From assembly GCA_041182785.1 (NCBI GenBank), contig JBEGNB010000360.1:1-35924 (forward strand): a stretch of 35,924 bases of DNA. The letters run 5' to 3'. Shown here one piece after another: positions 1 through 35,924 of this stretch (within the stretch, counting starts at the first letter, position 1; every line of letters begins with the position of its first letter). The notes under the pieces were generated by a model. It saw nothing but the letters and a program-made list of their open reading frames with translations. It was not told the origin of the DNA and did not search any database. Origin of the DNA: Bacteroidota bacterium (GTDB lineage Bacteria > Bacteroidota > Bacteroidia > Chitinophagales > Saprospiraceae). Position numbers and translations under genes: made by a program.

Positions 1-215
1 AACATCTCCTTGGCTGGCAAGAAGATCCCGTCTGCCTCCAGACTGTTTGCCAGTGTTTCCAGCTGGGGTAGTACGGCCTCAACGGGCACGTAGGCACGTG
101 TCACTTTCGACAACTGCGCCTCGTGTTCCAACTCTTTCTTGTTGGAACAGAGTTTCCAGGTTGTCAGTGCAACGAAAAAAAACAGGGTCAGCCAAAGATA
201 GGTGCGGGTGCGCAT
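1..215 (-). CDS. hypothetical signal-anchored protein, 5' part only (continues past the left window edge)
   Basis: The ATG at 215-213 opens a frame with no stop codon down to base 1; I checked every codon. The translation MRTRTYLWLTLFFFVALTTWKLCSNKKELEHEAQL... starts with basic residues followed by a hydrophobic helix. It is absent from the ORF track because it has no stop inside the window. No family recognised. Confidence 0.35.
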   Translation of the reverse strand, partial: MRTRTYLWLTLFFFVALTTWKLCSNKKELEHEAQLSKVTRAYVPVEAVLPQLETLANSLEADGIFLPAKEM

Positions 216-338
216 AAGACAAGGTATTTCGGTGCAAAACTACGCAAAAGACGCTCCGTTTTACCGAATTGTTTCTTTGTTTGCCAGCAAACGTCAGTGT
301 AGTTAACTTTGACGCTCATTTTATCACAACTTCCAGCC

Positions 339-947
339 ATGCTGATCAAAGCCTCCCGGGTAACCAACCTCACTGATGCCCGTTATTTTGCCGCCCGCGG
401 TGCCAGTTATATCGGATTTAATCTGGAAGAAGGTACCGAAGGCTACCTCGACCCCATTTATATGAAGGCTATCAAGGAATGGCTCGAAGGACCAGGAATC
501 GTAGGTGAGTTCGGAACGGCATCTCCTGCTGTAGCGGCCGAAGCTGCTTCTTTCCTCGGACTGGATGCCGTGCAGATCAATGCCGGCAGCCATCTCGGCG
601 AACTGGGTGATCTGGCGGGAACAGAAACGATTCTGCGGCTCGACGGCCATTCGGGCATTCATGTCATCTCCAGTATCTCTGAGTCTGCAGCCCCGTTTGT
701 CAGCCACTTCCTGCTCGATTTCTCCGGCACAGAAAACTGGACGGAAATACTGGAAAACAATGCCACCGAATGGCTTGACCTCTTCAAAAAGTACAGCGTG
801 TTTGTGCACGCCGACTTCAGCCCGGAACATCCGGGCTGGCTGGCATCAGCGTTTGGCGTGGCCGGTATCAGTGTCACCGGAGGGGAGGAAGAGAAAGTTG
901 GCGTCAAATCATTTGAAGAACTTGACGCCATCCTGGACATGCTCTAA
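339..947 (+). CDS. phosphoribosylanthranilate isomerase (TrpF)-like TIM-barrel protein, divergent
   Basis: Track ORF 309..947 starts at a TTG; I prefer the ATG at 339. MLIKASRVTNLTDARYFAARGASYIGF aligns by eye with the TrpF N-terminus (VKICGITNLEDA...GADxxGF). A later LLD sits where TrpF has its catalytic Asp. The C-terminal ISVTGGEEEKVGVKS sits where TrpF has VSSGVE..G.KD. Confidence 0.5.
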   Translation: MLIKASRVTNLTDARYFAARGASYIGFNLEEGTEGYLDPIYMKAIKEWLEGPGIVGEFGTASPAVAAEAASFLGLDAVQINAGSHLGELGDLAGTETILRLDGHSGIHVISSISESAAPFVSHFLLDFSGTENWTEILENNATEWLDLFKKYSVFVHADFSPEHPGWLASAFGVAGISVTGGEEEKVGVKSFEELDAILDML

Positions 948-2020
948 CCGTGCTTCTGTGCGAAATCGGCCATCAGGCTGGCAAGTACTTCCACACTCGA
1001 TTTGGGCATGGCGTTATACATGCTCGCCCTGAAACCACCCACAGAACGGTGGCCCTTCAGACCGATAATGCCGTTTTCCTTGCAGAGATTCATAAACTGA
1101 CTCTCCAGCGCCGCATACTTTTCTTCCATGACAAAGCAGGCATTCATGGTTGAACGGTCTTCCACAGCTGTTGTGCCCCGGAAAAGCGGATTGCGATCAA
1201 CTTCACTGTACAACACGGAGGCACGAGCCTTCGCTCTCCGTTGCATGGCCTTCAGTCCGCCACTCTTATTTATCCAGCGAAGAGTCAGCATACTCACATA
1301 AATAGGAAATACTGGTGGTGTATTGTACAGGGAGTTTTCCTTGATGAACGTGCGATAGTCGGTCATGGATGGCAGGTGGCGCTTTACGTGCCCGAGCATA
1401 TCCTCGCGCACAATCACGACAGTAGTTCCGGCCGGTCCCAGATTTTTCTGGGCACCGGCGTAAATCAGTCCGAATGGCTCCGGATTGAATGGCCTGCTAA
1501 GAAAGTCGGAAGACATATCACACACCAGCGGAACCGGTGTTTTGGGAAACTTGTGCAACTGGGTACCAAAAATAGTATTGTTGCTGGTGATGTGAAAATA
1601 CCGCGCATCTGCCGGCACCTTGTACTTTTTGGGTATGAATGTGTAATTCTGCTCTTTGGATGAAGCAACCACATCTATTTTTCCAAAAGCTTTCGCCTCT
1701 TTGATAGCCTTGTTTGCCCAGGTACCCGTATCGAGATACGCTGCTGTTTCATCTTCGTTCAAAAGGTTGAACGGAACCTGATAGAACTGCGTGCTCGCAC
1801 CACCGGTCAGCCAAAGTACGTGATAACCTTCGGGCAATCCGATGATTTCCTTCATCAGGGCGTTGGCTTCCTCAATGACAGCCGTGAACTCTGTGCCGCG
1901 GTGCGACAACTCCAGCAGGCTGAGCCCGATACCATTGTAGTTGGCAACAGCACGTGCCGCCTCCTTTATGACCGGTGCAGGCAGAATGGCCGGACCAGCC
2001 GAGAAATTATGTTTTTTCAT
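944..2020 (-). CDS. serC: 3-phosphoserine aminotransferase
   Basis: 358-aa ORF. The N-terminus MKKHNFSAGPAILPAPVIKEA is the characteristic SerC FSAGPA start. Length and overall sequence fit the class-V aminotransferase SerC family. Confidence 0.93.
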   Translation of the reverse strand: MKKHNFSAGPAILPAPVIKEAARAVANYNGIGLSLLELSHRGTEFTAVIEEANALMKEIIGLPEGYHVLWLTGGASTQFYQVPFNLLNEDETAAYLDTGTWANKAIKEAKAFGKIDVVASSKEQNYTFIPKKYKVPADARYFHITSNNTIFGTQLHKFPKTPVPLVCDMSSDFLSRPFNPEPFGLIYAGAQKNLGPAGTTVVIVREDMLGHVKRHLPSMTDYRTFIKENSLYNTPPVFPIYVSMLTLRWINKSGGLKAMQRRAKARASVLYSEVDRNPLFRGTTAVEDRSTMNACFVMEEKYAALESQFMNLCKENGIIGLKGHRSVGGFRASMYNAMPKSSVEVLASLMADFAQKHG

Positions 2021-2069
2021 GTCAGCAGTTGATATTATGACTTGAGATCAACCGGAATTTACCGGCCCG

Positions 2070-2077
2070 CAAAGTTA
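2070..2077 (-). promoter_or_regulatory. candidate Bacteroidota -7 promoter box (TAACTTTG = TAnnTTTG) for serC
   Basis: The plus strand reads caaagtta, which is TAACTTTG on the minus strand, 49 nt upstream of the serC ATG (2020). Motif match only. Confidence 0.3.
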
Positions 2078-2285
2078 CCGGTTTTTTTACTGAGACACCC
2101 GCTGTTGTCAGATTCCAGCGATTTTATTTCAGATGAAGCACCATTATAGAAGATAGATTTCCTCTGACTGTCCAATTTGAATGAAGAATAGTATATTATT
2201 TGGATGTTTAGTCTAAAGCAACTTGATAACCACTTCGCTGTCGTGTTGCCGAAAGTACCTTTGCACCCGATTTTACACGGCCTTC

Positions 2286-4571
2286 ATGACAAAGCATCTC
2301 TACCTAGTACTGCTCCTTTTCTGCTCCTGTTTTTCATCCCTGTCTGCCACCGGCGACCCCGCCGACGCGTTCCGTCTGAATGTGCGGAAAGCCGAAGGGA
2401 CTATCAAGCTGGACGGATTCCTCGATGAAGCATCCTGGAACAAGGATAATTCCGCTGACCGTTTCAAACTGAATTTTCCGAACGATACGGCTTTTTCAAA
2501 GTGGCAGACTGAAGTCTATGCCACTTTCGACGATAATTTCCTGTACTTCGGTGCCGTTTGCTATCAGAAAAGGAGTGATTATACCATTCAAAGTCTCCGC
2601 CGCGATTTCGGACCCGGAACTACGGACGTGCTCAACATCCTGCTTGGTCCGGCCAAAGACGGACTGAACGGTATGGCTTTTGGTATCAGCCCCTACAATG
2701 TTCAGCGTGAAGCACTGATTGATAACGGCTCCAACCTGTCTTTTGAGTGGGATAATAAATGGTACTCGGCTGTTCAGAACTACGACGACCGCTGGGTAGT
2801 GGAAATTGCCATCCCCTTCAAAACACTGCGATACACCGTGGCAGAAGGCGAAAACTCCTGGGAACTTCAGTTCGTGCGCGCCAAGGTGAAGGAGTTTGAA
2901 ACAAGCTCCTGGCGACCAGTGCCGTTCCAGTACAGCCCCCTGAACCTCGCCTTTGCCGGCCGCCTCATGTGGGAAACTCCGCCACCAAAATCAGGTGCCA
3001 ACGTCAGTGTCATTCCCTATGCCATAGGTAATGCATCCCTCAACTACAAGCGATCGCCGAACGACCTGAGTCTCGAAGAGGTTTCAGGGGATATTTCAGG
3101 CAATGTGGGTGCCGATGCGAAAGTGGCTATCACCTCGGGCCTCAACCTCGATCTCACGCTGAACCCCGACTTCAGTCAGGTAGAGGTGGATCGTCAGGTA
3201 CCCAACCTGAGCAGATTCGAACTGTTTTTCCCGGAAGTGCGACAGTTTTTTCTGGAAAACAGGGATCTTTTTTCCATGTTCGGGTTTCCCGGAACCAGAC
3301 CATTCTTCTCCCGCCGTATCGGACTGGGCTACAACCCGGTTAAAGGTCAGAATGAAAGGATACCCATCGTGGGTGGCGTTCGCCTGAGCGGAAAAGTAAC
3401 CGACAATCTCCGTGTGGGATTGCTCAATATGCAAACCCGGCAAAAGACCTGGAATGACAACGCCGCGGTTCCGGCATCCAACTTCACCGTGGCAACTGTT
3501 CAGCAAAAGGTATTCGGAAGAAGTGCCGTGAGCGCCATTCTGGTGAACCGGCAAAACGGTCTCGATAAGCTGAATGGAACACAAAAGGCCGACTGGCAAC
3601 CCTGGAACCGGGTGGCCGGTCTGGAATATAACCTGTTCTCAAAAGATAACCGATGGGAAGGGGAGTGGTACTATCATCGCTCTTTTTCTCCCGATCCGGA
3701 GAAAAGAGGTGGTACGCTGGCCAGCTTCCTCGGGTATGAAGACCGCTTTTTCAACGCCCGGTTTGGATATCAGCGCATTGATTCCACCTACGATGCCGAA
3801 GCTGGATTTGTCCCACGGCCGGGTGTTCAGAGCCTTTTTCCCGGATTCGGCTTTAATTTCTACCCCCGGGGCGGAAAAGCATCTGAACATGTTACGCAGT
3901 TTTATTTCAATGTGGACGGCGATGTGGTACTCGGACTCAACGGTTTCCAGACCGATCACAGTATCTGGGCCTATGGCGGCGCCCGATTCAGAGACCAGTC
4001 ATACTGGAATGTCGGCGGATACAGCGAATTTGTTTATCTGTTCGAACCTTTCGATCCGACAAATCTGTACAAGCCGGGAACACTCCCGCTGCCAGTAGGT
4101 GCTTACCCGACCCGCGGTGTGGGTACAGAGTATTCTTCGGGAACATCCACGGATCTTCAAGGGAATTTCTCCATTCAGGCAGGACAGTTCTTTTCCGGAA
4201 GTATTCTCGCACTCGATGGTCAGCTGTCGTACAGGCGACAACCAATAGGTCTGCTTACCCTCTCTGTTAACTACAACCGGATCCGCCTGCCCGAGCCTTA
4301 TGCCAGTGCCGATATATGGCTCATAGGCCCAAGGTTTGAAGTGTCTTTCCGGAGAGATTTGTTCCTGAGCGGATTTTTTCAGTACAATACACAATCAAAC
4401 AATTTTAATATAAATACACGGGTTCAATGGCGCTTTGCCCCGGCATCCGATGTGTTTCTGGTTTATACAGACAACTCGTTTGCCCAGTCAATAACAGACT
4501 CGGCGGTGCGGTTTCTGTCGCCCAAAAACAAGGCGATTGTCCTGAAATTCGTTTACTGGCTGAATCTGTAA
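2286..4571 (+). CDS. CBM9-like / DUF5916 family outer-membrane-associated protein
   Basis: Track ORF 2223..4571. The ATG at 2286 gives a clean signal peptide (MTKHLYLVLLLFCSCFSSLSATG). The N-terminal IKLDGFLDEASW...FDDNFLYFGAVCY matches the carbohydrate-binding-family-9-like module. The long C-terminal region is rich in aromatic/Gly alternation, and the Bacteroidota proteins I recall with this module carry DUF5916 there. Family assignment is from memory. Confidence 0.65.
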   Translation: MTKHLYLVLLLFCSCFSSLSATGDPADAFRLNVRKAEGTIKLDGFLDEASWNKDNSADRFKLNFPNDTAFSKWQTEVYATFDDNFLYFGAVCYQKRSDYTIQSLRRDFGPGTTDVLNILLGPAKDGLNGMAFGISPYNVQREALIDNGSNLSFEWDNKWYSAVQNYDDRWVVEIAIPFKTLRYTVAEGENSWELQFVRAKVKEFETSSWRPVPFQYSPLNLAFAGRLMWETPPPKSGANVSVIPYAIGNASLNYKRSPNDLSLEEVSGDISGNVGADAKVAITSGLNLDLTLNPDFSQVEVDRQVPNLSRFELFFPEVRQFFLENRDLFSMFGFPGTRPFFSRRIGLGYNPVKGQNERIPIVGGVRLSGKVTDNLRVGLLNMQTRQKTWNDNAAVPASNFTVATVQQKVFGRSAVSAILVNRQNGLDKLNGTQKADWQPWNRVAGLEYNLFSKDNRWEGEWYYHRSFSPDPEKRGGTLASFLGYEDRFFNARFGYQRIDSTYDAEAGFVPRPGVQSLFPGFGFNFYPRGGKASEHVTQFYFNVDGDVVLGLNGFQTDHSIWAYGGARFRDQSYWNVGGYSEFVYLFEPFDPTNLYKPGTLPLPVGAYPTRGVGTEYSSGTSTDLQGNFSIQAGQFFSGSILALDGQLSYRRQPIGLLTLSVNYNRIRLPEPYASADIWLIGPRFEVSFRRDLFLSGFFQYNTQSNNFNINTRVQWRFAPASDVFLVYTDNSFAQSITDSAVRFLSPKNKAIVLKFVYWLNL

Positions 4572-5561
4572 TCAGTAGATGGCTTCGTCATGGGCCAGAT
4601 ACCGCTGTACGTAGTCCTCTATACCGGCTTCCAGGCCATGGAAAGGCTCCTGGTAGCCAGCCGCTCTGATTTTGTCCATCTCCGCCTGGGTGAAATACTG
4701 GTAGGTGTCCCTGATATCCTCCGGGGTATCTACAAACGAGATGTCGGGCTCAAGCCCCAGCGCGTGGAAGGTGGCGTTGGCCAGGTCGAGAAATGAACGC
4801 GCCTTGCCCGTACCCAGATTGTAAATGCCGCTGGCAGGCTTGTTTTCCAGAAAATAGAGCAGTACGTCGGTCACATCCTTCACATAAATGAAGTCGCGGC
4901 TCTGCTCTCCGTCCTTGTAGTCGGGGCGGTGCGACCGAAACAACTGCATGGATCCCGTAGCCTTGATTTTTCTGGCAGTATGCATCACAACCGAGGCCAT
5001 TCTTCCCTTGTGATATTCGTTGGGACCATACACATTAAAGAACTTGAAACCCGCCCAGACGGGTGGTTGTCCTGCTCCTCGTCCCTTTTCTCCAGCCATA
5101 TCCAGTGCCCAGACGTCAAAATCCTGCTTGCTCTGACCGTATGGGTTAAGCGGTTTTAAAAAAGGAATCAGGGTGTGATCGTCAGAAAAACCGAGTTCAC
5201 CCAACCCGTAGGTAGCAGCACTGCTCGCGTAATACAAGGGGATATTGAAACCCGAACAAAGCATCCAGAGCGCACGGGAATACTCCAGATTGAGTTCGTC
5301 AAAAATATCCGTACGCATTTCGGTCGTGTCGGTACGCGCACCCAGGTGCAGGATGGCATCCACATCGAGGTGATTGCGCTCCAGCCACCGCATAAACTGA
5401 ATGCGATGAACCGTACCCCGGTACTCCTTACCTTCGAGATTGCGTTTTTTGTCGTGTCGAAGAAAGTCGTCCACCACCAGCAAATCTGTATATCCGGCTT
5501 CATTAAGCCTTTTTACCATGCAGGATCCAATAAACCCGGCAGCTCCTGTTACAACAATCAT
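4572..5561 (-). CDS. hldD: ADP-L-glycero-D-manno-heptose 6-epimerase
   Basis: MIVVTGAAGFIGSCMVKRLNEAGYTDLLVVDD (Rossmann GxxGxxG), YASSAATYG, FNVYGPNEYHKGRMASVV, IYNLGTGKARSF and YQYFTQAEMDKIRAAGY are collinear with E. coli HldD/RfaD. The start is set at the ATG at 5561. The 54-nt upstream extension of the track ORF contains a promoter-like box. Confidence 0.9.
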   Translation of the reverse strand: MIVVTGAAGFIGSCMVKRLNEAGYTDLLVVDDFLRHDKKRNLEGKEYRGTVHRIQFMRWLERNHLDVDAILHLGARTDTTEMRTDIFDELNLEYSRALWMLCSGFNIPLYYASSAATYGLGELGFSDDHTLIPFLKPLNPYGQSKQDFDVWALDMAGEKGRGAGQPPVWAGFKFFNVYGPNEYHKGRMASVVMHTARKIKATGSMQLFRSHRPDYKDGEQSRDFIYVKDVTDVLLYFLENKPASGIYNLGTGKARSFLDLANATFHALGLEPDISFVDTPEDIRDTYQYFTQAEMDKIRAAGYQEPFHGLEAGIEDYVQRYLAHDEAIY

Positions 5562-5588
5562 AATGTATGAGGTTAGTTGTGTGTCGGG

Positions 5589-5596
5589 CAAAAATA
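5589..5596 (-). promoter_or_regulatory. candidate -7 promoter box (TATTTTTG) for hldD
   Basis: The plus strand reads caaaaata, which is TATTTTTG on the minus strand, 27 nt upstream of the ATG at 5561. Motif match only. Confidence 0.3.
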
Positions 5597-5632
5597 ACCA
5601 ATCCGAATCATACATATCGTCGCTATTTTTGC

Positions 5633-5640
5633 CGCCGTGA
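5633..5640 (+). promoter_or_regulatory. candidate -7 promoter box (TATTTTTG) for lpxH
   Basis: tatttttg lies 63 nt upstream of the ATG at 5704. It sits back-to-back with the hldD box in the 142-bp divergent spacer. Confidence 0.3.
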
Positions 5641-5703
5641 GTCGGCTGACTTCACCCCGGTTGCGAAAACACGTATCCGGTATTCACAACAAACCAGCAT
5701 ATA

Positions 5704-6513
5704 GTGCCAGAACAGAACATGTCTGATTCATCCGGCGAAATACGCCGAATCTACTTTGCTTCCGATTTTCATCTCGGTGCCGACGCTCGCCTTTCGAGCC
5801 GCGAACGTGAAAAGCTGGTTGTAAAGTGGCTAAATATGGTTTCTGCCGATGCCGCGGCCATTTATCTGGTGGGGGATATTTTCGAATTCTGGTTCGAATA
5901 TAAATCCGTTGTGCCGAAAGGTTACACAAGGATACTTGGCAAACTCGCAGAACTGCGCGACTGCGGTATCCGGATTGAAGTTTTCACAGGTAATCACGAT
6001 CAGTGGATGTTCGGCTACTTCGAAGAAGAACTCGGAATACCGGTCCACTACAACCCTGTGGTGGTTAACCTGAACGGAAAATCCTTCTTCATCGGCCACG
6101 GCGACGGTCTCGGCCCCGGCGACTACGGCTACAAGCGCATGAAAAAAGTTTTTACACACCCCGTAAGCCGCTGGCTGTTCGGATGGCTACACCCCGATAT
6201 CGGGGCAAAACTGGCATTTTTTTTCTCAAAGAAAAGCAGAGAGGCCACTCCACCTGAAGAACGAAACTGGCTGGGTGAACCTCAGGAGTGGCTGCTTCAA
6301 TACTGCAACCGGAAGATATCACAGGGAACAGAACCAGATTACTTTGTCTTCGGACATCGCCACCTGCCGGTTGACTGGCTGCTGGAAAACGGAAAAAGCC
6401 GCTATATCAACCTCGGTGAGTGGTTGTGGCATAATTCGTATGCGGTCTTCGATGGCATAGATATGTCTGTCCACTTTTTCGAAAATAACGGCAAAGTCGT
6501 GAAAAACTGGTAA
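5704..6513 (+). CDS. lpxH: UDP-2,3-diacylglucosamine diphosphatase (lipid A biosynthesis)
   Basis: The calcineurin-like metallophosphoesterase motifs appear in LpxH order: SDFHLG, VGDIFEFW, GNHD, GHGD, GHRH. Length is 269 aa. The start could alternatively be the ATG at 5719. Confidence 0.85.
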   Translation: MPEQNMSDSSGEIRRIYFASDFHLGADARLSSREREKLVVKWLNMVSADAAAIYLVGDIFEFWFEYKSVVPKGYTRILGKLAELRDCGIRIEVFTGNHDQWMFGYFEEELGIPVHYNPVVVNLNGKSFFIGHGDGLGPGDYGYKRMKKVFTHPVSRWLFGWLHPDIGAKLAFFFSKKSREATPPEERNWLGEPQEWLLQYCNRKISQGTEPDYFVFGHRHLPVDWLLENGKSRYINLGEWLWHNSYAVFDGIDMSVHFFENNGKVVKNW

Positions 6514-6594
6514 TATCTAACACATAAACGGTACAGACAGCCCTGTTTATTCGCATTTTGTCTATTCAAAAGGGCTGAAACAGGTATTGTGGCG

Positions 6595-6602
6595 TAATTT
6601 TG
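6595..6602 (+). promoter_or_regulatory. candidate -7 promoter box (TAATTTTG) for the S8 peptidase gene
   Basis: taattttg lies 81 nt upstream of the ATG at 6684. It overlaps the start of the longer track ORF (6600), which argues for the downstream start. Confidence 0.25.
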
Positions 6603-6683
6603 AACGGAAATTATCGTTTTCTCCGATGCAGTTCTCTGTGGCTGCACGAATCATATTTACAGCACAAACATCACAACCTAAAC

Positions 6684-8393
6684 ATGAACATTAAAAATCT
6701 TGTCGCCGTTGCAGCACTTTGCCTGCCTGTGGTTCAGGCAACTGCCCAGTCAAAGGCGCCCGAGCATTGGTTCAATCTCGAACAATCAAAGGATAACGTA
6801 AATGGTACCGGTGGAGATGAAGCGCTTCAGCGCCTCAAGCAAAAAGGTAAAAAAGGACAAACGGTCATCGTGGCAGTCCTCGACTCCGGTGTGGAAGTAG
6901 ATCACGAAGATCTCAAGGACGTTATGTGGACAAACCCCAACGAAATTCCGGGTAATGGCAAGGATGATGACAACAACGGCTACGTTGATGATATGCACGG
7001 CTGGAACTTCCTCGGTGGTAAAGACGGCCGCAACATCAACCACGAATCGCTGGAACTCACCCGTGAATATGTTCGCCTCGGCAAGAAATTCGCCAGTGTG
7101 GACGCAAACACGCTGTCCGGTGCCGACAAAAAGGAGTATGAATACTACCTCGGCGTGAAAGAGGCCTTCGAAGACCAGAGAGCCAGTGCCCAGCGCCAGA
7201 TGGAAAAAGTCACAGAACAACTGAAACCCATCGAAAATGCTTTCGATGCCGTGGAAAAAGCGCTCGGAAAGACGGAGTTCACTCAGGATGAGCTCGGAAC
7301 TATCAATGTCAACGGTAATGCCGAACTTCAGGCCTCTGTTGACATGGTAAAGCGTATGATGGGCCAGGGAATGTCTTCCAAAAAAGATCTGGATGATGCC
7401 AAAAAACAAATGTCAGAACAGGTTTACAACCAGCTCGAGTACCAACTGAATCCAAACTTCAACCCGCGTGACATCGTAGGCGACGACCCGTATGACACAA
7501 GCAACCGCTTCTACGGTAATAACGATTACGAAGGCCCGGATGCATTCCACGGAACGCACGTGGCAGGCATCATCGCCGCCAACCGCAATAATGCCGCGGG
7601 TATCCGCGGTGTGGCCGACAATGTAAAAATCATGACGGTTCGCTGTGTACCCGATGGCGATGAACGCGACAAAGACGTTGCCAACGCCATATACTACGCT
7701 GTTGATAATGGTGCCAGTATCATTAATATGTCTTTCGGTAAAGGCTACAGCCCGCAAAAGGACTACGTGGACGCTGCCATGCGCTATGCCGCAGAACATG
7801 ATGTGCTCCTCGTTCACGCAGCCGGTAACGATGCCTCCAATAACGACACAGACACGAACTTCCCTAATGACAACTACAGCAAGGCTGTCAAAAGAGGTTT
7901 GTTCAAAAAGGAAAAAGCAGTACCTACCTGGATGGAAATCGGCGCGCTCCACTATCGCACCGGCGAAGGCCGCGTAGCCCGCTTCAGTAACTACGGCAAG
8001 AAAAATGTTGATCTCTTCTCTCCGGGTGTTCAGCTCTACTCCACAGTGCCCGACGGTGGCTACGGCAATGCCAGCGGTACTTCCATGGCCTGCCCGGCAG
8101 CTGCCGGCGTAGCCGCTATCCTCCGCTCTTACTACCCCGAACTCAGCGCCGTACAGGTAAAGAGCATCCTGGAAAAGTCGGTAAACAAACAAACCGGTGA
8201 AGTAAACAAGCCCGGCACAACTGAAAAGGTTGCATTCACCGAGCTCTGTGTTTCCGGAGGTACCATCAGTGCCCCTAACGCCGTGGAACTCGCTGAAAAA
8301 ACCAAAGCCGCCAAAGCCTCTTCCAAGGCTATCTGGCGTGAAGCAGGTGCAGGTAAAATCAAAACAAATCTGGCCCGTCAGCCAAGAGCCTGA
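6684..8393 (+). CDS. secreted S8 (subtilisin-family) serine peptidase with a large insert between catalytic Asp and His
   Basis: The ATG at 6684 gives the signal peptide MNIKNLVAVAALCLPVVQATAQ. Catalytic motifs are VAVLDSGV (Asp), HGTHVAGIIAA (His) and GTSMACPAAAGVAA (Ser). Confidence 0.9.
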   Translation: MNIKNLVAVAALCLPVVQATAQSKAPEHWFNLEQSKDNVNGTGGDEALQRLKQKGKKGQTVIVAVLDSGVEVDHEDLKDVMWTNPNEIPGNGKDDDNNGYVDDMHGWNFLGGKDGRNINHESLELTREYVRLGKKFASVDANTLSGADKKEYEYYLGVKEAFEDQRASAQRQMEKVTEQLKPIENAFDAVEKALGKTEFTQDELGTINVNGNAELQASVDMVKRMMGQGMSSKKDLDDAKKQMSEQVYNQLEYQLNPNFNPRDIVGDDPYDTSNRFYGNNDYEGPDAFHGTHVAGIIAANRNNAAGIRGVADNVKIMTVRCVPDGDERDKDVANAIYYAVDNGASIINMSFGKGYSPQKDYVDAAMRYAAEHDVLLVHAAGNDASNNDTDTNFPNDNYSKAVKRGLFKKEKAVPTWMEIGALHYRTGEGRVARFSNYGKKNVDLFSPGVQLYSTVPDGGYGNASGTSMACPAAAGVAAILRSYYPELSAVQVKSILEKSVNKQTGEVNKPGTTEKVAFTELCVSGGTISAPNAVELAEKTKAAKASSKAIWREAGAGKIKTNLARQPRA

Positions 8394-8414
8394 ACACCGC
8401 CAGTAAGATAACCC

Positions 8415-8456
8415 GGCCCGCATGCGCTCCCTGCGAACGTATGCGGGCCTTTTTTT
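8415..8456 (+). terminator. rho-independent terminator after the S8 peptidase gene
   Basis: The stem pairs GGCCCGCATGCG (8415-8426) with CGTATGCGGGCC (8438-8449): 12 bp including one G-U, with an 11-nt loop. It is followed by T7 at 8450-8456. Confidence 0.75.
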
Positions 8457-8600
8457 GGAACTTTTAGACCCCTTAAACTGTTTTATAGAATGAGGGTGCT
8501 CCGGATACATACGCTTCCACACACCCTGGCGGAGTCAAAAACTCCCGTTCAATCAAAATTATGTTGTAAATTGCGTTGAAAAACGCTAATCCACACCAGA

Positions 8601-10934
8601 ATGTCTAAAAAGAAAAAACAAGGCGGTAAAAAGCTTACCGCCCGGGAACTGCAGATTGAAATTCTCAGGTTCCTGCTGCAGCGACCAAAGAAACAGTACG
8701 CCCCGCAGCAAATTGTCCACGAACTCCACGTCGAGAATAATAAAGATGCAGCAGAATATGCGCTGCAACAATTGGCCAAACTTGGTTCGGTAACCGAATA
8801 CTCCCTCAACAGATACGGAATTGCACTCGACCGCTTTGTCACCGAAGAGGAAGAGGAGCAGGTAGCAAAACCTGCCGTACAGGAAGAAAGGGCAAGGCCG
8901 GCGACCAGGTCACGCGAAGTCTCGCCACAGGCTCAGTCAAAAAACAGAAAAGTCATAGAAGGAAGGGTGGATATGACCCGTACAGGGGCCGCCTACATTA
9001 TTACCGATCAGATGGACTCCGATGTGTATGTGCCACAAAAACATATAAACGGTGCCATGAACGGCGACACAGTGCAGGTCATGTTGTTCCCGCCCCCGCC
9101 TGCCCGCAGACGCGGTATGCCCGCACGAAAACCGGAAGGAGAGATTCTTCAGGTACTCAAACGCGCCAACGAGATTTTCCTGGGTACCATCAAATTCAGC
9201 AGGAAGTACGCCATGTTCCTGCCCGATAACCCGAATATCCAGACAGATATATATGTACCCCTCGAAGCCTGCGGTGAAGCTGCCGATGGTGACAAGGTGG
9301 TCGTGGCTATCACTGACTGGCAGGAAGGAAAAGGAAGGGTGCCCATCGGAAAAGTAACACAGGTACTCGGAACAATAGGGGGGAACGACTTCGAAATGAA
9401 GAAGATTCTCATCAACTACGGGTTCCCGCTTCAGCATACAGAAGAAGCTGAAGCCGAAGCCGCTCGCATCCCCGATACCATTTCCCCTCAGGAAATTGAA
9501 ATGAGACGCGATTTTCGCGATATCCTCACTTTTACTATTGACCCGGAAGATGCCAAAGACTTCGATGACGCACTCAGTGTGCGCAAACTCGAAAACGGAA
9601 ATCTGGAGGTAGGTGTACACATCGCGGATGTAACGCACTACCTGAAACCCGGATCTCCGATGGACAAGGAAGCATTCGCCAGAAGTACCTCGGTATATCT
9701 CGTGGACCGGTGCAATCCCATGCTCCCCGAAAAACTTTCCAATAACCTGTGCTCGCTGGTCCCGGAACAGGATCGCCTCACTTTCTCTGCGGTATTCGAA
9801 TTTGATTCCAGTGACAAACTGGTGAAACGCTGGTTCGGAAAAACAGTCATCTACAGCGACAAACGCTTCAGCTATGAAGAAGCTCAAACTGTACTCGACA
9901 AAAATCCGGCACCTGAACTGAAAGCGCACCCGCTCTTCGGACAACTGGAAAAAGCTCTTTTTGACCTCAACAGAATAGCTGGTATCATGCGCCGGGAACG
10001 GGAAAAAAATGGTGCCATCGGATTCGAAACTGATGAGGTTCGCTTCCGGCTGGACGAAAACGGTGTACCCGTAGAGGCTTATGTAAAGGAACGGAAAGAG
10101 GCTCACCTCCTCATCGAAGACTTCATGCTGCTGGCCAATAAAGAGGTGGCTCTGTATATGCACCCGCCACTCAAACGGGAAAAAGCAGGAGAAGAACAGG
10201 CGTCAGGCAAGAACGGCGGTGAAATTCCTTTCATCTTCCGCGTACACGACCTGCCCGATATGAGCAAAATAACCGAATTCGCGCGGTTTGCTGCCGAAAT
10301 GGGACACCCCATGAAGGTGGATACACCCAAACAAATTGCTCAGTCTTTCAATAAACTGATGGTCGCCGCAAGAAAGGATGATCGCCTCAAAATCCTCGAA
10401 CCACTGGCTATCAGAACAATGGCCAAGGCGGTTTACTCATCCGACAATATTGGACACTACGGACTCGGGTTCACTCACTACTCGCACTTCACTTCTCCCA
10501 TACGGCGATACTCCGACGTACTGGCCCACAGGATTCTCGAACAAAATCTCAACGGGCGTACTTACCGCGTGGACAAGGCGAAACTCGAAGAACAGTGCAA
10601 ACACATCAGTAATCAGGAGAAAAAAGCCGCCGATGCAGAGCGGGAAAGTATCAAGTACAAACAGGCAGAATTCCTGAAAAAACATGTTGGCGATGTGTTT
10701 GAAGGTATCGTGAGCGGAATCATTGACAGGGGCTTCTTTGTCGAACTCCCCGACTCCAGGGCCGAGGGCCTGGTGGAATTCCGATATCTCGAAGATACAT
10801 ACACCATAGATCCCGGAAACCTGAGCGCTACCGGACGACGATACAAAAAACAAATCAGGATGGGCGACCGGGTGGATGTCAGGGTGGTCAGTGTTGACCT
10901 CAACCGCCGACAGATTGAAATGGATCTTGCATGA
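8601..10934 (+). CDS. rnr: ribonuclease R
   Basis: 777 aa. It has a basic N-terminus with an HTH-like region, cold-shock-like OB folds and an RNB catalytic core (TIDPEDAKDFDDALSV, HIADVTHY, YSHFTSPIRRYSDVLAHR). The C-terminal S1 domain is GDVFEGIVSGIIDRGFFVEL. Confidence 0.95.
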   Translation: MSKKKKQGGKKLTARELQIEILRFLLQRPKKQYAPQQIVHELHVENNKDAAEYALQQLAKLGSVTEYSLNRYGIALDRFVTEEEEEQVAKPAVQEERARPATRSREVSPQAQSKNRKVIEGRVDMTRTGAAYIITDQMDSDVYVPQKHINGAMNGDTVQVMLFPPPPARRRGMPARKPEGEILQVLKRANEIFLGTIKFSRKYAMFLPDNPNIQTDIYVPLEACGEAADGDKVVVAITDWQEGKGRVPIGKVTQVLGTIGGNDFEMKKILINYGFPLQHTEEAEAEAARIPDTISPQEIEMRRDFRDILTFTIDPEDAKDFDDALSVRKLENGNLEVGVHIADVTHYLKPGSPMDKEAFARSTSVYLVDRCNPMLPEKLSNNLCSLVPEQDRLTFSAVFEFDSSDKLVKRWFGKTVIYSDKRFSYEEAQTVLDKNPAPELKAHPLFGQLEKALFDLNRIAGIMRREREKNGAIGFETDEVRFRLDENGVPVEAYVKERKEAHLLIEDFMLLANKEVALYMHPPLKREKAGEEQASGKNGGEIPFIFRVHDLPDMSKITEFARFAAEMGHPMKVDTPKQIAQSFNKLMVAARKDDRLKILEPLAIRTMAKAVYSSDNIGHYGLGFTHYSHFTSPIRRYSDVLAHRILEQNLNGRTYRVDKAKLEEQCKHISNQEKKAADAERESIKYKQAEFLKKHVGDVFEGIVSGIIDRGFFVELPDSRAEGLVEFRYLEDTYTIDPGNLSATGRRYKKQIRMGDRVDVRVVSVDLNRRQIEMDLA

Positions 10935-10980
10935 TAAATGCCTTTTTTCGTTTCTTTGACCCTGACTATAAACGCCTGAT

Positions 10981-13356
10981 GTGAAAATATCCCGTCTGAT
11001 CGTCTTCGCCGTACTGCTGTCGGCCCTAACCCCCTGTCTGGCCCAGGAACAGGAGGAAATCGAACGCACTACTGAAGAGGTGGAAACGCTGCTCCGACGA
11101 GCCGCTGCCTCCGCCAGCGATTCAGAAATTGAACAACTCGCCGGAAGGAGCCTGTCCATGGCACGCAGTGTCAGGTACGATGGAGGCATCATCCGCGCCT
11201 GTATCCGCCTTGCCGAACTTTTTGCCCGGCAAGGCAGAACATCCGAAGCGCTCCAGTATTACCTGGAAGCAGAAGCCAAACTGGAAACGAAAGGCAACAA
11301 GGAAACCCTCACCGCTGTGCGGATGGCTCTCGGCGATCTTTTCTTTCGGGAAAAAATGTACGGGTCTGCGAGAAGATACTATGATCAGGTACTTAAATCA
11401 ACGCCCGATAACCCGGAAATACTGGAAAAGGCCGCCGATGCCAGCCTGAATAATCTGCAATTCGAAAGCGCCGACAGTATTTACCAGCAACTGATCGCAG
11501 GATGCAGGGAATCATACAATCTTCCCTGTCAGACCAGAATTTATCAGAAACAAGCCGCCGCCTACGACCAGAACGGAAATTCAGGTAAAAGTCTTTACTT
11601 CTACCTGCGTATCAAGGACATCATTGAGCGATCAGGTACCACTATCGAACAATCGCTGCTTTACAATAACCTGGGCCGCCAATACGCAACGCTGCGCGAT
11701 TATGAAACAGCACTCGAATATTTCAGAAAAGCAGAATTGCAGTGTAAATTCATTGACTGCGACTATAACGAGATCCTGTTCGCCAATATCGGTATCGCAT
11801 TACACAACACCGGACAAACCAGAGAGGGTATTGAATATCTGCTGAAAGCCAGGGATATCCTGGTCGCCAGAAAGGACTTCGCTGCCATGGCGAATCTCGA
11901 ACACCTGCTCGCAACGGTGTATCTCAATAACGGTGATTTTTATAACGCCCTGTCACATAATAACCTGGCTGTCAGATATGCACAGGATACCCGACAGCAA
12001 CGTGTTCTGGCCGAGGCATACAGAACGGCAGCCGATCTCTATCACGAACTGTATGAGTTCGAAAAGGCTTTCGACAACTACAAGGCATATCTGAATATTC
12101 TCGATGCAGTCAGGACGGAAGAACAAGCCCGCGAAATGCAGCTCAGCCAGCAGCGAGCCCTGCTCTCCGAAGCCGAAGGACAAATCAAATTTCTGATTGC
12201 CCGGCAAAATTTCAAGGATCTGGAGTTGTCGCAACTACAGTTCGAAAGTGAAAAATTGTCGCTGCTCAATAAAAATCTGGAACTCGAAACCCGCGAAAAG
12301 GAAAATCAGCTTCAACTGCTGGCTGCTCAGAAAGATGCCGACCAGGCCAAGCTCCGGCAGCAAAGTCTGGAAGTACTGCGCTCCAGACAGGAATCAAAAC
12401 TGGCGGCCCAGCAGCTGGCAGCTGAAAAGCAAACCCGCCTGATTGCTGAACTCAGACAAAAAGAAACGATCGAACGGGCACAGAATATGGCCGACAGTAC
12501 GCGCCGGGCACAAGAACTCTACCGCGTACAGCAGGTACAGGAATATGAGCGACAGAAAGAGGCCAGCTTCCGGGCTTTCGTAACCGGGCTGGGCGCTCTC
12601 GGTGCCATCATCGTCGCACTCCTGCTCGTAGGATGGTGGCTGTCGCGACAAACCGGTCAGCGATTGAAAAACCAGAACCGGCAGATTCAGGAACAAAACA
12701 GGGAAATCGAAGAGGAAAGGCACAAAAGCGAAGGCCTGCTACTCAATATCCTGCCCGAGGAAATAGCCCGGGAGCTCAAGGAAAACGGACAGGCACGCCC
12801 CAAACTGTACCAGTCGGTTACTGTGCTGTTCACCGACTTTATCAATTTTACCCGGCTCTCCACACAACTGACGCCTGGTCAAATTATTGACGAGCTGAAT
12901 GAATGTTTTCTCGCTTTTGATGAAATATGCGAACGCCACAGGCTCGAAAAGATAAAAACTATCGGCGACGCGTACATGTGCGCGGGCGGGCTGCCCGTTA
13001 TCAACGACACGCACCCGACAGATGCCGTCAGGGCCGCTTTTGAAATGATTGACTGGCTCGAAAACAGGAATCGCCAAAACCCCAATGCACTGCTCCGGCA
13101 AATGCGCATCGGTATTCATACCGGCCAGGTGGTTGCAGGCGTTATCGGCAAAAACAAATTCGCCTACGATATCTGGGGAGATGCCGTCAATCTTGCCGCC
13201 CGACTGGAAGAACACGGTGAACATGGCAAAGTGAATGTTTCGGCCACCACTGCCGAGGCTGTCAGTCACCTGTACCGCGTAGAAAACCGGGGGGCATTTT
13301 CTGTGCATAACAAAGGTGACGTAGAGATGTTTTTTGTGTTCAACAGGGATAAATAG
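10981..13356 (+). CDS. membrane-bound class III adenylate cyclase with N-terminal TPR and coiled-coil sensor region
   Basis: A GTG start gives the signal peptide (V/M)KISRLIVFAVLLSALTPCLAQ. Next come about 350 aa of TPR-like repeats, a Q/E/L-rich coiled coil, and one TM helix (FVTGLGALGAIIVALLLVGWWL). The cyclase domain follows, with metal Asp residues (VLFTDF, IGDAYM), a substrate Lys (IKTIGD) and Asp (YDIWGD) that specify adenine, and the catalytic N/R (VNLAARLE). Confidence 0.85.
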   Translation: MKISRLIVFAVLLSALTPCLAQEQEEIERTTEEVETLLRRAAASASDSEIEQLAGRSLSMARSVRYDGGIIRACIRLAELFARQGRTSEALQYYLEAEAKLETKGNKETLTAVRMALGDLFFREKMYGSARRYYDQVLKSTPDNPEILEKAADASLNNLQFESADSIYQQLIAGCRESYNLPCQTRIYQKQAAAYDQNGNSGKSLYFYLRIKDIIERSGTTIEQSLLYNNLGRQYATLRDYETALEYFRKAELQCKFIDCDYNEILFANIGIALHNTGQTREGIEYLLKARDILVARKDFAAMANLEHLLATVYLNNGDFYNALSHNNLAVRYAQDTRQQRVLAEAYRTAADLYHELYEFEKAFDNYKAYLNILDAVRTEEQAREMQLSQQRALLSEAEGQIKFLIARQNFKDLELSQLQFESEKLSLLNKNLELETREKENQLQLLAAQKDADQAKLRQQSLEVLRSRQESKLAAQQLAAEKQTRLIAELRQKETIERAQNMADSTRRAQELYRVQQVQEYERQKEASFRAFVTGLGALGAIIVALLLVGWWLSRQTGQRLKNQNRQIQEQNREIEEERHKSEGLLLNILPEEIARELKENGQARPKLYQSVTVLFTDFINFTRLSTQLTPGQIIDELNECFLAFDEICERHRLEKIKTIGDAYMCAGGLPVINDTHPTDAVRAAFEMIDWLENRNRQNPNALLRQMRIGIHTGQVVAGVIGKNKFAYDIWGDAVNLAARLEEHGEHGKVNVSATTAEAVSHLYRVENRGAFSVHNKGDVEMFFVFNRDK

Positions 13357-13357
13357 C

Positions 13358-14530
13358 ATGAAAACTTATCGGATATCGCGCACTTACGCCGCCATAATCC
13401 TCGTGGGAGCACCACTGCTGATAGCCATGTTCGGCTGGATGCTCATTCAGCCGCTCCTGCCCGGCCCTCTCGACCCGTTTCTCGCAGAAACATACTGGCT
13501 CTTCGGACCGATGGCAGCAGTACTGGTACTGACGGGTGTGGCTGGTATTATAGATGTGTTCAACGGCCGTTTTGTCATTGAAGAAGACAGGGTATATGCA
13601 GTCAGTGTCATCTTTCGCCGGGAACTGCTGTTCGATGAAATTCTGGGTTTCACCGTTGATGACCGCTATATCACCATCAAACCTGTAAATCGAAACAGGA
13701 AAAAAATAAAAATCAGTCTGTCCTACGCCGACAGTCACGAGATTGTTCAGTGGCTGGCTGATCGCTACCCGGACCTGGACCTGGAAAGTGCCGCACAGGA
13801 AGACGACGATATTATCAGTTTCAGTTCGGGATGGTCGCAGGAAGAACGGGAAACCAGACTCGGAAAAGCCGTACAGGTGGTCCGGGTACTGAATATCACC
13901 GCCATACTGTCAGCAATATGGTACTTTTTCGTTCCGGTTATGCAAGTATTGGCACTGACAGGGGTCATACTCACTCCACTGGCAGTCGTGGCGGCAGTAA
14001 AATGGTCGGGCGGCCTGATTCGCTATAACGAAAGAAAATACAGTGTTCTTCCTCACGTATTTTTCGCGCTGCTTTTCCCCTGTATGAGCATATGCCTGCG
14101 CTCGATTCTTGACTACGAACTGATCGAATATGGCAGCGCCTGGCGTGTAGCATTGCCAGTATTGGGTGTACTGCTGATCGTCGTTTTCTCCGGCAGATCC
14201 GGATTCCGGTTCAGCAAGCCCGTCCATTATGTGGAAGCCGCTGTCATCGCAGCTTTTTTTCTGGCATACAGCTATGGTACGGTCACTGCCCTGAATGCAG
14301 CTCTAGACCGGTCAGCACCGGTGGAGTACCGGGCTGTTGTGACAGGGAAACGTATCAGTAGCGGAAAAACCACCTCGTATTACCTCGAACTTTCACCCTG
14401 GGGGCCCCGTACAGAAAAAAAGGAAATTTTTGTTTCATCCGATCAGTACGAGGAGTATGGTGAAGGGGAAGAACTGACTGTTTCAACCCAAAACGGGTTT
14501 TTCGGTATCCAGTGGTTCTATGTGGATTAA
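13358..14530 (+). CDS. polytopic membrane protein with N-terminal 2TM + bacterial-PH-like (YdbS/bPH_2-type) module; function unknown
   Basis: The ATG at 13358 is 1 nt after the cyclase TAG. Two N-terminal hydrophobic helices are followed by NGRFVIEEDRVYAVSVIFRRELLFDEILGFTVDDRYITIKP...EIVQWLADRY, a strand-rich block ending in a helix as in bPH domains. Then come about five more hydrophobic helices and an approximately 70-aa soluble C-terminus. The bPH call is pattern-based only. Confidence 0.55.
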   Translation: MKTYRISRTYAAIILVGAPLLIAMFGWMLIQPLLPGPLDPFLAETYWLFGPMAAVLVLTGVAGIIDVFNGRFVIEEDRVYAVSVIFRRELLFDEILGFTVDDRYITIKPVNRNRKKIKISLSYADSHEIVQWLADRYPDLDLESAAQEDDDIISFSSGWSQEERETRLGKAVQVVRVLNITAILSAIWYFFVPVMQVLALTGVILTPLAVVAAVKWSGGLIRYNERKYSVLPHVFFALLFPCMSICLRSILDYELIEYGSAWRVALPVLGVLLIVVFSGRSGFRFSKPVHYVEAAVIAAFFLAYSYGTVTALNAALDRSAPVEYRAVVTGKRISSGKTTSYYLELSPWGPRTEKKEIFVSSDQYEEYGEGEELTVSTQNGFFGIQWFYVD

Positions 14531-14635
14531 GAACGACCTCCTGACGAGCATCATTTGGAATTATAACCACCGTCATAAGGCAGCAGTTGTTTCACCTGCA
14601 ATTTTGCAGTGCGAATCACCAAACTGCACTGCTCT

Positions 14636-15499
14636 ATGAAAAAAATACTTGTCCCCGTTGATTTCTCCGATAACGCCGAAAACGCCCTTTTTGTAGCCGC
14701 CGAAGTAGCCCGCAAAAGCGGCGCCGTACTCGAATTGCTCCATGTGAATGTGGCTTCCGTGTATGCTGCGCCCCTGTCGGAGTTCTCCCCCGCATCCGGC
14801 TACACCATTGAAGACAATAACTACGACGAAACCGCGGGTGCCGGACTCGAACGCATCAAGACGGAGTTGCTGGGCAATCCCGAGTACGCCGGGCTGGAAA
14901 TCCAGACCAGGGTTGGCGACGGCTACCTGCACAGTACCATCAAAAACGTTGCTGAAGAAGACGGCGTTGATCTGGTCGTCATGGGAACCAGGGGAGCCTC
15001 CGGACTGAACGAGTTTCTGCTGGGCTCCAATACGGAGAAAGTTATCCGTACCGCCCCTTGCCCGGTGCTTGCTGTACCTGCGGGCGCAGAAAAATTCAGA
15101 CCCAAAACGGTGTTGCTGCCTACTACACTGAAAGACGACCAGCTCACTACATTCCGCTTTCTGGCAGAATGGCAGAAGATCTTCGGATTCACCGTGCAGA
15201 TACTGTACATGAATAACCCGTCGGCGCTGGAAACAGACTCCTCAGCAGAAGATCTGAAAAATGCACTGGCCCAAAAGGCTGGTCTCAATGCATCCGAAGC
15301 AATCATTACTACAGAATCCTTCTTTGAGGATACTACCATACTCGGATTCTCGGATCAGGTAAAAGCTGATCTGATTGTGATGGCCACGCATCAGCGGAAG
15401 GGTATATCCCATGTCGTATTTGGCAGCATCACAGAAGATACCGTCAACCACTCACATGTTCCTGTACTCGCTGTTCCTGTAAACTGGAGTATTGCGTAA
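14636..15499 (+). CDS. universal stress protein, tandem Usp domains
   Basis: The ATG at 14636 gives MKKILVPVDFSDNAENAL. There are two Usp modules, each with an ATP-type G-x2-G-x9-G(S/T) motif (VMGTRGASGLNEFLLGSNTEKV and VMATHQRKGISHVVFGSITEDTV). Confidence 0.85.
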   Translation: MKKILVPVDFSDNAENALFVAAEVARKSGAVLELLHVNVASVYAAPLSEFSPASGYTIEDNNYDETAGAGLERIKTELLGNPEYAGLEIQTRVGDGYLHSTIKNVAEEDGVDLVVMGTRGASGLNEFLLGSNTEKVIRTAPCPVLAVPAGAEKFRPKTVLLPTTLKDDQLTTFRFLAEWQKIFGFTVQILYMNNPSALETDSSAEDLKNALAQKAGLNASEAIITTESFFEDTTILGFSDQVKADLIVMATHQRKGISHVVFGSITEDTVNHSHVPVLAVPVNWSIA

Positions 15500-15601
15500 C
15501 GTGGCAGATGTTTTATGTTAACCGGATGACCTGTGGCTTATCAGCCTGAAAGCGACTTTTCGATAGGCTGGTACATACACGAAACATCCTTTTCATTCGA
15601 T

Positions 15602-15656
15602 ATAAAGCAGGGGCCGTCTCACAACTTCAGTGTGTGTGAGACGGCCTCTGCTTTAT
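15602..15656. repeat. long near-perfect inverted repeat (22-bp stem, 11-nt loop), hairpin without U-tract
   Basis: ATAAAGCAGGGGCCGTCTCACA (15602-15623) pairs with TGTGAGACGGCCTCTGCTTTAT (15635-15656); the only imperfection is one G-T (G-U) pair. There is no T-run on either side. It lies 100 nt downstream of the USP stop. Confidence 0.7.
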
Positions 15657-15661
15657 CCGTG

Positions 15662-15678
15662 TGTGTTTGATAAACACA
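15662..15678. promoter_or_regulatory. 17-bp perfect palindrome TGTGTTTGATAAACACA, candidate operator
   Basis: TGTGTTT (15662-15668), GAT, then AAACACA (15672-15678). It lies 97 nt upstream of the GLPGLI gene ATG. The function is a guess. Confidence 0.2.
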
Positions 15679-15774
15679 AATTTTACTTATGTGTTTTTTT
15701 TGAATTTAAAAAATAAAAATCAGTACCTTTGCCAAACAATATATTATTTATTTTCAAATCTAAAACTCAATACC

Positions 15775-16527
15775 ATGAAAATCTGCTTTATTCCCGTAAT
15801 TCTGCTGTACCTCCTGACGCCGTTGGCTGCCCAGTCCGATATTTCCAGGCCCATCGGGTATGCCGCATACCTGCGGTCGGTTTCTCTTTCCGGTGAAACT
15901 GATAAAAATGGCACCTGCATCCTGCTTTTCAACACCTCCGGCTCGCTGTTTATTCACAGCGAGGTTGTACGACCCGATTCCACCTACAGCAACCCGGAAT
16001 ACGTTTTCCCGGTAACCATCCGGGGCGACAAACAGGGATTTCCTGTCTATAAATCGCACAAAGACAACACAATACTTTACAAAACTCCATGCCGTCAAAG
16101 TCCATCGGACAACTGTATTGTCAAGGACACTCTGGGCAGTATTGACTGGGCACTTCAACCCGGCGAGCATAAAAGATTCGGTACATATGCGTGCGAGAAA
16201 GCAGTGGGTACCTTCCGGGGCCGAACTTACGAGGTCTGGTACGCCCCGGATATCCCTGTACCCTCCGGCCCATTCAAACTGGGCGGTCTGCCCGGCCTCA
16301 TCCTCGAAGCCAAATCAACCGATGGAAAAGTACAGTTTCTCTTCAAGGAACTGGTTCTGTCAAAAAATATCAACTCGTCCATTATACCTCCTGACGGGTT
16401 TGCCACGGGACTTGATTACGGCACATTCAGAGAAGAAAAAGAAGCGTTCGACAAGAATCTGATCAAATCATCCCAGGCACAGGGAATCCAGCTCAGAATC
16501 AGTTCTCTCGAAATGATTGAACAATGA
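15775..16527 (+). CDS. GLPGLI family protein (function unknown)
   Basis: The ATG at 15775 gives the signal peptide MKICFIPVILLYLLTPLAAQ. It contains the family-naming motif in FKLGGLPGLILEAKSTDGKVQF. Size is about 250 aa, as in the family. Confidence 0.8.
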   Translation: MKICFIPVILLYLLTPLAAQSDISRPIGYAAYLRSVSLSGETDKNGTCILLFNTSGSLFIHSEVVRPDSTYSNPEYVFPVTIRGDKQGFPVYKSHKDNTILYKTPCRQSPSDNCIVKDTLGSIDWALQPGEHKRFGTYACEKAVGTFRGRTYEVWYAPDIPVPSGPFKLGGLPGLILEAKSTDGKVQFLFKELVLSKNINSSIIPPDGFATGLDYGTFREEKEAFDKNLIKSSQAQGIQLRISSLEMIEQ

Positions 16528-19229
16528 CGCCGGGGCTCAAAATCCTGCTGTATCTCACAGCATGGATACTCCCTGTATATACAAATGCCCAGGCTGTTAT
16601 CTCGGGTCGAGTACTCGACAGCCTCAGTCAACCAGTTGAAATGGCCAGCGTCATCGTCAGATCCTGTAACGATGACCGCGTTCTGGCATTCTGCAACACC
16701 GATCAGTCCGGAAACTTCTCTCTGAAGCCCGAGCTGTCAGGTTGCGACACACCAACGCTGCATGTCAGATCGCTCGGATATAACCCGTTTCGCATGAAGC
16801 TGTCCGGCAACAATATGTCATCCCTGACTATTCGTCTGAGTGCGGGTGCGCTGAATGAAATAGTCATCAGGGCAGAAGCACTGCCCGTAGTCGTCAGGTC
16901 GGATACCACAGAATATAGCGCCAGGGCATTTTCAGACAGCACCGAATTTTCAGTGGAAGACCTGCTGAAAAAAATTCCCGGTATTCAGGTGGATAACAAT
17001 GGCCGCATCACGGTCGGCGGAAAATCCGTAGAAAAAGTGATGATTGAGGGCGACGATCTGTTTAACCAAAACTACACGATCGGTACCAGGAATATCCGGG
17101 CAGATATGATAGACAAAATTCAGGCTATTGATCGCTATCAGGATAACCCGCTGTTCAAAGGAATCAGCGAATCAGAGCGAATGGTGCTCAATCTGACCAT
17201 ACGGGAAGACAAAAAATATAAAATATCCGGAAGCACCACAACTGGCGCCGGCTTTGGAGGTCGCGCACGCGGACAAACGCATATCAACCTGATTTCAATA
17301 ACAAGGAAGAGCAAATCATATATCCTCGGAAATGCCAATAACACAGGAAATAACGCACTGGAATCAACCGGTGCTTCGATTATCCGGTTGCCCGGCTTCG
17401 ATGGTGTAAAATATACAGACAATCCGCTTGTCAAAGAATCGCTCTATGCAGGACAATCCCTTGAATATGCCGGTATGCCCGCAGCTTTCAGTGTAGAAAA
17501 CAAATCAGCGCTGGTTTTCGGAGGCTACACTGTTCCAGTGAACCCGAAAACAAAACTGAAACTGACAGGCTGGACAGGGGCTGAATCGCTGAAACAGGAG
17601 GCCGACAGAATCGCAATTTACCGCGCAGGCTCTCTGGTTCAGCGACTCTCGGAAAATACCCGAACCGCCAAAAAAGCTTCCTCTTCCAATATTCAGGCCG
17701 ACCTGAATTACTCCGCTCCCAATCAGCGACAGTCTCTCCAGTTTTTTCTGCAGTATCGTTCCGATCCGTTAAACGACTATTTCTCCCTGGACAGAAGTAC
17801 AACACCTGCCGATACACTACACGTTGATCAAAACCCCGACAACCATACCAGGCAAGGTTTCGCAGCCGCCGATTACAGTTACAAGGTGAACAGTAAGAGT
17901 ATCCTTCAGGTAATCGCCCGGGCGGCTCAATTGGAAGAACAACAGACATTTAATTCCACCTATAACCGATATTTTACCCTTTTTCATACAGATTCCAGTT
18001 TCACCAGCCTCAAACAGCCATCACTGTTGCGTCAGTCCGCCAATGCGCTTAATCCGCGCTTCCTGACGGTCCGGTCCGGCTGGAATCTGGAACTGACTGC
18101 CGATGCAGGACAGGCACTTGCCCGGATTAACTCGTCAGTCGGGCTTTTGGGCCAAAGCAATGAAATGACCGTACCCGACACCGACTTCCGGAATGATATT
18201 GGCCTCCGTACAACAACGTATCGCACAGGCTTTCGGGTTGCACGCTCTGCCGGTAACTGGCAGTTCAGAATAAATGCAAACCCGGGCTTGCTGCAGGCAA
18301 CATTGCGCGATTCAGGTTTCGTATTACAGCAAAAAAAGCAGGTGACAACCGAGTCTGCTGCAAAAGTTACCTATTATATCAGTCGGTGGCACTATATCAG
18401 TGTGCGTTATGGTTTTACCCCGGTACTGGCGGGAGCAACAGATTACCTGCCCGGATACATCGTTTCGGATTATCAGACGTTTAATCGCGGGCTGCCTCAA
18501 ATAGCCGTCGTTAATCAGCAAAATGCGGATATTTCATACAACTACCACAACGCACGCAAGTTTTACGGGTGGAGCGCAAGCCTGGGCACCGGTGTAAATT
18601 CAAATGTAACCGGTTCCGGATATCAGATTAATCCAGATTTTTTCCTGAGAAATATATACAGACCTGTCTCCTCCAACAGTACCGCTCTGAATGGTTCGGT
18701 TTTCAGATTCATCCCTGCGATAAGTTCGAGATTTGAAGTGTCTGCCATGTGGATGAAAATCGGTTCCTATGCTGCGGTAAATGATGTTTCTTCCGCTCTT
18801 TTTCTGAATGAACAAAAAAGCGTAACCTTCAAATACGGCAGTGCATTCGACGGCTGGTTTAACGCAGTACTGAGTATGCAGTGGACATCTTTCGGTGCAA
18901 CAGGCGAAACGGGTGTTAAAGTCGGTGGCAACAACCTGTTTTCCACTGTGCGCATACATATAAAACCCGACGCCAAAACGAACCTGAAACTTGACGTGTT
19001 TCAAACAGGGGCCCGGTTATCGGGTGCACCCATGAACGTAAACTACGGATTATCCGGAACACTGTCAAGAGAAGTACCCGCCTGGAGGAGTACGTTGATG
19101 CTATCAGCCATGAACCTCCTCTTCTCCGACTCTTTCGGAAGAAGCAATGCCTGGTATTTTTACGAAACCCGCTCGTCGGTGCGTGCCGTGACGCCTTACA
19201 TCGTATTCAGTTGGGATTTCCATTTCTGA
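16524..19229 (+). CDS. outer-membrane beta-barrel protein with carboxypeptidase-regulatory-like N-domain and TonB-dependent-receptor plug-like region
   Basis: The start ATG overlaps the GLPGLI stop (ATGA at 16524-16527). The signal peptide ends ...VYTNAQA. VISGRVLDSLSQPVEMASVIV is a CarboxypepD_reg-like motif. SVEDLLKKIPGIQVDNNGRITVGGKSVEKVMIEGDDLF is plug-like. The rest is a long beta-strand-pattern region ending in an aromatic terminal FSWDFHF. Confidence 0.75.
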   Translation: MTPGLKILLYLTAWILPVYTNAQAVISGRVLDSLSQPVEMASVIVRSCNDDRVLAFCNTDQSGNFSLKPELSGCDTPTLHVRSLGYNPFRMKLSGNNMSSLTIRLSAGALNEIVIRAEALPVVVRSDTTEYSARAFSDSTEFSVEDLLKKIPGIQVDNNGRITVGGKSVEKVMIEGDDLFNQNYTIGTRNIRADMIDKIQAIDRYQDNPLFKGISESERMVLNLTIREDKKYKISGSTTTGAGFGGRARGQTHINLISITRKSKSYILGNANNTGNNALESTGASIIRLPGFDGVKYTDNPLVKESLYAGQSLEYAGMPAAFSVENKSALVFGGYTVPVNPKTKLKLTGWTGAESLKQEADRIAIYRAGSLVQRLSENTRTAKKASSSNIQADLNYSAPNQRQSLQFFLQYRSDPLNDYFSLDRSTTPADTLHVDQNPDNHTRQGFAAADYSYKVNSKSILQVIARAAQLEEQQTFNSTYNRYFTLFHTDSSFTSLKQPSLLRQSANALNPRFLTVRSGWNLELTADAGQALARINSSVGLLGQSNEMTVPDTDFRNDIGLRTTTYRTGFRVARSAGNWQFRINANPGLLQATLRDSGFVLQQKKQVTTESAAKVTYYISRWHYISVRYGFTPVLAGATDYLPGYIVSDYQTFNRGLPQIAVVNQQNADISYNYHNARKFYGWSASLGTGVNSNVTGSGYQINPDFFLRNIYRPVSSNSTALNGSVFRFIPAISSRFEVSAMWMKIGSYAAVNDVSSALFLNEQKSVTFKYGSAFDGWFNAVLSMQWTSFGATGETGVKVGGNNLFSTVRIHIKPDAKTNLKLDVFQTGARLSGAPMNVNYGLSGTLSREVPAWRSTLMLSAMNLLFSDSFGRSNAWYFYETRSSVRAVTPYIVFSWDFHF

Positions 19230-20411
19230 TTACACCCTGGCTGCGTTTATCACCGAGCAGGCCAGGGATATTTCTTCCTCGCTGATGATGAGGGGAGGGG
19301 CAATGCGCAGGGTATGATTGTTGAAAAGAAACCAGTCGGTCACCACGCCTTCGTGCAGGCAGTGCGCGATTATTTTCTGTACCCGTTCGAATGATCCGAC
19401 ATCAACACCCAGCCAAAGGCCCGCCTGCCGGATCTCCCTTATTTCCGGGTGGTTCAGCTGGTTTCTGAACAGGTCGCCCTTGCGCTTCGCAAGTGATACC
19501 AGATCGTTGTCCAGCAGCACTTCGAGGGTAGCCAGTCCGGCAGCTGCCGACACCGGGTGACCGCCGAAGGTGGTGATATGGCCCAGAACCGGATCGTGTG
19601 TGAGCAGTTGCATCAGACTTTTGGGGGCGATAAACGCACCGAGCGGCATACCGCCACCCAGGCCCTTGGCCAGCAAGAGTATATCGGGCACAATTCCGTA
19701 CTGTTCAAAGGCAAAAAGTGTACCCGTTCGGCCCATTCCTGCCTGAATTTCATCGAGAATGAGCAGAGCACCCGTCTCGCTGCAACGACGCCGGAGCGCC
19801 TGGAGCCACCCGGCATCCGGCGGAACTACGCCTGCCTCGCCCTGAACCGTCTCCACGATCACTGCCGCCACGCGGTCATCAATCAGTTCAAGTCCGGCAG
19901 TTTCGTTAAAATTGATGTGAAACACACCCGGCAGGAGCGGATGAAAAGCCCTCGTAAAATCGTCGGGCGACATCAGGCTGGCAGCACCCTGTGTACTGCC
20001 GTGATAGGCATTCCGGCAGGCCACAAAATGCGGTCGCCCTGTGGCGCGCTTGGCCAGCTTCATAGCTCCCTCCGTTGCTTCGGCACCCGAATTGACAAAA
20101 AATACAGAGTCAAGTCCGGGCAAAACAGAGGCGAGTCGCTCCGCCAGTTTGACCTGCGGCGACAACACATATTCCCCGTAAACCAGTGTATGCCAGTACT
20201 GACCGGTTTGTTGCAGTACCGCTTCCAGTACATGCGGATGCCGGTGCCCCAGCACACTGGGGCCAATTCCTGCAATCAGGTCGAGATACTTCCTGCCCGA
20301 TACATCGTGCAGCCAGCAGCCACTGGCCGACTCAATCTCGAGTGCCAGCGGGGCGGGTGACGTCTGGGCTACGTGCTGCAGGAAAAGAGCGCGCTGGGAG
20401 GCATAGTGCAT
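19230..20411 (-). CDS. class-III PLP aminotransferase (acetylornithine/ornithine aminotransferase-like)
   Basis: 393 aa. Motifs are FFVNSGAEATEGAMKLA, ILDEIQAGMGRTG and the PLP-lysine context PDILLLAKGLGGGMPLGAF. Substrate cannot be assigned from sequence alone, and there are no arg genes nearby. Confidence 0.85.
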   Translation of the reverse strand: MHYASQRALFLQHVAQTSPAPLALEIESASGCWLHDVSGRKYLDLIAGIGPSVLGHRHPHVLEAVLQQTGQYWHTLVYGEYVLSPQVKLAERLASVLPGLDSVFFVNSGAEATEGAMKLAKRATGRPHFVACRNAYHGSTQGAASLMSPDDFTRAFHPLLPGVFHINFNETAGLELIDDRVAAVIVETVQGEAGVVPPDAGWLQALRRRCSETGALLILDEIQAGMGRTGTLFAFEQYGIVPDILLLAKGLGGGMPLGAFIAPKSLMQLLTHDPVLGHITTFGGHPVSAAAGLATLEVLLDNDLVSLAKRKGDLFRNQLNHPEIREIRQAGLWLGVDVGSFERVQKIIAHCLHEGVVTDWFLFNNHTLRIAPPLIISEEEISLACSVINAARV

Positions 20412-20428
20412 GAGGCTGTTTTTGCGTG

Positions 20429-20436
20429 CAAAGTTA
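20429..20436 (-). promoter_or_regulatory. candidate -7 promoter box (TAACTTTG) for the aminotransferase gene
   Basis: The plus strand reads caaagtta, 17 nt upstream of the ATG at 20411. It is the same octamer as upstream of serC and of the SH3 gene. Confidence 0.3.
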
Positions 20437-20533
20437 TTATTTAACTGCTCTTGTTGGCAATTCCGTTAATTGGACACATATTTGCCCCGGCGCGGAAACA
20501 AGATACACCGAAGACGCGTTTAATCTCGTAACC

Positions 20534-21196
20534 ATGACAGCAAGGAAACTTATTGCACGCGATATCCCGCCACTCACAACGAAGCACACAGGAAGAGATG
20601 CCTTTCACCTGCTCAGCGACTTTCATGTGAAGCACCTGCCCGTTGTTCAGGACGGAAAATTGCTGGGCATACTATCTGAAGAAGATGTGTTCAATCATAA
20701 AATTTCAGATCCTATTGGCGAATATGATCCCGCTCACCTGAAAAAGGCCGCCGTACTTGAAAATGAACACGTATTCGGCGTGATTCGTCTGATGGGAGAA
20801 CAGCGACTGACGCTCATTCCAGTCATAGATATTGAAAGTAATTACCTGGGCGTAATAGCCCAGAACGACCTGCTCCGCTATTTTTCACATACAGCATCAT
20901 TCACAGGAGAGGGCGCCGTGCTCGTACTTGAAATGCCCATAAGAGACTACTCGCTCGGAAACCTGGCACGTATTATTGAAGAAGAAGGAATAAAAATACT
21001 CAGCACATTCGTCACTTCAGAACCAGACCATGAGCAAATGGAACTGACACTGAAACTCAACCGGACAGATATTTCCAGGGCCATTGCTTCCCTCGAAAGG
21101 CATGGCTATCGCATCAAGGAAACTTTTGGCGGCCTGGAAAAGGGTGATATCATGCGCGACAGATACGATGCTCTGATGCACTATCTGAATATTTAG
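20534..21196 (+). CDS. CBS-domain pair protein with small C-terminal regulatory-type domain
   Basis: The ATG at 20534 is preferred over the track start at 20426. Two CBS repeats are present (HLPVVQDGKLLGILSEEDV and LIPVIDIESNYLGVIAQNDLLRY). The C-terminal ~70 aa (ILSTFVTSEPDHEQMELTLKLNRTDISRAIASLERHGYRI) look ACT-like. Confidence 0.75.
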   Translation: MTARKLIARDIPPLTTKHTGRDAFHLLSDFHVKHLPVVQDGKLLGILSEEDVFNHKISDPIGEYDPAHLKKAAVLENEHVFGVIRLMGEQRLTLIPVIDIESNYLGVIAQNDLLRYFSHTASFTGEGAVLVLEMPIRDYSLGNLARIIEEEGIKILSTFVTSEPDHEQMELTLKLNRTDISRAIASLERHGYRIKETFGGLEKGDIMRDRYDALMHYLNI

Positions 21197-21236
21197 CAAA
21201 AAATCCCGACGCTGTCGGTACAGCTGTTTTGATTAT

Positions 21237-21244
21237 TATTTTTG
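21237..21244 (+). promoter_or_regulatory. candidate -7 promoter box (TATTTTTG) upstream of the T9SS gene
   Basis: tatttttg lies 162 nt upstream of the ATG at 21407. This would imply a long AT-rich leader. Motif match only. Confidence 0.2.
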
Positions 21245-21406
21245 GTAAAAACACCCGTAATATATACATTAAAAGCACTTTTTTAGCAAAAAATAGTCGA
21301 ATTACAAAATTCCGGGGCAAAAGCCCGCACGGAACCGATTCTTTTTTGGAATTTTGGCAGAGAAAATCAGTATTGTCTGAAACTGTTAACCAAACTTCTT
21401 ATTCTC

Positions 21407-24370
21407 ATGACAAAAACGATAACACTCAGAAACATGCTGCTTGCCCTCATGCTGGCAGCCGGTTTCCAGGTATCTTTTGCTCAAACCCCATTCTGGACGG
21501 AGTCGTTTTCCGACGAAGTCGAATCCCTGACTACCTGGGAGAACGGCGGTATCAACACCGGTTCGATTATCTGGTCCTGGACTACCGACCTGGCTGCAGG
21601 TAACTGGAGCCCCGGCAATTTCTCAGCACCTACGGCTGCTACCGGCTACATGTGGTTCGACTCCGATTCCAACGGAGAAGGTTTCCCGCACGATGTTACT
21701 ATCACTAACATCACAGCTCCGGTGAACTGCTCCGGCAAATCCAATGTTCACCTGAAATTTTACACGTACTACCGCACATTCACAGGTAGCGACGTAGCCA
21801 ACATCGGAATCAGCACAGATGGTACAAACTTCACGTACCACAACGTTGCCGAGTTTGACAACCTCGGGCCTGAAACATCCGGTAACCCGCAGGTATATCA
21901 GGGTTACATTGACCTCGCTATCCCTGAGGCCGACGGTGCATCCAACGTGTGGATTCAGTTCCGCTACAATGGTGAATTCGAGTACTACTGGAAAGTGGAC
22001 GATGTGGAACTGTACGAATACACCCCTGCAGTAGTAAATGTATCCTTCAAGGTAAACATGCTGCTCCAGAACGTTGATCCGGCTGGTGCCCGCATCGCTG
22101 GCTCTTTCTCCAACTGGTCCGACATTCCGCTGGTAAATCAGGGTAACGGCATCTGGGGTGCTACACTGCTTCTCACAGAAGGCCAGACTTACCAGTACAA
22201 GTTCAAAAACGGCCCGAACAACTGGGAACAGGCTCCTCAGGCTTGTGGAGTGAGCGATGGCTTTGGCGGCTATAACCGCAGTGTAACTGTAGGTAATACC
22301 GACATTTCACTGCCCGCGATTTGCTATGCCTCCTGCGATCCGTGCGTGGTTCCGTGTAACCTGAACCCGAGCTCTATCATCTGCGACAACTTCGACAACT
22401 ACCTCACCACCCAGAAACTGGGCCCTCAGGCTACCTGGTGGACAACCTGGAGCGGTACTGAAGGTACGGCTGAAGATGGAATCGTGTCTCTGGAACAGGC
22501 CAGCTCGCCCACCAAATCAATGAAAATCAATAGTACAGCTGCTGCTGGTGGTCCGCAGGACGTAGTGCTGAACCTGGGTAACAAAACAACCGGCCGCTAC
22601 AGCCTGAAATGGAAGTTCTACGTTCCCAATGGCAAAAATGCTTACTACAACATCCAGAACGTAGTGCCTATCGGCGCTGGCTCATGGAACCTCGACGTAT
22701 TCTTCAGCAACAACGGCGCTGGTAACATCCAGATCGGCGCAGGTGCTTCTCTGGCAGATTTCACTTACCCGAATGCACAGTGGTTCGAAGTTCGTCACGA
22801 GATTGACCTCGACAACAATACTCTGAAACTTTGGGTCAACAACAACTTCGTTGCAATCATACCTTACCCGAACAACCTCGGTGGTATTGACTTCTACGGT
22901 ACAAACAACGTCAGCACATTCTACACCGACGATGTTGAATATGTTTCTCTGCCTCCTGTTGTTTACAATGTTGACTTCTGCGAATCAGCTGTTGATATCA
23001 ACGGACTGATGGGCGGTGCTCCAGGTGTTTCACAGACTTCCGGTCTGTACGACAATACATCCGCAACTGCATCTGCTTCTGATCCTGTAGTTGATTGCTG
23101 GAACGAGGCGAACGGTGCAGACAACGTAGATAACTCTATGTGGTACACTTTCATCGGTAACGGAAATGCCTACCACATCGAAACTGTACCCTGCAACGCT
23201 ACCAACTACATCGGCACTCAGCAGCAGGATCCGGGTGATACACAAATGCTTGTTTATGCCGGCGACGACTGCACAAACCTCACTGAGGTAGTTTGTAACG
23301 ACGATCTGTTCGCAACCGGCGATCCAGATTGGCGCTCTGGCGTTGATATCGAAACAGAGAATGGCCAGACGTACTACATGCTGATTGACGGTTTCAACTT
23401 CAGCGGTACTGTGGCAACTGGTCAGTTTTGTATCGAAGTAACTCAGATTGCCAGCGTTACATGCGCTGACGGTGCTGTTGGTTCCTACGCTGTTCCAAAT
23501 CCGTTCCTTTGCTTCGAAGCTCAGCTCGCAGATCTCATCACACTCGATGAGGCAAGCTTTATTCTTCCGACTGAAGGTCCGATCGCCGGTATGGCATGGG
23601 CCCTTTCTTCCGGTCCGATTCCTTCTGATACCTGGCCTTCCGATGATGCCTCTTTCCTCGGCAGCACAGGTTTCCTGAATGCTCCGTTTACCGTTGGTCT
23701 CGTGAACGATGGTTCTATCTTCCCGGCCGGTGTTTACTACCTCACTCCGGTTGTACTGGGTGGTGGTACGCTGGTTGACCCAACCCTCGGTTCAAACATC
23801 AACAACGTGGATCCTTCCGGTGGCTGCTTCTTCGTAGGCGCCTCCACACAGGTTCTGATGCTCCCGCTGCTCGACGATGTGACTGCCACAGCCACTACAT
23901 CAAGCGGTGCTGTCAACCTGACTCCAGGTGGTGGTCTGGGTTCTCTGCTCGGCGATGACTCCTTCTACACTTACGACTGGAGCAACGGCGCTACCACGCA
24001 GGATCTCTCAGGCGTACCTGCCGGTAGCTACACCTGCACAGTAAATGATGTGAGCGGATGTGCTCTGGAAGCTGTTGTCACGGTTCAGGTAACTGTGGGA
24101 ACTGTTGATCCTGCTTCTGTTCAGTCTTTCACCATAAGCCCGAACCCGACTACCGGTACGGTTATCGTGAATCTGGCTCTCGCTCAGTCATCTGAAGTGC
24201 GCGTTGAAGTGGTGAACACTTTCGGCCAGACTGTTCAGACGCTCAATATCGGCAAGGTGGACAACCTGACCCAGCGCGTTGAACTGGGCAACCTGCCACA
24301 AGGTTCTTACTTCCTCCGCGCAACGGTTGACGGCGAAACGGCCGTACGCCGCGTGGTGGTACAACGCTAA
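21407..24370 (+). CDS. T9SS-sorted multidomain surface/secreted protein (jelly-roll, CBM-like, LamG-like, SprB repeat, Por C-terminal domain)
   Basis: Signal peptide MTKTITLRNMLLALMLAAGFQVSFAQ. The N-terminal module ends in YYWKVDDVELYEY (choice-of-anchor-J/MAM-like). A CBM20/48-like module follows (VNVSFKVNM...RIAGSFSNWSD...GIWGATLLLTEGQTYQYKFKNG). Then come a LamG-like block and an SprB-type repeat (YDWSNGATTQDLSGVPAGSYTCTVNDVSGC). The C-terminal T9SS sorting domain is ISPNPTTGTVIVNL...LPQGSYFLRATVDGETAVRRVVVQR. Confidence 0.85.
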   Translation: MTKTITLRNMLLALMLAAGFQVSFAQTPFWTESFSDEVESLTTWENGGINTGSIIWSWTTDLAAGNWSPGNFSAPTAATGYMWFDSDSNGEGFPHDVTITNITAPVNCSGKSNVHLKFYTYYRTFTGSDVANIGISTDGTNFTYHNVAEFDNLGPETSGNPQVYQGYIDLAIPEADGASNVWIQFRYNGEFEYYWKVDDVELYEYTPAVVNVSFKVNMLLQNVDPAGARIAGSFSNWSDIPLVNQGNGIWGATLLLTEGQTYQYKFKNGPNNWEQAPQACGVSDGFGGYNRSVTVGNTDISLPAICYASCDPCVVPCNLNPSSIICDNFDNYLTTQKLGPQATWWTTWSGTEGTAEDGIVSLEQASSPTKSMKINSTAAAGGPQDVVLNLGNKTTGRYSLKWKFYVPNGKNAYYNIQNVVPIGAGSWNLDVFFSNNGAGNIQIGAGASLADFTYPNAQWFEVRHEIDLDNNTLKLWVNNNFVAIIPYPNNLGGIDFYGTNNVSTFYTDDVEYVSLPPVVYNVDFCESAVDINGLMGGAPGVSQTSGLYDNTSATASASDPVVDCWNEANGADNVDNSMWYTFIGNGNAYHIETVPCNATNYIGTQQQDPGDTQMLVYAGDDCTNLTEVVCNDDLFATGDPDWRSGVDIETENGQTYYMLIDGFNFSGTVATGQFCIEVTQIASVTCADGAVGSYAVPNPFLCFEAQLADLITLDEASFILPTEGPIAGMAWALSSGPIPSDTWPSDDASFLGSTGFLNAPFTVGLVNDGSIFPAGVYYLTPVVLGGGTLVDPTLGSNINNVDPSGGCFFVGASTQVLMLPLLDDVTATATTSSGAVNLTPGGGLGSLLGDDSFYTYDWSNGATTQDLSGVPAGSYTCTVNDVSGCALEAVVTVQVTVGTVDPASVQSFTISPNPTTGTVIVNLALAQSSEVRVEVVNTFGQTVQTLNIGKVDNLTQRVELGNLPQGSYFLRATVDGETAVRRVVVQR

Positions 24371-24406
24371 ACAAGACCGCAACCCGCGGTTGCAGTCTCC
24401 TCAATG

Positions 24407-24444
24407 TCCCGAATTCTTTCCTCGGAAGGAATTCGGGATTTTTT
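24407..24444 (+). terminator. rho-independent terminator after the T9SS gene, sitting on the stop codon of the convergent DUF4132 gene
   Basis: A 13-bp stem, TCCCGAATTCTTT (24407-24419) with AAGGAATTCGGGA (24426-24438), includes one G-U and has a 6-nt loop. T6 follows at 24439-24444. A second small hairpin, GCAACC-CGC-GGTTGC, lies at 24379-24393. On the minus strand the hairpin follows the gene's TAA directly but has no U-tract. Confidence 0.7.
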
Positions 24445-26899
24445 ATAGCTGTAACAGAATGGTAGGGTCAGTTATCTTTTCGTCACTGGCCAGAAGAATG
24501 GCCTTGCTGATGATGACAGACAAAAGCGTATCTCCTTCAAATGGCAGATATATCGGCTCTTTCTCACGCCTGGCAGCCTGATCCGGAACTATACACAGAT
24601 ACTTGTCATTCGGCGACATCAGTATATTGCCGCTGCCGCAGTGTATTTTATAAAGATGCCTGGTACCCTGCACCATCAGATAGCGCCCTTCGAAACGACA
24701 CTGCGGGGCAATCTTAAGCCGGGGTATCATTTTTTTCAGGGCCTCCAGACGCACCTCTCCACTGGCCGACAACTCCTCGGCAAAAGCATAGCGATTCCAG
24801 TAATCTCTCAGTCGCTGATTACCCGAATCCTGCCAGTTGGGATCATTCCCGATACTGCATACTCCCACAAACAGATCAACATCCCGCATCAACTCGGAAA
24901 ATACAACTGGTGGTACGTCCGGCATATTCACCTGACGACCCTGATGACTGAAACGCACCTGATCGGTATATACGTACTGGTAAATGCCTGAATCAAGTGT
25001 GTCGTCCAGATCATTGGTCTCTATCCAGAATTCAATGCGGTATTCCCAGGACGGTACGTCTTTGTGCGGGGTGACAGGATTGTAAAAGTCTCCCTGTAAT
25101 TTATAGTGCCAGCCTCGCAAACCACAAAGCGCAGCAAACTGATGCTGTCTGAGTACATGGGCAGCAAATCTGTTTGAATAGGAGCTGGTACGTATCTCCG
25201 GGGGCGTAACCACGTAAACTTCCCGGTACGCCTGTTTGAATGGCTGGGTAATCTGTCGCTCTTCCAGCCAGTTGCGCCAGGCCAGCACATCGCCAGCTTC
25301 TACCAGTATCGGGTGCCATAATGTAACACGGGCATCAGATGGAAAAATATTTGCTATTACACCTTCCGGACTGTGCCAGTTACCCTCATGGAAAATTGCA
25401 TCTATTGTTTTTGTTTCGTACTCCAGTCGCCACACAAGCCGGCGACCAATAAATTTCAGTACCGGATGATTGAGCAGCCTGTCGGCCAGCTGGGCACAAG
25501 TCCAGGTTCTTTTCTCCAGCCACGCAGATTCAAGCGTTCTGGAAATTCCACCCAGCGCATCTTTTATTTCACTCTGCCGGGCTGTAAGTGCCTTGTATGC
25601 TGCGGCCTGTTCTTTTTTAACGGATACCGGAGCCGATTTAAGTGTTTTCAGACTACCCCTCTGCATCCATCTGATCAAAACACTGGCATTATTTTCAATA
25701 CTGAGCACAGCTTCGTATTCCCCGAAATCGAAAGCAGCCATACCATTCTCATCCAGCCCGAAGTCGGGTATTCCGATCTCCATTAATGCCCCCGGGGTCA
25801 GATTATCGCGCGAGGCCAATTTTTGGAGTACTTTTTCAATTGTACCCCTGATTGTTTTATTCACTGCTCTCTTCTGCTGCCGAAGGATATGTATAATACC
25901 CGAATTATCGGGCATTAACGCAAAGGCATGGATACAGGCATTTCCGGTTTTCACAGAAAGCGGACCTATACCGGGTACTTTTTTAAACGACAAGTCTGCC
26001 AGATCGGAAAGTGCCTGCCTGATACCGGGCTCATCTGAAAGGCTCAGGCCTGCATACCAGATGAACGGAGAAACCCAGGCGGGAATATCCGGTTTATACC
26101 TCCACATATTCTGCTGATTCGGCAGGTTTTTATGGTCTGACCGAAGTAATTCGCACCATTTTTCCAAAAAAAGGACAGTTTTCCTTGCCAGCCTGACCTT
26201 GTCAAGATCTCCGGTTATTTCCGTCACATCCTTATTCCACTTCGGCGAAGGGGCACTTTTATCGCTGTAATCAAGACATAATTTAAGCAGCTCCCTTACC
26301 CTGGTATTATTCACTGCCAACAACTGACCCGTAACCGGAGCAAACTCCCCGTAATACCTGTCGGTAAAGAGTTCCCTGTACAATCCGTCGGAGTTGGTGG
26401 CTGAGGGAGAATTCAGTTCATCGAGTGTTTTTTGCTGAAATGCCGTCGGGAGAGCAGCCTTCTTCTTCAGCTTGATATACAAGTGTTTCAGGGAAAGGGC
26501 AAGCAATTCCCTTTTAATGAACGCGCCCTCTTTGTTTATAAAAGTTGCGAATAAATGAGCCAGCTCAAATTGCGCATCTATATTGCGCATCATCTGAATA
26601 TGCTGAATGAAGGAGGCCCAACTGCCTTCAGTATGTCCGGGAAGCAGTGTCCGAATCAGTTCGGAGACCCATACGCCTCCGGATTCCGGATCTTCGTCGA
26701 AGGCAACAATCAGCCGAATGACTACCTCGCTGCGGGTATCAGCGGGCATTTTTATGAGTTTTTTCCACGACTCCAACTGTTCCGGATGATGTACGGTACC
26801 CGTTGACATCTTCTCCGAAATATCAGAAATCAGGCTCCCTGTGTTATCTCTGCCAGCGAACCGATCCTTTAATATCTGTAAAAAACTGTACTTAGCCAC
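24443..26899 (-). CDS. DUF4132 / MolR(YehI)-like protein, function unknown
   Basis: 818-aa ORF. The C-terminal ~330 aa carry motifs I associate with the DUF4132 family and its conserved tail: LWHPI, QPFKQAYREVY, YSNRFAAHVLRQHQFAALCGLRGW, HCGSGNILMSPNDKYLCIVP, LSVIISKAILLASDEKITDPTI. The N-terminal ~480 aa are helical-looking with no recognised domain and no WGR motif. The start is a GTG at 26899 overlapping the upstream ORF by 8 nt; the first ATG is at 26809. Family call is from memory, with no HMM run. Confidence 0.6.
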   Translation of the reverse strand: MAKYSFLQILKDRFAGRDNTGSLISDISEKMSTGTVHHPEQLESWKKLIKMPADTRSEVVIRLIVAFDEDPESGGVWVSELIRTLLPGHTEGSWASFIQHIQMMRNIDAQFELAHLFATFINKEGAFIKRELLALSLKHLYIKLKKKAALPTAFQQKTLDELNSPSATNSDGLYRELFTDRYYGEFAPVTGQLLAVNNTRVRELLKLCLDYSDKSAPSPKWNKDVTEITGDLDKVRLARKTVLFLEKWCELLRSDHKNLPNQQNMWRYKPDIPAWVSPFIWYAGLSLSDEPGIRQALSDLADLSFKKVPGIGPLSVKTGNACIHAFALMPDNSGIIHILRQQKRAVNKTIRGTIEKVLQKLASRDNLTPGALMEIGIPDFGLDENGMAAFDFGEYEAVLSIENNASVLIRWMQRGSLKTLKSAPVSVKKEQAAAYKALTARQSEIKDALGGISRTLESAWLEKRTWTCAQLADRLLNHPVLKFIGRRLVWRLEYETKTIDAIFHEGNWHSPEGVIANIFPSDARVTLWHPILVEAGDVLAWRNWLEERQITQPFKQAYREVYVVTPPEIRTSSYSNRFAAHVLRQHQFAALCGLRGWHYKLQGDFYNPVTPHKDVPSWEYRIEFWIETNDLDDTLDSGIYQYVYTDQVRFSHQGRQVNMPDVPPVVFSELMRDVDLFVGVCSIGNDPNWQDSGNQRLRDYWNRYAFAEELSASGEVRLEALKKMIPRLKIAPQCRFEGRYLMVQGTRHLYKIHCGSGNILMSPNDKYLCIVPDQAARREKEPIYLPFEGDTLLSVIISKAILLASDEKITDPTILLQL

Positions 26900-27296
26900 C
26901 CACCAGAGGAGTTGTCTTGACGAAGGTAACAGTTGTTTTATCCGTCATTCTGAGCGGCGCCTCCAAATTTTCCACCTGTATATCGTCCACCAGAACGAAA
27001 TAGGCATTCTGCTGAAAAGCCTTGAGCGCCCTGTATCCATGAGCCTCCGGATCAGGCATTTCTCCGGGTTTGCGCTTTTCCCTGACACCATTCAGCGTAC
27101 GCTCTTTCTCGTCCATCTCGAAGGCGAGTGCCATGAACCGCTGATGTTTTTCATCCTCCCTTCTTTTGATTTCCTCTTCCACACGCAGCATGATAATTTC
27201 ACGAAGCGTCATTACTTCCGAACCAACAGGGACAGATATCTCCTGAATCAGTTTACCCGTCAGGGTTTCATCCTTGAACGTGACCGAAAATGCCAT
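26892..27296 (-). CDS. small ThiS/MoaD/ubiquitin-like (beta-grasp) candidate protein with free C-terminal Gly-Gly
   Basis: 134-aa ORF with an ATG start and protein-like composition. The N-terminus FSVTFKDETLTGKLIQEISVPVGSEVMTLREIIMLRV reads strand-turn-strand-helix. A ~50-aa charged insert follows. The C-terminus YFVLVDDIQVENLEAPLRMTDKTTVTFVKTTPLVGG-stop parallels MoaD/ThiS C-termini. The antisense ORF 26841..27302 has junk-like composition (rich in R/H/F/C). The fold call is inference. Confidence 0.45.
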   Translation of the reverse strand: MAFSVTFKDETLTGKLIQEISVPVGSEVMTLREIIMLRVEEEIKRREDEKHQRFMALAFEMDEKERTLNGVREKRKPGEMPDPEAHGYRALKAFQQNAYFVLVDDIQVENLEAPLRMTDKTTVTFVKTTPLVGG

Positions 27297-27341
27297 AAAT
27301 AATTTATTTTTGGAAAGGTAGGGATTAATTTTAAAACAAAA

Positions 27342-28694
27342 TCAGTCATTAAGTAATTCCTCCAGTTTTCCGGCGCCTTTCAGGAGTTTCAATACAGAAA
27401 GCTTGTATCCGAAGGCCTGCTGCCAGTAATTGGTGACGGCCTCTGAAAGAGCAGTCTGGGCATTGAGCAAATCGGTGAGTGACGCTACCCCTTCCTTGTA
27501 CTGAAGCAAGAGTTTATCTGTTATTTCCTGTGCCAGTGCCACATTGTCGCTCTGGGTACGAAGCGCCTGCAAAGCGTTGACCAGCTGAGTACGTGCTACG
27601 CTATACTCGAGTCTTTTTCCTGCAGCGAGCTGTCTGCGGTCCTCGTCGAGTTTTTGTTCTTCGATACGAAGTCCCATCGCCTTGTTATGTACGCGAAAGC
27701 CGTCGAGCAGCGGCATTTTGAGTTTTACACCCGCAGCGGCCATACCGTACCATTCTCTGTCCGGACTGAAAAAGTTGACATCCGGCTGGAACGACTGGGC
27801 AGCGGCGGCGCCATATAAATGTACGGTAGGAAATGATTCGGCGTGAGCGGCTCTTCGCTGTATGCGGGTGAGTTCCATCTGATTGGCCAGCAACCTGTAT
27901 TCTGTGATAGTTTCCTCTTCCAGACGAATAGCCAGCCAGCGCAGAGAGTCTGCCGCAGGCTGTTCGCTGTCGTTAACCAGATCCAGTGGTTCTTCATAGG
28001 GAATTCCGCAGTAGAACTGTAATGTCTGACGAAGTCCGCCGATGGCGGCCAGCAGATTTTGACGCTGGGTTTCCAGATTGGTGCGCGCCACCCGTATGCG
28101 TTTCACATCCGTAGGAATGGCAAACCCGTTGGCCAGTTGTAACTCGGCCATACCGCGAAGTGCATCCAGCTTGTCAATGTTGGCATTCACTGCCCGCAGC
28201 AACTGCTCCGTTTGAAGTGCCTGATAATAGACCGTCGCGGTGTTGAATATCACATCCTCGCGCGAACGCACCAGCATCAGGTCACTGATACCGCGGGTGA
28301 CATCCAGTGCCGGCGACTGGCGCCGGGCGGCTTCATTCAACAGCGGATACTCAACAGTCATTATTCCAGACAGCTGAAAAGGCTGACCAAACTGAACAGG
28401 GAAGTAGGTATCCCGCCCCCTGCCGAAAGGCTCTCCGGGCAGTATCTGTGTGGGGAGCAACGGATACCAGTCAAAATTGACACCCATATTAACATCGGGT
28501 AATGCTCCGCTCCGGGCCTCCTTGACCTTTCGCTCCAGCGCCTGACGGTCCAGTTTGTTTTTTTTGATCTGGTTATTGTTTGCCAGAGCCAGCTCCAGAC
28601 TTTCATTCAGACTAAGCCGCTTGGATACCGACTGTGCAGCAGCAAACTGCACGACAATTATGGTAACAGACAGGAGGGAAATCAGACTTTTCAT
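27342..28694 (-). CDS. TolC-family outer membrane efflux protein
   Basis: The ATG at 28694 gives the signal peptide MKSLISLLSVTIIVVQFAAAQS. Two tandem coiled/beta repeats are typical of the OEP family (LSLNESLELALANNNQIK, YPLLNEAARR, TDLLNAQTALSEAVTNYWQA). Confidence 0.85.
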   Translation of the reverse strand: MKSLISLLSVTIIVVQFAAAQSVSKRLSLNESLELALANNNQIKKNKLDRQALERKVKEARSGALPDVNMGVNFDWYPLLPTQILPGEPFGRGRDTYFPVQFGQPFQLSGIMTVEYPLLNEAARRQSPALDVTRGISDLMLVRSREDVIFNTATVYYQALQTEQLLRAVNANIDKLDALRGMAELQLANGFAIPTDVKRIRVARTNLETQRQNLLAAIGGLRQTLQFYCGIPYEEPLDLVNDSEQPAADSLRWLAIRLEEETITEYRLLANQMELTRIQRRAAHAESFPTVHLYGAAAAQSFQPDVNFFSPDREWYGMAAAGVKLKMPLLDGFRVHNKAMGLRIEEQKLDEDRRQLAAGKRLEYSVARTQLVNALQALRTQSDNVALAQEITDKLLLQYKEGVASLTDLLNAQTALSEAVTNYWQQAFGYKLSVLKLLKGAGKLEELLND

Positions 28695-28781
28695 CTCGCT
28701 AAGGTACGTATATACTGTTTTCAGAATGGCGCTTCTCATTACGCGACCGACAAATTTCATAATTTGTTTTCTTCTTTCGGT

Positions 28782-28789
28782 TATTTTTG
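28782..28789 (+). promoter_or_regulatory. candidate -7 promoter box (TATTTTTG) for fabH
   Basis: tatttttg lies 54 nt upstream of the ATG at 28844. A TTTG at 28763-28766 could be a -33 element, but the spacing is shorter than the canonical one. Confidence 0.3.
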
Positions 28790-28843
28790 CTGCACCACAG
28801 AAAAATCAGCCATTAATTTAATTTCAAAACCAGATTTCAGACT

Positions 28844-29914
28844 ATGTCACGCAGTAGAATTGCCGGTATAGGTTACTACGTGCCCGAGAGGGTGGTAACC
28901 AATCAGGAATTATCCGGTATCATGGATACTTCCGACGAATGGATACAGGAAAGAACTGGTATCCGCGAACGCCGCTACGGAAAAAAACACGAGGAAACTA
29001 CCTCGACTATGGGCGCAGCAGCAGCCAGAATTGCCTGCGAACGCGCCGGTATTGATCCCGCAGAAATTGATTTCATCGTTTTCGCTACCCTGAGTCCCGA
29101 TTATTACTTCCCGGGTTGCGGGGTGCTGCTTCAGCGGGAACTGGGCATCACCAAAAGCGAGGCCGGAGCACTCGATATAAGAAATCAATGCAGCGGCTTC
29201 CTGTACGGACTGAGTATTGCCGACCAGTTTGTAAAAACCGGCATGTATAAAAATGTACTTGTTGTCGGTTCTGAAATGCATTCCATGGGACTCGATTTCA
29301 GCGACCGTGGCCGAAATGTAACAGTCATCTTCGGTGATGGAGCCGGAGCCGTCGTCGTTCAGCCATCCGATAATCCTGAGAAGGGAATCCTGACCACCAA
29401 ATTACATTCAGACGGTACCTACGCCGAGAAACTGGCTTTTATCAATCCGGGAGCTCATGGCGGATACCACCTGAACAAAATGGGGGAGGAGTTCGACTAC
29501 GGATATCCGACTGCTGATACCTACGGTGAAATTTTCATCACGGAAAAAATGTTCCGGGAGGGCCATTACTACCCGAACATGGAAGGTCAGTTCGTATTCA
29601 AACTGGCAATTCAGAAGTTCCCCGAAGTTATTCACGAAGCCCTGAAAGAAACCGGACTCCATACCTCCGATATTTCTCTGCTCGTACCACACCAGGCTAA
29701 TCTGCGTATCAGCCAGATGGTACAGCGATCGCTCGGATTGCGCGACGATCAGGTATGGAATAATATTCAGAAATATGGAAACACCACAGCGGCATCGGTA
29801 CCCATCGCTCTTTGTGAAGCCTGGGAAGCCGGCAAGGTCAAAGAAGGCGATCTCGTTTGCCTCGCCGCATTTGGAAGTGGATTCACCTGGGGCAGCGCAC
29901 TCATCCGCTGGTAA
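28844..29914 (+). CDS. fabH: beta-ketoacyl-ACP synthase III
   Basis: MSRSRIAGIGYYVPERVVTNQELS..SDEWIQERTGIRERR. The catalytic triad contexts are NQCSGFLYG (Cys), VPHQANLRI (His) and GNTTAASVP (Asn). At 356 aa it is the long Bacteroidota-type FabH. Confidence 0.9.
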   Translation: MSRSRIAGIGYYVPERVVTNQELSGIMDTSDEWIQERTGIRERRYGKKHEETTSTMGAAAARIACERAGIDPAEIDFIVFATLSPDYYFPGCGVLLQRELGITKSEAGALDIRNQCSGFLYGLSIADQFVKTGMYKNVLVVGSEMHSMGLDFSDRGRNVTVIFGDGAGAVVVQPSDNPEKGILTTKLHSDGTYAEKLAFINPGAHGGYHLNKMGEEFDYGYPTADTYGEIFITEKMFREGHYYPNMEGQFVFKLAIQKFPEVIHEALKETGLHTSDISLLVPHQANLRISQMVQRSLGLRDDQVWNNIQKYGNTTAASVPIALCEAWEAGKVKEGDLVCLAAFGSGFTWGSALIRW

Positions 29915-29941
29915 ACCTGTAACTTACTAAACCTTCTTTTC

Positions 29942-31336
29942 GTGTCAAACAAACTCAACCGCCGTACTTTCCTCCAGAATTCTGTGCTGGCAGGCGCTGC
30001 ACTGGCAGTACCCGCTGCAGCCATTGAAAAACAAACCACAGGATCACCGTTCATACTCAACGGAAAACCGAAAGATAAACTCCGTATTGGTTTTATCGGG
30101 ACGGGCCTCCGCGGACAAAGCCACGTGGAACTGGCTCTTATGCGCGCAGACTGTGAAGTCGTGGCAATCGCCGACCCGGATCCCAAAATGGTAGCAGATA
30201 CCCTGAAAATGATTGAGGAAAAGGGCCGTAAGAAACCTGCGGTTTGTGATAAAGGCCCGCACGACTATAAAAATCTGCTCGAAGACAAGTCTGTTGACGC
30301 TGTAGTCATTGCCTCCCCGTGGGAGTGGCATACCGAACAGGCTGTCGCGGCCATGCGCGCAGGCAAATATGTGGGCACAGAAGTGTGCGGGGCTTTTTCC
30401 ATTGACGAATGCTGGCAACTGGTTAATGTGCACGAGGAAACCGGAGTACCTCTCATGTTCCTCGAAAATGTATGCTACCGCCGCGACGTTATGGCCATCA
30501 TGAATATGGTACGGGAAGGTCTTTTTGGTGAACTGATCCACCTCGAGGGCGGATACCAGCACGACCTGCGCGGGGTAAAATTCAATGACGGCGCCTCACC
30601 TTACGAATCGGGCGTGGACTTTGGAGAAAAGGGTTTCAGTGAAGCCAAATGGAGGACCAAACACTCCATTCACCGCAACGGCGACCTGTACCCAACGCAC
30701 GGAGTCGGTCCGGTAGCCATGATGGCTGATATCAACAGGGGCAACAGGTTTGTTTCGCTGACGTCAACAGCCAGCAAAGCCCGCGGCTTGCACAACTACA
30801 TCGTGGATCACCCAAAAGGAGGGGCCAACCACCCCAACGCAAAAATTGAATTTAAACTGGGAGATGTGGTCACTACTGTCATCAAATGTAATAACGGCGA
30901 AACAATTCTGCTGTCGCACGATACCGGACTGCCCCGCCCGTATTCTCTCGGGTTCAGGGTTCAGGGCGAAAGAGGAATCTGGATGGACGTAAACAAGAGT
31001 ATTCACATCGAAGGAAAAACAAAAGCGCACTCCTGGGAAGAAGCCAAAACATGGCTTGAAAAATACGATCACCCGCTCTGGAAACGCTACGGAAATGATG
31101 CCAAAACAGCAGGACACGGAGGGATGGACTTCTTTGTGTTCCACCATTTCGTAGAGTCGGCCAAGCGAAACGCACAACCCGAAATTGATGTTTACGATGC
31201 CGCCACCTGGCTGGCCATCACTCCTCTGTCAGAAGCGAGTGTGGCAACAGGCAGCACGCCGCAGTCGTTCCCGGATTTCACCCGCGGACGATGGACAGAC
31301 AGAAAGCGCAACTTCGCGCTGAATGACGAATTCTAG
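29942..31336 (+). CDS. GH109-family alpha-N-acetylgalactosaminidase-like, NAD-dependent (Gfo/Idh/MocA fold), Tat-exported
   Basis: The GTG start gives the Tat signal NRRTFLQNSVLAGAALAVPAAA. There is long collinear similarity to the Elizabethkingia GH109 enzyme as I recall it (GLRGQSHVE, ADPDP, SPWEWH, ENVCYRRDVMAI, GGYQHDL, FSEAKWRT, NGDLYPTHGVGP, ASKARGLHNYIV, HPNAKIE, GHGGMDFF). Confidence 0.85.
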   Translation: MSNKLNRRTFLQNSVLAGAALAVPAAAIEKQTTGSPFILNGKPKDKLRIGFIGTGLRGQSHVELALMRADCEVVAIADPDPKMVADTLKMIEEKGRKKPAVCDKGPHDYKNLLEDKSVDAVVIASPWEWHTEQAVAAMRAGKYVGTEVCGAFSIDECWQLVNVHEETGVPLMFLENVCYRRDVMAIMNMVREGLFGELIHLEGGYQHDLRGVKFNDGASPYESGVDFGEKGFSEAKWRTKHSIHRNGDLYPTHGVGPVAMMADINRGNRFVSLTSTASKARGLHNYIVDHPKGGANHPNAKIEFKLGDVVTTVIKCNNGETILLSHDTGLPRPYSLGFRVQGERGIWMDVNKSIHIEGKTKAHSWEEAKTWLEKYDHPLWKRYGNDAKTAGHGGMDFFVFHHFVESAKRNAQPEIDVYDAATWLAITPLSEASVATGSTPQSFPDFTRGRWTDRKRNFALNDEF

Positions 31337-31851
31337 TCTTTCTTGAACCAGCCTGAATAAAACAGGTAATTGTTGGCGATGCGCTGTATCTGCCCCTGAA
31401 ACAACTCGGGAGTCAGTTCCTTCACGCGTTTGGCCGGCACCCCCGCATATACGCCGCCGGAGCGGCACACTGTATTTTCCAGAATAACAGCTCCGGCGGC
31501 GATCAGGCAATTTTCCTCTACTACAGCCTGATCCATCACAATGGCGCCCATGCCAATCAGAACATTGTCCTGAAGGGTACATCCATGAACAAGTGCCCGG
31601 TGACCAATACTCACATTGTTTCCGATGGTGGTTCCGCACTTCTGGTAGGTACCGTGAAGAATAGCGCCATCCTGAATATTTACCTTGTTGCCAATCCGGA
31701 TAAAATTCACATCGCCCCGCACAACTGCCTGAAACCATACAGAGCACTCGTTACCCATTACCACATCACCAATGATGGTGGCGTTTTCCGCCAAAAAGCA
31801 GTTTTCTCCGAACTGCGGTGTTATTTCACGACAGGGAACTATCAGCGCCAT
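31333..31851 (-). CDS. gamma-carbonic-anhydrase-like / hexapeptide-repeat (YrdA/PaaY-type) protein
   Basis: 172 aa. It has the left-handed beta-helix hexapeptide pattern (IIGDVVMGNECSVWFQAVVRGDVNFIRIGNKVNIQDGAILHG ... IGHRALVHGCTL). The C-terminal helix is typical of the family. Confidence 0.85.
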   Translation of the reverse strand: MALIVPCREITPQFGENCFLAENATIIGDVVMGNECSVWFQAVVRGDVNFIRIGNKVNIQDGAILHGTYQKCGTTIGNNVSIGHRALVHGCTLQDNVLIGMGAIVMDQAVVEENCLIAAGAVILENTVCRSGGVYAGVPAKRVKELTPELFQGQIQRIANNYLFYSGWFKKD

Positions 31852-31869
31852 AATGATTCGTTTGATTGT

Positions 31870-32217
31870 TTATTTTTTGATTAGAAAATATACGATACCC
31901 GCCAGGGTAGCCCCGACCGTATTGGCGAGCATATCGTAATACTCGAAGAAACGGTTGGGATAAAATGTACCCTGTACCCATTCCATTAGGGTCCCGTATC
32001 CAGCACAAAAAAGTACGGTCCAAAGAATTTGAGCGAATCCGGCCTTCCTCCATATTCCGAGTGTGAGCCAGCATAGTACAGCATAGGCGGCTGCGTGTGC
32101 CAGTTTGTCTGTAGTAATCAGCTTCACTTCTGGGAGAGAAACGCCTGGTCCGGTAGAAAGGATGGTGATAATAATCAGCCAGACCAGGGCGGGAATATAT
32201 TTTACTGTTCGTTCCAT
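31870..32217 (-). CDS. VanZ-family membrane protein
   Basis: The ATG at 32217 gives a 115-aa protein with four hydrophobic helices. Family hallmarks are DKLAHAAAYAVL, EWVQ...PNR..E..D and NTVGATLG. The longer track ORF (to 32325) has a non-protein-like N-terminus. Confidence 0.7.
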   Translation of the reverse strand: MERTVKYIPALVWLIIITILSTGPGVSLPEVKLITTDKLAHAAAYAVLCWLTLGIWRKAGFAQILWTVLFCAGYGTLMEWVQGTFYPNRFFEYYDMLANTVGATLAGIVYFLIKK

Positions 32218-32798
32218 TCTGCAGAGCCCGATTTTTTGGATGGAGCGCCCGCCGGTGTTTTGACGGCAGCAGGTTTGGCCGAACGCTTCATCTTGTAATA
32301 GTGAAGTCCGGCACCGAACACCCACCCGGTTTTACCTGATGCGGTACGCACCTTTACCCAGTAGTCGGTTACTTTCTCTTCACCCATATTGATCTCTTGC
32401 GACCAGTCCGTTTTCTGATTCAGAAAAGTGACCTGCTCGTTCAATTTCAGTTGTTCTATGGACTCTCCCTTCAGGCCAGGTTCCTTCCGGAGTTTCAGGC
32501 CGTCAATAGTAACAAACAGGGGGATACCGGCCGCATCATCCGTGGTTTTGGTTGTAACCGGAGCCTGCTTTGGTTGTTCCGTTTGTTGCTCTTTCGGTTT
32601 GGAGACCGTTTCTTCCGCCTTCCCCGGAGCCGCCTTCTCCTGTGCCGCAGATGAAACAGGAGCAGGTTCTGTGTCTTCCATCTCGCGAACCGTACGCATA
32701 GCTTCCGAACGTCGGTCGGTACAAGTTGAAATTCCCCACACCACCACACAACCGATGAAAGTGAAAAAGATCAGGGTCTCTATACCTGGTAACTTCAT
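32202..32798 (-). CDS. membrane-anchored SH3-domain protein with low-complexity linker
   Basis: The ATG at 32798 gives MKLPGIETLIFFTFIGCVVVWGI as a TM anchor. A Pro/Glu/Lys/Thr-rich linker follows, then a bacterial SH3-like block (LKLRKEPGLKGESIEQLKLNEQVTFL...YWVKVRTASGKTGWVFGAGL). The ORF overlaps the VanZ start by 16 nt. Confidence 0.6.
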   Translation of the reverse strand: MKLPGIETLIFFTFIGCVVVWGISTCTDRRSEAMRTVREMEDTEPAPVSSAAQEKAAPGKAEETVSKPKEQQTEQPKQAPVTTKTTDDAAGIPLFVTIDGLKLRKEPGLKGESIEQLKLNEQVTFLNQKTDWSQEINMGEEKVTDYWVKVRTASGKTGWVFGAGLHYYKMKRSAKPAAVKTPAGAPSKKSGSAEWNEQ

Positions 32799-32834
32799 AA
32801 AAAAGGTTTTATCAAGGTTAACGCAATTCGACGG

Positions 32835-32842
32835 CAAAGTTA
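32835..32842 (-). promoter_or_regulatory. candidate -7 promoter box (TAACTTTG) for the SH3-VanZ-gammaCA operon
   Basis: The plus strand reads caaagtta, 36 nt upstream of the ATG at 32798. It overlaps the longer track ORF start (32837), which supports the shorter start. Confidence 0.3.
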
Positions 32843-32960
32843 TACCCTCAGTCCTCCAGATTGATGTGTTTTTCGTGTATTTTATTAATTACAAAACCGG
32901 ACACACCAGTCAGTATCAGATTTTTTCTCTGAAACTCGTGTGTTTATCGGTATTTTTCCT

Positions 32961-32968
32961 TATTTTTG
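32961..32968 (+). promoter_or_regulatory. candidate -7 promoter box (TATTTTTG) for dprA
   Basis: tatttttg lies 32 nt upstream of the ATG at 33001. Confidence 0.3.
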
Positions 32969-33000
32969 AATAGATATTCTCTTACAACAACAAAAAGCCA

Positions 33001-34110
33001 ATGGATACCCAACAACACCAGATAGCCTTGTGCCAGTTACCACAGGTGGGAGCTGTGACAGCTAAAACGCTCGTCAGCTATTGCGGCAGTGCACGCGCTG
33101 TTTTCACTACTCCTGCCAGAACCCTGCTGAAGATACCGGGTATAGGTAGTGTCATCACCAGCAGTATCCGTAAAAATGCCGACCAGGCACTCCGTGTTGC
33201 CGAAAAAGAACTCACATTTATTGATAAAAACAATATAATTACAGTTTTTTATACAGATTCCCTCTTTCCTTCCAGATTACTTCAGAGTTACGACAGCCCG
33301 GCTTTGATTTTTTTCAAGGGGAGCGATCCGGAACTACTGAAAAGAGACAGAATTGTTTCCATTGTAGGTACAAGGCAACCTACGGAACATGGCAGGGCCA
33401 ACTGCGAAGCGCTAATTGAGGGTCTTGCCCGGGCAGGAGTCATGATTGTAAGCGGACTGGCTTACGGTATAGATATTACCGCCCACAGAAAATCCTGTCA
33501 GATTAATGTTCCAAACATCGGCGTACTCGGCCACGGGCTTGGATGTATTTACCCGTTACAGCACAAACCGATTGCCCAGAGAATGACAGAGAACGGCGGC
33601 CTTGTCAGCGAGTTCATACACGATGTAAAACCTGACCGCGAGAATTTTCCGATGAGAAACAGGATTATCGCAGGTATATGTGATGCCCTGATTGTGGTAG
33701 AAACGGCAGCCTCCGGCGGCTCCATGATTACTGCCAGTATGGCCAACCGGTTGTCGTGCGAGGTATTCGCCATTCCCGGCAGACCACAGGATCCCAAAAG
33801 TGCAGGTTGCAACTATCTTATCCGGACACATCAGGCCTGTCTGGCCGAAACAGCTGAAGATGTGATTCACCTGATGGGCTGGGATGAGAGCCCGGCGACC
33901 AGGTCTCAACAATTACAACTCATGCTGGATCTTGATACATCCGAAAAGGAGCTTGTCAGAATCGTAAAAAATACTCCCGAAATAAATATTGATCAGTTAA
34001 CGCTGCTCAGTGGACTTTCTCCGGGGGAGCTTGCCACAAAAATCCTGTCACTGGAATTTCAGGGAATTTTAAAAACACTGCCGGGAAAGCGATATGTGGC
34101 AATCAATTAA
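33001..34110 (+). CDS. dprA: DNA-processing protein A (DNA protecting protein, natural transformation/recombination mediator)
   Basis: 369 aa. An N-terminal SAM-like region is followed by the Rossmann-like core (VSIVGTRQPTEHG, VSGLAYGIDITAHR, NFPMRNRIIAG, VVETAASGGSMITA, VFAIPG). The C-terminal winged-helix-like tail is ELATKILSLEFQGILKTLPGKRY. Confidence 0.9.
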   Translation: MDTQQHQIALCQLPQVGAVTAKTLVSYCGSARAVFTTPARTLLKIPGIGSVITSSIRKNADQALRVAEKELTFIDKNNIITVFYTDSLFPSRLLQSYDSPALIFFKGSDPELLKRDRIVSIVGTRQPTEHGRANCEALIEGLARAGVMIVSGLAYGIDITAHRKSCQINVPNIGVLGHGLGCIYPLQHKPIAQRMTENGGLVSEFIHDVKPDRENFPMRNRIIAGICDALIVVETAASGGSMITASMANRLSCEVFAIPGRPQDPKSAGCNYLIRTHQACLAETAEDVIHLMGWDESPATRSQQLQLMLDLDTSEKELVRIVKNTPEINIDQLTLLSGLSPGELATKILSLEFQGILKTLPGKRYVAIN

Positions 34111-34144
34111 TGCTCTGTTCAAATTACATCTTTACTTTAGCGGC

Positions 34145-35224
34145 ATGAAAATATTTGTTCCTGTTTTACTGCTTCTCATGCCGCTCTCCGGCACCCGGAC
34201 GGAAACACCATCTGTCAGTCCGAAGCCCAAAAATATCATCCTGCTGATTGGCGACGGGATGGGGTTGTCACAGGTGAGTGCCGGGTACTATTACAACGGT
34301 CAACAGCTGAATCTCACTTCTTTTCCGGTAACCGGTCTGGTAACAACCCATTCACACAGCCACCTGATTACTGACTCGGCTGCGGGTGGTACTGCCATCG
34401 CATGTGGTTGCAAGACAACCAACGGAACTATCGGTATGGATGCCCGGAAAAAGAATTGTACGTCTGTTCTTGAACTGGCAGAAGGGAAGGGTATGGCCAC
34501 TGGCATCATTGCCTCTTCCAGTGTAACCCACGCAACGCCGGCATCCTTTGTGGCGCACGTACCCAGCCGCTCGGAAATGGACGCTATTGCCAAATTCTAC
34601 CTAACTACCGAGGTAGATCTGGTTATCGGCGGAGGTATGAAATATTTCCGCGAGCGTTCCGACAACAGGGACCTGTACGATGAACTGCAGAAAAAGGGAT
34701 ACATGGTGAGTAATTTTCAGGAAGCTGGTCTCAGGGATATATCTCCCGATCAAAATAAACCATTCGCGTGGTTCGGGGCAAGGGAGGAGCCGGAGTCGGT
34801 TACCAAGGGCCGCGACTGGCTGCCCTACGCTGCCGGGATAGCCCCATCGTTTTTGAAGAACAGGAGCGACAAGGGCTTTTTTATGATGCTGGAGGGATCA
34901 CAGATTGACTGGGCATGCCATAATAATGATGGTCCTGGGGCGATAAAGGAAATACTCGACTTCGATCTGGCTATCGGAAAAATTCTGGAGTTTGCCCGGG
35001 CTGACGGGGAGACACTTGTTATTGTTACTGCCGATCATGAGACAGGCGGACTGGCACTGGAACAGGGATCGGGGCCAGATACCCTTTCACTGGGTTTTAA
35101 TACCGGAGGGCATACAGCATCACTGGTGCCGGTTTTTGCCTTTGGGCCCGGCGCTGAAAACTTCGGTGGTTTTATGGACAACACCGAAATTTTCAGCAAA
35201 ATGAAATTTCTGCTCGGGCTGTGA
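34145..35224 (+). CDS. alkaline phosphatase (PhoA family)
   Basis: The ATG at 34145 gives the signal peptide MKIFVPVLLLLMPLSG. Motifs are LLIGDGMG (metal Asp), the nucleophile context ITDSAAGGTA, THATPASF, the DW..H metal-ligand context (QIDWACHNND), and TADHETGG. Confidence 0.9.
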   Translation: MKIFVPVLLLLMPLSGTRTETPSVSPKPKNIILLIGDGMGLSQVSAGYYYNGQQLNLTSFPVTGLVTTHSHSHLITDSAAGGTAIACGCKTTNGTIGMDARKKNCTSVLELAEGKGMATGIIASSSVTHATPASFVAHVPSRSEMDAIAKFYLTTEVDLVIGGGMKYFRERSDNRDLYDELQKKGYMVSNFQEAGLRDISPDQNKPFAWFGAREEPESVTKGRDWLPYAAGIAPSFLKNRSDKGFFMMLEGSQIDWACHNNDGPGAIKEILDFDLAIGKILEFARADGETLVIVTADHETGGLALEQGSGPDTLSLGFNTGGHTASLVPVFAFGPGAENFGGFMDNTEIFSKMKFLLGL

Positions 35225-35228
35225 TGAA

Positions 35229-35924
35229 TCACTCGGTGGTATCTGCCAGTGATTTTATTTTGAATGCTGATTTCGGATCATCAAGAATACGATCCGTTCT
35301 GAAAATTACTGTTTTCTTTTCTCCGGCAAGCAGATCAAAGTAGTTGTCGCCAAATGATCCGTTGACCTCTGTGCTGATGCACACATTCTTTGCCAGGCGG
35401 TCGGCAGAGAGCGTAATGGCATATCCTTCATTTACCTGTTCCACATTCTGCTCAATACCCGGTTTTGGAAGTGTCATCTTTTTCGGTGGAGCAGGGTAGT
35501 ACAACCGCCTGTAAATTACATTTGAAGAACTGTCCTTCAGTATAATTTCCACCACCGCGTTTTCCGGCTTGTGTTTATTGAGTACCGACTTAAGAGTACC
35601 CTGCCAGATCATTTTACTGGTATCGGGGTTTATGTGTGTGTCTATTTGTGAAATATCGCTGAGTGTTTTTCCCTCAAAACTGTGTGCATGTACATGAAGC
35701 GTCAGGTGGGCAGTATCCAGTTTATCATTGACTCCATATATCTTCAGAATTTCACCATCCATAATAGGCAGTGCAGCTATTGGACTAAATGCTTCCCGGG
35801 CATAATAATGAAGAGCTTTCCATCGGCCAAAGCAATCTATACCCGACCATGACGCTACCTGCCACACATCGTTGAGCTGCCAGTAGAGAGATCCCATACA
35901 ATATGGCTTGTTTCTCCGGTGCGC
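35229..35924 (-). CDS. GH2 beta-mannosidase, C-terminal part only (continues past the right window edge)
   Basis: The frame is open from the window edge (AHRRNKPYCMGSLYWQLNDVWQVASWSGIDCFGRWKALHYYAREAF). This is the conserved YWQLND..P..SWS.IDY.G.WKALHY block of beta-mannosidases. Ig-like C-terminal domains follow. The internal ATG at 35897 in the track is not the true start. Confidence 0.7.
   Translation of the reverse strand, partial: AHRRNKPYCMGSLYWQLNDVWQVASWSGIDCFGRWKALHYYAREAFSPIAALPIMDGEILKIYGVNDKLDTAHLTLHVHAHSFEGKTLSDISQIDTHINPDTSKMIWQGTLKSVLNKHKPENAVVEIILKDSSSNVIYRRLYYPAPPKKMTLPKPGIEQNVEQVNEGYAITLSADRLAKNVCISTEVNGSFGDNYFDLLAGEKKTVIFRTDRILDDPKSAFKIKSLADTTE

Follow-up and report, generated by a model that had tools for sequence, protein, structure and literature searches.

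What joins a 134-aa protein ending in Gly-Gly to an 818-aa protein of the DUF4132 superfamily, for which we know of no described chemistry, in one compact gene pair? The question is raised by a locus in the window analysed here, a stretch of 35,924 nucleotides from a Bacteroidota bacterium of the Saprospiraceae (contig JBEGNB010000360.1; Table 1). The original prediction, made from the sequence alone, was of a GG-terminated ubiquitin-like protein translationally coupled to a DUF4132 protein of the MolR/YehI type, and a sequence check bore out its coordinates, the PLVGG-stop end and the 8-nt overlap with the GTG start of the large gene. Our analysis points to an undescribed system of the ubiquitin-like or sulfur-carrier kind, which is induced by stress in at least one species. 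In the window, no third gene follows the large gene and the hairpin closes the operon; a promoter is possible in the upstream spacer, in which a sigma-70 scan of the minus strand found nothing. The neighbours are housekeeping genes, not defence islands, and no phage match was obtained.

Table 1. Features of the gene pair and its flanks (positions in the window)
Feature	Position	Strand	Basis or remark
Terminator-like 15-bp hairpin between convergent genes	24406..24439	.	Ends the two-gene operon
Gene of the 818-aa DUF4132-DUF7737 protein	24443..26899	-	Pfam and AlphaFold; stop codon counted in
DUF7737 domain, aa 715-818	24446..24757	-	Pfam PF24879, E 3e-36
DUF4132 domain, aa 418-597	25109..25648	-	Pfam PF13569, E 1.4e-41
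N-terminal all-helical repeat region, aa 1-376, ARM/HEAT-like	25772..26899	-	Secondary structure of the model
Overlap of small-gene end and large-gene GTG start, 8 nt	26892..26899	-	Sequence; translational coupling
Gene of the small beta-grasp (ubiquitin-fold) protein, 134 aa	26892..27296	-	ORF call; stop codon counted in (coding part 27296..26895, stop codon 26894..26892); fold predicted
Gly133-Gly134 codons GGT GGC	26895..26900	-	GG-stop in 140/142 distinct homologues
E65-R-T-L-N-G70 codons, motif inside the insert	27087..27104	-	Alignment and AlphaFold
A+T-rich 45-nt spacer separating the small gene from the OEP/TolC-like gene upstream	27297..27341	-	

The small gene ends in the codons CCT CTG GTG GGT GGC TAA (protein end ...KTTPLVGG), and the large gene starts, at GTG 26899..26897, within both glycine codons. 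The small ORF might be no gene at all, or its GG a product of the overlapping start codon, and the lack of a Pfam or NCBIfam family for the protein would fit such an artefact (PADLOC and PHROGs gave none either). However, its homologues fall into 71 protein clusters, species-representative genomes contain 191 matching stretches, and peptides of the Deinococcus homologue DR_A0165 have been detected by mass spectrometry (PMC9650054). The family members are 127-140 aa long with an invariant P-L-[VI]-G-G end, and 140 of the 142 distinct homologues terminate in GG-stop (PLVGG in 118, PLIGG in 14). Each of the four Gly codons occurs at both glycine positions and each of the three stop codons is used, a variety that argues for selection on the protein and not for a by-product of the overlapping start codon; moreover, GG persists in gene pairs that are separated by +1 to +84 nt. 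The clusters, the non-overlapping GG pairs and the codon variety led us to reject the artefact reading, whose probability is negligible. Gly133-Gly134 is the presumed C-terminal activation site.

A beta-grasp fold, which the original prediction had assumed for the small protein, was recovered with moderate confidence and weak statistics. The AlphaFold model (pLDDT 73) is a beta-grasp with an insert of about 45 residues, running through two strands, a long helix, the low-confidence insert, a helix, four strands and a floppy tail. Its top Foldseek matches are MoaD, NEDD8, SUMO and ubiquitin (E ~0.02, probability 0.9-0.97, target-normalised TM 0.4-0.58), with MoaD (6jc0, 6jbz) and the human MoaD homologue (5mpo) among the top PDB matches, and the first 20 PDB matches are without exception MoaD, NEDD8, SUMO, ubiquitin or UBL domains (20/20; probability 0.66-0.97, E ~0.02-0.09, target-normalised TM 0.28-0.58). 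We attribute the weak fold statistics to the insert, which makes up a third of the chain. The small-protein profile found nothing among PDB sequences, and hhalign gave a probability of 0.5% against ThiS/MoaD/Urm1/CysO/SAMP1, with template sequences entered by hand, and of 0.1% against Ub/NEDD8/SUMO. Residues 59-79 have a pLDDT below 50 in the model, and in an alignment across phyla E65, R66, L68 and N69 each show full or at least 90% conservation; the ERTLNG motif is probably a partner-binding element. The GG tail, at a pLDDT of 38, is predicted to be flexible.

The large protein matches DUF4132, as had been predicted, with 142.8 bits (gathering cut-off 27; 178 of 179 profile positions covered) and DUF7737 with 124 bits (gathering cut-off 27). 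At 65-70% identity, its relatives measure 818-822 aa and have residues 1-30 in common (MAK..F.Q.L...F), which favours the GTG, or a start very near it, over the ATG at 26809 that had been left as an alternative. The AlphaFold model (pLDDT 88.6, pTM 0.77) retrieved only helical-repeat proteins in Foldseek, with E of at least 0.008, and the C-terminal half found no match in this fold search of the whole model; the helical-repeat N-terminus is probably a binding scaffold. Among 100 sequences at about 33% identity, 38 positions are invariant and are concentrated in aa 552-817. They include H753, C769 (codon 24593-24595) and D790 of DUF7737, C769 being the single invariant cysteine, and the DUF4132 motifs W528-H529-P530, QPFKQAxRE(V/I)Y and YSNR are invariant or nearly so.

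The large-protein family comprises more than 2,000 clusters (50% identity, E <= 1e-30), and the DUF4132 superfamily 8,922 clusters in the library searched (50% identity, E <= 0.001). The small gene adjoins DUF7737-bearing proteins, including a WGR-fused one and a 1626-aa Deinococcus protein, whereas four DUF4132-only proteins, E. coli YehI among them, lack it; its distribution follows the branch that bears DUF7737. The description as MolR/YehI type is imprecise: it applies to the DUF4132 domain, which the large protein has in common with E. coli MolR (YehF/YehH) and YehI. MolR is SOS-regulated and typically carries an N-terminal WGR domain, as do some members of the large-protein family. In contrast to the large protein, YehI has neither DUF7737 nor an upstream GG gene, the C-terminus of E. 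coli YehK is not GG, and the E. coli DUF4132 genes adjoin MoxR AAA+, VWA and SWIM genes, a layout that recurs around a Streptomyces WGR-DUF4132 protein. Assignment of the large protein to this type was rejected, as it has DUF7737 and no WGR domain in Pfam and the window contains no MoxR, VWA or SWIM genes. Its helical repeats, the WGR fusions and five tandem paralogues in Rapidithrix point to a scaffold or sensor more than to an enzyme of small-molecule biosynthesis.

The pairing of the two genes is reciprocal, near-obligate and beyond chance. The large gene lies directly downstream of the small gene in 64 of 70 genome loci, and when metagenome loci were found via the large protein, the small gene was upstream in 49 of 50. 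Spacing is 12 nt or less, or overlapping, in 52 of the 64 small-large pairs, and the closest relatives (L005-L007) have the identical -8 overlap. Synteny extends over Bacteroidota, Actinomycetota, Cyanobacteria, Planctomycetota and Deinococcota, together with one MAG labelled Thalassovita; the expectation that homologues would keep both GG and gene order was thereby confirmed. In Rapidithrix, one small gene is common to all five large-protein paralogues. The other neighbours vary and no further gene is conserved around the pair; in particular, the related loci contain no conserved gene for a sulfurtransferase, rhodanese or cysteine desulfurase, nor for a JAB, another deconjugating peptidase or an E2.

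Is there, then, an enzyme that could activate the GG end? Pfam scans of 28 other window ORFs found no E1, E2 or JAB, and a search of all six reading frames of the window with a profile of the ThiF-type E1s from related loci (HMM) gave no match. The predicted absence of such partners thus holds for the window, but it does not hold for relatives: in 20 of 64 related genome loci, from several Bacteroidota orders, the gene immediately after the large one encodes a ThiF/MoeB-type E1, with Pfam ThiF E-values of 1e-57 to 1e-68, whereas none adjoins the pair in 60 metagenome loci or in about two thirds of the genome loci. Since an E1 partner exists in related loci, the earlier idea of a hidden activating activity in the DUF4132 protein is neither needed nor supported. 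Among curated families, the cis E1s come closest to ThiF, MoeB and the SAMP-activating E1 UbaA, in each case under the curated cut-off; five that were scanned scored 121-171 bits with the SAMP-activating E1 model, and scores with the 6A-MBL cap2_3 model were 43-55 bits (cut-off 320). The cis E1s are minimal and unfused, retain GxGGxG, NLxRQ and DCTDN, have no CxxC zinc motif, and in 19 of 20 keep a crossover-loop Cys that aligns with the Cys before TAGV of E. coli ThiF (PDB 1zud).

We favour, at a probability of roughly 0.45, a reading in which the small protein is an E1-activated carrier or modifier of the MoaD/ThiS/Urm1/SAMP class dedicated to its obligate DUF4132-DUF7737 partner. The two proteins would be made in fixed proportion, and a ThiF/MoeB-type E1 would adenylate Gly134; this enzyme is the third gene of about a third of the related Bacteroidota operons and, for the window, would be encoded elsewhere, as moeB is for moaD-moaE, on the assumption that a housekeeping E1 accepts the small protein. 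The activated Gly-Gly end may then be converted to a thiocarboxylate or another acyl-activated form, and the tail would dock into a catalytic centre in the conserved C-terminal half of the large protein, which would include His753, Cys769, with a putative role of its own, and Asp790 of DUF7737. The helical-repeat N-terminus, joined in some relatives by a WGR nucleic-acid-binding domain, would hold the substrate. Several results speak against this reading: the weak fold match, the missing profile similarity to sulfur carriers, the lack of conserved sulfur-transfer genes and, in most loci, of an E1 near the pair, the scaffold- or sensor-like look of the large protein, and its unmatched C-terminal half.

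Such an arrangement has well-known parallels. In moaD-moaE, thiS-thiG and cysO-cysM, the carrier gene is coupled to that of its user enzyme and the E1 is only sometimes in cis. Similarly to MoaD-MoaE/MoeB, ThiS-ThiG/ThiF and CysO-CysM/MoeZ, the system would combine a GG beta-grasp carrier gene just before, and coupled to, the user gene with a ThiF/MoeB-type adenylating enzyme in the operon or elsewhere, and would need neither E2 nor JAB. The T-P-L-V-G-G tail resembles the MoaD-type P-P-V-T-G-G, and MoaD is among the top Foldseek matches. There are differences, however: sequence similarity of the small protein to ThiS/MoaD could not be detected, and the carrier of about 130 aa bears a 45-residue insert that has a conserved motif of its own. 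Its partner, an 818-aa protein of helical repeats and DUF4132-DUF7737, is unrelated to MoaE, ThiG and CysM, no cofactor or thiamine genes lie nearby, and the E1 is without the CxxC zinc motif. A ThiF/MoeB-clade E1, an unprocessed GG end and no E2/E3 also recall Urm1-Uba4, archaeal SAMP-UbaA and Thermus TtuB-TtuC, which both carry sulfur and modify proteins; the Urm1/SAMP/TtuB modifiers, on the other hand, have no adjacent obligate large partner.

The sole family member with experimental data is DR_A0165 ('SEP068184') of Deinococcus radiodurans, a 134-aa protein with an L-A-G-G end that scores 51 bits with the small-protein family HMM. Its gene lies 2 nt ahead of DR_A0166, which encodes a DUF4132 and DUF7737 protein that differs from the large protein of the window in its length (1626 aa versus 818 aa) and an extra DUF5724 region. 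The pair is bound by DdrO and derepressed on DdrO depletion, and mitomycin C raises the level of the DR_A0166 protein in a manner that depends on IrrE (PMC8533742); the DdrO motif was confirmed in our analysis. Levels of the DR_A0165 protein increase upon exposure to gamma rays and to H2O2; in a pull-down it bound thioredoxin Trx1, and its co-immunoprecipitation recovered 157 proteins (PMC9650054). At least in Deinococcus, then, the pair is part of the DNA-damage and oxidative-stress response. This induction and thioredoxin binding parallel Urm1, for which oxidative stress and cysteine persulfidation are coupled to conjugation (PMC9574740). Deletion of DR_A0165 raised H2O2 survival instead of lowering it (PMC9650054), an observation that counts against the carrier explanation. 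The original prediction had taken the pairing to be undescribed. This stands insofar as the DR_A0165 work recognised neither the family, the GG end, the partner DR_A0166 nor an E1, but a distant member had been studied, handled as a Deinococcus-specific peptide, and its predicted MoaD-like fold mentioned (PMC9650054).

In CBASS Cap2, Bil and Bub, E1 and E2 are encoded together or fused, and a minimal ThiF/MoeB is without the domains that pass a modifier to an E2. Operons of these systems place a ubiquitin-fold protein together with an E1-family enzyme (PMC10097602, PMC10557695, PMC11601596), as do the E1-bearing relatives of our pair, and true ubiquitin-like conjugation is a second possibility: the E1 would activate the small protein, Cys769 of DUF7737 would form the thioester, and the helical-repeat or WGR region would select covalently tagged targets, making DUF7737 a new E2-like or ligase domain. 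The single invariant Cys, close to an invariant His and an invariant Asp in the domain that tracks with the small gene, is consistent with this, as are the crossover-loop Cys of the cis E1s and the many proteins co-immunoprecipitated with DR_A0165. The DUF7737 motif YKIHxGSxNILMxPNDxYLCIVP, with H753 and N758 upstream of Cys769, is loosely like the HPN...Cys of E2 enzymes, the modelled domain consists of a helix, a short beta-meander and further helices, and the Rapidithrix paralogues could share their one small protein as several E2/E3 share one modifier. However, hhalign of DUF7737 against four eukaryotic E2 enzymes gave a probability of 0.2%, and in contrast to CBASS Cap2/Cap3, Bil and Bub there is no recognisable E2, JAB or deconjugating peptidase conserved near the pair, the E1 is minimal and unfused, about two thirds of the modules have none in cis, the neighbours are housekeeping genes, neither protein matches PADLOC, and there is no phage match. 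We consider conjugation rather unlikely.

That most modules have no nearby E1 also invites a non-covalent reading, in which the small protein is a regulatory or structural subunit, its GG tail serves only as a docking peptide and, where no E1 is in cis, it is never adenylated. The conserved ERxLNG insert motif suits binding, the Trx1 pull-down with DR_A0165 would agree with it (PMC9650054), and Hub1 provides the precedent of a ubiquitin-fold protein that acts without conjugation (PMC4141198). Yet an invariant, flexible and unprocessed Gly-Gly carboxyl end is the signature of an adenylated carrier, and a dedicated, tightly spaced cis E1 of the ThiF type with intact motifs has been kept or gained in many lineages, so that an end that is never activated is hard to explain. 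This reading is quite improbable, and we retain activation by an E1 as the preferred one.

One large branch of the DUF4132 superfamily is thus wired to a GG ubiquitin-fold protein and, in many genomes, to a ThiF-type E1, which turns the function of the pair into a concrete, testable hypothesis, and the published observations on DR_A0165 and DR_A0166 can be reread as concerning two halves of one conserved module. We speculate, although this is rather unlikely, that the pair belongs to an unrecognised widespread bacterial ubiquitin-like pathway in which DUF7737, as a new class of domain, takes the activated GG on its invariant Cys and the helical-repeat or WGR region guides the tag, or relayed sulfur, to proteins or nucleic acids when the cell responds to DNA damage and oxidative stress. 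If this is so, the DUF4132 superfamily, of which one member is induced by radiation in Deinococcus, would gain its first biochemical handle, and bacteria would have a counterpart to the urmylation or ubiquitylation that is coupled to stress. The pair would join the few E1-dependent carrier or modifier systems of bacteria, as one with no link to thiamine, molybdopterin or phage defence and, in one organism, with a link to the DNA-damage and oxidant response.

The GG-ended 134-aa ORF and the 818-aa ORF that overlaps it by 8 nt were found in the coordinates and sequence originally predicted, and the larger protein was confirmed as a DUF4132 protein, which in addition carries a C-terminal DUF7737 domain.

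Sequence features of the two-gene operon and its downstream boundary
Feature	Position	Strand	Basis or detail
Small gene, 134 aa	27296..26895, stop 26894..26892	minus	C-terminus ...K-T-T-P-L-V-G-G, CCT CTG GTG GGT GGC TAA
Large gene, 818 codons	GTG start 26899..26897, end 24443	minus	ORF reading
8-nt overlap of small-gene end and large-gene GTG start	inside two Gly codons	minus	sequence
DUF4132 in large protein	aa 418-597	minus	Pfam, E 1.4e-41
DUF7737 in large protein	aa 715-818	minus	Pfam, E 3e-36
15-bp perfect-looking hairpin with A-run and T-run flanks; could be a terminator in both directions	24406-24439	between convergent genes	sequence

Relatives of the large protein at 65-70% identity have an equal length and share residues 1-30, which supports a start at the GTG or in its immediate vicinity over the alternative ATG at 26809. 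The hairpin parts the large gene from a convergent gene encoding a T9SS-tail protein, and the operon therefore consists of two genes. No E1, E2 or JAB gene turned up in the window when 28 other ORFs were scanned against Pfam and all six frames were searched with an E1 profile; the surrounding genes are unremarkable and encode an OEP/TolC-like protein, FabH, GH109, aminotransferases and RNase R. Elsewhere in the window, a 791-aa protein (10981-13356) combines TPR repeats with a C-terminal adenylate/guanylate cyclase domain, and an ORF of 398 aa that Pfam does not recognise (13334-14530) overlaps the end of its gene.

Scans of the small protein against Pfam, NCBIfam, PADLOC and PHROGs produced no informative match. 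A word-indexed protein search yielded 71 clusters, a second such search with an alignment as query returned the same 7 close relatives and none further, and family members are 127-140 aa long. In a species-representative genome collection, 191 matching stretches were found, the majority in Bacteroidota and others in Cyanobacteria (Pseudanabaena, Microcoleus), Planctomycetia, Actinomycetota (Catellatospora, Microbispora) and a MAG labelled Thalassovita. Aligning 27 diverse members shows P130, L131, G133 and G134 to be invariant, and the retention of the terminal GG that had been anticipated was seen in 140 of 142 distinct small genes (PLVGG in 118, PLIGG in 14). The two exceptions are ORFs at loci L089 and L100, and at L089 an adjoining second fragment with a GG end suggests a frameshift. 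Since each of the two positions uses all four Gly codons, and every one of the three stop codons occurs across the 142 genes, the GG end is under protein-level selection; it is also retained at loci where the small and large genes do not overlap.

Profile comparison revealed no sequence-level kinship of the small family with known carriers or ubiquitin: hhalign gave a probability of 0.5% against approximate ThiS/MoaD/Urm1/CysO/SAMP1 sequences and of 0.1% against Ub/NEDD8/SUMO, and a profile search of PDB sequences with the small and large families gave no match. The AlphaFold model of the small protein, built on the 27-sequence alignment (pLDDT 73), comprises strands at 3-11 and 16-24, a long helix at 31-60, a low-confidence stretch at 59-79, a helix at 83-95, four short strands within 99-127 and a floppy tail at 128-134. 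The first 20 Foldseek matches in the PDB were all beta-grasp proteins, namely MoaD (6jc0/6jbz), NEDD8, SUMO, ubiquitin and UBL domains (probability 0.66-0.97, E about 0.02-0.09, target-normalised TM-score 0.28-0.58), with human MOCS2A (5mpo) at rank 25. We read the model as the proposed beta-grasp fold with an insert of about 45 residues, within which E-R-x-L-N-G is nearly invariant in the alignment.

The predicted synteny of the pair proved general. A large homologue lies immediately 3' of the small gene on the same strand in 64 of the 70 genome loci with enough downstream sequence, and the two genes overlap or are no more than 12 nt apart in 52 of these 64 pairs; likewise, a small GG gene precedes 49 of the 50 full-length large genes on metagenome contigs that have 450 nt or more of sequence before them. 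ORF clustering of 84 loci, from about 7 kb before the small gene to 10 kb after it, recovered just three conserved families (small, large and ThiF-like), and the flanking genes vary between genomes. The pair is a self-contained module. Neither the small protein nor an E1 is fused to the large protein among 149 representatives, and the regions before the small gene at 136 loci contained no GAAC-N4-GTTC SOS-type box. A mobile or defence origin was considered and rejected because the module had no phage matches and its 30 plasmid matches fall mostly on non-mobilisable records, often very large.

Several loci depart from this layout. Rapidithrix thailandica JCM 23209 carries five tandem DUF4132-DUF7737 paralogues of 637-882 aa (L010:3267-17841) with a single small GG gene in their midst (9971-10387), which from its arrangement appears to be one carrier for several large partners. 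On three metagenome contigs (L131:2234-6119, L132:1722-4825 and L096:85-2000), the small GG gene overlaps the end of a preceding large gene; this order suggests tandem modules of large, small and then another large gene beyond the examined part. At L103, the ORF called as 'large' has 1151 aa and extends across the small gene. Four loci look incomplete (L030:10390-13001, L059:10430-12901, L071:10584-12967 and L028:10387-12450): in Pedobacter suwonensis and two Saprospirales-type MAGs (labelled Saprospiraceae and Saprospirales) two ORFs stand in place of one large gene, and at L028 an 88-aa E1 fragment is all that remains 3' of the small gene. Such loci reflect either module decay or misassembly. 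Orphan carriers, that is, small GG genes with no downstream DUF4132 gene and no nearby ThiF, occur at L025, L048, L053 and L083 (at about 10000-10390, and in L053 at 8631-9020), and L025 and L048, two MAGs, have neighbour genes in common. In Catellatospora (L001:12953-13384), a glyoxalase gene lies 3' of the module.

DUF4132 proteins are numerous (8,922 clusters at E <= 1e-3, of which 2,217 reach E <= 1e-30, in a representative search), and the description of the large protein as 'MolR/YehI type' holds as far as this common domain; however, in a small sample the small gene tracks with DUF7737, which YehI does not have. E. coli YehI, proteins of Spirillospora and Streptomyces (Actinomycetota) and one metagenomic protein have DUF4132 without DUF7737, and all are without the small gene; YehI and the Streptomyces protein are encoded beside MoxR AAA+/VWA genes. 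E. coli YehK was rejected as a GG partner of YehI, its C-terminus being ...NQEIE. Another DUF4132-only gene (L171:1932-3899) lies divergently beside PadR, glyoxalase and AlkZ-like (DNA crosslink glycosylase family) genes. Longer members of the large family place an N-terminal WGR domain before DUF4132 and DUF7737; one of these, P0147, follows a 129-aa gene with an L-L-V-G-G end, another, P0249, follows a 132-aa gene with no family assignment, and a third, P0222, has no small gene within 347 nt upstream.

The large-protein model (100-sequence alignment from the representative search; pLDDT 88.6, pTM 0.77) consists of helical repeats at 1-376 and an alpha/beta part at 377-818. Whole-chain Foldseek against PDB and BFVD returned generic ARM/HEAT/TPR-like repeat matches only, and no structural relative of the C-terminal half. 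This half is extremely conserved, with the motifs WHP, QPFKQAxRE(V/I)Y, YSNR, TDQVRF, MRDVDLFVGVxSxGNDPxW, YKIHxGSxNILMxPNDxYLCIVP and LPFEGD, and the 38 positions invariant in 100 large proteins include H753, D790 and one Cys, C769; judged by sequence, it looks like an active site. A loose HPN...Cys resemblance of DUF7737 to E2 enzymes received no support from hhalign, which gave a probability of 0.2% against approximate sequences of UBE2D2, UBE2I, UBE2N and UBE2L3.

The absence of an E1 partner holds for the window but not for the family. In 20 of the 64 genome loci, a gene of about 235 aa begins a few bases from the large-gene stop; these loci belong to Pedobacter, Kordia, Flavobacterium, Carboxylicivirga, Cyclobacteriaceae, Saprospiraceae and Lewinellaceae. 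The five examples scanned reach E 4e-57 to 5e-68 against Pfam ThiF, and of the curated families ThiF, MoeB and the SAMP-activating E1 UbaA come closest, all under equivalog cut-offs. The protein aligns over its full length to E. coli ThiF (1zud), retaining GxGGxG, NLxRQ and DCTDN; the crossover-loop Cys is present in 19 of the 20, and the CxxC zinc site is missing. The idea that the large protein itself hides an activating activity is rejected, as the third gene that recurs in the module encodes an E1 of the conventional ThiF type. No ThiF-family ORF was found within the 20 kb examined at the remaining genome loci, nor at any of the 60 metagenome loci where 750 nt or more follows the large gene. 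In the small-protein tree, E1-linked loci are dispersed inside one Bacteroidota subclade, and the clade of the window is a separate, deep, E1-less branch. Because the E1 is scattered among loci and absent from most, we consider the module a two-gene core with an accessory E1 often encoded elsewhere, as is also the case for moaD-moaE/moeB and thiS-thiG/thiF.

Our data suggest, with a probability of roughly 0.45, a carrier and user-enzyme logic for the pair, whereby the small protein would be a carrier of the MoaD/Urm1 class that serves an obligate partner enzyme. A ThiF/MoeB-type E1, supplied in cis by some genomes and in trans by that of the window, would activate the carrier at Gly134, and the DUF7737-containing C-terminal half of the partner would receive the activated tail. 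Minimal ThiF/MoeB proteins can form an acyl-adenylate or thiocarboxylate and have no domains for hand-over to an E2; because of this, and because most modules have no dedicated E1, the carrier and user-enzyme logic is favoured over a true E2-like conjugation cascade, which we consider unlikely. A purely non-covalent role of the small protein fits the E1-less majority of modules, but it leaves the invariant free GG and the recurrent coupled E1 unexplained and is the least likely of the three.

A distant member of the family is found in Deinococcus, whose megaplasmids were matched by tblastn of plasmid records. In D. radiodurans, a 134-aa hypothetical protein ending ...L-T-A-L-A-G-G scores 51 bits against the family HMM (E 6e-18, single comparison), and a 1626-aa DUF5724-DUF4132-DUF7737 protein starts 2 nt after its gene. 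Because the published DdrO-binding 20-mer of DR_A0165 (GGTTATGCTATTTACATAAC) sits 63 nt upstream of the small-gene start codon (L173:442-461), this pair is DR_A0165-DR_A0166. DdrO binds this operon, depletion of DdrO strongly raises its expression, and the DR_A0166 protein increases after mitomycin C in an IrrE-dependent manner (PMC8533742). DR_A0165 has been studied as 'SEP068184': it is induced by gamma rays and H2O2, its deletion raises H2O2 survival, it pulls down thioredoxin Trx1, and its predicted structure resembles MOCS2 (5MPO) and the MoaD-family SAMP1 (PMC9650054). That study (PMC9650054), whose authors thought the protein confined to Deinococcus, is silent on the GG end, on an E1 and on DR_A0166 as a partner, and part of it used C-terminal tags, with which the GG end would not be free. 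Its statement that DR_A0165 has no RDRM motif conflicts with PMC8533742 and with the 20-mer located here, and appears to be wrong. In D. radiodurans, modA and an ABC permease gene lie downstream on the other strand, past a DUF99 gene (L172:5206-7651), and in a Flavobacterium MAG (L038:5030-6507) ORFs with, by eye, MobA- and XdhC-like N-termini follow the E1. These molybdenum-related genes beside two modules are anecdotal, though curious in view of the old 'molybdate' phenotype of molR.

A full-text literature search for DUF4132 found no published account of the pairing with a DUF4132-DUF7737 protein, and a similar search found no mention of DUF7737; searches on bacterial ubiquitin-like systems yielded work on CBASS, Bil, Bub, SAMP and Urm1 only. 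Overall, the observation behind the original prediction is confirmed, and its interpretation is supported with three corrections: relatives do have an E1, the feature that matters is DUF7737 and not a 'MolR type', and a distant member, DR_A0165, has already been studied. The WGR fusions, the damage-inducible expression in Deinococcus and the description of E. coli MolR as a LexA-regulon member (PMC8533742) together favour a stress-linked chemistry, acting on proteins or nucleic acids, over the biosynthesis of a cofactor. The module is widespread and is placed here, as a candidate, among E1-dependent ubiquitin-fold carrier systems.

Follow-up and report, generated by a model that had tools for sequence, protein, structure and literature searches.

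A two-gene operon with overlapping reading frames

The window (the whole 35,924-nucleotide stretch of DNA analysed) carries on its minus strand a small gene whose product ends in Gly-Gly, followed by a much larger gene that overlaps it. The features discussed below are as follows.

26892..27296, minus strand: gene for the small protein with a predicted beta-grasp fold, stop codon included (ORF call and translation, homologues, AlphaFold2 (AF2), Foldseek)
26895..26900, minus strand: codons GGT GGC for Gly133-Gly134, the invariant C-terminal di-glycine (direct sequence reading)
27036..27182, minus strand: charged middle segment or 'insert', residues 39-87 (AF2 secondary structure and pLDDT, conservation, length)
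24443..26899, minus strand: 818-aa partner gene (Pfam, cross-phylum alignments, adjacency statistics)
25109..25648, minus strand: DUF4132 domain, partner residues 418-597 (Pfam and cross-phylum alignments)
24446..24757, minus strand: DUF7737 domain, partner residues 715-818 (Pfam and cross-phylum alignments)
24406..24439, no strand assigned: 15-bp-stem hairpin (consensus scan and sequence, pattern match only)
24390-24376, minus strand: further terminator-like site (pattern match only)

A single open reading frame was listed at 26892..27296. It begins with ATG and encodes 134 residues, MAFSVTFKDETLTGKLIQEISVPVGSEVMTLREIIMLRVEEEIKRREDEKHQRFMALAFEMDEKERTLNGVREKRKPGEMPDPEAHGYRALKAFQQNAYFVLVDDIQVENLEAPLRMTDKTTVTFVKTTPLVGG, with TAA (26892-26894) directly after the last codon. 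The chain ends in ...TPLVGG and then the stop, exactly as a first-pass annotation of this DNA had read it, and the three segments quoted there all occur verbatim in the translation. That annotation did not describe the coupled gene encoding DUF4132 and DUF7737, whose GTG start codon (26897-26899) sits inside both Gly codons of the small gene (G-GTG-GC). Small and partner genes of this family usually overlap or abut, with start/stop overlap or abutment seen in other phyla as well, and the small gene is translationally coupled to its partner. The hairpin at 24406..24439 lies between the partner stop codon and a convergent upstream gene, and is likely to be a bidirectional terminator closing the two-gene operon.

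A predicted beta-grasp fold outside the ThiS, MoaD and ubiquitin sequence families

The AF2 model of the 134-aa protein (pLDDT 75.4) places strands at residues 3-11 and 16-24, helices at 31-60, 63-68 and 83-95, and strands at 99-103, 106-108, 114-116 and 122-127, giving a hairpin followed by a long helix, another helix, four strands and a floppy, disordered PLVGG tail. Local pLDDT is 80-90 in the strands and <50 in the tail, and the middle third is only moderately confident. Nearly all of the top 50 Foldseek matches are beta-grasp proteins (MoaD/MOCS2A, ubiquitin, NEDD8, SUMO), those to MoaD/MOCS2A having probabilities of 0.93-0.97 and TM scores of 0.5-0.65 normalised by target. The model thus shows the hairpin, the helix across a mixed sheet and the further strands expected of this fold, at Foldseek E-values that are weak (best 0.025, none ≤1e-3). 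Together, the model topology and the make-up of the match list support a ubiquitin/MoaD-type beta-grasp fold, as had been proposed from the sequence.

The accompanying suggestion that the protein is of the ThiS/MoaD type was not supported as a statement of sequence-family membership. Pfam and NCBIfam searches gave no sequence-level tie of the small protein to ThiS, MoaD or ubiquitin; the ThiS profile (PF02597) had no match in the window protein, and matched 1 of 41 family members at E = 0.068, below the cut-off. The family profile found no ThiS, MoaD or ubiquitin among all PDB chain sequences (phmmer/hmmsearch), and hhalign of the family against ThiS/MoaD returned a probability of <1%. Membership of these families was rejected on these results. 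What survives of the proposed likeness is the fold, the free Gly-Gly on a flexible tail and an E1 link in some operons; the sequence profiles and the gene neighbourhood (see below) do not bear it out.

In the AF2 model, the charged middle segment (residues 39-87) lengthens helix 1, continues through a short helix and a loop of low confidence, and runs into the beginning of helix 2; the loop bears a conserved E-R-T-L-N-G motif (E-x-x-L-N-G in the family form). This segment had been expected to vary among orthologues. Across 134 diverse representatives it instead matches the N-terminal region in conservation (mean top-residue frequency 0.49 versus 0.48) and is nearly fixed in length (median 46, range 42-57).

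The terminal Gly-Gly is conserved across a large family

The terminal Gly-Gly is invariant in a 41-sequence alignment with identities down to 35%, and was present in 70/71 homologues from the first search, in 148/150 representatives of 50%-identity clusters and in 79/80 independent metagenome loci. Because it is kept in these last three sets, it lies far beyond chance. The two representatives that lack it resemble frameshifted gene calls. Over ~300 sequences at 26-49% identity, the chain ends exactly at GG-COOH with no C-terminal extension. The invariance among orthologues on which the first-pass annotation had staked its reading was therefore found, and its conservation supports the weight given there to a Gly-Gly that is free at the C-terminus without any processing. 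The family is large, with at least 2,371 clusters at 50% identity in ~12 phyla; it has no Pfam or NCBIfam model, and its members are annotated only as "hypothetical protein".

A sister branch in Bacteroides, with 1,630-aa partners, has small proteins that end in ...LAG-RKF or ...LAG-RRW rather than GG. Since this branch keeps the pairing, a free GG is not universally required for it. The same observation fits an alternative in which the small protein is a non-covalent regulatory or structural subunit, its PLVGG tail serving as a docking peptide with the carboxylate in a pocket, with no adenylation or transfer chemistry and any ThiF association being incidental or lineage-specific; many beta-grasp domains are purely interaction modules. 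Against such a role, the invariance of the last two residues and of the chain end is a hallmark of C-terminal carboxylate chemistry, and a docking peptide should accept Ala or Ser in place of Gly, or additional residues at its end. We consider this alternative improbable.

The partner carries DUF4132 and DUF7737 and is constantly paired with the small gene

Pfam searches of the 818-aa partner identified DUF4132 (PF13569; 1.4e-41, 142.8 bits) and DUF7737 (PF24879; 3e-36, 124 bits), both above the gathering cut-off of 27 bits that applies to each. In cross-phylum alignments, the N-terminal ~400 aa are poorly conserved and the C-terminal ~440 aa very strongly conserved. Invariant motifs in the DUF4132 domain are LWHP, QPFKQAxRE and YSNRF, and those in DUF7737 are YKIHxGSGN, YLCIV (containing Cys769, nt 24593-24595), LPFEGD and SKAxLLAxD, so that DUF7737 holds one invariant Cys and one invariant His (Cys769/His753). 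The invariant residues of the partner also include His529, Lys555, Arg559, Glu669 and Lys799. An AF2 model of residues 381-818 reached pLDDT 82, and Foldseek searches against PDB and BFVD found no structural analogue of this C-terminal half (TM ~0.1 only). The partner has no likeness to a known sulfur-insertion enzyme, ligase or solved fold. Proteins of this kind are present in genomes of >500 species from about a dozen phyla. Their very large size and poorly conserved N-terminal region are unusual for a small-molecule synthase.

The small gene adjoins the partner on the same strand at 70/75 decidable genome loci, in ~12 phyla, and at 51/51 decidable metagenome loci, or about 121/126 loci overall; the pairing is obligate. 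It also follows domain content: the presence of DUF7737 tracks with the Gly-Gly protein, and DUF4132 proteins without DUF7737, both DUF4132-only and WGR+DUF4132 forms, have no such small gene nearby. E. coli YehK was considered as a small partner of YehI and rejected, being unrelated and having no GG. Literature searches on DUF4132, DUF7737 and WGR/beta-grasp proteins turned up no earlier account of this pairing. A non-covalent subunit would likewise be expected to show universal pairing and translational coupling.

A further alternative is a ubiquitin-like modifier of the SAMP/TtuB/Urm1 type, in which the Gly-Gly, once adenylated by an E1, would be joined by isopeptide bonds to target lysines in DNA-damage or oxidative-stress signalling, and the partner would be an E2/E3-like transfer factor (via Cys769/His753), a substrate adaptor or the main target. 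The beta-grasp fold with an invariant free GG, the large partner with its poorly conserved N-terminal ~400 aa, and the occurrence of an invariant Cys and His in the very domain that tracks with the small protein are in keeping with this. However, an E2-like reading of DUF7737 (H-x-G-x-G-N ... Cys) was rejected for want of profile or structural support: hhalign of DUF7737 against UBC E2s gave a probability of <1% (with two UBC sequences), the partner has no UQ_con Pfam match, and no E2 is among its top Foldseek matches.

The surrounding genes are variable

Clustering of all flanking ORFs from ~160 neighbourhoods yielded no recurrent third gene. A universal third component (E2, JAB, rhodanese or cysteine desulfurase) was accordingly rejected, and the lack of any recurring E2, RING or JAB/DUB gene, unlike in Bil, Bub and Cap2 operons, also counts against protein modification. 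An anti-phage defence system was also rejected: there is no PADLOC match, and the neighbourhoods are variable and of a housekeeping kind. The small gene lies here in an ordinary chromosomal context, and only 4 plasmid or chromid matches were found.

Genes for thiamine (thiG/thiH/thiF) or molybdopterin (moaE) synthesis are absent from the window and do not recur in the 160 loci, and a link to these pathways was not supported. We therefore regard it as highly improbable that the small protein is an ordinary ThiS/MoaD orthologue for thiamine or molybdopterin that has diverged by insertion. In its favour are the C-terminal resemblance, MoaD as the best structural neighbour, one pair locus just downstream of a moaA-moeA-moaC-mobA-moeB cluster, and MolR, as an E. 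coli WGR+DUF4132 protein was formerly called (cited in PMC8533742). The lack of a PF02597 match and a constant partner that is DUF4132+DUF7737, not MoaE or ThiG, weigh against it, as does the presence of separate MoaD and MoaE proteins in D. radiodurans (PMC9650054), and the genomic context effectively refutes it.

An E1-family gene follows the pair in some lineages

In seven deeply diverged operons, among them those of Kordia aestuariivivens and of a member of the Cyclobacteriaceae, the order is Gly-Gly protein, partner and ThiF-family gene, with the ThiF gene starting at or near the partner stop codon. Identity is 45-61% among the partners in these operons but only 28-54% among their ThiFs; the ThiF gene appears either to have been retained in place through deep divergence or to have been recruited repeatedly. 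The motifs GxGGxG, NLxRQ and DCTDN and the Cys of the crossover loop are kept in every one of the ThiFs, which match the ThiF, MoeB and UbaA families best; scores against the UbaA model (1e-36 to 6e-55) fall below its cut-off, and those against Cap2-type models are far weaker than against ThiF and MoeB, indicating distant similarity. A ThiF-profile scan found an E1 in cis at only ~5% of loci, which all fall within a single region of the partner tree dominated by Bacteroidota. The position of the ThiF gene directly after the partner at seven loci supports an E1 tie of the small protein.

These observations bear differently on the alternatives. That no E1 is encoded in cis at 95% of loci is consistent with a non-covalent subunit, although the ThiF gene stays immediately adjacent through deep divergence, or has been recruited again and again, which such a subunit would not lead one to expect. 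Modification of proteins gains from the E1 in cis in seven operons and from the established E1-only conjugation without E2 of SAMPs, TtuB and Urm1; yet the E1s of these operons most resemble those of sulfur carriers. A carrier gene beside that of its user protein, with the E1 often encoded elsewhere, is the pattern of ThiS-ThiG, MoaD-MoaE and CysO-CysM. The genomic arrangement of the small gene and E1 fits sulfur-carrier pairs, not bacterial E1-E2-DUB operons.

A Deinococcus homologue is stress-induced

DR_A0165 of Deinococcus radiodurans has 134 aa with ...LAGG at its end and is a match to the family HMM (3e-17), and DR_A0166 carries DUF4132+DUF7737, which verifies the homology of the Deinococcus pair. 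The drA0165-drA0166 pair is a DdrO target, and mitomycin C induces the DRA0166 protein in a way that depends on IrrE (PMC8533742). Levels of SEP068184/DR_A0165 increase after exposure to gamma rays and H2O2, and survival of H2O2 changes when the gene is deleted (PMC9650054). An independent published prediction for DR_A0165 likewise gave structural neighbours of the MoaD, SAMP1 and Urm1 type; its authors treated the small protein as a Deinococcus-specific micro-peptide and made no mention of its Gly-Gly terminus, of the breadth of the family or of the conserved pairing (PMC9650054). A possible sulfur link through YeeE/YedE and TrxC, encoded upstream of DR_A0165, was dropped because D. ficus and D. 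psychrotolerans do not share this arrangement.

The stress induction and the many co-purifying proteins in Deinococcus (PMC8533742; PMC9650054) would suit a modifier, but conjugates have not been reported for DR_A0165. Considering both sides, we judge protein modification of the SAMP/TtuB/Urm1 type to be possible though unlikely.

A proposed carrier mechanism

Our preferred reading, held with about even confidence, is that the ORF encodes an E1-activated Gly-Gly carrier that is the small subunit of a two-protein machine with the DUF4132+DUF7737 partner. The working part of the small protein would be its flexible, unprocessed C-terminal Gly-Gly. The protein would be made in fixed proportion with the partner from the overlapping downstream gene and would act as its small subunit, resembling MoaD with MoaE or ThiS with ThiG. 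A MoeB/ThiF-type E1 would adenylate the Gly-Gly carboxylate of the small protein; some lineages encode this enzyme in the operon, and in this genome it is presumably a housekeeping E1 acting in trans. The activated tail would then be used at, or handed to, the conserved C-terminal module of the partner. In Deinococcus at least, the pair belongs to the DNA-damage and oxidative-stress response. The analysis and the published work show the fold class, the invariant Gly-Gly, the obligate pairing, the sporadic linkage to an E1 and the stress induction; we infer the adenylation step, the binding of the small protein to its partner and the nature of the transfer chemistry. As to that chemistry, we favour a thiocarboxylate or acyl-carrier role at the partner as somewhat more likely than free protein tagging. 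Several observations count against the preferred reading: the weak Foldseek E-values and the moderate confidence of the model in its middle third, the negative sequence searches for kinship with ThiS, MoaD or ubiquitin, the rarity and narrow spread of the E1 in cis, the failure of any rhodanese, cysteine desulfurase, E2 or JAB gene to recur nearby, the unusual make-up of the partner, and the Bacteroides branch that ends without GG. A bolder possibility, which we offer tentatively and think improbable, is a very widespread and so far unrecognised bacterial ubiquitin-like (Ubl) system in which the Gly-Gly protein, activated by a MoeB/ThiF-type E1, would be loaded onto the invariant Cys of DUF7737, as a new type of acceptor or ligase domain within a large scaffold protein, and would mark proteins or deliver sulfur under DNA-damage or oxidative stress.

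Ubiquitin signalling has its evolutionary root in beta-grasp proteins with a free Gly-Gly, and each new bacterial system (ThiS, MoaD, CysO, TtuB, Bil, Bub) has given new chemistry. The DUF4132, DUF7737 and DUF5724 families, which include relatives of E. coli YehI/MolR, have no known function or fold; if true, the Ubl proposal would give these orphan proteins their first biochemical function and would add an E2-independent, non-defence Ubl pathway to bacteria. The link between the wide family and the DdrO-regulon pair DR_A0165/DR_A0166 turns an apparently species-specific micro-peptide result into a general question.

Comparison with known systems

DR_A0165/DR_A0166 are true homologues of the pair and its only members with experimental data; DR_A0166 differs from the partner described here in being of the long form, which carries 1,200 aa of DUF5724 sequence at its N-terminus.

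The Bil, Bub, CBASS Cap2/Cap3 and 6E systems share with the pair a beta-grasp protein with a C-terminal Gly and, in some operons, an E1-family enzyme. They always combine E1, E2 and a JAB or other DUB and lie in defence islands, whereas the pair has no recurrent E2 or DUB, no PADLOC match and an ordinary chromosomal location.

Urm1, the archaeal SAMPs and Thermus TtuB, which act both as sulfur carriers and as protein modifiers, are likewise beta-grasp proteins with a free GG and a link to oxidative stress. A MoeB/UbaA-like E1 activates them with no E2 or E3 of their own, a mode that for the pair is proposed. Unlike the small protein, they lack a fixed association with one large partner gene, and no tRNA-thiolation enzyme (TtuA/Ncs6) is encoded near the small gene.

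Relative to MoaD-MoaE, ThiS-ThiG and CysO-CysM, the small protein differs in belonging to none of their sequence families and in having a conserved helical segment of ~49 residues between helix 1 and strand 3, and the partner, at 818 to 1,630 aa, is unlike MoaE, ThiG, CysM or any solved fold. In addition, the pair has no cofactor-pathway genes around it and, in the one organism studied, is stress-induced rather than housekeeping. At the same time, these systems share with the pair a small beta-grasp protein with a flexible tail and free Gly-Gly, a carrier gene that adjoins and is coupled to that of a larger user protein, and a MoeB/ThiF-type E1 that is often encoded elsewhere, and they provide the best structural neighbours of the small protein.

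A small gene overlapping the start of a DUF4132-DUF7737 partner

The 134-aa ORF proposed in the first-pass annotation is present exactly as described, and the three sequence segments quoted from it were all found. The gene that follows it encodes an 818-aa DUF4132+DUF7737 protein (hereafter the partner).

26892-27296, minus strand: small gene, 134 aa, ATG start, ending ...TFVKTTPLVGG with TAA directly after
24443-26899, minus strand: partner gene, 818 aa, GTG start, next on the same strand after the small gene
24406-24439: strong hairpin that closes the operon

The GTG start of the partner, which had gone unremarked, takes its bases from both terminal glycine codons of the small ORF (GGT GGC, read as G-GTG-GC), and the resulting 8-nt overlap means that the two genes are translationally coupled. 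An unsupported 153-aa antisense ORF (26841-27302, plus strand) spans the entire small gene and is almost certainly its shadow, the minus-strand gene being the real one. The window is ordinary Bacteroidota chromosome (nearest relatives, Saprospiraceae/Bacteroidetes MAGs), within which no E1, E2, JAB, rhodanese, thi or moa genes were seen. The locus is preceded, a few kb upstream, by genes for a TPR-repeat protein fused to an adenylate/guanylate cyclase domain (10981-13356, plus strand) and a tandem universal stress protein (14609-15499, plus strand), which are ordinary and unconnected to the finding.

The Gly-Gly terminus is conserved across a large family

An initial search with the small protein returned 71 homologues of ~127-140 aa, from Bacteroidota to Actinomycetota. 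When 41 sequences were aligned (identity down to 35%), G133 and G134 were invariant and ...PLVGG nearly so. A profile run against 1.84 billion cluster representatives widened the family to 2,371 clusters at E <= 1e-3 (1,351 at E <= 1e-10). Among the best 150 of the 2,371 representatives, 148 end in GG, and the other two look like frameshifted gene calls; the same end was found in 79 of 80 independent metagenome loci. The Gly-Gly end is more than chance, as had been supposed, and C-termini are not variable. Since the chain always terminates directly after GG, the further suggestion that no processing protease would be required also holds. One 969-aa gene call (P0175), in which a DUF4132 protein runs through ~200 aa out of frame into a downstream small GG protein, appears to be an annotation artefact that also documents the reversed gene order, partner then small gene.

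The charged middle segment had been expected to vary. Instead, across 134 representatives sharing 26-49% identity with the window protein, residues 39-87 matched the N-terminal region in conservation (0.49 vs 0.48), carried a conserved E-x-x-L-N-G motif, and were nearly constant in length (median 46, range 42-57).

The small protein has a predicted beta-grasp fold

Searches of Pfam, NCBIfam, PADLOC and PDB sequences gave zero matches for the small protein or its relatives, and hhalign comparisons with E. coli MoaD, E. coli ThiS and ubiquitin returned nothing. An AlphaFold2 model was generated from the 41-sequence alignment (pLDDT 75.4, pTM 0.66), with the following predicted elements:

Residues 3-11 and 16-24: beta-hairpin
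Residues 31-60: long helix
Between residues 60 and 83: short helix, then low-confidence loop
Residues 83-95: second helix
Residues 99-127: four strands
Residues 128-134: disordered tail

Foldseek found no PDB match at E <= 1e-3. Despite this, the top 50 were nearly all beta-grasp proteins, including the ubiquitin-like protein 2jvc, NEDD8, ubiquitin and SUMO, as well as RBDs and superantigen-like beta-grasp domains. MoaD/MOCS2A entries (6jc0, 6jbz, 5mpo) were listed with probabilities of 0.93-0.97 and TM scores of 0.5-0.65 (target-length normalised). An independent structure prediction for the Deinococcus homologue likewise gave MoaD, SAMP1 and Urm1-type neighbours (PMC9650054). Of the original proposal of a ThiS/MoaD-type beta-grasp protein, the modelled fold is accepted at fold level, while membership of the ThiS/MoaD sequence family was rejected because the Pfam, NCBIfam, PDB and hhalign searches were all empty. 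An ordinary orthologue of ThiS or MoaD is, in effect, ruled out.

The pair is conserved across phyla

When the contigs of four distant small-protein homologues were inspected (an actinomycete, a JGI Bacteroidota-like, a planctomycete-like and one of further origin), all four held the same pair, with all other neighbours different. A scan of one genome per species identified partner relatives in at least 544 genomes, from which 80 loci were kept, covering Bacteroidota, Verrucomicrobiota, Planctomycetota, Actinomycetota, Cyanobacteria/Obscuribacterales, Chloroflexota, Acidobacteriota, Gemmatimonadota, Deinococcota, Myxococcota, Armatimonadota and Proteobacteria. Using a small-protein HMM, the small gene was found directly adjoining the partner on the same strand in 70/80 loci, mostly upstream (downstream in ~9 of the 70). 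The ten loci where it was not seen comprise five truncated by contig ends and five truly without it within ~5 kb. Conversely, in the small-gene-centred set, the partner adjoined the small gene in 51/51 metagenome loci with enough flanking DNA. Clustering of all other flanking ORFs revealed no universal third gene, and literature searches found no earlier description of the pairing.

Three DUF4132 proteins that lack DUF7737 were checked, and none had the small gene beside it: E. coli YehI together with YehK, a DUF4132-only protein of an actinomycete, and a WGR+DUF4132 protein flanked by MoxR/VWA genes. The small gene therefore tracks with DUF7737. WGR+DUF4132 proteins lacking DUF7737 (L176, Streptomyces; L174, E. 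coli yehF-yehQ) have another conserved neighbourhood of MoxR AAA+ ATPase, DUF5682/YehM, VWA and SWIM proteins; they seem to form a distinct, uncharacterised system that has the DUF4132 domain alone in common with the GG pair.

Partner residues 418-597: DUF4132
Partner residues 715-818: DUF7737

Conservation of the partner is poor over the N-terminal ~400 aa and very strong, across phyla, over the C-terminal ~440 aa, which carry the motifs LWHP, QPFKQAxRE, YSNRFAAHxxRQHQF, RGW, SExMRDxDLFxGV, GNDPxW, YKIHxGSGN, YLCIV, LPFEGD and SKAxLLAxD. A fairly confident AF2 model of residues 381-818 (pLDDT 82) had no meaningful structural neighbour in PDB or BFVD (TM ~0.1). A loose layout resemblance of DUF7737 to E2 enzymes was unsupported when checked. 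The lone invariant cysteine, C769, lies within YLCIV, and perhaps through it the GG protein itself could be transferred in free, SAMP/Urm1-like protein tagging, a reading we consider unlikely. Partner paralogues occur in tandem, two or three in a row, at L025, L046, L053 and L056, accompanied by a single small GG gene at L025 and at L046 and by two at L056; they suggest that the large protein has duplicated and diversified locally.

A sister branch and a stress-regulated Deinococcus operon

Immediately upstream of genes for ~1,630-aa proteins with DUF5724, DUF4132 and DUF7737 lies a homologue of the small gene, encoding 134-138 aa (HMM E = 1e-13 to 1e-17).

L170, 5563-5979: sister-subfamily small gene
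L172, 3542-3958: sister-subfamily small gene
L173, 3564-3980: sister-subfamily small gene

Small proteins of Bacteroides-type loci, these three included, terminate in ...MLAG-RKF or ...MLAG-RRW, so the free GG, invariant in the main family, is replaced in one sub-branch; these proteins are either pro-forms requiring cleavage or have lost the C-terminal chemistry. This branch supports a purely non-covalent role for the small protein as a subunit of the partner, although we regard that role as rather improbable.

The Deinococcus protein ends ...LAGG. DR_A0165 (SEP068184) and DR_A0166 of D. radiodurans (L177, chromosome II, NZ_OV024759.1 43323-48610) were verified as a family member and a partner homologue, respectively. 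Their operon is a target of DdrO, of the radiation/desiccation response, with an RDRM at -83, and mitomycin C induces DRA0166 protein in an IrrE-dependent manner (PMC8533742). SEP068184, termed Deinococcus-specific, rises after gamma irradiation and H2O2, its knock-out increases H2O2 resistance, and the cytoplasmic protein, with a MoaD-like predicted structure, bound thioredoxin Trx1 in pull-downs; the same study denies an RDRM upstream of DR_A0165, in conflict with the -83 site (PMC9650054). That study analysed an 83-aa part alone, and RefSeq now annotates 134 aa. D. radiodurans also has YeeE/YedE and TrxC genes upstream, which other Deinococcus species do not conserve there.

Some partner operons include an E1-like gene

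Clustering of neighbouring ORFs surfaced ThiF-family genes (PF00899, E = 1e-50 to 3e-66) starting at or near the partner stop codon in three Bacteroidota genomes, and a ThiF HMM identified the order small gene-partner-ThiF in four more metagenome loci, giving seven operons. All seven fall in a single Bacteroidota-dominated section of the partner tree, where they make up 7 of ~28 decidable loci. By our estimate, assuming 2-3 ThiF genes per ~4,000-gene genome, chance would give ~0.1 such adjacency in ~130 loci. Identities across the seven operons are 45-61% for the partner and 28-54% for ThiF; this deep divergence indicates that the adjacency was retained, or re-created, over long times. The E1s score best against ThiF, MoeB and UbaA models, yet under every equivalog cut-off; they keep the adenylation motifs and crossover-loop cysteine, with no rhodanese domains or CxxC zinc pairs.

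The ThiF HMM also picked out L122 (274-8925), where the pair follows, after ~650 nt, a moaA-moeA-moaC-mobA-like-moeB(ThiF+rhodanese) cluster, with neither moaD nor moaE visible in this stretch; this single case may be coincidence. One ThiF operon (L022, 8867-13581, Cyclobacteriaceae) has an XRE-like regulator upstream, and its next genes read, from N-terminal sequences, as type I restriction-modification subunits. This is among the few loci that look like a defence or mobile island.

A putative carrier beside its user

The GG protein may well be a carrier that an E1 activates and that works with the partner, somewhat more probably in a thiocarboxylate or acyl-carrier role: its Gly-Gly carboxylate would be adenylated by the E1 and then used at the partner, and sulfur, as a thiocarboxylate, is one candidate for what is transferred. 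This reading is favoured by the unprocessed, invariant GG on the floppy tail of a beta-grasp protein, by the obligate and stoichiometrically coupled large partner, by the sporadic but deeply retained MoeB/ThiF-type E1s, and by the absence of E2 and DUB. The beta-grasp fold and the GG principle have precedents, and the novelty lies in the family with its conserved helical segment, in the exclusive DUF4132+DUF7737 partner and in the link to the stress response. The genomic logic is unlike that of bacterial E1-E2-DUB operons and matches that of ThiS-ThiG and MoaD-MoaE, in which the carrier is always found beside its user, with the E1 often encoded at a distance.
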